From positions 1 through 35,600 of the forward strand of contig JAJRYS010000012.1 of assembly GCA_024275665.1 (NCBI GenBank): a DNA stretch of 35,600 nt, in the 5' to 3' direction. The stretch comes from an archaeon. GTDB taxonomy: Archaea > B1Sed10-29 > JAJRYS01. This document shows positions 1 through 35,600 of this stretch, piece after piece. The notes beneath the pieces were generated by a model. The model searched no databases and was not told the DNA's origin. It was given only the letters and a program-made list of their open reading frames with translations. The position numbers and the translations under genes are program-made. Each line of letters starts with the position of its first letter. The first letter of the stretch is position 1.

Positions 1-110
1 AACTTTTGATTCCATCCTATTTCAGAATAACAGGAATCAGCGAAACTAATATTATGAGCCTCTAAATATCCTTTTTCAAAATTTTCATTATAATCAATTA
101 TTTTAATCAT
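1..110 (-). CDS. Partial CDS running off the left edge, possibly a GNAT-like N-terminus
   Basis: Hand translation from ATG 110: MIKIIDYNENFEKGYLEAHNISFADSCYSEIGWNQK..., open to the edge; AT-rich. Confidence 0.45.
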   Translation of the reverse strand, partial: MIKIIDYNENFEKGYLEAHNISFADSCYSEIGWNQK

Positions 111-200
111 ACATTCATTTATTTGTTTTATTAAATAAAAACTGTCTTTTTAAAAAATAAGATTAAAAAGAAAAGAGCAAAAAGAGCTCTTTCCTTTAGC

Positions 201-2084
201 TCACTCTTTGTTCCTGATTTCATGCCATTTCTCGATTATGGTTTCTTTCTTCCAGAACGCTATTACCAGCCCTATTATCACGAGGACTGCTAAGGCGTTC
301 AAAGGAGAAGCGAAGGCTCCTACTATTAGTCCTGTGAATCCTGTCTGGTTTGTGTTTTCTTCTTCAGTGGTGTTTGCTTGTTCTTCTGGCATTTCGATTA
401 TCTTAGGGCTTGTCATGTTCTGGAATTCTGATTCTGCCACGTACTTGTTGAACTTGTACTGTACTATGAAAGAGTCCATTGGGTCGAGTGTCACGTTCCA
501 TCCTATTTCAGGGTCTGCTGAGTAGATCTTGTCAGGAGCTGGTGTTATTGTAACCTCGTCCACGTGTTCTGCAAATTCTTTTGGAATGACGTCTTTTACT
601 AGGAAGGTTCTTGGCTCGTTTCCAAGGTTGCTTATCTTGGTTGTTACGTAGGTCTTTGCTTCTGAAGCGTCGTAGTAGTATTCCCTGTACACGTCTATCT
701 TGCTTGTAACGAATTCAGGGTAGTACTTTGACCCAGTGGTTGGCTCGTTTCCAGTTTCAGGTCCTTCTATTACTACTGTTATTGAACTAGTGCTTGTTGC
801 TCCTTCGTTGTCAGTCACGCGTAGGATTGCAGTGTAAGTTCCTGGAGTGTCATACTTGTAGGTTGTTACTCCGTTTGCTGTTGAACTCCAGTCATATGTT
901 CCGTCTCCGTCAAAATCCCACTCATACAACACGATAGAACCGTCTGAGTCTTCTCCTGTTCCAACGAACGCTATCCATTCGTTTACTTCTCCTGTCTTGT
1001 CTTGTCCAGCATAAGCTATTGGTGCTTGGTTAACAGGAGTAGTTTCTGTTGTTTGTTCTTCTTCTTGTGTTTCTTGTTCATTGGTTTGTTCTTCTTCTGT
1101 TTGTTGTTCTGGTTCTAGTATCGTTACTGTTAGAGAGTCAACTGCTTCGTATTCTCCATCACTTACGTAGAAGAAAGCAGTATAGGTTCCAGGAGTGTCA
1201 TAAGAGTGTGTAGTAGTCCCTGAGATTGGGCTCTCCCAATCTATTACTCCGTCTCCTTCAAAATCCCAGGCATAGTTGAGCATGTCTCCGTCTGGGTCTG
1301 TTCCTATTCCATTGAATGCTACTTGGTCTCCTATATAAGCAGTGATGTCTTCCCCTGCTTTTGCTACTGGAGCGTGGTTTTCTTCTTGTGTTTCTTCTTC
1401 TGGTATTGTTGCTTCTATTTGCATGCTTGTGATTGACTCTGCTCCTTTGTCATCAGTTATTTTTAATGTTACTAAATAAGTTCCTGTTCCTGTGTATGTG
1501 TGGGTTGTTGTTAGCATTGTACTTGTTGTTCCGTCTCCGAAGTTCCATTCAACTGCTACTATGGTTCCATCTGAATCATAGGATTGTGAAGCGTCGAACA
1601 CGTACTCGTTAGGAGTAGTGTTATAATATTGTATAATAGCGTAAGGAGGAGTGTTTGTTTCTTCTTGTGCTTGTTCTTCTTCCATAATATAAAATACTAA
1701 TGTCTTTTGAGCTGTTTCATACTTCCTCGTATAACTCCAGTATCCATTATTGTAAGAACTCACTATTGAAGAGCTTATAAAGTCAAGCACTGCGTAATGG
1801 GTTCCTGGAGTGCTGAATGAAATAGTATTATCCACTCTTATCATTGTGTTTCTTGCTATTTTCCTGAATTGTTGTCCTTCGTCTGTAGTGAGGGTGTATT
1901 CTATTCTTGGGAACATTCCATGAACATTAGTGTAAGCTGTTCCAGTTATTCTTATTGGTTCTCCTGTTTTGAACTCGTTTCCGGCAGCAGTGACGCTGTC
2001 AGTGTTTATTGCTGCCAGCACACTTGTGCTGATTAAAGCAATTCCTATTAGGAATATTGCTATTTTTTTAAGATCCATTTTCAT
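201..2084 (-). CDS. PKD-repeat cell-surface protein with signal peptide and C-terminal membrane anchor
   Basis: Three PKD units (WNFGDG, WDFEGDG, WDFDGDG ... GTYTAxLxVTD), E/Q/T-rich linkers, C-terminal TM then WKK; start moved to ATG 2084 behind GGAGGAG. Confidence 0.9.
   Translation of the reverse strand: MKMDLKKIAIFLIGIALISTSVLAAINTDSVTAAGNEFKTGEPIRITGTAYTNVHGMFPRIEYTLTTDEGQQFRKIARNTMIRVDNTISFSTPGTHYAVLDFISSSIVSSYNNGYWSYTRKYETAQKTLVFYIMEEEQAQEETNTPPYAIIQYYNTTPNEYVFDASQSYDSDGTIVAVEWNFGDGTTSTMLTTTHTYTGTGTYLVTLKITDDKGAESITSMQIEATIPEEETQEENHAPVAKAGEDITAYIGDQVAFNGIGTDPDGDMLNYAWDFEGDGVIDWESPISGTTTHSYDTPGTYTAFFYVSDGEYEAVDSLTVTILEPEQQTEEEQTNEQETQEEEQTTETTPVNQAPIAYAGQDKTGEVNEWIAFVGTGEDSDGSIVLYEWDFDGDGTYDWSSTANGVTTYKYDTPGTYTAILRVTDNEGATSTSSITVVIEGPETGNEPTTGSKYYPEFVTSKIDVYREYYYDASEAKTYVTTKISNLGNEPRTFLVKDVIPKEFAEHVDEVTITPAPDKIYSADPEIGWNVTLDPMDSFIVQYKFNKYVAESEFQNMTSPKIIEMPEEQANTTEEENTNQTGFTGLIVGAFASPLNALAVLVIIGLVIAFWKKETIIEKWHEIRNKE
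794..945. repeat. 152-bp near-identical PKD segment, copy 1 (copy 2 at 3942-4093)
   Basis: Direct alignment at offset 3148, mismatches only at 809, 837, 861. Confidence 0.95.
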
Positions 2085-2114
2085 ACTCCTCCGCATTTTT
2101 AATTAAACATGAAT

Positions 2115-2145
2115 TGTTACTATTTGTGAGGGACTACATTTAAAT
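2115..2145 (-). promoter_or_regulatory. TATA-like box plus 16-bp motif upstream of PKD gene 1
   Basis: TGTTACTATTTGTGAG (2115-2130) next to ATTTAAAT (2138-2145); same arrangement at 4569-4601. Confidence 0.55.
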
Positions 2146-2148
2146 ACT

Positions 2149-4566
2149 TTACGGTTTTAGTTTTTTAGTAAAACCTTTAAATTTAGCAACCCATTGCTTG
2201 TTCTTCTTCGCTTTTTTTCTTGTGTTTGGTCTTTTTTTGACAGCAATTCCTGTATTTGTCAACCCCTTCCTTTCCAAAGCAAACAATCCAGCAGCAATAA
2301 TGCTTAGGAATGTTATTATTGGAGTGAATTCAGGGTCTGCAAGTGCTGAAGTAGCCATCGCAGTCATTCTGCTTCCAGTGCTTTCAGGAGCGTTAGAAGC
2401 ACTCTCATTAGCCTGGGTTATCTCGTTACCTGTTATTACAGAGCCAGAAGTCTCGTTATTAGTAGTCTCATTAGTGGCATTCTCACTAGTCTCGTTAGTC
2501 TCGCTTTCATTCTCTTTTATTTTCTTAACTATAAATCCTCCTCCGCCTCCTGGGTTAGTGGAAGAACCGCTGCTTTGCTGTGGTTTTACAATGCTTATCA
2601 ACACAGTGTAATTACTCATAGCTCCGTTGTCATCAGTAACAGTAAGAGTAACGTTGTAATCAGCAGTAACGTGTGGGAATTCGTGGGCAGGATTCTGTTC
2701 AGTGCTGTTAGTGCCGTCCCCGAAGTCCCAGAACCATGATACTATTACCCCGTCAGCATCAGTGGACTCGTCAGTGAAGTTGAACAAGTACCACGAAGAG
2801 TTAGTGTAAGAAAAGTTAGCAACTGGTGCTTGGTTAGGAGTAACGTTTACTATTATTAAGGTGGTGTTAGTTGCTCCTTGATCATCTGTTACTGTCAGGG
2901 TTATGTTGTAAACTCCTGCATTTGTGAAGACGTGCACTGGCTCTGCGTCAGTAGAGTTGGTGCTGTCGTTAAAGTCCCAGAAGTAATTAGCAATTGTTCC
3001 GTCAGGATCGTAAGAACTTGAAGCATTGAACTGCACTGTTAGTGGTTCTTTTCCTTCAGTCACGTTAGCATCAGCAACTGCTACTGGAGGTTGGTTTGAA
3101 GGGCTTCCTGATTGCGTCACGTTTATCGTGATGTTGCTTGTACTTCTTCCACCAAAACCGTCTTCTACTATGAGTTCTGCAATGTAATTACCAGCAGTTG
3201 AATAAGTATGAGTTCCTATGACTGCCTCAGTGCTTGTGATTACTCCAGTAATGTTATCAGCAGGGTTGTTAACGTCGAATATTAAAGTGAATGTGAGTTG
3301 TTCGTCGTCAGTAGCAGAAGCATTGAACTCTACTGTTAGCGGGGCGGTCCCTTGAGTAGTATTAACATTGAAAGAAGTTATTACAGGGTCTTGGTTCTGT
3401 GTTACGTTTATCAAAACCCAAGCAGTGCTTGTCAACCCATCGTTGTCTGTTACTGTTAGTGTTACATTGTATTCTCCAGGAGCAGTGAACTCATGTGTTT
3501 CTTCAGCATTAGTACTAGTGGTTGAGTCGTTGAAGTCCCAGTGATAAGAAATTATGTTGCCGTCAATGTCGTAAGAATCGCTTGCATTGAACAACACGCT
3601 CAAAGGAGAATAGCCTTTAGTAGTGTTAGTGTTTATCACTGCTACTGGTTCTGCAAGTACTGTGACTATTATTTGGTCTGTTGTTGTTACTCCGTCGTCA
3701 TCAGTAACGTTAAGAATAACAGTAAATGTTCCTGGATTTGAATAAGAATGAGTAACAGTAACCCCGTTGCTTGTTGTTCCATCTCCGAAGTTCCATAAGT
3801 AATTAGTAATCACTCCATCAGGGTCTGTAGAGTTACTGGCGTTGAAAGTTACAAGCTCGTTTACAAGCACTGTCATATCTTGCCCTGCGTCTGCTATTGG
3901 AGGCTGGTTTGGGATTACTGTAATAACAGTAGAGTCAGTGTTTGTTGCTCCTTCGTCGTCAGTCACGCGTAGGATTGCAGTGTATGTTCCTGGAGTGTCA
4001 TACTTGTAAGTTGTTACTCCGTTTGCTGTTGAACTCCAGTCATATGTTCCGTCTCCGTCAAAATCCCACTCATACAACACGATAGAACCGTCTTCGTCTG
4101 TTCCACTACCGTTCAAAGTGATCAAGTGATTGACTTTTACAGTAGCATCAGGGCCAGCGTCTGCTGTTGGCGGTTGATTAGTAACAATTAATGTTTTAGT
4201 AGTGCTTGCGCATGTTCCATAATGGCATACTCTTAATGTGACTTCATAAGTTCCTGGAGTAGAGTACTTGTGGGTTGTTTGGAAAGGAGGGCTGTCGTAA
4301 ATGTCCTCTGACCCGTCTCCGTATTTTATGCTTCCTCCTGTAAGAGGACAGTATCTTATTCCAGTGTTAGTATAATAATAACAGTAAGAATTAGTAGGGT
4401 CGAATGAGAAGTTAACAGCAGTGCTTCCACTATTAGGGTTTATGTTCAAGACTGCTACTACGTGGTATACTGGCGCTCCTCCGCCTCCTCCTGCTACAGC
4501 GAAAACACTACCAAGGAGGGTTATTCCAAACAGGAATGTTAAGAGTGTCTTCTTCAAACCCCACAT
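2149..4566 (-). CDS. Multi-PKD-repeat surface glycoprotein (about 7 PKD units), C-terminal TM and basic tail
   Basis: Repeated W(D/N)FxDG and YNVTLTVTD motifs, many NxS/T sequons, poly-Gly and S/T/N/E-rich linker, signal peptide. Confidence 0.9.
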   Translation of the reverse strand: MWGLKKTLLTFLFGITLLGSVFAVAGGGGGAPVYHVVAVLNINPNSGSTAVNFSFDPTNSYCYYYTNTGIRYCPLTGGSIKYGDGSEDIYDSPPFQTTHKYSTPGTYEVTLRVCHYGTCASTTKTLIVTNQPPTADAGPDATVKVNHLITLNGSGTDEDGSIVLYEWDFDGDGTYDWSSTANGVTTYKYDTPGTYTAILRVTDDEGATNTDSTVITVIPNQPPIADAGQDMTVLVNELVTFNASNSTDPDGVITNYLWNFGDGTTSNGVTVTHSYSNPGTFTVILNVTDDDGVTTTDQIIVTVLAEPVAVINTNTTKGYSPLSVLFNASDSYDIDGNIISYHWDFNDSTTSTNAEETHEFTAPGEYNVTLTVTDNDGLTSTAWVLINVTQNQDPVITSFNVNTTQGTAPLTVEFNASATDDEQLTFTLIFDVNNPADNITGVITSTEAVIGTHTYSTAGNYIAELIVEDGFGGRSTSNITINVTQSGSPSNQPPVAVADANVTEGKEPLTVQFNASSSYDPDGTIANYFWDFNDSTNSTDAEPVHVFTNAGVYNITLTVTDDQGATNTTLIIVNVTPNQAPVANFSYTNSSWYLFNFTDESTDADGVIVSWFWDFGDGTNSTEQNPAHEFPHVTADYNVTLTVTDDNGAMSNYTVLISIVKPQQSSGSSTNPGGGGGFIVKKIKENESETNETSENATNETTNNETSGSVITGNEITQANESASNAPESTGSRMTAMATSALADPEFTPIITFLSIIAAGLFALERKGLTNTGIAVKKRPNTRKKAKKNKQWVAKFKGFTKKLKP
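3942..4093. repeat. 152-bp near-identical PKD segment, copy 2
   Basis: 149/152 identical to 794-945. Confidence 0.95.
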
Positions 4567-4568
4567 AG

Positions 4569-4601
4569 TGTTACTACTTGTGAGTTACAAAGTATTTAAA
4601 T
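4569..4601 (-). promoter_or_regulatory. TATA-like box plus 16-bp motif upstream of PKD gene 2
   Basis: TGTTACTACTTGTGAG (4569-4584), ATTTAAAT (4594-4601), about 28 nt before the ATG (leaderless spacing). Confidence 0.55.
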
Positions 4602-4695
4602 GTTTTGGTGGTATAATCAAAGTATTAAGCAAGGTAGCAAGGTGAAAAACCAGGCGAAGAGTATAAAAATGATGAATGAATAAGAGTGATTCATC

Positions 4696-5787
4696 ATGAA
4701 GCGAACTTCGTACGTGCTAGACCCATGGTCGTCAGAACTGCCTTCAGACTACAAGCACTTGATGGAAGAATTCGGCATAAAGCCAATAACAGAAGACTTG
4801 AAGAAGAGAATGCCAGACAGTCACTTGATCAGGAGAGGCATCCTGTTCGCTCAAAGAGACCTTGGCAGGATAGTAAAAGCATACGAGGAAGGAGAAGAAT
4901 TCGCAATACTAACAGGAGTAAAACCGTCGAACGTCTTCCACTTGGGAAGCAAGCTAGTAGCAGACGTGCTCAAGTTCTTCCAGGAAATGAACGGCAGGCT
5001 GTTCTACGCAGTAGCAGACATAGAAGCATACCATGCTAACAAACAGTCGCTGGAGAAAAGCGCTGAAATAGCAGTAGACAACATAGCAGACTTACTAGCG
5101 CTGGGAGTAAGCGAGAAGAATTCTTACTTTTATAAACAGTCACAGGAAGAGGAAGTAATGCGAAACGGTTATTTATACGCCCGCAACGTTACCAACAACA
5201 CTCTGAAAGCAGTGTACGGAGACAAGGAAATAGGATTATACATGTCAGCATTAGTCCAAGTAGGAGACATTCTCTTACCAGAATCAGAGAAGTTCGGAGG
5301 ACCGAAGCCAGTAATAGTGCCAGTGGGGATAGACCAAGACCCTCACATAAGACTCACGAGGGACATTGCAGCGAAGCACAGGCTCGTGAGGCCTTCTTCT
5401 GTTTACACGAAGTTCATGCGCTCGCTTACAGGCTCTGAGAAGATGAGCAAAAGCGAGCCAATGGGAATGATATCACTCAACGATGACGAGAAAACAGTAG
5501 AAGTGAAAGTAATGAGAGCATTCACAGGCGGAAGAGTCACCGTGGAAGAACAGAGGGAGAAAGGAGGCGAACCACTAAAATGCGTCGTGTTCGAGTTGTT
5601 CAAGTACCACTTGGAAGAAGACGACAAAAAGCTGGAAGAAAGGTTCAGGAAATGCGTTAATGGGGAAATAATGTGCGGCGAGTGCAAGAAACAAGCAGCA
5701 CAGAGGTTGAAAGAATTCCTGAGAAAACACCAGGAGAAAAAGAAGAAAATGATTCCGAAAGCAAGAAAACTGCTTGAAAAGAAGTGA
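4696..5787 (+). CDS. trpS: Tryptophanyl-tRNA synthetase (archaeal type)
   Basis: TGVKPS..FHLG (HIGH-like), VPVGIDQDPHIRLTRD, KMSKS, AFTGGR...QREKGG, CGECK. Confidence 0.95.
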   Translation: MKRTSYVLDPWSSELPSDYKHLMEEFGIKPITEDLKKRMPDSHLIRRGILFAQRDLGRIVKAYEEGEEFAILTGVKPSNVFHLGSKLVADVLKFFQEMNGRLFYAVADIEAYHANKQSLEKSAEIAVDNIADLLALGVSEKNSYFYKQSQEEEVMRNGYLYARNVTNNTLKAVYGDKEIGLYMSALVQVGDILLPESEKFGGPKPVIVPVGIDQDPHIRLTRDIAAKHRLVRPSSVYTKFMRSLTGSEKMSKSEPMGMISLNDDEKTVEVKVMRAFTGGRVTVEEQREKGGEPLKCVVFELFKYHLEEDDKKLEERFRKCVNGEIMCGECKKQAAQRLKEFLRKHQEKKKKMIPKARKLLEKK

Positions 5788-5804
5788 AGATCACTGCTTG
5801 TTTC

Positions 5805-6182
5805 TTACAATTCTCCTCCTACTATTACTAATTCTATTCCAAGCGACTTGACCACTGGTTTCAGGAGTTCTGCTTCAGTGCATTCAGCCATTACTATTTT
5901 GTCAACGTTCTCAAGCCTGGCAATGTTCTCTATCTTCTCAGCCCAAGAACCCCACTCGAAGTAATCCTTGAAAGAAACGCTTGTTGGAAGGCTATTCTTC
6001 AGCTCTTCAATGCATTCCTCTGCTTTCTTAATCCTAGTGCCTATGAACGCTGCTGGCACTTCACCCATTTTCTCCTTGTCAACAACGAACAAAGCGATCA
6101 CTGTAACTGGTTTTCCGATGGCTTCGACGAACTCGTCGCTGCATTCTTTCTCGGCAGTAAGCACTGGGACTAACACGTTCAT
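5805..6182 (-). CDS. Universal stress protein (USP)-like protein
   Basis: MNVLVPV start, LFVVD strand, 'EWGSWAEKIENIARLENVDKIVM' fits the USP fold pattern. Confidence 0.6.
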   Translation of the reverse strand: MNVLVPVLTAEKECSDEFVEAIGKPVTVIALFVVDKEKMGEVPAAFIGTRIKKAEECIEELKNSLPTSVSFKDYFEWGSWAEKIENIARLENVDKIVMAECTEAELLKPVVKSLGIELVIVGGEL

Positions 6183-6233
6183 GAACAAAGAATAAGAATT
6201 CTAAGTTTAAAAGAATTTTTCCTACTTTGTTTT

Positions 6234-6515
6234 TCATAAAAACCTTTCAATCTCTTCGTATACTGTTGAACGATGCCCGGCGTAAAGAACAAGCACTTCC
6301 CTGTCAAGCTCTTCAACCCTTATTATCACCCTGTAATCTCCTACTCTTATCTTCCGATAGTTGCTGAAGCCTTTCACCTTATTACTGTACTTGTACGGGT
6401 TTTCTTTTGCTTTTTTCAGTTTTTCAATAATGCGAACGCCTACTTCTCTTGGTAGTTTTTTAATTTCTTTAGCAGCTTTCTTACTTGTTTTTATTTTATA
6501 AGATAAGTTTTTCAT
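6234..6515 (-). CDS. RelE/ParE-family toxin
   Basis: 93 aa, basic, YRKIRVGDYRVI and GHRSTVY motifs; 4-nt overlap with upstream antitoxin. Confidence 0.9.
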   Translation of the reverse strand: MKNLSYKIKTSKKAAKEIKKLPREVGVRIIEKLKKAKENPYKYSNKVKGFSNYRKIRVGDYRVIIRVEELDREVLVLYAGHRSTVYEEIERFL

Positions 6516-6745
6516 GCAAGCAACTCTTTTTCAAGCTGTTCAAGAGTTACGTATTTGCCTTTCTTGATTTCTTCAACTCTTTTCTCAAGGGCTTTGTAAA
6601 AATCGTTTCTGTTCTTTTCATAAGCATAGAACTCTAGGATAGTCCTAATAGCATCGCTTCTGCTCTCAAACTCTCCTTCTCTTACTTCTTCGTCAATTAT
6701 TTCTAACAGTTTTTCAGGAATCCTTACTTGCACGTTTACAGACAC
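6512..6745 (-). CDS. Ribbon-helix-helix (CopG-like) antitoxin
   Basis: VQVRIPEKLLEIID...FESRSDAIR; C-terminal KGKYVTLEQL. Confidence 0.85.
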   Translation of the reverse strand: MSVNVQVRIPEKLLEIIDEEVREGEFESRSDAIRTILEFYAYEKNRNDFYKALEKRVEEIKKGKYVTLEQLEKELLA

Positions 6746-6816
6746 TAAAAATCACCTGTAATGATATCTCATTACAAGTTTATAAAGTTTTCCAACAGCA
6801 AGAAAGAGAAAGTGAA

Positions 6817-6999
6817 TGGGTCCACCCGGATTTTCGTGGGGAGTTGCGCTTGCCCCAGCGATAGGCCGCTTCACGTGGCCTGCAGGGGTAGAGGGGGTGC
6901 AACCCCTCTTTCGAACCGGGGAGCTTCGCCATACTGCCAACAGCCATTGCTGTGGCTGTTGTCGTCAAGGCGACGTCCTAACCACTAGACCATGGACCC
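6817..6999 (-). tRNA. tRNA-Val(GAC) with two introns: 37/38 (6932-6962, 31 nt) and 59/60 (6831-6909, 79 nt)
   Basis: Acceptor GGGTCCA/TGGACCC-A73, anticodon arm TCGCC-TTGACG^T-GGCGA, T arm CCCGG-TTCGAA^T-CCGGG; BHB-like junctions; no encoded CCA. Confidence 0.9.
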
Positions 7000-7025
7000 T
7001 TAATATCTAAAAAATTCTTATCTAA

Positions 7026-7096
7026 TGGACTCGCTGGGAGTCGAACCCAGACTGCTAGCCTGCAAAGCTAGCGTGCTTCCATTACACCACGAGCCC
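7026..7096 (-). tRNA. tRNA-Ala(TGC), intronless
   Basis: GGGCTCG/CGAGTCC with G3:U70, CTAGC-TTTGCAG-GCTAG, CTGGG-TTCGACT-CCCAG. Confidence 0.95.
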
Positions 7097-7276
7097 TTTT
7101 TTTACTATTTAGTTAATATCCTCTGAAATTTTAATATGGATAACCTTTATATAATTATTGTTGATATAATTTTAATTGCGTGCAAGGTAGGTAATGGAAT
7201 GACTGAGTAGTGAGGGACCTTTTTTACTTTTTCTTTTTAAAGCTTTTAAATTAGAGTTTAGATAAAATTATATTTT

Positions 7277-8368
7277 ATGAGTAGTTTTCTTCATGAATTG
7301 ATTGAAAAAGAAACTCCTTTTGGAATAAAATTAACTTCTGATATTCTTTCTGATGAGGCAGAAGAAGTAAGAAACTTTTTCAAAACTTTTAGTCCAACTA
7401 ATTTTTCCAGAGAACCTTGGTTTTATTTTCATATTTCCCCAGAAGCTTCATTATCTCTTAAGTGGAAAATCGAATTAATAAAAAAGCTTTATTATATTTC
7501 AAATAATCAATTTGTTAAATTCATTTTTATTGATTATTATCTTAACGAGTTAGAATACTTGATTAGATTAAGCGTTAAGTACAAGCATTTTTATTCTGAA
7601 GTAAAAAAGGCTTATGATACTTCTGTTAAAGTAATGCTTGAAGGGATAATGAAGAATAATTGGGGCAATCTTCCTTTTATTGATAATAAAATATTCTTAA
7701 TCAAAGATATTAAAGAAAGTCATATGAGTCACAGGCCGCCAGAGTTTCCTTTTCGAGGGAAAACAATTTTATGGGCCTTTGAGACTAGTAAAAAAATTAA
7801 AGAGGTTAATATTGATGGAGTGTGTGGGATCTTACATGGAGGAGTTTTCCCTTCTTTTGTATTATCAAAAATCATAAGTAAACCTGTTCATCTTCTTCGT
7901 TTTTCTTTTTATTCAATGAAAGATACTTATCCAAAATTTATTGATCCTGCTCCAGTTGGAGAAAGGATCATTGTTGTTGATGATGTATATGGTAAAGGTC
8001 GAACGCTACAAATTGTTAGTGATTTTTTGAAAAAGTATGATAATGAAGTACTTACGACAGCTGTTTCTTTTAAACATACTTCAGAAGAAAAAATATACAA
8101 GCCTTCAATTCCTCCTAAATGGATTACGTTTCCACAGTCTCCTTATAGAAAGGAGATTTTATGGGAAGCTTACGGAAATTTATCACTAAAAATAGCTGAA
8201 GAGCTAGCTGCGTTTTTATTAGAATACTATCCAGAGGTGGCTTTTAGAATTTCGAAAACACCCACAAGTTATAAATATTTTGTGGATGAATTTCTCTCCT
8301 ATTTCTTGAAACAATTAAAAAGCATACTAAAAGTGAGGATCAGAACTAAAGATTTAAAGCAAAATTAA
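7277..8368 (+). CDS. AT-rich protein with a type I phosphoribosyltransferase domain and an unassigned N-terminal region
   Basis: GILHGG loop and IIVVDDVYGKGRTL PRPP-binding motif. Confidence 0.75.
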   Translation: MSSFLHELIEKETPFGIKLTSDILSDEAEEVRNFFKTFSPTNFSREPWFYFHISPEASLSLKWKIELIKKLYYISNNQFVKFIFIDYYLNELEYLIRLSVKYKHFYSEVKKAYDTSVKVMLEGIMKNNWGNLPFIDNKIFLIKDIKESHMSHRPPEFPFRGKTILWAFETSKKIKEVNIDGVCGILHGGVFPSFVLSKIISKPVHLLRFSFYSMKDTYPKFIDPAPVGERIIVVDDVYGKGRTLQIVSDFLKKYDNEVLTTAVSFKHTSEEKIYKPSIPPKWITFPQSPYRKEILWEAYGNLSLKIAEELAAFLLEYYPEVAFRISKTPTSYKYFVDEFLSYFLKQLKSILKVRIRTKDLKQN

Positions 8369-8377
8369 TTTTTGAAA

Positions 8378-8639
8378 AGCCACAGATGGGACTTGAACCC
8401 ACAACCTCCTGCTCTCTCAAACTGCTCCTGTTACTTGTTTTCCGCTGTGAAGCGGAAACCAGGCCACTTCAGCTTCAGCTGAACGTGGTCTTCAGATGTC
8501 GATTTGCGAACTGGGTAGTTCGCAAATTTGAAGACGCGTAGTCTTCAAATCTGGCTGTGGCAGTCGTACGAGGCAGGCGCTCTGCCATTGCTCCCACGAG
8601 CAAAGAAGTTTTGCTTCAGGCGAATTGAGCTACGGTGGC
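8378..8639 (-). tRNA. tRNA-Thr(CGT) with two introns: 15/16 (8588-8624, 37 nt) and 37/38 (8414-8566, 153 nt)
   Basis: Acceptor GCCACCG/CTGTGGC-U73 (one mismatch), D arm GCTC-AA^TGGCA-GAGC, CCTGC-CTCGTA^A-GCAGG, GTGGG-TTCAAGT-CCCAT; 72 nt after splicing; BHB central helices GCUC/GAGC and CUCG/UGAG. Confidence 0.9.
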
Positions 8640-8790
8640 ATAGATTGAGCTATTTTTACGAATAGGTTAATGTTTTTTTATTTAATTTAATATTTTAAGG
8701 CTTTTCTTGTTAGTGCTTTGCTTGGTTGAAACTTGTTAAACAATACAAATATATATCATAAAGAATACAAACGTATTAAAGGTGTTGGTA

Positions 8791-9084
8791 ATGGGAGTCA
8801 TGGTGACAACTGTAAGAATACCAGTAAAGCTAAAAGAATATGCTGACAAACTCGTGGAAGAAGGTTATTATAAGAACTTCTCAGACTTAGTAATATCTGG
8901 TTTGAGAAGAGAAGTATTTGAGAATAACATGACGCTTGCTGTTAAGAAAGCAAGAGAAGCTAAGAAAGCAGTATGGGAAGAAGCACTTAAAAAAGCAAGA
9001 GGGGATCCTGACAAAGCTATTAAGATAATGCAAAAAGAAGCAGAAAAATTATACGCAAGCGATCCTTCATTCTGGTCATTATAA
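8791..9084 (+). CDS. Ribbon-helix-helix protein, putative antitoxin or regulator
   Basis: TTVRIPVKLKEYADKLVEEGYYKNFSDLVISGLR RHH pattern; start uncertain (8782/8791/8800). Confidence 0.75.
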   Translation: MGVMVTTVRIPVKLKEYADKLVEEGYYKNFSDLVISGLRREVFENNMTLAVKKAREAKKAVWEEALKKARGDPDKAIKIMQKEAEKLYASDPSFWSL

Positions 9085-9489
9085 AACTTCCTCTGGCTTG
9101 TAAACTCTTATCCCGTAGACTCTTCCAATTTCAAACCAGTGTTTATCATAACTAATAGGAATAGCTTTCAATTTTTTAGCAATTAATACGTGCAAACAAT
9201 CATTAAAACCAACCCCAAGCCACTCGTTTTGCTTTAAAGCAACTTGCCTGTCTTCTTCAGTAATCCTAACTCCCTTGCACATTCCTTTCAAATATAATGC
9301 ATTTTTCAAATCTTCATACTCTTCCAACAATCCTTTATTCTTAAGCTCTGCCCAGTGCCTGTCCGTGACTATCACTAATGCTTTTTCTTTTATTATCCTC
9401 TCAAAAAGCCTGACTGTTTCTTCGTGTTTTTCATCATTCTCGTCAAAGTAAGAAATCCACACGCAAGAATCCAAGTAATATTTTTTCAT
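9079..9489 (-). CDS. PIN-domain (VapC-like) ribonuclease toxin
   Basis: YYLDSCVWI, AEL, GFNDCLH, SYDKH acidic PIN motifs. Confidence 0.85.
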   Translation of the reverse strand: MKKYYLDSCVWISYFDENDEKHEETVRLFERIIKEKALVIVTDRHWAELKNKGLLEEYEDLKNALYLKGMCKGVRITEEDRQVALKQNEWLGVGFNDCLHVLIAKKLKAIPISYDKHWFEIGRVYGIRVYKPEEVL

Positions 9490-9569
9490 TAAATAGTTAG
9501 CTGTCAGATTTTTATAAAAACATCCTAGAACTAGCTCATGGTTTTAACAAGTGTAAACCAGTAAAAAAC

Positions 9570-9923
9570 TCAGCACGTCACGTGAATGACTGCTATCGTC
9601 TTCTTCTGGTTGCATAAGTCGTTGTATTTTTCAATAGCCTGCGGCGTAGGAAGTGATATTATTTGTATTCCTTTCTCTCTTGCAAGAACTTCAGCGTCAC
9701 TGCTCACCCTCGCTACTCCGTCCTGCCCAGTACCAAATACTACTACTTCAACGTCATCAGACAAGTACTTCTCCAGTTCTTCCCTGCTCAGCAAGTGATG
9801 GCTTCCAACACTCTCACGCCTGCGTGGTTTATTGTCCAAGCCAACCCACACGTCGTGGTCGTACTCCACGTTGTCAAACCACACCCTGCCGAAGCTCGTC
9901 TTCTGAAACATTCCAAGACTCAC
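9570..9923 (-). CDS. Mth938-like (DUF498) protein
   Basis: SFGRV..D, VVFGTGQDG, PTPQAIEKYN, terminal IHVTC. Confidence 0.85.
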   Translation of the reverse strand: MSLGMFQKTSFGRVWFDNVEYDHDVWVGLDNKPRRRESVGSHHLLSREELEKYLSDDVEVVVFGTGQDGVARVSSDAEVLAREKGIQIISLPTPQAIEKYNDLCNQKKTIAVIHVTC

Positions 9924-10225
9924 CTTGAGTACAGTGTTCTGGAACCAACATACCTCACGTAAGTCTCGCTGGGAGTTGACACTACTATGAGTTCAGGGTT
10001 TCTCTTCAACTCGTTCAAATCGTAGTCAGACGCGTGAGACCTCTCCCTGCCAGGGTCAGCGATGTTAATAATCTCTGCTATTTCCTCAAGGCTGAGAGCG
10101 AGTCCTTTCAACTCCTTCGTGACTGCTATTACTTCAGCAGTCTTCGTTGGCTTCGGCGCTTCCTTGATCTTGTCAAGCACTCTTGGAGTCAGCTTGTCAG
10201 ACACTATTCTCCTTAACTCTATCAT
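9920..10225 (-). CDS. Hypothetical protein, possible winged helix
   Basis: About 101 aa, GGTGG upstream, overlaps the next start; LSLEEIAEII helix. Confidence 0.6.
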   Translation of the reverse strand: MIELRRIVSDKLTPRVLDKIKEAPKPTKTAEVIAVTKELKGLALSLEEIAEIINIADPGRERSHASDYDLNELKRNPELIVVSTPSETYVRYVGSRTLYSR

Positions 10226-10276
10226 CAAACCACCCGACCTCTCCTTAATATAAACGCCTTGGTTGTTAATAAAAAT

Positions 10277-10720
10277 ATGCTTGAACTCTTAAAAATAATC
10301 ATAATAACACTCATTCCAGGAATAGAGTTAAGAGGATCCATCCCAGCAGGCATTGCAATGGGCGTTGACCCCCTGCTGGTGTTCTCCACAGCACTCTTAG
10401 CGAACATTGCAGTAATTCCCTTTGCGTTCTTAGGGCTTGACTTGTTCTACGAGCTCTTATCCAAAAACAAGCTCGTTAAGAAGTACGTTGAAAGAACACG
10501 CAGGAAAGCCACTCCACGCGTGCAGAAATACGGCTTGCTTGGCTTGCTGTTATTCGTAGCAGTCCCACTTCCAGGCACAGGAGCCTACACAGGAGTAATA
10601 GCAGCATGGCTATTCGGATTCGACAGGAAAAAATCAACAACAGTAATAAGCCTGGGAGTAATCACAGCAGGCTTGCTAGTGCTAGCAGCGAGTGTCGGTG
10701 CTGTAATGTTTGTGAGGTGA
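10277..10720 (+). CDS. Small multidrug export family membrane protein (COG2426-like)
   Basis: PGIELRGSIP and FVAVPLPGTGAYTG motifs. Confidence 0.9.
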   Translation: MLELLKIIIITLIPGIELRGSIPAGIAMGVDPLLVFSTALLANIAVIPFAFLGLDLFYELLSKNKLVKKYVERTRRKATPRVQKYGLLGLLLFVAVPLPGTGAYTGVIAAWLFGFDRKKSTTVISLGVITAGLLVLAASVGAVMFVR

Positions 10721-10724
10721 ATGC

Positions 10725-11249
10725 ATGCATGTCGTGAATGTTGAGATAAAAGCAAGATTGGGTGATGAGGAGAAAGTCAGGCGTGTTCTTGCAGAGAAGA
10801 AGGCTTTTTTCAAGGGCAAAGATCACCAGGTTGACACTTATTTCAAGATTAACAATGGGAGGTTGAAGCTCAGGCAGGGGAATATTGAAAACAAACTTGT
10901 CTACTATGATCGTAGGAATGAGAAAGGACCCAAGCAGTCAGATGTCCTGTTATTCGAAGTTGGGAAGGATTCTGATTCTTTGAAAAAAGCATTATCAAAA
11001 GCATTAGGAGTGTTAGTGGTGGTTGATAAGATGAGGGAAATTTATTTCGTTGGTAATGTTAAAATTCACATTGATGAAGTCAAAGGACTTGGTTCTTTTG
11101 TTGAAATAGAAGCAATAGACGAGAATGGTAGTATTGGTGTTGAAGAGCTAAGAAAACAATGCGAAGAATTCATGAAACTCTTTGGGATAAGGGAAGAAGA
11201 CCTTGTTCCAATTTCTTACAGCGATTTATTACTGAAGAAAAAAGAATAA
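10725..11249 (+). CDS. cyaB: CYTH-domain protein (class IV adenylate cyclase-like)
   Basis: NVEIKAR, QVDTYF, RLKLR, HIDEVKGLGSFVEIE, SYSDLL. Confidence 0.9.
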   Translation: MHVVNVEIKARLGDEEKVRRVLAEKKAFFKGKDHQVDTYFKINNGRLKLRQGNIENKLVYYDRRNEKGPKQSDVLLFEVGKDSDSLKKALSKALGVLVVVDKMREIYFVGNVKIHIDEVKGLGSFVEIEAIDENGSIGVEELRKQCEEFMKLFGIREEDLVPISYSDLLLKKKE

Positions 11250-11256
11250 AAATTCT

Positions 11257-11421
11257 TCACGCAATAGCATTTAGAAGCAGTTCTATGACTATGAAAGCAA
11301 TCGCGACTCCTACTACTACCATTGGAGAAATCTTAGGACCTCCTCCGCTCACGTCAAAGAAACGCATTATACCAGCGCCGCTCATCGGCGTCTGAATCGG
11401 GTTTTCTTTTATTCCCTTCAC
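11257..11421 (-). CDS. secG: Preprotein translocase subunit Sec61beta (54 aa, not in the ORF track)
   Basis: Hand translation MKGIKENPIQTPMSGAGIMRFFDVSGGGPKISPMVVVGVAIAFIVIELLLNAIA; AGxMRF and KISP motifs plus one TM. Confidence 0.9.
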   Translation of the reverse strand: MKGIKENPIQTPMSGAGIMRFFDVSGGGPKISPMVVVGVAIAFIVIELLLNAIA

Positions 11422-11556
11422 GAAAAACACCACCTAAATCTCTTGTCTTTGTTTTTGACAGCAAGGGTTTTTAATTGTTTTTGAATTCCAGGTTTTTTAA
11501 ATAAGTAAGTTTATTAAAAGTAATTGCTGAAGGGTTTTGTAAGGGAGTTTTTGTTC

Positions 11557-12033
11557 ATGAAGAGAGGTAGGAAAGCGCAGAGGAGGAGTAATCTTGGCAG
11601 GAGGCTGAGGGAGTCTCCTGTTTCTCGTAATCCTGTTACTGTTATTGAAGAAGCACGTAAGGAGATTAACCAGCTGCGCAAGCAATATGGTGTTAATCCT
11701 CCTCTTGGAGTGCAGCAGAAGATAAGAGCATTGAAACAAGTTATAAGAGAGCAGGAAGAGAAAAAGGAGGAGGCAGTTGGAAGAGTTGTTGAGGAGCCTA
11801 AAGGCCCGTTAGTGAGGATACGTGCTGTAAGGGGAAGGATTAGGAAGAAGTTGGAGAGTGATTTGAAGTACAAGACTCATGAAGTGTTTGGTTTGAAGAG
11901 GCAGGAATGGGTTTCGCTTCCTTTGGAAAAAAGAAGGGAGTTGAGGAAAGCGGGAATGGATTATGCTAAGGGAAGGATTACCAAGGAAGAATTCGAGGAA
12001 AAAACGAAAGAAATCTTGTCAGGAAAAGAATAA
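11557..12033 (+). CDS. Hypothetical highly charged, basic protein
   Basis: Purine-rich coding bias, K/R/E-rich, no recognised domain. Confidence 0.7.
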   Translation: MKRGRKAQRRSNLGRRLRESPVSRNPVTVIEEARKEINQLRKQYGVNPPLGVQQKIRALKQVIREQEEKKEEAVGRVVEEPKGPLVRIRAVRGRIRKKLESDLKYKTHEVFGLKRQEWVSLPLEKRRELRKAGMDYAKGRITKEEFEEKTKEILSGKE

Positions 12034-12301
12034 ACACGTTGCGCTCATTCCGTTCACTTAACTGAACGCATTGAAGACGGAGGAGGGAAGAGAAGAACCA
12101 AGAGGCAAAGCAAGCAGTGAAACGCTTCGCCCGACGCAGGCTTCGTTCTTCGGGTCTGCTAACAGCGATTACGCTGCTGCGCGATGAGCATGCTGTCTGC
12201 TTTTCTTCCTTCCAAATCTGCAGTAATTGCTTTTAGTTCTCTTATATGCTAACACCTCACTCCCGTATCTTTTATAAAGATTGTCCTTTTAATAATTGTT
12301 C

Positions 12302-13561
12302 ATGGAGTTGGAGACTAAGAACATTGCCAACCTCACGGGGTTGGTCATTCTCGTGTTCATATTACTGTTCTTGCTTGCTAATTTTGGTTACATCAGCCCT
12401 TGCAGCATTCCAGGCTTTTCAGGAGTTTATTACGGGATAAAAGGGTATCCGAGGATTGCAATAGTTTCAGGTTCTGATGGCATGGGGGATGCTGAAAAAC
12501 TCAGGAACATTCTCATTCAGAGGAAGAATGTTTTCCCCGTCACGCTTGACGTAGAAGACTTGAAGACAGGAGGAGTGCTTGACAATTACCAAATGGTCAT
12601 AGTAGACCATGCTAAGACCATTGACACTGCTGCTTTGTACGCTTTCCGTGACTACGTGCAAAAAGGAGGGCGCTTGGTTTGGATTGGTGATGCTGGAACA
12701 GGTTTGGGAGAAAACGATTACTACTGTGAGAAAGTGGAGTTCGCTTACTTGCCTGCTACTATTTACACTAATGATGATGGTTCTTTCACTCAATGTGCTC
12801 CTGACTGGATTGTTTATTCTCCTAACGTGCCAGAGAGACTGGAGTCAGGGTTGTGTGGCAAGGACTTTGCTGACGTCGTAGTGACTTTCGTAAGAGAAAA
12901 CAAGAGCATTTACGAGTCAGCGTTTACTGGCACTACTTTCCCTTGTCCTGACGTTGACAATGCATTCCAAGTCAAAGGAGCTGACAAAATCCTATCATGC
13001 TTGTCCCTGATAGGGGATGTTAGTAGTAAGAGTGATGAGGAGATCAAGCAGGAAGTAAATGAGAAATGCACTTACAGTGCTTCCATTGCTCTTGCTCAAG
13101 GAGTAGTTATCGGAAATAATCATTGGAGGAGAGGAGCAGTAGAGACTGACACTGGCAAGAAGCTGCCTGCGTTTGACTTCGGAGCAACAGTCATAGGAGC
13201 TGACTATGTTGCAAGTGCTAAGGCTGAGTTGTTCTTAAAGCCTGTTGACCCTGACCATCCGCTGGTAAAGGGTTACGAAGTTGGAAGTGATGTTGGCAAG
13301 TACTTCGGAAGCACTAACTTTTCAATAGTAAGCACTCTTGGTTATGAGATGAGGTCAAAAGCAGTCATGAACGCTCAGATAGGAGGTAAGACTTACCCAG
13401 CGATGATAGTTTCAAGCCCTGTAGGTCCTTTGCTTGCGAAGACCGGCTTGGTGACATATTATGCTTTCCCTCTAGAGGACTTGATTTACGAGGATGAGAA
13501 TGGGGATTACAAGGGAGCTGTTAACTTGGTTGACAACCTCGTGGATTACTTGATATGCTGA
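12302..13561 (+). CDS. Membrane-anchored class I glutamine amidotransferase-like-fold protein with Cys-rich insert (paralog 1)
   Basis: N-terminal TM, YQMVIV, DYVQKGGRLVWIGDAG, DHPLVKGY, GLVTYYAFP. Confidence 0.7.
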   Translation: MELETKNIANLTGLVILVFILLFLLANFGYISPCSIPGFSGVYYGIKGYPRIAIVSGSDGMGDAEKLRNILIQRKNVFPVTLDVEDLKTGGVLDNYQMVIVDHAKTIDTAALYAFRDYVQKGGRLVWIGDAGTGLGENDYYCEKVEFAYLPATIYTNDDGSFTQCAPDWIVYSPNVPERLESGLCGKDFADVVVTFVRENKSIYESAFTGTTFPCPDVDNAFQVKGADKILSCLSLIGDVSSKSDEEIKQEVNEKCTYSASIALAQGVVIGNNHWRRGAVETDTGKKLPAFDFGATVIGADYVASAKAELFLKPVDPDHPLVKGYEVGSDVGKYFGSTNFSIVSTLGYEMRSKAVMNAQIGGKTYPAMIVSSPVGPLLAKTGLVTYYAFPLEDLIYEDENGDYKGAVNLVDNLVDYLIC

Positions 13562-13621
13562 AAAGGAGTATTAATAAATGAGAAAGTATCATAATAAGAT
13601 ATTGTAAGAGGTGTGTGCGGC

Positions 13622-14461
13622 ATGCAGGATTATTCATACTACGAATATGAGGAAGGTTGGAAGAAGAAATTTGAAGCAACAATCCCAATACTGTTACTGG
13701 TTTTAGTATTGCTAATCTTGGCTTGGAAGATGCAGTGGCTCTGTGGTTTGCCTGTTGTTGGAGGTGTTTGCGGTTCTCCAGTAGTGAACATCCTACTAGT
13801 TGGAGACGATCCTGATATTGCAAGAGCGCTTGACGAGATTAAAATTGGAATGCCTTTGAATTATGAGATCTTTGACACTAAGGACATTGAAAACCTGCGT
13901 GACGCTTCTTACTTGAACAATTATGATATTATCATTCTCACTGAGAAGATCGATCCTAATGACCCTACCATGATGCCTTCTTTGTTCAGAGAGTACTTGT
14001 CACAGCGCCTTGCTAACAACGGAAAACTAATACTATACGGGGTTGCTGGAAGTAGGGTTCCAGGAGAGCCTTCTGCTAATGGTTGGAAGCAAGCAAGCAT
14101 GGACAAGTATGTTCCAGTAACTTGCACTACTGGCTTGTGCGGAGCTGATTCAAAGGATGTGAGAGCTTCTTCGTTAGTGTCTTTGAAGGTCACTGATATA
14201 AATCACCCAATGGTCAAGGAGTTTGGAATGACTGCTCAGTTCACCCCTGGAGCAAGCTTGGAGTTTGCAGTGGTGAATGTTGATGAAGGAAAGGCTATTG
14301 CTAACATTGAAGTTAGTACTGAAGCACAGACTCTGGCATACCCTGGAGTAGTTGTGTCTTCTCATGGTTTGACTGGGAGAACTGTTTACTTCGCTTATCA
14401 CCCAAGCAGGACTCCTACCATCTTCAAGAATGCTATTAAATACTTAATGAACAGCATGTGA
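13622..14461 (+). CDS. Membrane-anchored GATase1-like-fold protein (paralog 2)
   Basis: TM then CGLPVVGGVCG, YDIIIL, NNGKLILYGVAG, NHPMVKEF, GRTVYFAYHP; GAGGTG RBS. Confidence 0.7.
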   Translation: MQDYSYYEYEEGWKKKFEATIPILLLVLVLLILAWKMQWLCGLPVVGGVCGSPVVNILLVGDDPDIARALDEIKIGMPLNYEIFDTKDIENLRDASYLNNYDIIILTEKIDPNDPTMMPSLFREYLSQRLANNGKLILYGVAGSRVPGEPSANGWKQASMDKYVPVTCTTGLCGADSKDVRASSLVSLKVTDINHPMVKEFGMTAQFTPGASLEFAVVNVDEGKAIANIEVSTEAQTLAYPGVVVSSHGLTGRTVYFAYHPSRTPTIFKNAIKYLMNSM

Positions 14462-14491
14462 TTTGGAATGGAGTTTAGGAGATGATGAATA

Positions 14492-15373
14492 ATGGTGGAT
14501 TTGCCTTATTACTATGAGGAAGGACCTAAAAGGTATTTGGAGAGCTTGATTCCAATAATAATATTAGTACTGATAGCAGTGGTTCTTGTTGGAAAGACTA
14601 CTACTTTATTCTGTTCTGTTCCAGTGCTTGGAAGCGTTTTTTGCGGCGGCCAGTACATTAACATTGCAGTGATAGGAGACTTCCAATACGGAGATACTCT
14701 TGTAAAAGCACCTGAATTAAAGGCATTGCTTGACGGCGACTTGGGAAGAGCTTGCAACATGCAGTACCAGACTTTCACTCCTGATGACTTGCAATATGTG
14801 AAAGACAGTTTGATAAAAGACTTCGACCTCGTTGTGTTGGTTGGTGAGAGAAACTACACCAGGCCTGTGAGGGAAGCTGTAGAGTCTTACTTGCAGTCAG
14901 GTGGGAAGGTTATAATAATAGGGGATGCTGCTACTAAGGACCCTGATGATTTTGCTTACCTTGGATGGGGTCATATTGAAGTACCAATACAGTTAAGACC
15001 TAATGTTGACAAGACTGACAATGGAGTTCCTTACGTAGAATTAGCGGGCACACAGTTAAGAGTGGTTGACTTAAACAATCCAATAGTAGTAGGGTATGGT
15101 TTGAAGGTTAACTTAACTGAGTTGTCTAACAAGCCTTCTTGCAGTGCTGACAAGCTTACAATGATTGACGTTAATCCTACGAGCGGAGGAACTATTCTCA
15201 TTGCTTCTGGCATCGAGGACGGCAGGAAGAAAACAGTCCCAGCAGTAGTGGAGAGCAATTCATTGCTAGGGGGCAAGGTGTATTACTTCTCTTTCGACCC
15301 TGGATGCATGCCTAACATGTGGATTTCCACAGTGCAGGAAATAACAGGTAAGAAGGCTTGCCAGTCTTGGTAA
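14492..15373 (+). CDS. Membrane-anchored GATase1-like-fold protein (paralog 3)
   Basis: TM then CSVPVLGSVFCG, FDLVVL, YLQSGGKVIIIGDAA, NNPIVVGY, GKVYYFSFDP. Confidence 0.7.
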   Translation: MVDLPYYYEEGPKRYLESLIPIIILVLIAVVLVGKTTTLFCSVPVLGSVFCGGQYINIAVIGDFQYGDTLVKAPELKALLDGDLGRACNMQYQTFTPDDLQYVKDSLIKDFDLVVLVGERNYTRPVREAVESYLQSGGKVIIIGDAATKDPDDFAYLGWGHIEVPIQLRPNVDKTDNGVPYVELAGTQLRVVDLNNPIVVGYGLKVNLTELSNKPSCSADKLTMIDVNPTSGGTILIASGIEDGRKKTVPAVVESNSLLGGKVYYFSFDPGCMPNMWISTVQEITGKKACQSW

Positions 15374-15375
15374 AC

Positions 15376-15401
15376 TTTTTTCTTCCTTTTTTTATTATTT
15401 T
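15376..15401 (+). terminator. Oligo-T archaeal terminator after the three-gene cluster
   Basis: TTTTTTCTTCCTTTTTTTATTATTTT right after stop 15373. Confidence 0.55.
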
Positions 15402-15439
15402 GTTCAAGGATTGAAACAACCATTATTCTAACTTATAAT

Positions 15440-16372
15440 CTACAAGTTGTGTGCTTCTAACACTTTCACGTCATCAGTTTTTCCATCACCGTCTTTGTCA
15501 AGTCCTCTTATCACGCAGTAGAAGTCTTTTCCTTGCTCGTATTTCCTTAGTACTTTGTCATGGTATTGTGTTATTGCAATGATGCTTGCTTTCGTTCCTT
15601 CATGTTTTAATCCTGATAATAAGATTACTTTTTTGCTCTTGTCCCATGGGTTTGTTATTTTTGCTATAAGACTTATGTCCTCACCATCATAATGCTTATT
15701 TGTGAAGGAAGAATGCAATTCCCATATTTTGTCCCATTCAAACTTTATTTTTAGAAAATTGTTTAACTCATTTGTGATAATGTTCGTAGCAGGCCCTCCT
15801 ATTATTATGAGGTTTCTTTTTTCCTCATGCTCTGCTTTTGCCTCTGTATCAAACTTTACAACAAACCTGTTTGGAAGAGAGCAATACTTGCCTATAAACA
15901 TTGCCAAATGCACTGCTGTGTGCCCGTCTCTTGCTGTTGTCATGTAAGGTCCGTGTTTGAAAGGAGCGCTTACTACCACAGATCCTTCAAACACTCCGTT
16001 ATTAACGAATTCTTGAAAAAACTCTCTTGCTTTGCTGTCTTCTTTTTCTTCAACCCTGCTTTTCTTTATTTCAAAACCGAAAGCATTAGAAGTAGGAGCG
16101 TAATACTTGCTTACTGCTCCTTTTTTAATTTCTTCTCTTATTACTGTAACCAATCCTGCTTTCTTAAGGTTGTTTATGTAGTAGTATACTTTTTGTTCGT
16201 GGATTCCAAGTTCTCTTGCTATTTCATTAGGGTATGTTGGTTTTTTTGCAAGAGCTTTAAGTATTCTCAAGCTGTTTTCGTTTAATAGTTTGAATGCTTT
16301 CACTGGGTTTCTCATTATTAGTATTGGTTCGGAATATTTTTTCCCATTAACGTGTCTTGTTAAGAAATACAT
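15440..16372 (-). CDS. ArsR-like wHTH regulator fused to an S-layer-C-terminal-like domain
   Basis: RILKALAKKPTYPNEIARELGIHEQKVYYYINNLKKAGLV wHTH; NLIIIGGPATNIIT and VILLSG..HEGT motifs. Confidence 0.75.
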   Translation of the reverse strand: MYFLTRHVNGKKYSEPILIMRNPVKAFKLLNENSLRILKALAKKPTYPNEIARELGIHEQKVYYYINNLKKAGLVTVIREEIKKGAVSKYYAPTSNAFGFEIKKSRVEEKEDSKAREFFQEFVNNGVFEGSVVVSAPFKHGPYMTTARDGHTAVHLAMFIGKYCSLPNRFVVKFDTEAKAEHEEKRNLIIIGGPATNIITNELNNFLKIKFEWDKIWELHSSFTNKHYDGEDISLIAKITNPWDKSKKVILLSGLKHEGTKASIIAITQYHDKVLRKYEQGKDFYCVIRGLDKDGDGKTDDVKVLEAHNL

Positions 16373-16469
16373 GTTATTATTATCTCAAAAAAGCTTTATA
16401 AATTTTTTTATAATGGTATTAATTCTATTGTAAAAAATTTTATAAATATTGAAAAGCACACTCTACTCC

Positions 16470-18191
16470 ATGTGCGGCATAATAGGATACATAGGAGAAG
16501 AAAATGCTGTAGGAATAGTATTACAAGGGCTTAAGAACCTTGAATACCGCGGTTATGATTCTTACGGCATTGCATGGCAAGAAAAAGGGATAAGACTGTT
16601 TAAGAAGACTGGAACAATCAAAGAAGATGTAAATGCAAATTCAAGCATGGCAATAGGCCATACTCGGTGGGCTACTCATGGGAAAGTAAGCAGGGAAAAC
16701 GCTCATCCTCACACTGATTGTTCAGGGGAAATAGTGATAGTTCACAATGGCATAATAGAAAACTATAACGAGCTGAAAAAAGAATTAATGAGAAAAGGCC
16801 ATGTGTTCAAGAGTGATACTGATAGTGAAGTAATAGCACATTTAATAGAAGAAGGAATGAAAGAAGTAAGAGACCTTGAAAAAGCAGTAAGGAATACTTT
16901 CAGAAAGCTTGAAGGAAGCTATGCTGTTCTTGTTATAAGAGAAGGAGAGGAAAAGATAATAGGCGTGAGGAAGGATTCTCCACTTGTGATGGGTATTTCT
17001 GACAGCGGTTTGTTTGCTGCAAGCGACGCCCCAGCATTCTTACAACATACTAAGAGAGTAGCATGGTTATACAATAACGACATGATAATCCTTTCAAGGA
17101 ATGGTTTCAGAGTATTGGATTTGAACACTGGTAAGCAAGTAAACAGGGAAGTGGAGACAATTGATTGGAATGCGGAGCAAGCGAGCAAAGGAGAATTCAA
17201 GCACTTCATGCTCAAAGAAATACTGGAGCAAATAAGCGTTTTGAAGAAAACAGCAAGCAGGAAAGATGTTGGAAAAGCAGCTGAAATGATAAAAAAAGCG
17301 GGCAATGTAGTGCTCACTGGATGCGGCACCAGCTACCACGCTTGCCTCTCAGCAGAGTATTCTTTAGCAAGGGAAGGAGTAAATGCAAGGGCAGTGTTGT
17401 CATCAGAGATGATTAACTATTCTAACCTGATTAATGAAAAGACATTAGTAATAGCTGTTTCGCAAAGCGGGGAAACAGCAGACGTCCTTGAAGCAGTGAA
17501 AATAGCTAAAAAAAAGAAAGCAAGAATACTCTCCCTTGTTAATGTTAAAGGCTCTTCTCTTGAAAGAGAATCGCAGGAAACATTGCTGCTGAACGCTGGT
17601 CCTGAAATATGCGTGCTGTCAACAAAATCATATACTTCCCAAGTAGCCTTGCTGACAATGATTTCAGAAAGAATAGCAGGAAAGGAGAGTTTTCTTGAAA
17701 AAGCATGGAAAGAGTTGTATAATCTGACTTCTCTGTCATCCAGGAAGAGGATAAAAAAAATAGCGGAAAAAATGAAAGACGCTAAAAGTATTATTATAAT
17801 AGGAAGAAACCATCATTATGCTACTGCTCTTGAAGCAGGCTTGAAAATAAGAGAGGTTTCTTACATTCCAGCGTTTGCTTTTGCAGGAGGAGAATTGAAA
17901 CACGGAAACATCGCGTTAGTGGAAAAAGGAACTCCTTGCATTGTCTTCGGATGTGACAAAGACACTATTTCTAATGCTGTTGAAATGAAGACAAGAGGAG
18001 GATGGATAATAGGAATATCACCTCAATACAATGAAGCGTTCGACGACTGGATAAGAGTACCAGAAGCAGGAGAATATAACACGATAACCCACATAATACC
18101 AGCGCAGATACTCGCATACTATTTAGCCACGTTGAAAGGACTTGATCCTGACAAGCCAAGAAACCTTGCCAAAAGCGTTACAGTGAAGTAA
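16470..18191 (+). CDS. glmS: Glutamine--fructose-6-phosphate transaminase (isomerizing)
   Basis: MCGIIG, EYRGYDS, GHTRWATHG, HNGIIEN, SQSGETAD, GELKHG, PRNLAKSVTV; start set at the ATG before Cys. Confidence 0.97.
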   Translation: MCGIIGYIGEENAVGIVLQGLKNLEYRGYDSYGIAWQEKGIRLFKKTGTIKEDVNANSSMAIGHTRWATHGKVSRENAHPHTDCSGEIVIVHNGIIENYNELKKELMRKGHVFKSDTDSEVIAHLIEEGMKEVRDLEKAVRNTFRKLEGSYAVLVIREGEEKIIGVRKDSPLVMGISDSGLFAASDAPAFLQHTKRVAWLYNNDMIILSRNGFRVLDLNTGKQVNREVETIDWNAEQASKGEFKHFMLKEILEQISVLKKTASRKDVGKAAEMIKKAGNVVLTGCGTSYHACLSAEYSLAREGVNARAVLSSEMINYSNLINEKTLVIAVSQSGETADVLEAVKIAKKKKARILSLVNVKGSSLERESQETLLLNAGPEICVLSTKSYTSQVALLTMISERIAGKESFLEKAWKELYNLTSLSSRKRIKKIAEKMKDAKSIIIIGRNHHYATALEAGLKIREVSYIPAFAFAGGELKHGNIALVEKGTPCIVFGCDKDTISNAVEMKTRGGWIIGISPQYNEAFDDWIRVPEAGEYNTITHIIPAQILAYYLATLKGLDPDKPRNLAKSVTVK

Positions 18192-18228
18192 AAGAAATGT
18201 AAAAATAAAAAAAGAAGGAAAAAGGCTT

Positions 18229-18390
18229 TTAATACCTTCTTCTATTGTAGTTGTTCCTCTGTGGCCTGTGCTTCCTGTAACAGTCCCTGCAGTAAACAGG
18301 CCTGCCTTCTGTTGGTTCGAAAGGAACTTCGCATTCCTTGCCGCAGTCTGCGCAGACTGCTTTGTGCATTTCTCTGCTTTCAAAATACAT
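18229..18390 (-). CDS. CxxC-x17-CxxC zinc-finger protein (53 aa; the ORF track shows a different frame)
   Basis: Hand translation MYFESREMHKAVCADCGKECEVPFEPTEGRPVYCRDCYRKHRPQRNNYNRRRY. Confidence 0.9.
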   Translation of the reverse strand: MYFESREMHKAVCADCGKECEVPFEPTEGRPVYCRDCYRKHRPQRNNYNRRRY

Positions 18391-18412
18391 TCTTCTTTAC
18401 ACCTTTTATAAC

Positions 18413-18472
18413 CTAGTGAATTAGTAACTGCCCAAGAAATAGTAACTCCTTCCCGCGTTAACTAATTCCCAG
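18413..18472 (-). promoter_or_regulatory. Structured 5' leader of the CxxC-x17-CxxC gene
   Basis: GAATTAG(T)TAAC ... GTTACTAATTC long stem with G-U-rich inner helix; TTATAAA about 22 nt upstream. Confidence 0.5.
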
Positions 18473-18537
18473 CTCTTGTTAGGAACAATGGGGTTTATAA
18501 TGGTTTTCATCTGAAAAATAATAAGAGGTTGTTTTTC

Positions 18538-18780
18538 ATGTTCAGGAGAATGAAGAAAAAGAGGAAAGAAGATGACTTTTATTTTGACAGGAAAGACTAC
18601 GAATGCTTGTTGAGGGATACAAGGAGAAGGGGTTTGTCAATAGCAGAAGCAAGAATGGTTGTGTGGTTGATGAGGAACGGCAAGCTGTCGGTAGAAGATG
18701 TGCAAAGAATAGCTAATGCAGAGCCAAATAAGTTCATAAAATCCATCATTGAGAGGGGTGTTAAGAAGCTGAAGAAATGA
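18538..18780 (+). CDS. Hypothetical small basic protein
   Basis: About 80-aa ORF with coding-like bias, convergent with lig. Confidence 0.6.
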   Translation: MFRRMKKKRKEDDFYFDRKDYECLLRDTRRRGLSIAEARMVVWLMRNGKLSVEDVQRIANAEPNKFIKSIIERGVKKLKK

Positions 18781-18786
18781 AGAGCC

Positions 18787-20529
18787 TCATTCTTCTATCC
18801 TTGTCTTTTTTTGTTCTTCGTACATGCGGATTATTTCACGCACAGTGGTTGCTTCGTAAGGAGTCTTGTCTTCCCTCAGCCTTATCATGCGCGGAAAACG
18901 CAGAGCATAACCAACGCCGTCTTTCATTCCACAAGTGTGCATGGGGCTCTTCGTAATCTCGTCTGCGAGCACTTCTGCAACGTACTTCGGTTCAACCCAG
19001 TAGTCTGGTTTTACAAGGCTGTCAACATTCTTAGGCTTCTGCTTCACGCACACTTTGTCAAGTAGTTGTTTCAGTTCTTTCATTTGTTCTTCTGAGAACC
19101 CGCTTCCAACACGCGCGATGGTCTTGAACTCGTCAGCTTCGTCGTCGTAGACAGCAGTTAACAGTCCTCCGAATCCTAGCTTCGTCCTCATTCCCTTGCC
19201 AGCGTAATAACCTACTATGACCACGTCCACGGTGTCTCCTAATTCTCCTTTGTAGCTTCTCTTCATCTTAATCCAAGCGAACTTACGAGCGCCAGTAGTG
19301 TAAGGAGCGTTCAAATCCTTTGCTACTATTCCTTCAAGCCCCCTGCTTATAGCATCTTCGAAGAACTCTTTCAATTCTTCAGCGTTGTCTGTTATTATTT
19401 CTTCTGCGAGTTTCAAAGTCTCTCCTGGTTTTATGATTTTTTCAAGAATATTCCTTCTTTCCTTGAACGGCTTGTTCCTTACATCTTCTCCGTCAACGTA
19501 CAACACGTCGAATAAGAACACTTTCAAAGGATATTCTTTGGCTTTTTTCTCTATTCCATGCTTCCTCTTTCTTTGGATCGTTACTTGGAAGGGGAGAAAT
19601 TCTCCAGTAGCTTCGTTGTAACCAATGGCTTCTCCTTCTATTATTGTTTGTTTTGCTTTTACTTGTTCTCTCACTGCTTTGACTACTTCTGGGAACATGT
19701 GAGTCATTTCTTCTTCCCTGCGTGAGAATATCCTCACATCATCACCGTTCTTATGAATAGCAATGCGGAACCCGTCGTATTTGTGTTCTGCAGCGCACTT
19801 GCCAAGCTTTTTGATTATTTCTTCTGCTGTTGGAAGACGCTCGCACAAAGCAGGTCTTAATGGGACTCCCACTCTTACTCTTATGTTTTTCACTCCTTCA
19901 AGCCCTTTCTCATACAATGTCTTAGCAACGAGTCCGAGATCTGAGCAGACGTTGTAAGCTTCTTCAAGAACACTTCTCTGTGTCTTGTCACCAAGCACTG
20001 CAGTTGCAAGCGCGTCAAGAATCGTAGGATCCCCAACTCCAAGGGATAGTTTACCGAGGGGAATGCGGATAATGTACCTTGCTTCTAACGGTTTAGAATT
20101 GTTAAGCAGTTCTACCAGTGTTTTTATCTTCAAATCCTGTGACCTTGCCCCTGAAACAGTTGCCATCTTATAGAAAGCGTTGAACACGTGCTTTACTGTC
20201 AGGTCTTGTGAGAACAAAGACTTCTGCTTCTTCTTGCTTACAAATTTCTCAGCAACCAGCCCAAGGTCTCCAAGCTCGTGGTATTTTTTCTCAACTTCTT
20301 TGACAGGATAACCAGTGGCTTTGCTTATTGCTTGCTCTGCGAGCTTTTCGCCAATGCCTATTTCGATGTTTTTGAAAGCAGGAGCAACCCTCCCCTGTAA
20401 CAAGTACACTACTTTGTCAATGTCGCTTGCAGGAGTTTTCTTGAACAAGTCAGCAAGTATTGAAGTCATTTCAAGCCTTTTTGAAGTCTCTTCAAGTTTT
20501 CTGAACGTGTCAGCGACTTCTGCGAACAT
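18787..20529 (-). CDS. lig: ATP-dependent DNA ligase
   Basis: EHKYDGFR (motif I), EGE, FDVLY, EGIVAK, WIKMK, LRFPR. Confidence 0.97.
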   Translation of the reverse strand: MFAEVADTFRKLEETSKRLEMTSILADLFKKTPASDIDKVVYLLQGRVAPAFKNIEIGIGEKLAEQAISKATGYPVKEVEKKYHELGDLGLVAEKFVSKKKQKSLFSQDLTVKHVFNAFYKMATVSGARSQDLKIKTLVELLNNSKPLEARYIIRIPLGKLSLGVGDPTILDALATAVLGDKTQRSVLEEAYNVCSDLGLVAKTLYEKGLEGVKNIRVRVGVPLRPALCERLPTAEEIIKKLGKCAAEHKYDGFRIAIHKNGDDVRIFSRREEEMTHMFPEVVKAVREQVKAKQTIIEGEAIGYNEATGEFLPFQVTIQRKRKHGIEKKAKEYPLKVFLFDVLYVDGEDVRNKPFKERRNILEKIIKPGETLKLAEEIITDNAEELKEFFEDAISRGLEGIVAKDLNAPYTTGARKFAWIKMKRSYKGELGDTVDVVIVGYYAGKGMRTKLGFGGLLTAVYDDEADEFKTIARVGSGFSEEQMKELKQLLDKVCVKQKPKNVDSLVKPDYWVEPKYVAEVLADEITKSPMHTCGMKDGVGYALRFPRMIRLREDKTPYEATTVREIIRMYEEQKKTRIEE

Positions 20530-22253
20530 CACCTTAGAAAGCCTCCTCTTACCATCTTCTTCCTACGAAGCCGTGGTATTAATAAGTTCTTCTCTTGCTT
20601 TAGTTTTACAAGTGCTTTTAACAAGAACACGAAGCCAAGAGCAGCCATTAATGCTACGAGCACTGTTACTATTATGCTTGTTGAAAGGCTTACTACGAAC
20701 AGCAGTACTGATGCTGTGAAACTGAACAAGGAGAAGAGAAGGTCTGTTACTTCTTCCCTCATTGCCTCAAGTTCTGTTCCTTTCAACGTTCTCACTGCCA
20801 CATCCATCATCATCAACCGTGTCTGTTTTGCTATTGAAAGAGCAATAGGAAGAGCTAGCAAGACAGCTGTCCCAATAATTATGAAAGAATTGTCAATGCC
20901 TGGAATGACAGTGGCTTTGACTTCAATATTAGCGTACAATGCAAGATACAACACGCTTATCACTGCGAACACATTCACTCCTATGGCCTTTAGTCTTTTC
21001 ATAAAAGCATTTTGCAACGCTCTGCTGTGGAAGATATTCTGGAAAAAAGCCTGGTTTAAGTCTATTACGATGCTTGTTTTGTCTTTTATTTTTCCTGGAA
21101 CAATTCTTGAAAGCAAATGAGTTATCCTTTCACTGTTGTTGTATAAAGGAGCGACGAGCATCGTGCTAGTGATTGTCAGGAAAATAGCACTGCTTAGAAT
21201 CAAACTAGCATGGGGAGTGCTAAGCACTACTGCAAACCCTGCTATTATAAGCGAAAACTCTCCGATTGAAGCCATTACTGCTGACACTCTCATGCTTTCA
21301 TTCTCCCTTAACCCCACTATTGCTCCTGCAAAAGCAAAAGAAATAGTCTGAGCAACCAGCCTTACCAAAAGCAATACTATTCCCATGATTATTGCGATAA
21401 TGCTCAATGACTGGAACTTCAGTCCTATGCTCACGAAGAAGAAAGCAGCGAAGAACTCTCTGAAAGACTCAAGTTCTTTTTTAACTTGTTCAGAGTGCTT
21501 CAATTCTGACAACAGCAAGCCGCCTAAGAAAGCTCCAATGGCAAGGGGGAGTTTGAAGAAAGAAGCAAGCCAAGCAAAACCCAAAGCAATTCCAAGCACG
21601 TATAACGCGACATGGCTTTCTGATGAGATGTTCTCAATGAATTCAACAAACTTCCTTGGAACCCAGCTTACTACAAGAAGAGATACTGTGACAAAAAACA
21701 AGCTGTTCAAAACCACTGTGTTGAAAGAACCCTGAGAACCGTAAGCAGCGAACAATCCAAGAGCAGCTACTGCTACGAAGTCCTCTATCAATAACATTGG
21801 AATGCTTATCCTTGCTTCCAAGCTGTTGCTCATCTTGTTATCAAGCAAGTGCTTGCTTACGATGGCAGTGCTGCTGAAAGTTAGTATAAGACCTATCATG
21901 AGGGCTTCTTCTCCTGATAAACCAAACAATCCAGCTGTGAGAAAACCAGCTGAAAAACACAAGACCATTTTCACAGGAGATATTAGGAAAGCAGCAAGCC
22001 CTCCTTGCTTGAATTTCCTAGCGTCAAGCTCTAACCCTATAAAGAACAACAGCATTATTATTCCGAGTTCTGAGAACAGTTCAATTGTTTCGTTCTGAGT
22101 TACTAATCCTAACAAACCTGGCCCGAGTATGACTCCTCCAAGCAAGTAGCCTACTATCTCAGGCTGCCCGAGCTTTCTGAAAAAAGCCCCTAAAAGCATT
22201 GACAAGAACAATGTCAAGCCAATTTCAAGAATAACGCTCTCAACAAAGACCAT
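20529..22253 (-). CDS. Cation:proton antiporter (CPA2/Kef type) with C-terminal membrane extension
   Basis: GYLLGGVILGP, ELGIIMLLFFIGLE, SSTAIV, LLIEDF, FFVSIG, IGEFS. Confidence 0.9.
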   Translation of the reverse strand: MVFVESVILEIGLTLFLSMLLGAFFRKLGQPEIVGYLLGGVILGPGLLGLVTQNETIELFSELGIIMLLFFIGLELDARKFKQGGLAAFLISPVKMVLCFSAGFLTAGLFGLSGEEALMIGLILTFSSTAIVSKHLLDNKMSNSLEARISIPMLLIEDFVAVAALGLFAAYGSQGSFNTVVLNSLFFVTVSLLVVSWVPRKFVEFIENISSESHVALYVLGIALGFAWLASFFKLPLAIGAFLGGLLLSELKHSEQVKKELESFREFFAAFFFVSIGLKFQSLSIIAIIMGIVLLLVRLVAQTISFAFAGAIVGLRENESMRVSAVMASIGEFSLIIAGFAVVLSTPHASLILSSAIFLTITSTMLVAPLYNNSERITHLLSRIVPGKIKDKTSIVIDLNQAFFQNIFHSRALQNAFMKRLKAIGVNVFAVISVLYLALYANIEVKATVIPGIDNSFIIIGTAVLLALPIALSIAKQTRLMMMDVAVRTLKGTELEAMREEVTDLLFSLFSFTASVLLFVVSLSTSIIVTVLVALMAALGFVFLLKALVKLKQEKNLLIPRLRRKKMVRGGFLR

Positions 22254-22335
22254 AAGCTTATTAATACGAGTTAATCATATAAAAATAAGCCACGACAATG
22301 TTTCAAAAAACAATTGAAAAAGGAGGTAGTCAAGA

Positions 22336-22611
22336 ATGGCAGATGAAAACTCAGTGTACATTGGAAAGAAAGGAGTAATGAGCTACGTCTTAGCAGTAGT
22401 AACACAGTTCAACTCAGGAGCAAAAGAAGTAGTAGTAAAAGCAAGAGGAAAAAGCATTTCAAGAGCAGTGGACGTAGCAGAAATAGTCAAGAACAAGTTC
22501 CTCAACGACGTCAAAGTAAAAGACATCCAGATAATGACAGAAGAACTCCAGAACAAAGAAGGAACCTCTTCAAACGTCTCAGCAATCGCAATCACTTTGG
22601 CAAAAGAGTGA
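22336..22611 (+). CDS. albA: DNA/RNA-binding protein Alba
   Basis: [31 protein letters not shown]; AGGAGG RBS. Confidence 0.97.
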
Positions 22612-22671
22612 GTAATGCATTAGCATTACGAATTCCGGGAAGAGTGAGGATAAAAAATCCAGTGAAACCTC

Positions 22672-22709
22672 TTTTTCTCTTTTTGTTTTTGTTATTTGTT
22701 TTTTGTTTT
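22672..22709 (+). terminator. Oligo-T terminator after albA
   Basis: Long T-rich run between convergent genes. Confidence 0.5.
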
Positions 22710-22716
22710 CATGTTC

Positions 22717-22971
22717 TTAGTAAGCTTTATCATGATGGTCAAGGGATATTAAAAGAACAGTTTCATCTTCTATTTTGAAGATTAGAACAAAACTGCCGAA
22801 ATGAATCCTGTGATACCCTGCTAACACATTTTTTAAGGGTTTGAATCTTCTAGGGTTTTCCACTATTTCAATAATCTTTTTCTTAATTCTTTCAAATAAC
22901 TTCTTGTCTTTTTTCTTAAGTTTTTTCATAGATTTCTCAAATTGTTTGCTGAAGATGACCTCATAAGCCAC
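22717..22971 (-). CDS. RelE/StbE/YafQ-family mRNA interferase toxin
   Basis: FSKQFEKSMKKL, FKPLKNVLAGYHRIHFGSFVLIF, terminal DHHDKAY. Confidence 0.85.
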   Translation of the reverse strand: MAYEVIFSKQFEKSMKKLKKKDKKLFERIKKKIIEIVENPRRFKPLKNVLAGYHRIHFGSFVLIFKIEDETVLLISLDHHDKAY

Positions 22972-22981
22972 TGAGATCCTC

Positions 22982-23215
22982 TCATAATTTTTTCAAATAG
23001 CTAACTGCTTGTTTTTGAGTCATCCTCTTACCATGCTTGCGCATTTCTTCTTCAATCTTCTTGTACCTGTCGATTTTCTCTAGGATTATCTTTCTTCTTA
23101 TCACATCAAGAATGAATTCTTGCACACTTTTGTAACCATATTCTTCTGAATATTGTTTTGACTCTTTGTAAAGAACTTCTGGGATTACTAAACTTATTTG
23201 CTTTGTTTTAACCAT
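22982..23215 (-). CDS. RHH-like antitoxin
   Basis: QISLVIPEVL...GYKSVQEFILDVIRR, directly upstream of the toxin. Confidence 0.75.
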   Translation of the reverse strand: MVKTKQISLVIPEVLYKESKQYSEEYGYKSVQEFILDVIRRKIILEKIDRYKKIEEEMRKHGKRMTQKQAVSYLKKL

Positions 23216-23343
23216 GAAAACCACCACATTATTTTCGTACTTTTAAGTATTTAAAAGTATTTATTATTGCAGTTTTTTGCAACATTATTTTACAAAGCAA
23301 TCTTTTAAAAACACTTTTCTTTATTAAAGAACGTTGAAGAGTG

Positions 23344-24138
23344 ATGATCATGGTTAGAAGGAGTTATGTCCGGGCAGTAGGAGGAGCAAGAAAAGAAAAA
23401 GAAGTCATTGAAAGAATAGTAACCCCAGAAGGAGTTCTGTATAAGGTTAATGGGGAAGAAGTGCTGTTAGAGCGTGATACTCCTAAGGGGAAGAACATAG
23501 TAGTAGTTGGAAACCCTCGTGCTAAGAAAATAGAACAAGCAGCAAGAAGATATTATGAAGGAATGATAACTCCTGTAATGCAGGAAATAATGAAAGCTCC
23601 TCCTGAGAAAAAGCTTAAGTTATTAGAACAAGCAAGAAGAGAGATGAAAAAATTCAACCCTGATTTGCTTTTCATAGAGAAAGAAGAAGGAGGAATAGAA
23701 CCATTAGGAGACCCTGTTCTTGAAAAGAAAACACAACTCGGCTTGAACAGGGGGATTAAAGACGTGAAAGAAGAGTTCTTTGAATGGTTGGAAAAACAGG
23801 AAGAAAAAGCAAGGAGAGAACTGCAAAAGCAGAAGAAAAAGAAAAGACCAAGTAAGAGTAAGAAAGGACCAAGACAAGTGAAGAAGCCAAAATCAAGGAC
23901 AAAGCAGGTTGTTCGAGAGCTTGCCCCACAGGAGTCATTCGAAGAAAGACTAAGACAGAAGCTTGAAGAGGAAAAAAGACAGAAGATGAGCAGAGAGTTC
24001 GCTGACTACATCGCCAAGAACAGTATAATGCGCGACGAGATTGCAAGAGCTTTTGACTTGAAGAACTCAAAGCCAAGCACAGTAGCCAGGTTTTTGCAAA
24101 GCGAAGAATTCCAAGGCAAGATCCTGAGAAGGTATTAG
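23344..24138 (+). CDS. Hypothetical charged protein, possibly extending past TAG to 24204
   Basis: Long ORF with K/E/R bias, no recognised domain. Confidence 0.75.
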   Translation: MIMVRRSYVRAVGGARKEKEVIERIVTPEGVLYKVNGEEVLLERDTPKGKNIVVVGNPRAKKIEQAARRYYEGMITPVMQEIMKAPPEKKLKLLEQARREMKKFNPDLLFIEKEEGGIEPLGDPVLEKKTQLGLNRGIKDVKEEFFEWLEKQEEKARRELQKQKKKKRPSKSKKGPRQVKKPKSRTKQVVRELAPQESFEERLRQKLEEEKRQKMSREFADYIAKNSIMRDEIARAFDLKNSKPSTVARFLQSEEFQGKILRRY

Positions 24139-24208
24139 GAACTCAGCAAGGGAACGAGAAGGTTCCTCAGGGACTTGCAGAAAATGGAAAAAGGAGATGC
24201 ATGAACCC

Positions 24209-26320
24209 CTACTTTTCTTCAAGTACTGCTTTTTTCACGATCATGCGTGCAGTGTACTCGTTTTCCTTGACTATTTCGTAGTCAGTGATGCGTATTCGCT
24301 TGTCGAAGAAGGGAGCGTCGAGCACGAGTGTTTCGAATTCTCCTCCCTCGCCAGCCACGTTAAAACCGTATTCCTTGCTTAGCTTTACGAGCTTGTCAAC
24401 GTCTTCCAGTGTTATCTTCCTGCCAAGCCATGACGCGTACAGTCCCTGTGCTGCTATGCTTGAAAACCATACTTCGTAGTTCTTTACAACGTAACGTATT
24501 TCTTTTTCCTGGTCAGCGTGCCACAACGGAGCGAATACTTTCAACCCGAGCTCGTCGCATACTCTTTCAATCCTGTTCCTCTGATAATTAGAGTACAAAG
24601 CACCGCTCACCACTCCCTCTACTCCGTGTTTTTCAATTGCTGTTCGCAGTGCTTTTTTCAAGTCTTCGAGCTCTTCTTCCTTCACTCCTTTAGTCTCCTG
24701 CAAGACCAAGGGCAGGTTCATTGCCCTTGCTTGGAGTTCTACTAAGTGAATGTTGGGAGTGTGGAACATGAAAGACTCAGGGTTCTCGCTTTTCAAAGTA
24801 ACAAGACACGCTATCTTGTAATTCTGTTTCTTCATTACTTCCAAGGCGTAGTACCCGTCCTTGCCTCCGCTTACGAGTGCTGCGAGGCGCACGTTTCCCT
24901 CGTCGTAGTACTGTCTCAAGTATTCTGACTTGGTCATTCCTTTTGCTTTGGCGAGTTTCTCGATTGCCTTGTCAACCCCGCTTCCGTACTGCGCTGCTTT
25001 CTTCTCCCTAAAAGCCAATTCTTCAAGCACTCCCATTCTCACCGCGTTTTTCCTAAGTACGTACTTGTTCTCGTCTCCTCTTATCTTCAAATCAGTGGGA
25101 ATGCGCAGCGCGTAGTCAACGAGTTTCAAGTCGAGGAAAGGCACGCGTAGTTCTATGTTGTTGTTCATTGTCACAACGTCATCGCGGTAGTTATTCACTT
25201 CGTAGATCCTGCGGATGCTTGACAAGCACTCTTTTTCCAAGTAATGAGAACGCTTGTGCCTCTCGTAACCAGCGAACAACTCGTCAGCCCCAGAGCCTGT
25301 GAAAGCAACGCGTACTCCGTCTTTCTTCATCTCCTCAGCAGCAGCGTACAGAGTTACTGCTACTCCTACTTTTACTGGATTATTGTCTTCTATCAAAGGA
25401 GTGGCTGTCTTCACAAGTCTCTCAACTTCACCAATGTCAAGCGTTACCACTTTCAGCTTTAATCCCATTGCATTGGCAGCGTTCTCAGCTTCTTTCACGT
25501 CTATTGATCCTGGAAAGCCTGCAACGTAACAAGTGAAGTCAACTCCTTCGTCTTGCAGTGCTTTCGCAACCACGAGTGAGTCTACTCCTGCTGAGAAAAA
25601 CAAACCAACCTTTATTCCTTTGTCAGGCACGCGTATTCTCACGCTTTCCCTTATCAGTTCCCCGAGTCTTTGAATGACTTCTTCTTCACTGCCTCTTACT
25701 AACGGCTGTGTTTCGAAAAACTTTCTTTGCTTTTTCTCTTCTTCAAGAGTCTCAGCATCCAGGATTAGTATTACCCTGGGATTAAGTTCTTCAACCCTTT
25801 CAAAGCTTTTCCTAAGTGCTTTTTTCTCAGAAGCAAAACCAAAACCGTTCCCTTTCTTTGCAATCCACAAGGGCTTGACTCCAAGCAAATCCCTGCACAA
25901 GACCACTTTCCCATCAAGCCACCAGGCGAACGCGTACACTCCTCTTACTTCTTCCAGTGTTTTTTCAAGTCCGTGTTTTTCAAGCATTCTCAAAAGCAGT
26001 ACGGCGTCGTTCTCAGCTTCAAGTCCGTATCGTTGGTTTAATTCTTTCCAGTTGTACAACTCGCAGTTAGCAACCAAGACGCTGTGTTCTCCTTTCAACG
26101 GCTGCGTAGTAAACCCCACTATGGAGTGCAGGTTGTGAGCCATCACGTTTTCTGAGCTTAGTTCTTGTTTTTCAAGGAGTTCAAGAGAACGAGCAACCAC
26201 TACCCTATCGCTGTCAGTGACTCCGAACGCGTCCAATCCCCTGTTCTTCATTACTTTGAGCCCGTTGACTGCTTTTCTGAACGCGTCTTCTAATCCGAAG
26301 AAGCCGATGATTCCGCACAT
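24209..26320 (-). CDS. Fusion of glutamine-hydrolysing asparagine synthetase-like protein and diphthine--ammonia ligase (Dph6)
   Basis: MCGIIG, RDLLGVKPL, SAGVDS, GSGADELFAGY, ELRVPFLD, KKAAQYGSG; then SGGKDG, SFMFH, APLW, GEGGEFET. Confidence 0.9.
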   Translation of the reverse strand: MCGIIGFFGLEDAFRKAVNGLKVMKNRGLDAFGVTDSDRVVVARSLELLEKQELSSENVMAHNLHSIVGFTTQPLKGEHSVLVANCELYNWKELNQRYGLEAENDAVLLLRMLEKHGLEKTLEEVRGVYAFAWWLDGKVVLCRDLLGVKPLWIAKKGNGFGFASEKKALRKSFERVEELNPRVILILDAETLEEEKKQRKFFETQPLVRGSEEEVIQRLGELIRESVRIRVPDKGIKVGLFFSAGVDSLVVAKALQDEGVDFTCYVAGFPGSIDVKEAENAANAMGLKLKVVTLDIGEVERLVKTATPLIEDNNPVKVGVAVTLYAAAEEMKKDGVRVAFTGSGADELFAGYERHKRSHYLEKECLSSIRRIYEVNNYRDDVVTMNNNIELRVPFLDLKLVDYALRIPTDLKIRGDENKYVLRKNAVRMGVLEELAFREKKAAQYGSGVDKAIEKLAKAKGMTKSEYLRQYYDEGNVRLAALVSGGKDGYYALEVMKKQNYKIACLVTLKSENPESFMFHTPNIHLVELQARAMNLPLVLQETKGVKEEELEDLKKALRTAIEKHGVEGVVSGALYSNYQRNRIERVCDELGLKVFAPLWHADQEKEIRYVVKNYEVWFSSIAAQGLYASWLGRKITLEDVDKLVKLSKEYGFNVAGEGGEFETLVLDAPFFDKRIRITDYEIVKENEYTARMIVKKAVLEEK

Positions 26321-26321
26321 T

Positions 26322-26537
26322 TCACTTCTTTCCTTTCCTGCTCATGTCCATGAGTACTTTTATAACGAGAACTATGAACAAAGCGTAGACAGGATACCAG
26401 AAGGCTTCTGACTGCGCATAAACAGCTCCTATGAACTCTCCTATTATCAATACTATGAGAGTATAAGATATGAAGAAGATGGTAACGTCTTCTATTTTGT
26501 TGAATACTTCTGTGATGGCTTTCCCAACAGCGCTCAT
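26322..26537 (-). CDS. Small two-TM membrane protein
   Basis: 71 aa, two hydrophobic stretches, abuts the next gene. Confidence 0.7.
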   Translation of the reverse strand: MSAVGKAITEVFNKIEDVTIFFISYTLIVLIIGEFIGAVYAQSEAFWYPVYALFIVLVIKVLMDMSRKGKK

Positions 26538-26572
26538 GTTTTTCTTTTTGTAAAAACGGGTTTAAAAAGGGT

Positions 26573-26905
26573 TTACATGAGCTTCATTTGCAGTTCCGCG
26601 AGTTTTTCCCTGAGCTCCTGGTTCTCTCTTCTCAATCTTTCAAGCTCTTCTTCTAACGGATTCTTCTGAGGCTGTTTTGGAGCTTCTTCTATCACCTTTG
26701 TAGGAGGATTGAGTTTTATTGGCTGTGCTTTCCAAATAGACCCATGTCCAAGCCCTGCGTTTGGATCTGGTCCTACTGGGTCTCCTCTTGGCTCAACTTT
26801 TAAGAAAATGTCATCGCGGTTCACGTTGCGCTGTGGGTTTCTTTGACGTGCCATCATCTCAGCTTGTGCTTCGTACTTCTTAATAATATCAGCTATCAAA
26901 GCCAT
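26573..26905 (-). CDS. Hypothetical protein with C-terminal coiled coil
   Basis: Pro-rich middle; LEEELERLRRENQELREKLAEL heptads. Confidence 0.7.
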   Translation of the reverse strand: MALIADIIKKYEAQAEMMARQRNPQRNVNRDDIFLKVEPRGDPVGPDPNAGLGHGSIWKAQPIKLNPPTKVIEEAPKQPQKNPLEEELERLRRENQELREKLAELQMKLM

Positions 26906-27012
26906 TGCGCACCGACCTTTTTTCCAGAACTATTTAAAAGAAAAAGCAACAACCCTTTAAAAAAGTTTCCTTCGCAATCCAAACCAAAAGAATTCAAAAC
27001 ACTTCGCAGAGG

Positions 27013-27693
27013 TTAGGATTTCTTAGCTTTTTTGAACACTCCGGTAAGAGTCCCTGCTTCTGCTCCTGCTATCAAACTCCTATTCACCACGTTGGCAAAC
27101 ATCCTCTTCACAGAATCCTTATCACGCAAGCCATCCAAAGAGTCAACGAACTCATTAAAAGACTTTAACAAAGCTTTTTTCTGCGCAGAATCAGCTTTCC
27201 TAATGCTTGACTGCTTTGCAGAGAACAACTCATACAACACTACTGCTACTGCGTGAGACAAGTTCAAAGCAGAATACTGCTTGCTGGTTGGAATCGTAAG
27301 CACCACGTCGCACTTCGCAAGTTCTTCATTAGTCAAGCCAGTACTCTCCCTTCCGAATACCAACGCAATCCTCCCGTCAACGTTCTTAACCTCTTCTGAG
27401 AACTCACGCACAGAATAACACTGCCTTACCACGTCATAACCAGCAGAAGTCTTAGCAGTAGTTCCGATGACGAAGTCAAAGCCTTCAAGCGCTTTTTCAA
27501 AACCACTGACAATGCGTGCTTCTTCCACGATGCCGTAAGCACGAGAAGCAAGCTTCCTGCACTCATCGCTTTTCAAATCACAAGCAGGATTCACTACCAC
27601 CAGTTCTTTCAAACCAAAATTAGTCATTACACGCGCAACGCTTCCAACGTTCCCAGCATTCTCAGGCTCCACGAGCACCACTGCTGCGTTCAT
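27013..27693 (-). CDS. trmJ: TrmJ-family SPOUT tRNA methyltransferase
   Basis: VLVEPENAGNVGSVARVMTNFG, VFGRESTGLTNEEL, LNLSHAVAVVLYEL. Confidence 0.92.
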   Translation of the reverse strand: MNAAVVLVEPENAGNVGSVARVMTNFGLKELVVVNPACDLKSDECRKLASRAYGIVEEARIVSGFEKALEGFDFVIGTTAKTSAGYDVVRQCYSVREFSEEVKNVDGRIALVFGRESTGLTNEELAKCDVVLTIPTSKQYSALNLSHAVAVVLYELFSAKQSSIRKADSAQKKALLKSFNEFVDSLDGLRDKDSVKRMFANVVNRSLIAGAEAGTLTGVFKKAKKS

Positions 27694-27694
27694 A

Positions 27695-28357
27695 TCAACC
27701 AAGCATCCTTACGTATTCGCTGATTTCTTCTTTCGTGATTGAGCATCCTGCGAACTTTGCAGCGTACAACGCTGCTTCCAAGCAAGTTTTTCCCATGCAC
27801 TCGTCAAGCCATCCTTTCTCATACGCGAACGCGATTACCTCTGTTGACCTGAGCACGTTAATGTCAGACAGTTCTATTTTAATTTCCCTCAGCACATCTT
27901 TATCCATACTTACCTTGTACCCGGTTCTGTTCTGCATGTAGTCCCTTACTTTGACAGGGTCTTCTATCAAGTGCCTCGTCGTCCTCTCATCCACGAACAA
28001 CGCGTCTGCTTTCAACAGCTTGTAAGCAGCCATTGCTTCTGCTTCTCCGCGTTGCACTATCTTAACCCTCTTCCCCTTGTACTCCATCAACGAGTTAGTA
28101 AGATTTATCAATTCGTCTGCTTTTCTCTGCACTTCACCGTCATCAACTATTCTTAGCACTCCTTCGTCTATCAAGTGTTTTAACAACAACGCTTTGTACT
28201 TGAATAACTTCGTGTGAAAGGGGTGTTCTACTATCTCAGCAACCACTCCTCTCGTGATGAAGAGTTTGTGTTCTTCAGCAAGCTTTTCCACTACTTTGTT
28301 CAAGCAGTTGTCCCCAAGTGATATCAGCGAGCTTGAATCCCATACCAGCAAGCTCAT
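27695..28357 (-). CDS. PIN-domain protein (DUF3368-like)
   Basis: WDSSSLI, VVAEI, GEAEAMA, VDERTTR. Confidence 0.8.
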   Translation of the reverse strand: MSLLVWDSSSLISLGDNCLNKVVEKLAEEHKLFITRGVVAEIVEHPFHTKLFKYKALLLKHLIDEGVLRIVDDGEVQRKADELINLTNSLMEYKGKRVKIVQRGEAEAMAAYKLLKADALFVDERTTRHLIEDPVKVRDYMQNRTGYKVSMDKDVLREIKIELSDINVLRSTEVIAFAYEKGWLDECMGKTCLEAALYAAKFAGCSITKEEISEYVRMLG

Positions 28358-28914
28358 TCCAACACCTTCCTAGTCATGAACCATCTTTCCCTAACGCTTT
28401 TAGTCTGAGTAAAGGGCCTTTCATGAATCTTAGTAGTGCCAACGTAGTCTATTAGTTCTGCTTTGCTTACTCCTGCTATTTCGCACGCGCGTGACAATGA
28501 CAAGCCCAAAGCATACATTCTTGAAGCCTGCTTTACTCTCGCGTGATGCACGACGTCAACTGCATAGTTGCCTGCTTGTTCGTCAAATTCTCTTATTCTT
28601 TCAAGCACTTGTGACAATGTTTCCTGCATGCTTTCCAAAGTGCTTTCTTTCTGGATTTCTTTCTTCAAGTAATAAGCCATGCTTTTCTTGAAAGAATCCC
28701 ATCCTGGAAGTTCTCTGAAGTGCTGTTTCCTAAGAAGCTTTGAAAAAGCATAAGCAATCAAAGCAAGCTCGAACAATGCTTTGTTGTCAGTGAAAGCAGA
28801 TTCTTCCACGAGCTTGTTGCTCATCACCCTCAGGGAGAAGGAATCATCTTCTTCAATGAGTTTGACTACTTCTGCCAAGTACTTGTCAATGCTTTCCTCA
28901 GTCACTATCTTCAT
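28354..28914 (-). CDS. Hypothetical protein with C-terminal UPF0175-like HTH
   Basis: MYALGLSLSRACEIAGVSKAEL; overlaps the PIN gene start. Confidence 0.7.
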   Translation of the reverse strand: MKIVTEESIDKYLAEVVKLIEEDDSFSLRVMSNKLVEESAFTDNKALFELALIAYAFSKLLRKQHFRELPGWDSFKKSMAYYLKKEIQKESTLESMQETLSQVLERIREFDEQAGNYAVDVVHHARVKQASRMYALGLSLSRACEIAGVSKAELIDYVGTTKIHERPFTQTKSVRERWFMTRKVLE

Positions 28915-29940
28915 TCAAAACCACTTGTCAATCCTTTGCTGCGTTTCTCTTTCCTCGTACGAAGTGATTAAAGCATCTACTACTTTTAAAACCCTGTCTT
29001 TTGAAAAATCATGCTCTTCCACCAGCACTTTCATTATCCTTACTTCGTCTGGTTTCTTCCACTCCAACGAGTAATCTTTGGTTATTCTTGGCTTTAGAAA
29101 GATTTTCCTCACTTCTCTTATTACTTCCTCGCATTCCATTCCTTTCTCCTTGCACGCGTCTTCGTATGACTTTCCTTGCTTCACTAGTTCTAGGGCTTTC
29201 TTCGGTCCTATTCCTTTAATGCCTTGGTTGAAGTCAGTGCCTATCATTAAGCCAATCTCTATTAACTGTTCGCGCGTAATACCAAGCCCTGCGAGTGTTT
29301 CTTCGAGTTCTATGAGTTCAGGCTTTATGACTACGTAAATGTTCTTGTTAGGAAGTTTCCTCTTGCCAGTAATGGCAAGGTTGCGGACGAGACGAGGAGC
29401 TCCGAACAGCAACGAGTCGTAGTCCTGGGAACCAGCAGCCCACACTTCTTTCTCCGCAGCCATGAAAGCAGCTTGTGCTTCTCCTTCTCCAGGAGCCTGT
29501 ACTACTGGCACGCCCATTGCTTCCAGCAATTCCTTAGAATCCTTGATCATGTCATCAGATAATCTGGAGGTTGCTTGCGCGTATTTCCTCAACTCCTTAA
29601 CACGCCCAGCCCTCTTGGCTTCTTCCAGTTTTTGTTTCGCTTTCTCTTTTGCTTCTTCTCTTTTCTCAATTGTGCTCTTCTTAAGCAAGGAGTGCTCGCC
29701 GTCGAAGATGAACACTGGTTTCACGCCGTTCTGAAGCAGGTTAGCAGTCCTGTAAAACAAGCCTGACAAGTGAGAAGTAATCCTGCCCTGCGAGTCCATT
29801 AAAGGCGTGCCATCATACTGCCTTATGATGCTCAGGAACTGGTACAACGAGTTGAAAGCATCAATGGCTATTTCACGCGTGTTCAAATCGCTCAAGCTGA
29901 TTTCCTTCTTCTCAACAAGGTCTCCTAACTGCACTCCCAT
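28915..29940 (-). CDS. fen: Flap endonuclease 1
   Basis: MGVQL, IDAFNSLYQFLSIIRQ, EGEAQAA, SQDYDSLLFG, GTDFN.GIKGIGPK, PIP box QQRIDKWF. Confidence 0.97.
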   Translation of the reverse strand: MGVQLGDLVEKKEISLSDLNTREIAIDAFNSLYQFLSIIRQYDGTPLMDSQGRITSHLSGLFYRTANLLQNGVKPVFIFDGEHSLLKKSTIEKREEAKEKAKQKLEEAKRAGRVKELRKYAQATSRLSDDMIKDSKELLEAMGVPVVQAPGEGEAQAAFMAAEKEVWAAGSQDYDSLLFGAPRLVRNLAITGKRKLPNKNIYVVIKPELIELEETLAGLGITREQLIEIGLMIGTDFNQGIKGIGPKKALELVKQGKSYEDACKEKGMECEEVIREVRKIFLKPRITKDYSLEWKKPDEVRIMKVLVEEHDFSKDRVLKVVDALITSYEERETQQRIDKWF

Positions 29941-30011
29941 GAAAACTAACTACTAAGAACAAGAATTTAAAACCTGTTGCTTTGAACCTTTCCATGTTAA
30001 AAAACAGTGAA

Positions 30012-30273
30012 CGCGGAGGGCGAGATTTTCTCGCTGTCCAGCTGGCTTTTCCGCTGTTAAGCTGAACTAGTGCATGCGGCTTGAGCCGCGTGCGCTTAAG
30101 TGCCGGCTGGTTGCAGCCGTTCGAACTCGCGAGCCCCGAAGGGCACTGGCTTAGCAGGCTCGCCTCGCTCCGCCGCTCTTGGAAAAGCAGCGTGGGCGAA
30201 CCAGCGCAATACCATTGCACCTGCAAAGGTGCAAACCAAAGGGTTTGCCGTTTGCGGTCTATGCGACCTCCGC
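30012..30273 (-). tRNA. tRNA-Ser(GCT) with three introns: 15/16 (30215-30258, 44 nt), 30/31 (30159-30200, 42 nt), 59/60 (30026-30119, 94 nt)
   Basis: Spliced 82 nt: GCGGAGG/CCTCCGC-G73, CTGG^C-CTGCTAA-GCCAG, variable arm GCCC-TTCG-GGGC, GCGAG-TTCGAA^T-CTCGC; BHB helices GCAU/GUGC, CGCU/GGCG, UUCG/AGAA (one mismatch). Confidence 0.88.
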
Positions 30274-30382
30274 GCTTTTAGTATTGTAGTGTGCATGGTT
30301 TTAACCATGCGCGCTTTAGCGCCAGTCCGATAATGTCGGCTGTGCGGCCTCCGCGCTTTTAGTATTGTAGTGTGCATGGTTT
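30259..30382. repeat. Direct repeat of tRNA-Ser exon 1 plus upstream flank (30259-30301 and 30340-30382)
   Basis: 43 bp with 2 mismatches, 35 bp exact (30267-30301 = 30348-30382), offset 81. Confidence 0.92.
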
Positions 30383-30418
30383 AGTGTTGTATTTTTGTTC
30401 TTCTTTTCTTAAAAACTT

Positions 30419-31102
30419 TTACTCAATCATTATTCCTGCTGCTTCGTCAAGGGTTCCTACGCAGGTGATGTTTATTCCTTGCTCGTCTTGCACGAGCGGG
30501 CATTGTGCTTTTGGAATGAGGATTTTTTTCAAGCCGTATTCTTTTGCTGTTTTTACTTTGACTTCTAGTCCTGCTATTTCACCGATCCTGCCAGTGTCGT
30601 CAATGGTGCCTGTGATTGCCGTGTCTTGCCTGATTGTTTTGTTCTCTGCCAGGGCTATAAGAGCCACTGCTATTCCTGCTCCTCCTGAAGTTCCTTCAAT
30701 GTAATGTGCTTCTGCGCTTACTGTTATGAACAAGTCTTCGTTCCCAAGCGTTTCTCCTAAGTAATTTTCAACAGCAGTAATCACTATTTGCATTGAGTCT
30801 TGTAACTGCATGCCGTAAGAATGCAGTGTGGTTTCGAAGAACACCCTTCCCCTACCGGGTTTTTCACTCACTCTTATCCTCACAAGCTCGCCTGTTTCAT
30901 TATCTTCATGAATTCCTACTCCTATGACTGTAACTGAATGCTGTTCGTTGCAGTTAGTATTTTCTCTGGTTATTACTATCTCTTGCGTTGTCATTGATTG
31001 AGTGCTTTTTAAAGGGTTGTAGTTTATTATCATTCCTATTCCGAAGAATACTTCAAAGAGGATTATTATAATGAGTATTGCTATGAGTTTCTTTGCTTTC
31101 AT
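30419..31102 (-). CDS. Membrane-anchored stand-alone Lon protease (S16) catalytic domain
   Basis: N-terminal TM, PGRGRV, IEGTSGG (Ser), AITGTI..TGRIGEIAGLEVK (Lys), ILIP. Confidence 0.88.
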   Translation of the reverse strand: MKAKKLIAILIIIILFEVFFGIGMIINYNPLKSTQSMTTQEIVITRENTNCNEQHSVTVIGVGIHEDNETGELVRIRVSEKPGRGRVFFETTLHSYGMQLQDSMQIVITAVENYLGETLGNEDLFITVSAEAHYIEGTSGGAGIAVALIALAENKTIRQDTAITGTIDDTGRIGEIAGLEVKVKTAKEYGLKKILIPKAQCPLVQDEQGINITCVGTLDEAAGIMIE

Positions 31103-31196
31103 AGGATGAACTCTCCTTGTCTTTATTTGTAACAGGTTTGCTTGGATACCATTCTCTATTATTTTTCATGCTTCCTGTTTTTTGTCATGGCTTGGG

Positions 31197-31445
31197 TCAT
31201 CTTTTTATTACAGCATTGTAAATCAGGGCTATTATTGCTCCTCCTATGGCTCCATCTATGAAACCCCATACTGCCCCTATGATTGAGCCTATGAATGTGG
31301 GGGAGTATCCTATGTACACTGATGCCAGTATTTCTACTACCTTTGTCCCCAATCCAAACAGAGCCATGAGGCCGAGGAGAAACACGTATGCTCCCCATGA
31401 TACCCCTAATCCGATAGCCAATGCTTTCACACTTAGTTTTTCCAT
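31197..31445 (-). CDS. Small Gly-rich membrane protein (resembles a family often annotated as holin-like)
   Basis: MEKLSVKALAIGLGVSWG...YIGYSPTFIGSIIGAVWGFIDGAIGGAIIALIYN; start reset to ATG 31445. Confidence 0.7.
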   Translation of the reverse strand: MEKLSVKALAIGLGVSWGAYVFLLGLMALFGLGTKVVEILASVYIGYSPTFIGSIIGAVWGFIDGAIGGAIIALIYNAVIKR

Positions 31446-31588
31446 GTCTACAATTACATTCGAGCTGTTTATAAATTTTCGTGTTAGGAAATAGTTTGAA
31501 AAACAATTTATTGTAACCAACGTTGCGTTTTTATATTCTTTTTGCTTTATCATAGGATGAAGGCGTGGTCTTTCCAAAGGTGGCGCAT

Positions 31589-34500
31589 GTGACTTTCATT
31601 GAGAAAATGAAGATGAAGAATTTTAAATCTTTCACTAATACTGTTATTCCTTTCACTCCTGGTTATGTTGTAATAATAGGCCCTAATGGTAGTGGAAAGT
31701 CAAACATTCTTGATGCTTTGTGTTTTGCTATTGGCGCTTCTTCCATGAAACACTTAAGAGCAGAGAGGCTCACTGACTTGGTTAATCACAAGTCGAAAGA
31801 CAAGACTGCTCTGGTAGAAGTTGAAATCCGTGACAGAGGAGGAGAGCTTCACACTATTTCAAGGGCTATTGATTCTAAGGGAGTAAGTGTGTTCAGGTTG
31901 AATGGGAAGAGGACTACTAAGTTCCAGATCGAGGAACTTTTGCGTGCGATGAACGTGCATGCTGACGGCCATAACATTATCCTGCAGGGTGACGTGACGA
32001 GAGTAGTACGCATGACCCCAATGCAGAGAAGGCAGTTCCTTGATGAGATTTCAGGCATTGCTGAATACGAAGAGAAGAAACAAGAAGCAGGAAGAGAACT
32101 TGAGAAAGTAGAGCAGAAAATAAGAGACTCTTCACTCATCCTTTCAGAACGCGAAGGATACCTGCGCACTCTGGAAAAAGAAAAAGTGGAAGCAGAAGTC
32201 TACTTGAAACTGAAGAAAGAGGAAAAGCAGTTGCAAGCGTCACTGGTTAAGAAGGATTTGTCTTCTGTGGAAACTACTTTTTCCAACTTGTTGAAGTTCA
32301 TTGCTTCTGCCAAAGAGGATTTGGAGGAGTTCCAAAAAGAGAAGCAGAAACTGGATGAGGGCATTGAATTAGCAAACAAGGAAATCGATGCTCTTACTGA
32401 GGAGATTTTCAAGGAGAGTGATAAGAGGCAAGCAGCAGCGCGCAAAGAAGTGGAAGAGGTTAAAGCACGCCTCATGATCGCGGAGGAGAAGACTAAGGAC
32501 TTGCTTGCGAAGAAGGAAGAGCTTAAGAAAGCAAGAGAAGAGCTGAAGGAAAAACTCTTGGAAGTAAACAAGCAAGTCAAGGAGAAAGAGAAAGAACTCA
32601 GAGCACTGGGAAGAGAAGAAGACTCGTTGTTGAAAGAACTGCACGAAGTACAGAGAGAGCTTGAGGCTCTTACGAAGAAAGCAGGAGTGACTACTGGTTT
32701 TGACGAAGTGTTCAAAAAAATTGACGAGCTTGATGAGAAGATTAACAAGCAAAGGCAAGAACTCAGTAGAGTGGAGGCAGAGGTGGCCTCACAATCAGAA
32801 GTGCTGAAGATAAAGAAAGCAGCACTAGAAGAATCTAAGAAGAAAATAGAAGCGTTCAAAGAGAAGGGAAAAGAGTTTGAGGATAGAATAAACAAACTGG
32901 AGAAGGAGAAAAAACAAGCAGAAGAAGAGTTAAAAAAATTGGTAAAGGAAAAGGAAAAATTGTTTGAGAATGAGAAGCATGACAACGAATCACTGCGTAA
33001 GATAGAAGAAAAACTAACTGTTAAAAAGAAAGAACTCGCAAGGATAAATGCAAAAATAAGCGCTGCTAAGAGTATAGTAGAGTTGAAAGACGCTGCGAAA
33101 GCAGTGCTGGAGGCCAAGCTCCCAGGAATCATTGGAGCAGTGCGTGACTTGTGCTCTTACTCACAGAAACACGCAGCAGCTTTGGAGACAGCAGCAGGTC
33201 CGCGTTTGTTTTACATAGTTACTGAAACTGCTACTGCTGCTACTAACGCCGTAAAGTTCTTGAAGAAAAACAAGCTTGGGCGCGTTAGTTTCATTCCCCT
33301 TGATAGGATAAAGCCAACCAAGCCAAGCAAGGAAGTAAGAGAACTTGCTAAGAAAGAAGGAGTCATAGGATTCGCTGTTGATTTAGTGAAGTTTGACAAG
33401 AAACACGCTCTTGCTATTGAATTCGTGTTCGGAGACACTCTCATAGTCAAAGACATTGACGTTGTGAAAGAAATAGGCGTTCGGAAAGCACGCATGGTAA
33501 CGCTTGATGCTGACGTCGCAGAGTACTCTGGACTCGTGACTGGTGGTTTTTTCAAACACGCTGTAAGACAATCTGACTTAAAAGAACTGGAAAAACTCGA
33601 AGAAGAAGTAGAATCATTAGAAGAAGATAAGAAAGCAATAATCGCGAACCTGCATTCACTACGTGAGAAAATCAACGCTGTTGGTGATGAGAAGTCAAGA
33701 GCAGAAGTAAGACTCAAAGAAGCAGAAGTGCTGCTTAGGGAGATGAAAGAACGCATGAAGGAAAGCGAGCAGCCAGAATCACTGGAAAAACTTGAAAAAG
33801 AAGTAAACGAAGCAGAACTCGCTATAAAGAAATTGCTGATAAGAAAGAAAGAAGCCGAGGAAAAACTCAACAAGTTATTAGAAGAAAGAGTGAGGCTGAA
33901 GCAAGAAATCAACGTTCCTGACGTTGAAAAATTCTCAGAAGAACTTAAGAAAACAGAGTCAAAAGTAAACGAATTCAAGGAAAAACTCAACGAGTTGAAA
34001 GTAAGAAAAGCAAGCGCGAAATCAGAAATAGATAAAATATTCTTGGAAAGAATCAAAATGCTTGAAAAACAAGCAGACGACATTGACAAGGAAATAGGAA
34101 CGGCTGAAAACGAGTTAAGAAAGCTTGAAAAGCAAGGAGCAGAACTCGAAGTAGTTTTGAAAGAAAAAGAGAACAAAGTAAGAGAGTTAGCGTCGAGCAT
34201 GACCGAGTTGTTCAAGAAGAAAGAAGAGTTAGAGAAGAAGAGGAACAACTTAATGCAGGAAATAGGAACACTGAACAGGAAGATAGAAGAAGTAAGAGAA
34301 AAAATGAACGAAAAACAAGTGGAAAAAGCGAAAATAGAAGAAAAATACGCTGAGCTAAAAAAGCAATGGGAGAAATACAAAGAAATAGAAGTGCTGAGCT
34401 TGTCACGCGCCAAGCTTGAAGAAAAACTCGAGCAAGTTCAAAAACAACTTGAAAACATTGGAACAGTCAATCTGAAAGCAGTTGAAATGTATGAAGAGTA

Positions 34501-35071
34501 CGCGAAAGAGATAGAAGACATTAAGAAAAGAAAACAAAAACTCATGGAAGAAAAGCAGTCAATCCTTGACATGATAGAAGAGATAGACAAGAGAAAAATA
34601 GAAGCGTTCGCGGAAACCTTCCACGCGATTAACAAGAACTTTGACAAGTACTTTAAAGAGTTATACCCGGAACCAGGGTCAGAAGCGCATATTGCTCTTG
34701 AAAAGCCAGACGAGCCGATGTCAGGAGGATTGCTGATAAAAGCAAAGCCAAGAGGGAAGCAACTCAAATCAATAGACGCGCTAAGTGGTGGAGAGAAAAC
34801 GCTAACAGCAATAGCATTCCTATTCGCAGTGCAAGCGTACAACCCTTCACCATTCTACGTGCTTGACGAAATAGACGCAGCACTAGATGCTGAAAATGCT
34901 GAAAGAGTAGCCAACATGATAAAAAAATTCTCCAAAGACACACAATTAATTCTGATTACCCACAACCCAGTAGTCACGAGAAAAGCAGACCAAGTAATAG
35001 GAGTGCACATGAACAAAGAAGGGTCAAGCGTCATAGAGCTAAACTTGAAAAAGTATCAAGCACTCAACTAA
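31589..35071 (+). CDS. smc: Chromosome segregation protein SMC
   Basis: NFKSF, GPNGSGKSN, Q-loop LQGD, hinge GRVSFIPLD, LSGGEK, LDEIDAALD; GTG start behind AGGTGG. Confidence 0.97.
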   Translation: MTFIEKMKMKNFKSFTNTVIPFTPGYVVIIGPNGSGKSNILDALCFAIGASSMKHLRAERLTDLVNHKSKDKTALVEVEIRDRGGELHTISRAIDSKGVSVFRLNGKRTTKFQIEELLRAMNVHADGHNIILQGDVTRVVRMTPMQRRQFLDEISGIAEYEEKKQEAGRELEKVEQKIRDSSLILSEREGYLRTLEKEKVEAEVYLKLKKEEKQLQASLVKKDLSSVETTFSNLLKFIASAKEDLEEFQKEKQKLDEGIELANKEIDALTEEIFKESDKRQAAARKEVEEVKARLMIAEEKTKDLLAKKEELKKAREELKEKLLEVNKQVKEKEKELRALGREEDSLLKELHEVQRELEALTKKAGVTTGFDEVFKKIDELDEKINKQRQELSRVEAEVASQSEVLKIKKAALEESKKKIEAFKEKGKEFEDRINKLEKEKKQAEEELKKLVKEKEKLFENEKHDNESLRKIEEKLTVKKKELARINAKISAAKSIVELKDAAKAVLEAKLPGIIGAVRDLCSYSQKHAAALETAAGPRLFYIVTETATAATNAVKFLKKNKLGRVSFIPLDRIKPTKPSKEVRELAKKEGVIGFAVDLVKFDKKHALAIEFVFGDTLIVKDIDVVKEIGVRKARMVTLDADVAEYSGLVTGGFFKHAVRQSDLKELEKLEEEVESLEEDKKAIIANLHSLREKINAVGDEKSRAEVRLKEAEVLLREMKERMKESEQPESLEKLEKEVNEAELAIKKLLIRKKEAEEKLNKLLEERVRLKQEINVPDVEKFSEELKKTESKVNEFKEKLNELKVRKASAKSEIDKIFLERIKMLEKQADDIDKEIGTAENELRKLEKQGAELEVVLKEKENKVRELASSMTELFKKKEELEKKRNNLMQEIGTLNRKIEEVREKMNEKQVEKAKIEEKYAELKKQWEKYKEIEVLSLSRAKLEEKLEQVQKQLENIGTVNLKAVEMYEEYAKEIEDIKKRKQKLMEEKQSILDMIEEIDKRKIEAFAETFHAINKNFDKYFKELYPEPGSEAHIALEKPDEPMSGGLLIKAKPRGKQLKSIDALSGGEKTLTAIAFLFAVQAYNPSPFYVLDEIDAALDAENAERVANMIKKFSKDTQLILITHNPVVTRKADQVIGVHMNKEGSSVIELNLKKYQALN

Positions 35072-35077
35072 TCCTCC

Positions 35078-35497
35078 TCACTGGAACAACTGCATTGTCT
35101 GGTAAAAATTAATCCTGAAAACAAGCATAATGAAAGTGATGGAAATAATCCACAATAATCCTGTGATAGCACGCTGCTTAGCGAACTCCAAGTTGTTCTT
35201 CTTATCCAAATCATTAACCACGTGACCATAATAACCTACGAAGAAAGCGCTCACGTAATACGCTGGAATCAAAAGCATGAGCAGGAAAGGAATCAAAAAC
35301 AAGTCAACCCACCACGTCTTCTTCGAAAAACGAGTCTTAAAATCCCTGTCAATGTTAGGCAACAACACGCCGACAAAAGCAATGCTTACAATGCTCCAGA
35401 AAGCCTGCGAATACATGTTGCCGTTCACTAACACTGCGTACGTGAAGCCGAACAACGTTCCGAAAAACAAACTCCTCAAGTGCCTTTTGAGTTTCAT
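35078..35497 (-). CDS. Membrane protein, YdjM-like metal-dependent hydrolase-like
   Basis: N-terminal His, LLPNID, GYYGHVVND, 4-5 TM segments. Confidence 0.6.
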   Translation of the reverse strand: MKLKRHLRSLFFGTLFGFTYAVLVNGNMYSQAFWSIVSIAFVGVLLPNIDRDFKTRFSKKTWWVDLFLIPFLLMLLIPAYYVSAFFVGYYGHVVNDLDKKNNLEFAKQRAITGLLWIISITFIMLVFRINFYQTMQLFQ

Positions 35498-35504
35498 GAT
35501 TACT

Positions 35505-35600
35505 TCACTTCGCTTTCTTTTTCTTCTTCGCCTGCATGACTACCCCGAACGGCTGTTCAGGAGTGATGCCGAGTTCTGGATCCATGTAACTCATCTTGCC
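35505..35600 (-). CDS. 3' end of a CDS entering from the right edge
   Basis: ...GKMSYMDPELGITPEQPFGVVMQAKKKKKAK* ending 7 nt before the next start. Confidence 0.5.
   Translation of the reverse strand, partial: GKMSYMDPELGITPEQPFGVVMQAKKKKKAK

Follow-up and report, generated by a model that had tools for sequence, protein, structure and literature searches.

How archaeal tRNA genes gain their introns is a standing question. The multi-copy "transposed" tRNA introns of the Thermoproteales (Fujishima et al. 2010, cited in PMC4090602 and PMC3239211) imply recent gain at the DNA level; as presented in these two papers, they showed that introns spread and gave no view of the mechanism. In Caldiarchaeum subterraneum, a mobile element in a tRNA-Thr gene has been tied to intron gain and tRNA fragments (PMC3293823). 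A large share of the tRNA genes is interrupted in the ultrasmall archaeon ARMAN-2 (Ca. Micrarchaeum), where T-loop (59/60) introns and relaxed BHB motifs occur and genes are missed by standard finders, according to PMC3239211. The precedent for an intron with a function of its own is the long 37/38 box C/D intron of tRNA-Trp in Haloferax and other Euryarchaeota, which is described as excised and circularised (PMC4090602, PMC3326292).

The window analysed here, a stretch of 35,600 nucleotides, contains a tRNA-Thr(CGT) gene with a 153-nt intron that is longer than the 11-129 nt which a 2014 review, in its passage on intron length, gives for archaeal tRNA introns (PMC4090602). Like the Thermoproteales introns, it belongs to a multi-copy set implying recent gain at the DNA level; unlike them, as far as the cited accounts describe them, the introns of this DPANN-type lineage are much longer and modular, with a conserved two-hairpin core inside position-specific flanks, have copies also outside tRNA genes, by SRP RNA and tRNA-Gly, and can hold a second repeat nested within the intron. 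The genome shares with ARMAN-2 the features named above; the introns tested there, however, measured 13 and 25 nt, and splicing there is served by a 387-aa three-unit epsilon-2 endonuclease (PMC3239211, whose passages on these introns name neither intron families nor nested repeats), whereas the only EndA detected here has 181 aa and a single unit. The position and length of our intron recall the euryarchaeal tRNA-Trp intron as it is portrayed in the cited papers, but it has no box C and no visible guide architecture, its host is tRNA-Thr, and orthologues do not share its sequence. Some of the modules, here and in relatives, have partial duplicates of tRNA ends beside them (by eye), which is reminiscent of C. 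subterraneum, although the element described there is a 1.8 kb recombinase-encoding one and the modules found here are non-coding and 50-200 nt long.

We consider it probable that the 153-nt sequence is a BHB intron of the ordinary protein-spliced kind, at 37/38 in a tRNA-Thr(CGT) gene that has been duplicated, and that this intron owes its length and its hairpins to two layers of repeats and has no RNA role of its own. The intron would thereby record the growth and spread of archaeal tRNA introns, and the genome offers clean material on both: two tRNA-Thr genes that have the same intron, one with a 48-nt insert and one lacking it, a further filled/empty pair among the tRNA-Val genes, and a single core common to D-loop, anticodon-loop and T-loop introns, with modules also beside SRP RNA and tRNA-Gly.

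The tRNA-Thr(CGT) gene and its predicted splicing

The tRNA-Thr(CGT) gene lies at 8378..8639 on the minus strand and is interrupted twice. Its acceptor arm, GCCACCG/CTGTGGC, has a single C6:T67 mismatch and is followed by a T discriminator at 8378 and then by a T-run. The intact gene was missed by ARAGORN and by Rfam in the scan of the window, and the Infernal tRNA model gave only a partial match of 19 bits (8378-8473); after in-silico removal of both introns, ARAGORN called a tRNA-Thr(cgt) of 72 nt. The smaller intron, read from the sequence in the D-loop (8588..8624, minus strand; about 37 nt, the ends being uncertain by 1-2 nt), has a relaxed splice motif with a GCTC/GAGC helix and AA|T bulges. 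Both this intron and the non-detection of the gene by standard finders had escaped the first-pass annotation.

The larger intron was located by sequence reading and folding at the canonical position 37/38 (8414..8566, minus strand), exactly where the first-pass annotation had placed a tRNA-Thr intron of 153 nt. The anticodon loop CT-CGT-A is left at 8567 and resumes with A38 at 8413, and once 8566-8414 is taken out, the anticodon loop and the cloverleaf are normal again. At the splice site the sequence can be read by eye as a canonical hBHBh' motif in which two 3-nt bulges (TA|C and AG|A) are arranged around a 4-bp central helix of CTCG (nt 32-35) with TGAG (8419-8416), flanked by the anticodon stem CCTGC/GCAGG and by an outer helix of GACTGC (8565-8560) with GCAGTT (8425-8420); the 3' splice-site strand (8414..8425, minus strand) accordingly consists of GCAGTT, TGAG and the AG of the bulge. 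ViennaRNA assigned pair probabilities of 0.92-1.0 to the outer helix and of 0.98-0.99 to the anticodon stem, but it favoured a central helix shifted by two (CUC/GAG) and gave the BHB register itself a probability of about 0. Because of this value, the exact BHB is to be taken as a reading of the sequence, not as a prediction of the energy model. The earlier observation itself is confirmed.

Genome searches revealed genes for the splicing endonuclease EndA (PF01974, E = 3e-32, in an ORF of 181 aa) and for the ligase RtcB (PF01139, E = 1e-172). The EndA is a single-unit protein and the sole one found in this genome, which is about 91% complete; another PF01974 candidate (E = 0.059), considered as a second subunit, was rejected since its 189-aa ORF does not have the look of an EndA. 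PMC3239211 associates single-unit EndA of such size with strict substrate specificity, with which the many non-canonical introns of this genome sit oddly.

Two repeat families within one intron

The intron alone has a minimum free energy of -58.1 kcal/mol, the mean of its shuffles being -36.7 (z = -5.48), and none of 200 shuffles folded as well; the whole pre-tRNA reaches z = -4.42. The four hairpins that had been proposed from the sequence are all present in both minimum free energy folds, and the two overlapping "sister" units among them, hairpins 1 and 2, indeed have perfect stems of 10 and 10/11 bp and overlap by two bases. Perfect hairpins with a stem of at least 9 and a loop of 3-8 gave 59 records across the genome and 21 in one shuffle, loop variants being counted as separate records. 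The first-pass annotation had taken the four hairpins as one design; they fall instead into two unrelated repeat families, and the intron is, as judged from its sequence, a composite of two repeat layers that also occur in other tRNA genes.

Hairpins 3 and 4 form a core (8434..8497, minus strand) that was recognised by BLAST, by nhmmer and by model R1 (83.6 bits). In it, a CTGAAGA motif precedes hairpin X (8488-8464), and CCTGG (8463-8459) links this hairpin to hairpin Y (8458-8439), which is followed by a tail rich in A. BLAST detected 54-nt stretches of it at seven other sites of the genome (93-98% identical, one diverged copy 88%), nhmmer eight copies at E <= 2e-12, and R1 twelve copies at E <= 5e-7 among the 20 matches listed for the 634-kb genome. 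By reading, the copies reside in introns of at least eight tRNA genes, namely those for tRNA-Asn, tRNA-Gln (two introns), tRNA-His and tRNA-Thr (two genes) and three further tRNA-like genes; outside introns, one copy lies upstream of tRNA-Gly and two between tRNA-Thr and an SRP RNA gene identified by an Rfam match. The position, also by reading, is 37/38 in both tRNA-Thr genes, the D-loop in tRNA-Gln, and the T-loop in tRNA-Asn, tRNA-Gln, tRNA-His and others. The window itself also holds a multiply interrupted tRNA-like gene recognised by reading (30010..30275, minus strand; acceptor GCGGAGG/CCTCCGC by eye), whose T-loop intron contains a diverged core at 30102-30045 (R1, E = 4.8e-7). Near-identical sequence is found in different isoacceptors and at canonical as well as non-canonical positions, as in a multi-copy intron family, and within the genome the copies are nearly identical, which suggests that they spread recently or underwent gene conversion.

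In the core alignment, which had been fitted to R1, 85.7% of cells were paired, compared with 74.9% in shuffles and 39-52% in slid controls, and both sides had changed in 10 of 17 pairs. The unpaired motifs YTRAG (5' of hairpin X) and CTGG (3' of it) are kept while the stems vary, a pattern that would be expected of a functional RNA. R1 was searched over 18 genomes and BLAST over 31, and the sister genus (G003) returned three R1 matches and seven BLAST matches to the T-loop version. The 5' segment of this version is identical in the best G003 copy and 89-93% identical in the next two, and the strand that pairs with it differs in G003, which weighs against our preferred reading; hairpins X and Y of the G003 copies are unlike those of the present genome and alike among themselves, and their stems covary. 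R1 matches in G004, G010, G012 and G002 (E 5e-4 to 1e-2) fell in apparent coding DNA by eye and were discarded as false.

Hairpins 1 and 2 constitute a 48-nt tandem palindrome pair (8503..8550, minus strand), which was delimited by an indel alignment, by its perfect stems and by the structure model R2. Hairpin 1 extends from 8550 to 8526 and hairpin 2 from 8527 to 8502, with CAG (8553-8551) and TCG (8502-8500) on the flanks, and the R2 score is 65.3 bits on the plus strand versus 40.4 bits on the minus strand. Contig C9 has another tRNA-Thr(CGT) gene, whose 37/38 intron is the same except that exactly 48 nt are absent and one base differs. Otherwise the two genes agree from the 3' portion of the D-loop intron onwards, across the 37/38 intron and into exon 3; they differ in the acceptor arm, in the T arm and in most of the D-loop intron, which is longer in the C9 gene. 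In the T-loop intron of tRNA-Val(TAC) (contig C14) the pair is again an exact 48-nt insertion, relative to tRNA-Val(GAC) in the window (6860..6999, minus strand, by reading and alignment; weak Infernal match at 6894-6999), which has a 37/38 intron and a T-loop intron and provides the empty site. Neither the Thr nor the Val alignment contains a target-site duplication; each shows a bare 48-nt indel, and the flanks differ.

A search for the hairpin unit elsewhere, recommended in the first pass, turned it up in other tRNA introns, in one spacer and in three other genomes, contrary to one of the refuting outcomes listed there. Within this genome the pair also occupies a tRNA-Trp intron and the SRP-tRNA spacer, and a single hairpin is present in another T-loop intron, which makes four full copies and one half copy by R2; according to the R2 strand scores, two of the full copies run along the host transcript and two opposite to it. 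The other genomes, among 151 searched with R2, have 8, 1 and 2 sites. Diverged relatives are detectable only with this structure model: the exact pattern of the TTGCGAAC...GTTCGCAA hairpin was found at four sites in this genome and in none of 30 other genomes of the phylum. The stems are perfect inverted repeats of 9-10 bp with spacers of 4-6 nt; the stem sequence is conserved among copies and the loops vary, and the AC-TAC junction that had been regarded as kept is peculiar to the present copy. In the covariation count, 86.5% of cells were paired, compared with 80.0% in shuffles, and both partners had changed in 5 of 18 pairs. The ends read ATTTG/CAAAT in two of five aligned copies and as near variants in the rest, and, the whole unit being palindromic, they are inseparable from the stems.

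Short non-coding hairpin transposable elements of prokaryotes include MITEs and the palindrome-associated PATEs, which are derived from IS200/IS605. The palindrome pair resembles both as a short multi-copy hairpin unit, cleanly inserted and tolerated in non-coding DNA of compact genomes; unlike them it has neither a target-site duplication nor a transposase partner that could be found, and its known sites are nearly all within tRNA introns or trailers. Its 48 nt are also far below the typical size of a MITE. A link to IS200/IS605 was rejected, as the assembly of about 91% completeness gave no match to the Y1 transposase TnpA (PF01797) and only matches below cut-off to the TnpB zinc ribbon (PF07282). 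For hairpins 1 and 2, the two exact 48-nt insertions and the occurrence in both orientations favour the earlier suggestion of a miniature palindromic mobile element placed in a tolerated intron site. No paper on MITE-like or palindromic repeats within archaeal tRNA introns was found in the open-access literature.

RNA function and competing readings

Of nine tRNA-Thr(CGT) orthologues read in relatives, four lack a 37/38 intron and the other five have one of about 40-57 nt; these five introns are unrelated in sequence to the 153-nt intron and share no structure with it beyond the BHB, one of the outcomes that the first pass had named as refuting its proposal. A search of sequencing runs for the present sequence yielded no RNA run and two runs of DNA contigs, with small shares of words (0.09 and 0.06). 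The only Rfam match at gathering score in the whole window was a tRNA-Ala; at E <= 10 nothing meaningful beyond the partial tRNA match appeared in 8300-8700, where a snoR117 CD-box match (8335-8410; E 8.6, 12.9 bits versus a gathering score of 42) lies outside the intron, and at E <= 1 neither the tRNA-Trp locus nor the C28 locus had a match. The palindrome-bearing module of another genome (G011) matched the tRNA itself and, below threshold, Plastid-ycf2 (E 0.17) and an sR45 CD-box (E 0.93). CTGAAGA fits the hammerhead core CUGANGA, but no GAA follows hairpin X by eye and this reading was dropped, as was that of a K-turn, there being no GA on the opposite strand (by eye). The first-pass idea that the intron carries a function of its own, as a guide, as repeated protein-binding sites or as a functional circle, thus gained no positive support, and the intron offers no evidence for a novel functional RNA.

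A box C/D guide that would direct 2'-O-methylation via L7Ae, Nop5 and fibrillarin, like the euryarchaeal tRNA-Trp intron, is very improbable. Genes for fibrillarin and L7Ae are present in the genome, the box D sequence CTGA occurs three times in the intron, and the orthologous intron of G007 has an ATGATGA ... CTGA pair by eye; on reading, however, box C (RUGAUGA) is absent from all 153 nt, the sequences that come closest to it, TTGAAGA and CTGAAGA, are placed within a perfect stem or immediately 5' of hairpin X and have no GA partner opposite them, and no Rfam C/D family matches inside the intron at E <= 10. Hardly more credence is due to the view that the palindromes are DNA-level sites for a dimeric protein, serving as operators or as recombinase or nuclease targets, whose position in an intron is incidental. 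The perfect inverted repeats with their variable spacers, the conservation of stems over loops and the independence of orientation are what such sites would show, but there are only 4-5 of them in the genome, not one in a protein gene's promoter region, no protein emerged as a candidate, and the compensatory stem changes between copies would alter a sequence-specific site.

An explanation that we regard as rather unlikely is that the hairpin modules are RNA-level elements riding on tRNA processing, which would be released by the splicing endonuclease or as 3' trailers and would act as small structured RNAs or protein platforms, or spread by reverse splicing and copying into DNA. The covariation in both families and the unpaired motifs conserved beside variable stems are in line with it, as is the fact that every one of the 12 core copies and 5 palindrome sites in this genome is located within or next to a stable-RNA gene, a confinement that could reflect an RNA-level role or RNA-level mobility instead of mere tolerance. 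In G011, seven of eight palindrome-pair sites are located 17-70 nt 3' of an ARAGORN-called tRNA, but the pair is part of a larger repeated module there and the seven sites are not independent; in G058, from outside the phylum, one of two sites falls in an apparent D-loop intron of a class II tRNA, but the other is just upstream of a protein-coding ORF and not in a tRNA. In silico, the splice-site helix gains in probability with the 48-nt insert, from 0.62-0.68 to 0.92-1.0, because the insert breaks a competing hairpin. Against RNA-level elements stand the presence of the pair in both transcript orientations, its unconserved loops, the unrelated orthologous introns, the lack of a match to any known RNA motif and the homogenised copies within the genome, as recent amplification or conversion would give. 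It is also rather doubtful, as a broader version, that palindrome pair and core represent small structured elements of a class not described before, which would be specialised for the transcription units of stable RNAs in DPANN archaea and would enter tRNA introns, trailers and the SRP RNA flank. Enzymes of tRNA processing would release these elements, which would either bind proteins as RNAs or spread via an RNA intermediate, by reverse splicing with the endonuclease and the ligase. If true, such elements would be the long-sought agent of archaeal tRNA intron gain.

Proposed origin of the intron

We therefore return to the layered, protein-spliced intron as the preferred reading. How the intron is built, which repeat families it contains, the pairs of filled and empty sites and the genes for EndA and RtcB are observed directly, and a history of the following kind may be built on these observations. 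In this small-genome, DPANN-type archaeon, the first layer would have been an intron of about 105 nt, composed of a 5' hairpin, CTGAAGA, hairpin X, CCTGG, hairpin Y and an A-rich tail, whose family came to fill D-loop, anticodon-loop and T-loop sites as well as spacers by tRNA-Gly and SRP RNA. As a second layer, the 48-nt palindrome pair would have been inserted into the 5' hairpin of the first, leaving no target duplication and the splice-site helices undisturbed. The endonuclease would then cut the pre-tRNA at both bulges, the exons would be joined, and RtcB would circularise the excised intron, an RNA presumably without a role of its own. The hairpins may persist because tightly self-folded inserts leave the BHB and the tRNA fold undisturbed. 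The intron is probably a member of a multi-copy family with a small palindromic repeat nested in it, selfish or neutral in character.

These interrupted genes also bear on annotation. Even with its intron option, ARAGORN called only six tRNA genes in the genome of about 91% completeness, and therefore annotation pipelines under-call tRNAs in such lineages.

Interrupted tRNA genes and the host tRNA-Thr(CGT)

The 153-nt intron lies in a tRNA-Thr(CGT) gene read from the sequence of the minus strand (window 8639-8378), with the acceptor stem GCCACCG/CTGTGGC (one C:T mismatch), the D stem GCTC/GAGC, the anticodon stem CCTGC/GCAGG with the loop CT-CGT-A...A, the T arm GTGGG-TTCAAGT-CCCAT, the discriminator T and a T-run thereafter. 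The gene was called neither by ARAGORN nor by the Rfam tRNA model at the gathering score, and Infernal returned a partial match of 19 bits and nothing more. With both inserts cut in silico (8566-8414 and a D-loop insert taken as 8624-8588), ARAGORN called tRNA-Thr(cgt) with a product of 72 nt. By sequence reading, the position assigned to the 153-nt intron in the first-pass annotation is exact, and the four hairpins described there appear in the fold of the intron alone (-58.1 kcal/mol vs -36.7 for shuffles; z = -5.48; 0/200 shuffles as good). As for the clean bulge-helix-bulge (BHB) motif reported there, the ends allow a textbook one by reading, with the central helix formed by exon CTCG and intron TGAG, the bulges TA|C and AG|A and the outer helix GACTGC/GCAGTT. 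The partition function backs the anticodon stem and the outer helix (0.92-1.0); as the intron 3' end reads GAGAG, it favours a central helix shifted by two bases. The BHB register is therefore a sequence reading, which the energy model does not itself predict. On the plus strand, opposite the tRNA 3' exon and the intron, a 51-aa ORF (window 8386-8541) matched nothing in Pfam and is very probably spurious.

In the assembly (634 kb, 37 contigs, 39% G+C, about 91% complete, the window being contig C2; genomes of relatives, 0.3-1.3 Mb), ARAGORN with introns allowed found only six tRNA genes, and the 34 matches of the Infernal tRNA model at E <= 10 include many that are incomplete or score poorly. 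This poor calling is due to introns, since each tRNA gene inspected, namely Thr (GGT, TGT, two CGT), Val (GAC, TAC), Asn, Gln, Lys (CTT, TTT), His, Gly, Trp and class II, carries by reading one to three of them in the D-loop, anticodon loop or T-loop; host tRNA identities are sequence readings except those called by ARAGORN. Directly downstream of a called tRNA-Ala (window 7026-7096), a tRNA-Val(GAC) gene was read at 6860-6999 (minus strand), with two introns, one of about 30 nt at 37/38 and one of about 80 nt in the T-loop, and was missed by ARAGORN and by Rfam at the gathering score. A tRNA-like gene with several interruptions lies at 30010-30275 (minus strand; acceptor stem GCGGAGG/CCTCCGC by eye).

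The genome encodes the splicing endonuclease EndA and the ligase RtcB, the RtcB match (C29:5794-7086) containing one in-frame TAG within the matched stretch. The sole EndA found is a single-unit protein of 181 aa (C37:1404-1949, minus strand; L014), whose best solved relatives are 5x89_A and 1a79_A, which we take to be the Methanopyrus and Methanocaldococcus enzymes. Circular excised introns are established in other archaea (PMC3326292, in excerpt), and the consulted sections of PMC3239211 tie a single-unit EndA of about 177 aa to few, canonical introns and a three-unit EndA of 387 aa to many non-canonical ones. Despite its single-unit EndA, the present genome abounds in D-loop and T-loop introns whose motifs are relaxed. 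Either it breaks this rule of enzyme size and introns, or a subunit is missing from the assembly or undetected; alternatively, its single-unit EndA has a broad specificity.

The core repeat

The core of the intron (hairpin X, CCTGG, hairpin Y and an A-rich tail; X and Y are hairpins 3 and 4 of the intron) recurs with its flanks (8497-8434) within the genome. BLAST placed 54 nt of it at seven other positions (93-98% identity, and 88% in one copy), an nhmmer profile detected 8 copies at E <= 2e-12, and the covariance model R1, built from ten core copies, 12 at E <= 5e-7. By reading, nine of these 12 reside in tRNA introns: at 37/38 in both Thr(CGT) genes, in the D-loop and T-loop introns of tRNA-Gln(CTG), and in T-loop introns of Asn(GTT), His(GTG), two more tRNA-like genes and the gene at window 30275-30010, whose copy is diverged (R1, E = 4.8e-7). 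One copy was read directly upstream of tRNA-Gly(GCC), flanked by two copies of a 25-nt stretch, and two occupy a 240-nt spacer between the SRP RNA (C9:4931-5199; Rfam, 119.5 bits) and a tRNA-Thr. In this region (C9:4931-5436; L005:896-1401) the SRP RNA is followed without a gap by three tandem intron-like modules, one of which carries the 48-nt palindrome pair, and then by tRNA-Thr(CGT); intron-family sequences are thus not confined to tRNA genes.

The inner 54 nt are nearly constant and the flanks vary by position class; diverged copies have different stems and keep the YTRAG motif, the base of hairpin X, CTGG and the A-rich tail. In a model-fitted alignment of 15 copies, 85.7% of cells were paired vs 74.9% in shuffles (0/500 as high) and 10 of 17 pairs had changed on both sides, figures inflated by the model fit and by the kinship of these few sequences; sliding the partners by 1-3 columns left 39-52% paired.

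Among the 18 genomes of the order, convincing R1 matches (three) were obtained only in G003, from another genus of the same family, and BLAST with the T-loop intron hit seven places in G003 and, among the other 29 phylum genomes, gave one marginal match in G028 (E 0.008). The G003 copies are T-loop introns; over the first ~27 bases the best reads as in the host genome and the next two best are 89-93% identical, and their hairpins X and Y differ from those of the host genome and resemble one another. The copies of one genome are thus alike and those of different genera diverge, a pattern that would fit bursts from a master copy or conversion.

The comparison of orthologous introns proposed in the first-pass annotation covered nine tRNA-Thr(CGT) genes of relatives: four lack a 37/38 intron, and the introns of the other five (about 40-57 nt) are unlike the window intron and unlike one another beyond close kin. 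The content of the window intron is therefore lineage-specific. The orthologous intron of G007 (about 43 nt; L052, ~1521-1563) contains by eye an ATGATGA ... CTGA pair, perhaps a K-turn or box C/D element in minimal form.

The nested 48-nt palindrome pair

A second tRNA-Thr(CGT) gene, on contig C9, aligns identically with the window gene from the 3' end of the D-loop intron, via exon 2 and the 37/38 intron, into exon 3, except that one base differs and that C9 lacks exactly 48 nt, those at window 8550-8503; the absent 48 nt are hairpins 1 and 2 of the intron. Since the acceptor stems and T arms are different, as is most of the D-loop intron sequence, the common middle looks like a conversion between paralogs. 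The acceptor stem of the C9 gene, GCCTCGG, is that of the relatives' orthologues, that of the mismatched window copy being odd, and Thr(GGT) and Thr(TGT) genes are present elsewhere, so that the window gene is an extra copy. The insert splits a hairpin, CGACTG-CCACAGC-CAGTCG, in its 3' arm; the C9 intron and the sequence upstream of tRNA-Gly have this hairpin whole, and in the tRNA-Gln D-loop intron it shows a compensatory change. The computed splice-site helix probability is 0.62-0.68 in C9 vs 0.92-1.0 in the window, apparently because the insert breaks a competing hairpin. Similarly, the T-loop intron of tRNA-Val(TAC) aligns as that of Val(GAC) (window 6999-6860) plus an exact 48-nt insertion. 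No target duplication was seen in either filled/empty pair (Thr window/C9; Val TAC/GAC).

A search for the hairpin unit elsewhere, proposed together with the intron, was positive: the genome has four sites with the stem TTGCGAAC...GTTCGCAA, which a pattern search did not find in 30 other phylum genomes. The four are the window intron, the SRP-tRNA spacer of C9 (within an intron-like sequence of T-loop type, which it interrupts), the tRNA-Val(TAC) T-loop intron on C14 and, as a single hairpin only, a long T-loop intron on C28. A diverged pair was read in the 138-nt intron of a tRNA-Trp(CCA) locus (C26:8193-8423; L088) that had no Rfam match at E <= 1; this intron also has GATGA-like motifs. Five copies align with 72% column identity, with 86.5% of cells paired vs 80.0% in shuffles and 5 of 18 pairs changed on both sides, counts drawn from few, related sequences. 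The covariance model of the pair, R2, scores each full copy of the genome 20-28 bits higher on one strand, two copies running in the direction of the host RNA and two against it.

Within the phylum, R2 detected eight sites in G011, a member of another family, one in G003 and none in the other 28 genomes; over 151 relatives at E <= 0.001, the sole addition was G058, outside the phylum, with two sites. Seven of the eight G011 sites are located 17-70 nt after an ARAGORN-called tRNA. These seven lie inside a repeated four-hairpin module of ~130 nt (L090, L093, L095, L097, L099, L101, L103) and are therefore copies of one larger repeat, not independent; the module follows at least seven different tRNA genes, and its closing stem resembles by eye the start of the Val T-loop intron of the host genome. 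One G058 site is placed, by reading, within a class II tRNA, in an apparent D-loop intron. The other (C8:47898-47945; L111), ~20 nt upstream of an ORF reading like a ribosomal protein gene, is the single copy seen without a link to a stable-RNA gene.

Origin of the composite intron and related systems

We consider it probable that the window intron is spliced but functionless and combines a multi-copy core with a 48-nt palindromic repeat nested in the intron, each from a repeat family of its own. These would persist because compact, self-folding inserts spare the splice motif and the tRNA fold, and because introns and RNA-gene flanks are among the few tolerant sites of a dense genome. The main rival, that the modules act or move at the RNA level, is distinctly less probable: the covariation, the conservation of unpaired motifs and, in four genomes, an almost exclusive association with stable-RNA genes speak for it, but the palindrome pair occurs in two orientations, the loops vary, copies are homogeneous within a genome and one stands beside a protein gene. 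A DNA operator-like site finds little support and is improbable. Still less likely, and likewise little supported, is the box C/D guide suggested in the first-pass annotation; fibrillarin and L7Ae are encoded in the genome, but no box C was found in the 153-nt intron, nor did it match any Rfam family. A search for RNA sequencing runs containing the intron sequence yielded none.

The closest precedent, in the sections consulted, is provided by the Thermoproteales intron families (via PMC4090602, PMC3239211); other close cases are ARMAN-2, with its disrupted tRNA genes (PMC3239211), and Caldiarchaeum, with the integration model for its tRNA-Thr (PMC3293823). At 153 nt, the intron exceeds the range of 11-129 nt given for archaeal tRNA introns in the consulted part of PMC4090602. 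In contrast to these precedents, a modular core is common to three position classes and RNA-gene spacers, and a palindrome pair with clean filled and empty sites is nested in the intron; no account of MITE-like or palindromic repeats within archaeal tRNA introns was found in the open-access literature.

Duplicated tRNA ends were also observed around modules. Direct repeats of 25-26 nt flank inserted modules at C14:2755-2880 and C28:17500-17600 (L018, L019), the tRNA genes downstream being tRNA-Gly(GCC) and a class II tRNA; the repeats consist of the leader and the first tRNA bases and look like partial gene duplications made during insertion. At L093 of G011, a second copy of the tRNA 3' end lies ~190 nt downstream, and duplicated 3' ends also follow tRNA-Thr in G003 (L054) and G004 (L056), an arrangement that resembles att-site duplication by an integrating element.

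Follow-up and report, generated by a model that had tools for sequence, protein, structure and literature searches.

How archaeal tRNA genes gain introns or become split is an old open question, to which the proposed answers are mobile-element integration and intron transposition, and direct intermediates of either event are, to our knowledge, rare. The locus described here poses this question in a compact form: upstream of an intact, intron-containing tRNA-Ser(GCU) gene lies a second copy of the 5' end of the same gene, and the two copies are separated by a short spacer which resembles an intron. The question is whether the second copy is a working exon, one half of a split tRNA, a component of a promoter, the scar of an integrated element, an error of assembly, or the relic of a rearrangement in which the tRNA introns of the host were themselves involved. 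The window, by which is meant the whole stretch of 35,600 nucleotides that was analysed, belongs to an assembly of the host archaeon that comprises 634 kb in 37 contigs, with a GC content of 38.8% and a completeness of 91%.

The tRNA-Ser(GCU) gene and its second 5' end

The gene escapes the usual search programs. When ARAGORN and Rfam (at the gathering score) are applied to the window, the sole call is a tRNA-Ala at 7026-7096 and tRNA-Ser(GCU) is missed, and in the whole assembly ARAGORN reports just 6 tRNA genes. So few are recovered because many tRNA genes of this genome carry members of a family of T-loop introns, which occupy the same position in at least five tRNA genes besides the present one. 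That standard tRNA finders report 6 tRNA genes here implies that the annotation of such lineages is badly incomplete. RNase P RNA (RF00373) was not found in the assembly at E values up to 1, which is weakly informative given the completeness of 91%.

The tRNA-Ser(GCU) gene lies on the minus strand at 30273-30012 and consists of four exons and three introns (44, 42 and 94 nt), the latter inserted at tRNA positions 15/16, 30/31 and 59/60. Joined in silico, the exons form an 82-nt molecule which ARAGORN calls tRNA-Ser(gct). The 15/16 junction of intron 1 is fixed by the agreement between an intron-less ortholog and the geometry of the BHB motif. In the relative G002, the tRNA-Ser(GCU) gene has no intron at this place, and ...TCGCATAG continues straight into TGGTA...; at the corresponding junction in the window there is a complete archaeal hBHBh' motif, with a central helix H paired at 4/4 positions, bulges AG/A and AA/T, an h1 helix of 3 bp and an h2 helix paired at 6/7 positions. 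A naive BHB scan of the locus returned 83 candidate motifs, which do not discriminate and were left out of the reasoning. The parts of the gene and its two neighbours are the following.

30419-31102, minus strand: Lon protease C-terminal domain gene (227 aa), upstream neighbour of tRNA-Ser(GCU)
30259-30273, minus strand: exon 1, tRNA positions 1-15, placed by BHB geometry and the intron-less ortholog in G002
30215-30258, minus strand: intron 1, 44 nt, at position 15/16, placed by its BHB motif, with homologous introns on contig C28 of the host and in the relatives G001 and G011
30201-30214, minus strand: exon 2, placed by exon joining and BHB
30159-30200, minus strand: intron 2, 42 nt, for which the best BHB register gives position 30/31
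30120-30158, minus strand: exon 3, with the GCT anticodon loop, the variable arm and the 5' part of the T-arm
30026-30119, minus strand: intron 3, 94 nt, at T-loop position 59/60, a member of the T-loop intron family
30012-30025, minus strand: exon 4, with the end of the T-loop, the 3' strands of the T-stem and acceptor, and the discriminator G
29999-30004, minus strand: T6 run, 7 nt past the end of the tRNA in the sequence, likely an archaeal terminator
28915-29940, minus strand: FEN-1/XPG-type nuclease gene (341 aa), downstream neighbour of tRNA-Ser(GCU)

The neighbourhood thus holds Lon-like, FEN-1/XPG and SMC genes; the flanking genes are housekeeping genes, and there are no mobile-element genes among the neighbours. 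A contig-database scan with the Lon-like protein gave 205 pattern matches, none of which was confirmed. The second 5' end is situated between exon 1 and the Lon-like gene, in a region composed of the following elements.

30408-30415, minus strand: TTTTTAAG box, TTTTTAA(G), just past the stop codon of the upstream gene, possibly the promoter of a transcript that holds both copies
30355-30382, minus strand: outer 28-nt leader copy, identical to 30274-30301, with only the 3' arm of hairpin C
30340-30354, minus strand: exon 1', the upstream exon-1-like fragment, with C at tRNA positions 8 and 13
30302-30339, minus strand: spacer X, 38 nt, without an ORF, resembling the 5' part of intron 3
30339-30327, minus strand: hairpin A, a predicted fold
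30322-30311, minus strand: hairpin B, a predicted fold
30310-30293, minus strand: hairpin C, palindromic and likewise predicted, with its 5' arm and loop in spacer X and the remainder in the inner leader
30299-30304, minus strand: TTAAAA, located in the hairpin C loop and, by hand count, at -31 to -26 relative to the start of the inner tRNA, a candidate TATA box of the inner gene
30274-30301, minus strand: inner 28-nt leader, identified by the direct repeat

An earlier note, made from the sequence letters of the window, had described a 43-bp repeat covering 28 nt of upstream flank plus exon 1, and a repeat search recovers it: the stretch 30259-30301, which contains the 28-nt leader and tRNA positions 1-15, recurs as a direct repeat at 30340-30382 on the minus strand, with 41/43 nucleotides identical (95%) and a start-to-start distance of 81 nt. 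The longest exact stretch within the repeat is 35 nt and is made up of the 28-nt leader and tRNA positions 1-7. Exon 1' reads GCGGAGGCCGCACAG and departs from the inner copy at positions 8 and 13, which are the U8C and U13C changes that had been pointed out. A self-BLAST of the 634-kb assembly finds 17 local same-strand repeats of at least 17 nt lying 20-600 nt apart, and because there are only 17 of them genome-wide, a chance origin of the 43-nt repeat is excluded. TRF detects no tandem array at the locus. A simple tandem duplication was considered and rejected, since no more than 43 of the 81 nt come back and no further spacer X follows the second copy.

The spacer had been characterized in the same note as a series of small hairpins, like the body of an intron, and it agrees with this description on both counts, three hairpins (A, B and C) being predicted and the sequence being similar to the T-loop intron (intron 3) of the same gene. 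In local alignments against intron 3, the spacer in the window scores 21, a value reached by 6/3000 random genome windows and 18/3000 shuffles, while its counterpart at a second serine locus of the host, on contig C28, scores 26, a value reached by 0/3000 genome windows and 2/3000 shuffles. Spacer X is probably derived from the tRNA-intron family of the host, as suggested by two X sequences whose similarity to intron 3 is moderate. BLAST against the 41 genomes that were compared (the host and 40 relatives) gives no match to the spacer in the other 40. A 19-mer from the spacer has 18 matches in a metagenome scan, all of which are high-GC, bacterial-looking chance matches without tRNA context, and 14 matches in a contig-database scan, all of them in named bacteria. 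Inspection of the spacer by eye for an H/ACA or C/D guide RNA revealed no boxes or pocket.

The paralogous module and the orthologous loci

When the locus is compared by BLAST with its own assembly, a second module is found at C28:14904-15081, at the tRNA-Ser(GGA) gene, with 83% identity over 171 nt. The parts of C28:14916-15018 and what follows it stand in the same order as at the locus in the window: a fragment resembling exon 1 comes first, then hairpins A-C and a leader, and finally the true exon 1 with a homologous intron 1. The upstream fragment on C28 differs from its inner copy at positions 3, 13 and 14. If the differences between upstream and inner copies are pooled over the two loci, they affect 3/6 sites in positions 13-15 and 2/24 sites in positions 1-12.

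This comparison bears on the claim that the similarity between the two copies stops exactly at the 15/16 splice site. The claim is literally correct for the window, but the true homology boundary of exon 1' is probably 12/13 and not 15/16, because the paralog matches only 1/3 of positions 13-15 and because these bases (30342-30340 in the window) pair with spacer X as the base of hairpin A. The U13C difference would then belong to the spacer element and would not be a mutation of the exon. An RNAalifold analysis of both modules gives 21 pairs, with 1 compensatory and 1 one-sided change. The compensatory change joins fragment position 14 to the spacer, as A-T in the window and G-C on C28, the base of hairpin A being CAG/CTG in the former and CGG/CCG in the latter. 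The stem of hairpin C is lengthened on C28 by a C-G pair, at a place where the window has T-A.

The U8-A14 pair is nearly universal in tRNA, and in the upstream copies it is broken in both paralogs, by a different change in each: by C8 in the window and by G14 on C28, where the upstream copy has an additional acceptor mismatch (U3 opposite C70). The earlier suggestion that the loss of U8 is a sign of decay is supported by these observations. The retention of the module in two paralogs, the changes that preserve its hairpins and the presence of GCAC in both upstream copies could nevertheless mean selection, not decay.

The two leaders of the window are identical, whereas those on C28 are barely alike. 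This contrast, together with the fact that the outer leader in the window has only the 3' arm of hairpin C, suggests that the exact stretch of about 35 nt in the window was probably homogenised later. The arrangement is older than the identity of 95% between the repeats suggests, and it is common to tRNA-Ser(GGA) at about 15% divergence.

The upstream fragment is absent at 5/5 orthologous Ser loci examined in relatives, namely the Ser(GGA) genes of G001 and G002 and the Ser(GCU) genes of G002, G003 and G011. A BLAST search of the 41 genomes with a 225-nt region of the locus matches only exon 1 and intron 1, in G001 and G011, and never the spacer. Since intron 1 is present in orthologs that do not have the module, it was not gained in the event that produced the module. 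Upstream of Ser(GGA), the host, G001 and G002 have a homologous gene (57% and 48% identity). In the host this gene stops 16 nt short of exon 1', while in G001 and G002 it stops 6 and 5 nt short of the tRNA, respectively. These synteny distances imply that the outer fragment stands at the ancestral 5' end of the gene and that the spacer and the inner 5' end are the added DNA. A Lon-like gene precedes tRNA-Ser(GCU) in G003 and G011 as well as in the window.

Duplicated tRNA-gene ends across the genome

The duplication of tRNA-gene ends extends well beyond the serine genes. Ten of the 17 repeats found by the self-BLAST are duplicated tRNA-gene ends, and two further cases were found otherwise (the Ser(GGA) locus and one 3' case on contig C36). 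In the host, at least 10 tRNA genes carry an extra copy of their 5' or 3' end that is attached to intron-family sequence; with anticodons assigned by eye, the affected genes are Ser-GCU, Ser-GGA, four Leu genes, Gly-GCC, Lys-UUU, Ala-GGC and one further gene. An Rfam search of seven module loci with E values up to 1 returned nothing above threshold besides the tRNA itself, together with some weak chance rows.

The 5' fragments end at tRNA positions 8, 8, 13, 12-15, 12-15, 22 and 22, and this spread indicates that their ends are not tied to intron sites in general. The spacer at the 5' end of the Gly gene contains a piece of another tRNA's anticodon-loop intron that is identical over 34/34 nt. 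Ahead of the 3' duplicates stands a conserved element roughly 60 nt long. Two Leu genes have it in reverse complement behind their additional 5' exon copies, and it occurs also in another genus (G003). An alignment of 9 copies of this element supports 16 pairs, 5 of which show compensatory changes, and in one G003 tRNA the element forms the 3' part of a genuine T-loop intron.

The 3' cases include genes in which the terminal exon is present more than once in identical form: two such 3' exons occur in a Leu gene on contig C33 of the host and three in one G003 tRNA, and each copy has a valid 3' half-site, with H paired at 4/4 positions and an h1 helix of 5-6 bp. In tRNA-Ala(GGC) of the host there is an intact inner copy and a decaying outer copy, and the module must be regarded as a gain because the orthologs in G001 and G003 do not have the element.

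The idea that the spacers sequester the extra exon fragment by pairing was also considered and rejected: in 7/7 modules the spacer paired with no more bases of the fragment than shuffled spacers did, and the smallest tail was 43/200.

Explanations of the upstream copy and comparison with known systems

The explanation that appears to us probable, on the balance of these observations, is that exon 1' is the relic 5' fragment of a lineage-specific, intron-associated rearrangement, and that the tRNA is made from the inner copy. The copy that is used, its promoter, the order of events and the mechanism are the components of this explanation that we infer. A hairpin-rich piece of the host's own tRNA-intron family, the present spacer X, would have come into the 5' region of the Ser gene, and a second copy of the 5' end of the gene would have arrived together with it. 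The relic, consisting of the leader and positions 1-12 (apparently 1-15), would be non-functional. The inner copy would produce the tRNA, having kept U8 and A14, the full BHB motif of intron 1, and the TTAAAA sequence 26-31 nt upstream in hairpin C. The Ser locus would then be a single instance of a process, at work throughout the genome, by which tRNA-gene ends are duplicated beside intron-family sequence. It counts against this explanation that the 91%-complete assembly yielded no integrase (PF00589), Cas1 (PF01867) or reverse transcriptase (PF00078) to account for a mobile process, that the sequestration idea failed its control, and that the module shows possible signs of selection.

A more far-reaching proposal, which we regard as doubtful, is that the Ser locus is a frozen step in an undescribed route of archaeal tRNA intron birth. 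An intron-family element would settle next to a tRNA gene or within it, accompanied by a duplicate of the terminal exon, and two alternative terminal exons would result, each with half a BHB splice site; if the inner copy decayed later, the spacer and the dead copy would together become a new intron. On the 3' side, successive stages of such a route might be represented by the Ala gene of the host, the Leu gene on C33, the three-exon G003 tRNA and the G003 T-loop intron, while exon 1' of the Ser gene, whose central helix is perfect, would be a candidate future exon or a failed one. The earlier note had likewise raised the idea of a snapshot of intron evolution driven by duplication, and this idea gains from the intron-like spacer and from the position of the locus among at least ten tRNA-end duplications, though for this locus it is conjectural.

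Among the rivals to a relic left by an intron-associated rearrangement, the most serious is that the exon-like fragment and hairpins A-C, however they arose, have been kept by selection as a structured leader and promoter cassette of the inner tRNA, in which case they may also serve to bind protein or to insulate the tRNA from the upstream gene. This is unlikely in our view, even though several features point towards it: the module is conserved in two paralogs, its pairs show one compensatory and one one-sided change and hairpin C is extended on C28, TTAAAA stands at -31 to -26 from the inner start, and the fold of the 190-nt region has a z-score of -4.8, with 0/200 shuffles as stable. The covariation is thin because it comes from only two sequences, however, and the absence of the cassette at 5/5 ortholog loci implies that it is not needed for the expression of the Ser tRNA in relatives. 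In addition, the other 5' modules in the genome are, by eye, without a TATA-like box at that distance.

Site-specific integration would account for the repeat in another way, the leader and the 5' end of tRNA-Ser having served as the att site of an element that was afterwards mostly deleted, so that 38 nt are left. A direct repeat of a tRNA-gene end beside an intact, reconstituted tRNA is the classic signature of integration, and the repeats of 17-66 nt at other tRNA genes of the host are within the att range. There is, however, no ORF between the repeats, and the 91%-complete assembly yielded no tyrosine integrase (PF00589). Viral contigs contain 0 matches for the att-like leader-plus-exon pattern and 0 for the spacer pattern, and the spacer resembles the intron family of the host, not foreign DNA. 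The presence of the layout at about ten tRNAs with different spacers would moreover require many independent integrations, each followed by near-total deletion, and we therefore consider an integration scar improbable.

A further possibility, raised in the earlier note, was a working alternative 5' exon. A long precursor would start from the TTTTTAAG promoter (the box had been placed near 30409-30416, and TTTTTAA(G) is located at 30415-30408 on the minus strand), 125 nt would be removed, and the upstream copy would be spliced to exon 2, yielding a second Ser isodecoder with C8 and C13, or one in which C8 is edited afterwards. It had been observed there that GCAC of the upstream copy pairs better than the native GCAT, and this is so. 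For the joining of exon 1' to exon 2, which removes a composite intron at 30339-30215, the central helix GCAC/GTGC is formed by 4/4 Watson-Crick pairs, with 3-nt bulges AG/C and AA/T that hold the cut sites, where the native helix has one G.U pair, and the central helix is 4/4 in the C28 paralog too. The product joined in silico is still recognised by ARAGORN as a tRNA-Ser. If a 350-nt precursor with an upstream start is folded, its MFE structure places the 3' acceptor strand on the upstream copy instead of the inner one, so that co-transcription of both copies would create competition and the upstream copy would then not be inert; this would favour an independent inner promoter.

The remainder of the splicing motif and the body of the tRNA argue against such an exon. 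Of the outer helices, h1 has 3 bp and h2 is missing (one paired position, two unpaired, two paired and three unpaired). A relaxed BHB motif may still be cut by endonucleases of broad specificity; EndA is represented in the host by one gene, a single 181-aa ORF on contig C37. The product would also depart from the conserved core, through C8 in the window and through G14 and U3 opposite C70 on C28, positions 13-15 behave as part of a spacer hairpin, and the D-arm is distorted in the ARAGORN drawing. With h2 missing and the U8-A14 pair lost in both paralogs, we judge a working alternative exon to be distinctly improbable. Splicing that would join corresponding positions of the two copies was examined by hand as a separate candidate and rejected, as the available self-complementary 4-mers are only GCGC, CGCG and GGCC/GGTC, with flanking helices absent.

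That exon 1' is a free 5' fragment, destined for trans-splicing to a 3' piece encoded elsewhere, is very improbable, and this reading can be considered largely refuted already. The leader, 5' fragment and intron-like flank do look like a 5' half-gene, but the contiguous tRNA-Ser(GCU) gene at 30273-30012 adjoins it intact, and all four Ser anticodon genes of the host are present as contiguous genes. The earlier note had recommended a genome search for a 3' tRNA piece whose flank complements 30302-30339, and a run-length complementarity scan of the 91%-complete assembly outside both loci yields no partner beyond chance, the longest complementary run being 17 (G.U pairs included) compared with 14-18 in 6 shuffles. 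An assembly artefact, such as can arise when repeats collapse or form chimeras in genomes assembled from metagenomes, is suggested by the draft state of the 37-contig genome and had been named in advance as something that would undo the case, but it is scarcely credible, given that the 81-nt repeat unit is shorter than a typical read, that the C28 paralog repeats the layout with a diverged sequence, and that structures of the same kind are seen at about ten further tRNA loci and in another genus (G003).

If exon 1' is the relic of an intron-associated rearrangement, as we hold to be probable, the locus acquires its interest from the company in which it is found. The small host genome offers many candidate intermediates, at no fewer than ten tRNA genes and without an integrase, reverse transcriptase or Cas1 found in the assembly, and the pair formed by Ser(GCU) and Ser(GGA) shows that a module can be retained while its sequence diverges. 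If they are intermediates of intron gain or loss, tRNA-seq, circular-RNA sequencing and population genomics within a single lineage can be used to test the process. Literature searches found no description of modules of this kind, in which tRNA ends are combined with intron-family sequence, and the modules can be compared with several known systems.

Eukaryotic introns are reportedly gained by segmental or tandem duplication, a route attributed to Hellsten et al. in 2011, and in a similar manner a repeat of a splice-site-bearing exon end could create an intron between its two copies; the eukaryotic route concerns spliceosomal introns, whereas the introns of the Ser locus are BHB introns, and use of the outer copy is only hypothetical. 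In Thermoproteales, related introns are said to have spread among tRNA genes by "intron transposition" (an account ascribed to Fujishima et al. in 2010). The present genome resembles this case in that one T-loop family occupies the same position in many tRNA genes and contributes pieces to spacers, and intron pieces with duplicated exon ends, as seen here, are reportedly not described in that account.

Split and tri-split tRNA genes are known from Nanoarchaeum equitans and Caldivirga maquilingensis. The Ser locus shares with them a 5' tRNA piece followed by an intron-like flank, but it has no complementary partner and contains an intact contiguous gene, and it is therefore not a split gene. 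Such tRNAs occur in Nanoarchaeum, Caldivirga and Desulfurococcales (PMC3218864).

With integration scars at tRNA genes the locus has in common a tRNA-gene end that is present as a direct repeat, about 17-66 nt long in this genome, and the retention of an intact tRNA, and it differs from them in having neither an integrated element nor an integrase and in having a spacer that is like a host intron. Direct repeats of tRNA ends beside an intact tRNA accompany SSV1, pNOB8-type elements and the tRNA-Thr fragment of Caldiarchaeum (PMC3293823). The last of these, tRNA-Thr-F of Caldiarchaeum subterraneum, is a 5' fragment upstream of tRNA-Thr-II (Sugahara et al. 2012, PMC3293823), and it is the closest published case. 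In both systems a 5' fragment with its flank forms a direct repeat upstream of an intact, intron-containing tRNA copy, the boundary of the repeat lies near an intron position, and the arrangement is read as a recent tRNA-disrupting rearrangement. A stretch of 1.8 kb with a recombinase gene lies between the Caldiarchaeum copies, where the Ser locus has 38 nt, no ORF and no integrase, and the intron at the Caldiarchaeum boundary is new, whereas the 15/16 intron of the Ser gene is old, being present in orthologs without the fragment. Set beside the Caldiarchaeum case, the Ser locus is further distinguished by a spacer that resembles the T-loop intron of its own host and by a layout that two paralogs share and that recurs in similar form at about ten tRNA genes.

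A T-loop intron family and tRNA genes missed by the tools

A single family of introns at position 59/60, in the T loop, occupies many different tRNA genes of the genome from which the window derives (the 634-kb assembly G000, whose contigs are denoted by C numbers). Its members are about 100-190 nt long, with a 5' start that resembles CAGCCGTATCCGGCTGG and a 3' end that resembles GCGAGAAA.

Members of the T-loop intron family
C8, near 53910 (-)
C22, near 11530
C28, near 17690
C29, near 2890
C35, near 5045
Window, 30026-30119, intron 3 of tRNA-Ser(GCU)

Across all 634 kb of the assembly ARAGORN reported no more than 6 tRNA genes, and two additional tRNA genes that the tools missed are present in the window. 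The long anticodon-loop intron of the first has modules in common with the T-loop intron family.

Additional tRNA genes in the window
8380-8640 (-), multi-intron gene with the anticodon loop CTCGTA, Thr-CGU by eye
About 6820-7000 (-), gene starting GGGTCCATGGTCTAGTGG, 26 nt after tRNA-Ala

The assembly encodes one EndA only, of 181 aa. The RNase P RNA (RF00373) was not found in it at E values up to 1, and tyrosine integrase, Cas1 and reverse transcriptase had zero Pfam matches there; these absences are provisional, because the genome is 91% complete.

Duplicated gene ends and a structured element

Duplicated 5' or 3' ends, separated by intron-like, hairpin-rich spacers of 35-180 nt, occur in at least eight further tRNA genes of the same genome (four Leu, Gly, Lys, Ala and one other). 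The Leu gene on C12 carries its 5' exon three times, in a tandem unit of 94 nt.

Duplicated tRNA-gene ends
C12, 5456-5960
C36, 2575-2700
C36, 5130-5260
C28, 17497-17590
C33, 7799-7990
C14, 1111-1224
C14, 2534-2865
C1, 1295-1420

The extra copies of the 3' exon are preceded by an element of about 60 nt, both structured and conserved, whose 3' end resembles GCGGTTCGG and which had no match in Rfam. It comprises two hairpins, with compensatory changes in 5 of 16 pairs across 9 copies from two genera.

Copies of the element
C1, 1339-1398
C33, 7858-7922
C12, 5899-5956
C14, 2555-2613 (-)
G003 (a genome of another genus), loci L057, L063 and L065

At L057 the element forms part of a real T-loop intron, and in two Leu genes reverse-complement copies of it, 100% identical to each other, follow extra 5' exons.

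Leader motif and flanking repeats

Several different tRNA genes of G000 have in common a leader motif like CACACTACAA / CATGCACTAC, 10-25 nt upstream, which is present also within intron 3 of tRNA-Ser(GCU) and may serve as a signal for processing or as one close to the promoter.

Leader motif sites
Window, 30274-30292
C26, near 10791 (-)
C29, near 2792
C36, near 4298

Repeats also lie beside tRNA genes of relatives. The intron-less tRNA-Ser(GCU) at L018 (G002:C30) is flanked, close to a contig end, by a pair of perfect inverted repeats about 40 nt long; the pair may be a genuine inverted duplication, or the assembly may simply end in a palindrome there. At L023 (G011:C3) two copies of a 12-nt direct repeat, TTCTAAACAATG, separated by 3 nt, lie immediately upstream of tRNA-Ser(GCU), the second copy overlapping the first base of the tRNA. 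In a sister genus (G001; L010/L017, L021 and L085), repeated structured sequences, for example AAACCGCGTGCGGTTTACGG and then CAGGGGAT...AATCCCC, lie downstream of several tRNA 3' ends and constitute a separate tRNA-associated repeat family.

Follow-up and report, generated by a model that had tools for sequence, protein, structure and literature searches.

A predicted tRNA-Ser(GCU) gene with three non-canonical introns in the small genome of a DPANN-type archaeon

A tRNA-Ser(GCU) gene interrupted by three introns was identified on the minus strand of a 35,600-nt stretch of archaeal DNA (hereafter the window). The explanation that we consider highly probable as a whole is that this is the sole detected Ser(GCU) gene of the genome, that its three BHB-type introns would be processed by EndA and RtcB, and that all of them are recent gains. 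The genome comprises 634 kb (0.63 Mb) on 37 contigs and is 90.8% complete. Judged by the closest relatives of its EndA, which are titled Candidatus Iainarchaeum or Micrarchaeota, the host is a DPANN-type archaeon.

Results and Discussion

Structure of the tRNA-Ser(GCU) locus

Exons make up 82 nt of the locus and introns 180 nt. The features of the gene, in window coordinates, are as follows.

30273-30012, minus strand: tRNA-Ser(GCU) gene, with G1 at 30273 and G73 at 30012
30259..30273, minus strand: exon 1, 15 nt, tRNA positions 1-15, collinear with intronless orthologues
30215..30258, minus strand: intron 1, 44 nt, at position 15/16 in the D loop
30201..30214, minus strand: exon 2, 14 nt, tRNA positions 16-30
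30159..30200, minus strand: intron 2, 42 nt, at position 30/31 in the anticodon stem
30120..30158, minus strand: exon 3, 39 nt, tRNA positions 31-59
30026..30119, minus strand: intron 3, 94 nt, at position 59/60 in the T loop
30012..30025, minus strand: exon 4, 14 nt, tRNA positions 60-73

The first-pass annotation of this DNA gave the same coordinates and did not mention the minus strand. Its description of three introns, totalling 180 nt and all non-canonical, holds at 15/16, 30/31 and 59/60.

Exon 1 contains the acceptor 5' strand, U8, the D-stem 5' strand GCAU, A14 and G15, and exon 2 contains the remaining D loop with G18 and G19, the D-stem 3' strand, G26 and anticodon-stem positions 27-30. 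Exon 3 carries the anticodon loop CUGCUAA, the 3' strand of the anticodon stem and a 15-nt variable arm, and ends with the T-stem 5' strand GCGAG followed by UUCGAA of the T loop. Exon 4 consists of U60, the T-stem 3' strand CUCGC, the acceptor 3' strand and the discriminator G73; CCA is not encoded. Owing to a run of A, the boundary of intron 3 can be slid to 58/59 or 57/58, and the best motif is obtained at 59/60.

The stretch had been described as GC-rich and covered only by spurious ORFs, and this description is accurate. Its G+C content is 57.7%, compared with 44% in both flanks and 38.8% in the genome, and none of the four ORFs that overlap it has a match in Pfam. Neighbouring ORFs encode a FEN1/XPG-type nuclease and a Lon_C-type protease. 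When the unspliced window was searched with ARAGORN and with Rfam, at the gathering threshold and then at E up to 10, both were blank at the locus. A search of the stretch itself against Rfam at E up to 10 returned three matches, all at chance level, and no other family.

The spliced product is a class II tRNA-Ser

Joined in silico, the exons of 15, 14, 39 and 14 nt form an 82-mer that ARAGORN identified as tRNA-Ser(gct). The unconstrained minimum free energy (MFE) structure of this product (-38.9 kcal/mol) is a class II cloverleaf with a long variable arm, in which the 7-bp acceptor, D, anticodon and T arms are all present. The conserved U8, A14, G18 G19, U33, purine 37 and T loop UUCRAnY are likewise in place. 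A long variable arm and the discriminator G73 confer Ser identity. Both had been reported in the first-pass annotation and both are seen in the folded product, together with the anticodon GCU; the variable region is 15 nt long with a 4-bp stem, and the orthologues are alike in these features.

ARAGORN was too lenient for this purpose, accepting many arbitrary variants among 32,826 in-silico spliced sequences from 64 candidate loci, and it was therefore replaced by a cloverleaf score, shuffled controls and orthologue alignment. The score, which is our own, combines stems with conserved positions. At the real locus, the highest-scoring variant obtained 32, which equals the best uninterrupted tRNAs of the genome, and this variant is the solution proposed in the first-pass annotation. 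When the interior was shuffled 100 times (mononucleotide shuffles), the top variants obtained 21 to 28, and none (0/100) reached 32.

Intronless Ser(GCU) genes were found in eight other genomes, including three of the same family (G002, G003 and G004), three of the same order (G007, G009 and G013) and two of the same class (G019 and G027). All three junctions are uninterrupted in these eight genes. The spliced 82-mer aligns without gaps with its intronless orthologues, sharing 73/82 positions with that of G007 (L004) and 69/82 with that of G002 (L005). From the D arm through the anticodon arm it is identical to the G007 gene, and the differences from the orthologues in the acceptor and T stems are compensatory. 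The splice junctions are thus fixed by gapless comparison with intronless orthologues and not by ARAGORN. Paralogues give further uninterrupted junctions: the T-loop junction in Ser(GGA) on contig C28, and the 30/31 junction in Ser(CGA) on contig C26 of this genome (G000) and in Ser(UGA) of G011. As for the orthologues themselves, ARAGORN called tRNA-Ser(gct) at 7/7 loci given to it (all intronless orthologues but that of G003), and Rfam called tRNA at 3/3 loci given to it, with 60-64 bits. With the cloverleaf, the orthologue alignment and the shuffle control in agreement, the predicted three-intron tRNA-Ser(GCU) gene is confirmed as real.

Splice motifs of the three introns

In a canonical BHB motif, a 4-bp helix carries a 3-nt bulge 3' of each strand, and cleavage takes place after the second bulge nucleotide. 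In each of the three introns, a 4-nt exon strand pairs near the 3' end of the intron, between two 3-nt bulges. The exon strands of these central helices are positions 10-13 for intron 1, 25-28 for intron 2 and 54-57 for intron 3; the first two had been named in the first-pass annotation, and both helices were recovered here. The central helix of intron 1 is GCAU/GUGC (4/4, with one G.U), with bulges AG^A and AA^U, an inner helix of 1+5 bp with one C.A mismatch and a weak outer helix of 3 bp (two G.U). Intron 2 has the central helix CGCU/GGCG (4/4), bulges GG^U and AG^C and a 4-bp inner helix UCGC/GCGA; its outer helix is absent, as in the relaxed HBh' form. The outer helix of intron 3 is the 5-bp T stem, its bulges are AA^C and AA^U, its central helix is UUC/GAA plus a G57.A mismatch (3/4), and the inner helix GCUG/CAGC follows a G.G mismatch. 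All three therefore depart from the strict hBHBh' form, intron 2 by the missing outer helix, intron 1 by its weak one and intron 3 by the mismatches beside its 5' bulge. The introns fit the relaxed motif classes described in PMC3239211. The G57.A and A58.G pairs next to the 5' bulge of intron 3 might suggest a k-turn; this reading was discarded, as in the k-turn consensus the bulge is on the other side of the G.A pairs.

The pairing covaries between exon and intron across genes. Among nine D-loop introns, the intron strand changes with the D stem (GCAU/GUGC, GCAC/GUGC, GCAG/CUGR and GCUC/GAGC), and compensatory changes were also observed in the inner helices of the homologues of intron 1 and of intron 2. 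Four homologues of the 30/31 intron all have a central helix of 4/4, and all four lack the outer helix. In the T-loop introns (n=28), the intron strand covaries with R57 (UUCA/UGAA and UUCG/CGAA), and the central helix is complete (4/4) at 20 loci and 3/4 at the remaining eight, Ser(GCU) among them. The predicted MFE structure of the precursor (-124.1 kcal/mol) does not contain the BHB motifs, and forcing all three costs +13.8 kcal/mol.

Interrupted tRNA genes across the genome

About 40 or more tRNA genes are needed by the genome. ARAGORN detected 11, one of them spurious, and Rfam gave 15 tRNA matches, 12 of them over the cut-off. An ad hoc search for a fully paired 7-bp acceptor stem combined with a UUCRA T arm retrieved 41 tRNA loci, 28 of which contain a 59/60 T-loop intron ending in GARAR^U. 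These T-loop introns range in size from 34 to 171 nt. The Ser genes are similarly interrupted: Ser(UGA) has introns at the same three positions as Ser(GCU), Ser(GGA) has them at 15/16, 30/31 and 37/38, and Ser(CGA) at 15/16 and 59/60. The first-pass annotation had treated the three-intron gene as a rarity, which does not hold, since it is one of many interrupted tRNA genes in this genome.

Intron 3 is a diverged member of a structured, 94-103-nt family of T-loop introns that is also present in the Asn, Cys, Gln(CUG), Arg(UCU) and His genes. A BLAST search with its 3' part retrieved the T-loop introns of Cys (C22), Asn (C8), His (C35) and Arg(UCU) (C29). One member of the family is located at 37/38, in a Thr(CGU)-like gene within the window. 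Spacers of only 10-25 nt separate many tRNA genes of this genome from a preceding one.

A second Ser(GCU) gene was sought in two ways. No second GCU anticodon arm in a tRNA context was seen by eye among 25 uninterrupted candidates, and BLAST of an intronless orthologue against the genome retrieved only the Ser(GCU) locus and Ser(GGA). That no other Ser(GCU) gene exists, a point raised in the first-pass annotation, is thus borne out within the 634-kb, 90.8%-complete assembly. AGY codons account for 35% of Ser codons (2,487/7,091 in 271 long ORFs), and with no second gene found in an assembly of that completeness, the gene appears to be needed.

Origin of the introns and of the upstream unit

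Ser(GCU) is intronless in three of the four other genomes of the family; in the fourth, G001, neither BLAST nor a pattern search retrieved the gene. This distribution indicates that the introns are recent gains of the lineage. Homologues of intron 1 were identified in Ser(GGA) of this genome and of G001, in Ser(UGA) of G011, in Thr(UGU) of G003 and in Cys(GCA) of this genome. A 389-nt metagenome contig from a relative is collinear with the locus and skips exactly 30215-30258, which is intron 1. It retains intron 2 and the start of intron 3, and 41 other letters replace the unit upstream of the gene. This three-piece contig (X2) has a depth of 2.6 and a shorter joint side of 22 nt, at a likeness threshold of 85. 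DNA contigs from four runs gave fragmentary cover, and X2 was the only one used, with caution.

The region upstream of the gene contains a partial duplicate of its 5' part and a direct repeat.

30302..30354, minus strand: upstream partial duplicate (pseudo-5'-exon unit), in which three small hairpins follow a 15-nt exon 1 copy
30267..30301, minus strand: proximal copy of a 35-nt direct repeat, made up of 28 leader nucleotides and tRNA positions 1-7
30348..30382, minus strand: distal copy of the 35-nt direct repeat, heading the upstream unit

The exon 1 copy differs from exon 1 by two changes, C8 and C13. From the upstream unit through exon 2, the locus is 83% identical to the Ser(GGA) locus. 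A similar unit precedes Ser(GGA) on contig C28, analogous units precede Leu, Gly, Lys and Pro genes, and partial 5'-exon duplicates were found upstream of at least eight tRNA genes in all. The upstream units and intron 3 were inspected by eye for C/D-box motifs, and none was present in the Ser(GCU) copies. Leaderless transcription was considered as a reason for the units and rejected, given the many tRNA genes that start 10-25 nt after another.

Intron 1 and the upstream unit were probably copied together, at the DNA level, from the paralogous Ser(GGA) locus. For the order of gain, we infer that introns 2 and 3 came first and that intron 1 followed with the unit. The T-loop intron family, with intron 3 as a member, would have spread to many tRNA genes. 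Such spread is possible since UUCRA of the T loop offers an identical exon half of the motif in every gene.

Processing enzymes and predicted maturation

A single EndA gene was identified (C37:1404-1949), encoding an alpha-type protein of 181 aa with domain scores of 110 and 47.7 bits. Compared with the alpha4 enzyme of M. jannaschii (1a79), it has a single one-residue indel and no insert. Searches of the 90.8%-complete genome for a second EndA subunit, with PF01974 and PF02778 (E up to 10) and with the EndA protein as query, yielded no beta unit. The only additional match, on contig C8 (E 0.059), was discarded, as it belongs to an unrelated 189-aa ORF that looks acetyltransferase-like by eye. 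RtcB is encoded at C29:5794-7086 (572.6 bits), with one in-frame TAG at C29:6232. Reassignment of TAG was not supported as an account of this stop, as TAG ends 45/496 long ORFs and readthrough adds only about 5% to ORF length. Archaeal RNase P RNA (RF00373) was also sought, and the 90.8%-complete genome yielded nothing at E up to 1, which is not evidence of its absence. A 5'-trimming activity must exist, since many tRNA genes are only 10-25 nt behind another.

From the gene structure, BHB complementarity, covariation and enzyme genes read in the sequence, we infer a route of transcription, cleavage and ligation that has no fixed splicing order. The minus-strand transcript would yield a precursor of at least 262 nt; no RNA sequencing run was found that contains the stretch. 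In each intron, the four exon nucleotides upstream of the 5' splice site would pair with the four intron nucleotides upstream of the 3' site, so that both cut sites would fall in 3-nt bulges. EndA (C37) would cut the six sites and RtcB (C29) would join the four exons. CCA addition would follow, and SerRS would then recognize the product through its long variable arm and G73.

According to PMC3239211, alpha4 enzymes require strict hBHBh' motifs, and relaxed motifs have been tied to (alpha-beta)2, epsilon2 or insert-bearing enzymes (PMC3239211; PMC5829648). The plain alpha-type EndA of this genome is thus a puzzle when set against intron 2, which lacks the outer helix, and against the mismatches of intron 3.

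Alternative explanations

The first-pass annotation had proposed ordered, structure-gated splicing, in which the GCGAGA end of intron 3 could capture the 3' T-stem strand (TCTCGC) in a decoy hairpin. The hairpin stands as far as base pairing goes: the complementarity is 6/6 and the GCGAGA/UCUCGC helix is part of the unconstrained MFE structure. Across the 28 genes with T-loop introns, a 6/6 match was found only in Ser(GCU), with 5/6 in three genes and at most 4 in 24, and GCGAGA is a conserved intron end that is common to the T-loop introns of Cys, Arg(UCU) and His, where the T stems differ. Because this end is conserved in the family and fully matched in just one gene of 28, there is no sign that the decoy has been selected, and it looks like a coincidence with the ancestral T stem of tRNA-Ser(GCU). 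We consider it unlikely that the introns are removed in a fixed order, with GCGAGA holding the 3' T-stem strand until the other two are gone. In favour of this reading, the central helices of introns 1 and 2 preclude both the D stem and the uppermost part of the anticodon stem for as long as they exist. Against it, the decoy would tie up AGAA, a portion of the intron strand required for the BHB of intron 3. No segment is shared between the three motifs, which can coexist; along with the acceptor, variable and T stems they fit into one structure of -110.3 kcal/mol, compared with -124.1 kcal/mol for the MFE, and nothing in it imposes an order. At these sites, relatives have single introns or pairs of introns, so that no intron depends on another. 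With coexisting motifs and such relatives, ordered splicing is unsupported.

Three other readings concern the gene itself. The locus might be a decaying pseudogene, with Ser(GCU) supplied from a part of the genome missing from the 37 contigs of the 90.8%-complete assembly, and the relaxed BHBs of introns 2 and 3 would suit such decay. This is very unlikely, as every conserved tRNA position and stem is intact, the differences from the orthologues are compensatory and a second Ser(GCU) gene was not found; moreover, Ser(GGA), Ser(UGA) and most other tRNA genes share the architecture and cannot all be pseudogenes. A comparably low probability is given to the proposal that the upstream exon 1 copy, with C8 and C13, is sometimes or always the one joined to exon 2, in which case 81 nt would be lost with a longer intron. 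GCAC of the unit does form four Watson-Crick pairs (4/4) with the GUGC that ends intron 1, the outer helix would be no worse than the real one, and no archaeal RNase P RNA was found that would trim an 81-nt leader. The product would, however, have C8 in place of the near-universal U8, and the unit of Ser(GGA) has a change that breaks the acceptor pair 3-70. Such units also precede genes that lack a D-loop intron, for example Gly(GCC) and Pro(UGG), and the tRNA genes lying 10-25 nt behind others imply that 5' trimming takes place. The chance assembly of a tRNA-like sequence from a GC-rich spacer or from another structured RNA is the least probable of these readings and is extremely unlikely. 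Arbitrary splice variants of GC-rich loci often pass ARAGORN, which lends it some plausibility, but no shuffle in 100 attained the score of the locus, the splice motifs covary and Rfam offers only the three chance-level matches at E up to 10. The gapless 73/82 match to an orthologue effectively refutes it.

Comparison with known systems and significance

As many as three introns have been described in a single archaeal tRNA gene, and both 30/31 and 59/60 are among the published sites (PMC3239211; PMC4090602). One example is tRNA-Pro(UGG) of Pyrobaculum islandicum, interrupted at 25/26, 37/38 and 56/57 (Sugahara et al. 2007, cited in PMC4090602). The Ser(GCU) gene resembles the multi-intron tRNAs described for Thermoproteales, which have up to three BHB-type introns, often of the relaxed HBh' form. 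It differs from them in that its introns are all non-canonical, with none at 37/38, and in that its host is a 0.63-Mb DPANN-type archaeon and not a crenarchaeon, in whose genome an (alpha-beta)2 endonuclease was not found. Position 15/16 does not appear in the list of published non-canonical sites given in PMC4090602.

Another parallel is ARMAN-2 (Ca. Micrarchaeum), an ultrasmall DPANN archaeon in which 56% of tRNA genes are disrupted and 59/60 T-loop introns occur, one of which, in pre-tRNA-Cys(GCA), was cleaved in vitro (PMC3239211). Many disrupted tRNA genes and 59/60 introns are thus common to both. The enzyme of ARMAN-2 is described as a three-unit epsilon2 protein with a specificity loop, whereas this genome encodes a single 181-aa alpha unit without an insert. 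The 59/60 intron of ARMAN-2 measures 13 nt, compared with 34-171 nt for the T-loop introns at 28 loci here. The intron transposition described for Thermoproteales (2010 work, cited in PMC4090602 and PMC3239211) is similar in that near-identical introns occur across isoacceptors and are absent in close relatives, which points to recent spread at the DNA level. In the present case the lineage is different, the spread is centred on 59/60 and partial 5'-exon duplicates lie upstream of several genes. A eukaryotic nuclear tRNA gene likewise has three introns, one per arm; its splicing machinery is different, and no evidence was found that the Ser(GCU) gene is related to it. In the literature searched, as far as the sources cover the subject, no description of the T-loop intron expansion of this lineage or of the upstream 5'-exon duplicates was found, which is not proof that there is none. 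The Ser(GCU) gene is a genuine case of a known multi-intron kind, and the genome is more interesting than the single gene.

To our knowledge, the mechanism that creates or moves archaeal tRNA introns is still unknown. Intronless orthologues within the family and a contig lacking exactly one intron provide a rare close-up of recent intron gain, and point to spread both among Ser paralogues and at a single universal site, 59/60. For the annotation of such DPANN genomes, tRNA counts and claims of missing tRNAs are artefacts of intron blindness. Manual searches for unidentified disrupted tRNA genes in DPANN have been called for (Kaneta et al. 2018, PMC5829648), and the window is a worked example of such a search.

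The occurrence of relaxed motifs beside a seemingly plain alpha-type EndA contradicts the textbook pairing of enzyme architecture with intron type. We tentatively put forward a broader proposal, possible though rather doubtful at present, in which relaxed motifs at dozens of sites would be handled by a single alpha4-type EndA that lacks the specificity loops known elsewhere, the structured 94-103-nt intron family would be actively colonising the universal T-loop sequence (28/41 loci), and the 5'-exon duplicates would be footprints of the DNA-level copying by which these introns arise or move. If true, this would represent a new route to broad tolerance of tRNA introns.

Further intron-containing tRNA genes in the window

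Two further tRNA genes with two introns each were identified in the window, both on the reverse strand.

6817-6999 (-), hidden tRNA-Val(GAC) gene with two introns
8378-8639 (-), tRNA-Thr(CGU)-like gene with a D-loop intron and a 37/38 intron

The tRNA-Val(GAC) gene lies immediately downstream of the annotated tRNA-Ala(UGC) gene (7096-7026) and was not detected at 6817-6999 by ARAGORN and Rfam. Its introns are 31 nt at 37/38 and 79 nt at 59/60 in the T loop. The Thr(CGU)-like gene has a 37-nt D-loop intron with the central helix GCUC/GAGC and one C.U mismatch in the acceptor stem, and a second Thr(CGU) gene is present on contig C9 of the source genome G000. Its 37/38 intron is 153 nt long and includes T-loop-family intron sequence, which shows that this family occurs at more than one position.

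Partial duplicates of 5' exons

At least eight tRNA genes of G000 are preceded by upstream units of 64-95 nt each. The loci are as follows.

Window 30302-30382 (-), upstream unit
C28:14913-15003, upstream unit
C12:5458-5645, upstream unit
C36:2286-2367 and C36:2578-2671, upstream units
C14, two loci, upstream units
C28:17518-17581, upstream unit

Each unit begins with a copy of the first 7-22 nt of its own tRNA gene, often together with the short leader of that gene, and continues with unrelated hairpins. The unit of Leu(UAG) is present as two tandem copies of 94 nt each, and the unit 5' of Leu(UAA) is nearly identical to it. The Ser(GGA) and Ser(UGA) orthologues in the related genomes G001 and G011 lack upstream units.

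Processing enzymes

C37:1404-1949 (-), single alpha-type EndA splicing endonuclease, 181 aa
C29:5794-7086 (+), sole RtcB ligase gene of G000, with an in-frame stop at C29:6232

Among proteins of solved structure, this EndA is closest to the alpha unit of M. kandleri and the alpha4 enzyme of M. jannaschii, and it carries no insert. Its host genome has non-canonical, partly relaxed introns in the majority of tRNA genes. Many tRNA genes of G000 start 10-25 nt after another tRNA gene and therefore need 5' trimming; archaeal RNase P RNA (RF00373) gave no match at E up to 1 in the 90.8% complete assembly.

The single in-frame TAG in rtcB stands directly ahead of the conserved GTLGSGNH motif. Genome-wide reassignment of TAG was considered as its cause but is not supported, since 45 of the 496 long ORFs still end in TAG. 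The stop could be an artefact of assembly, could be read through at this site specifically, or could mean that the gene is broken.

Intron content of Ser(GCU) in a related population

A contig from X2, a run from another metagenome, aligns to 30102-30500 and carries the Ser(GCU) gene; it lacks both intron 1 and the upstream unit but retains intron 2. Its depth is 2.6, and one side of the joint is short. Judged from this sequence, the difference between the related population and G000 at Ser(GCU) is one of intron presence or absence.
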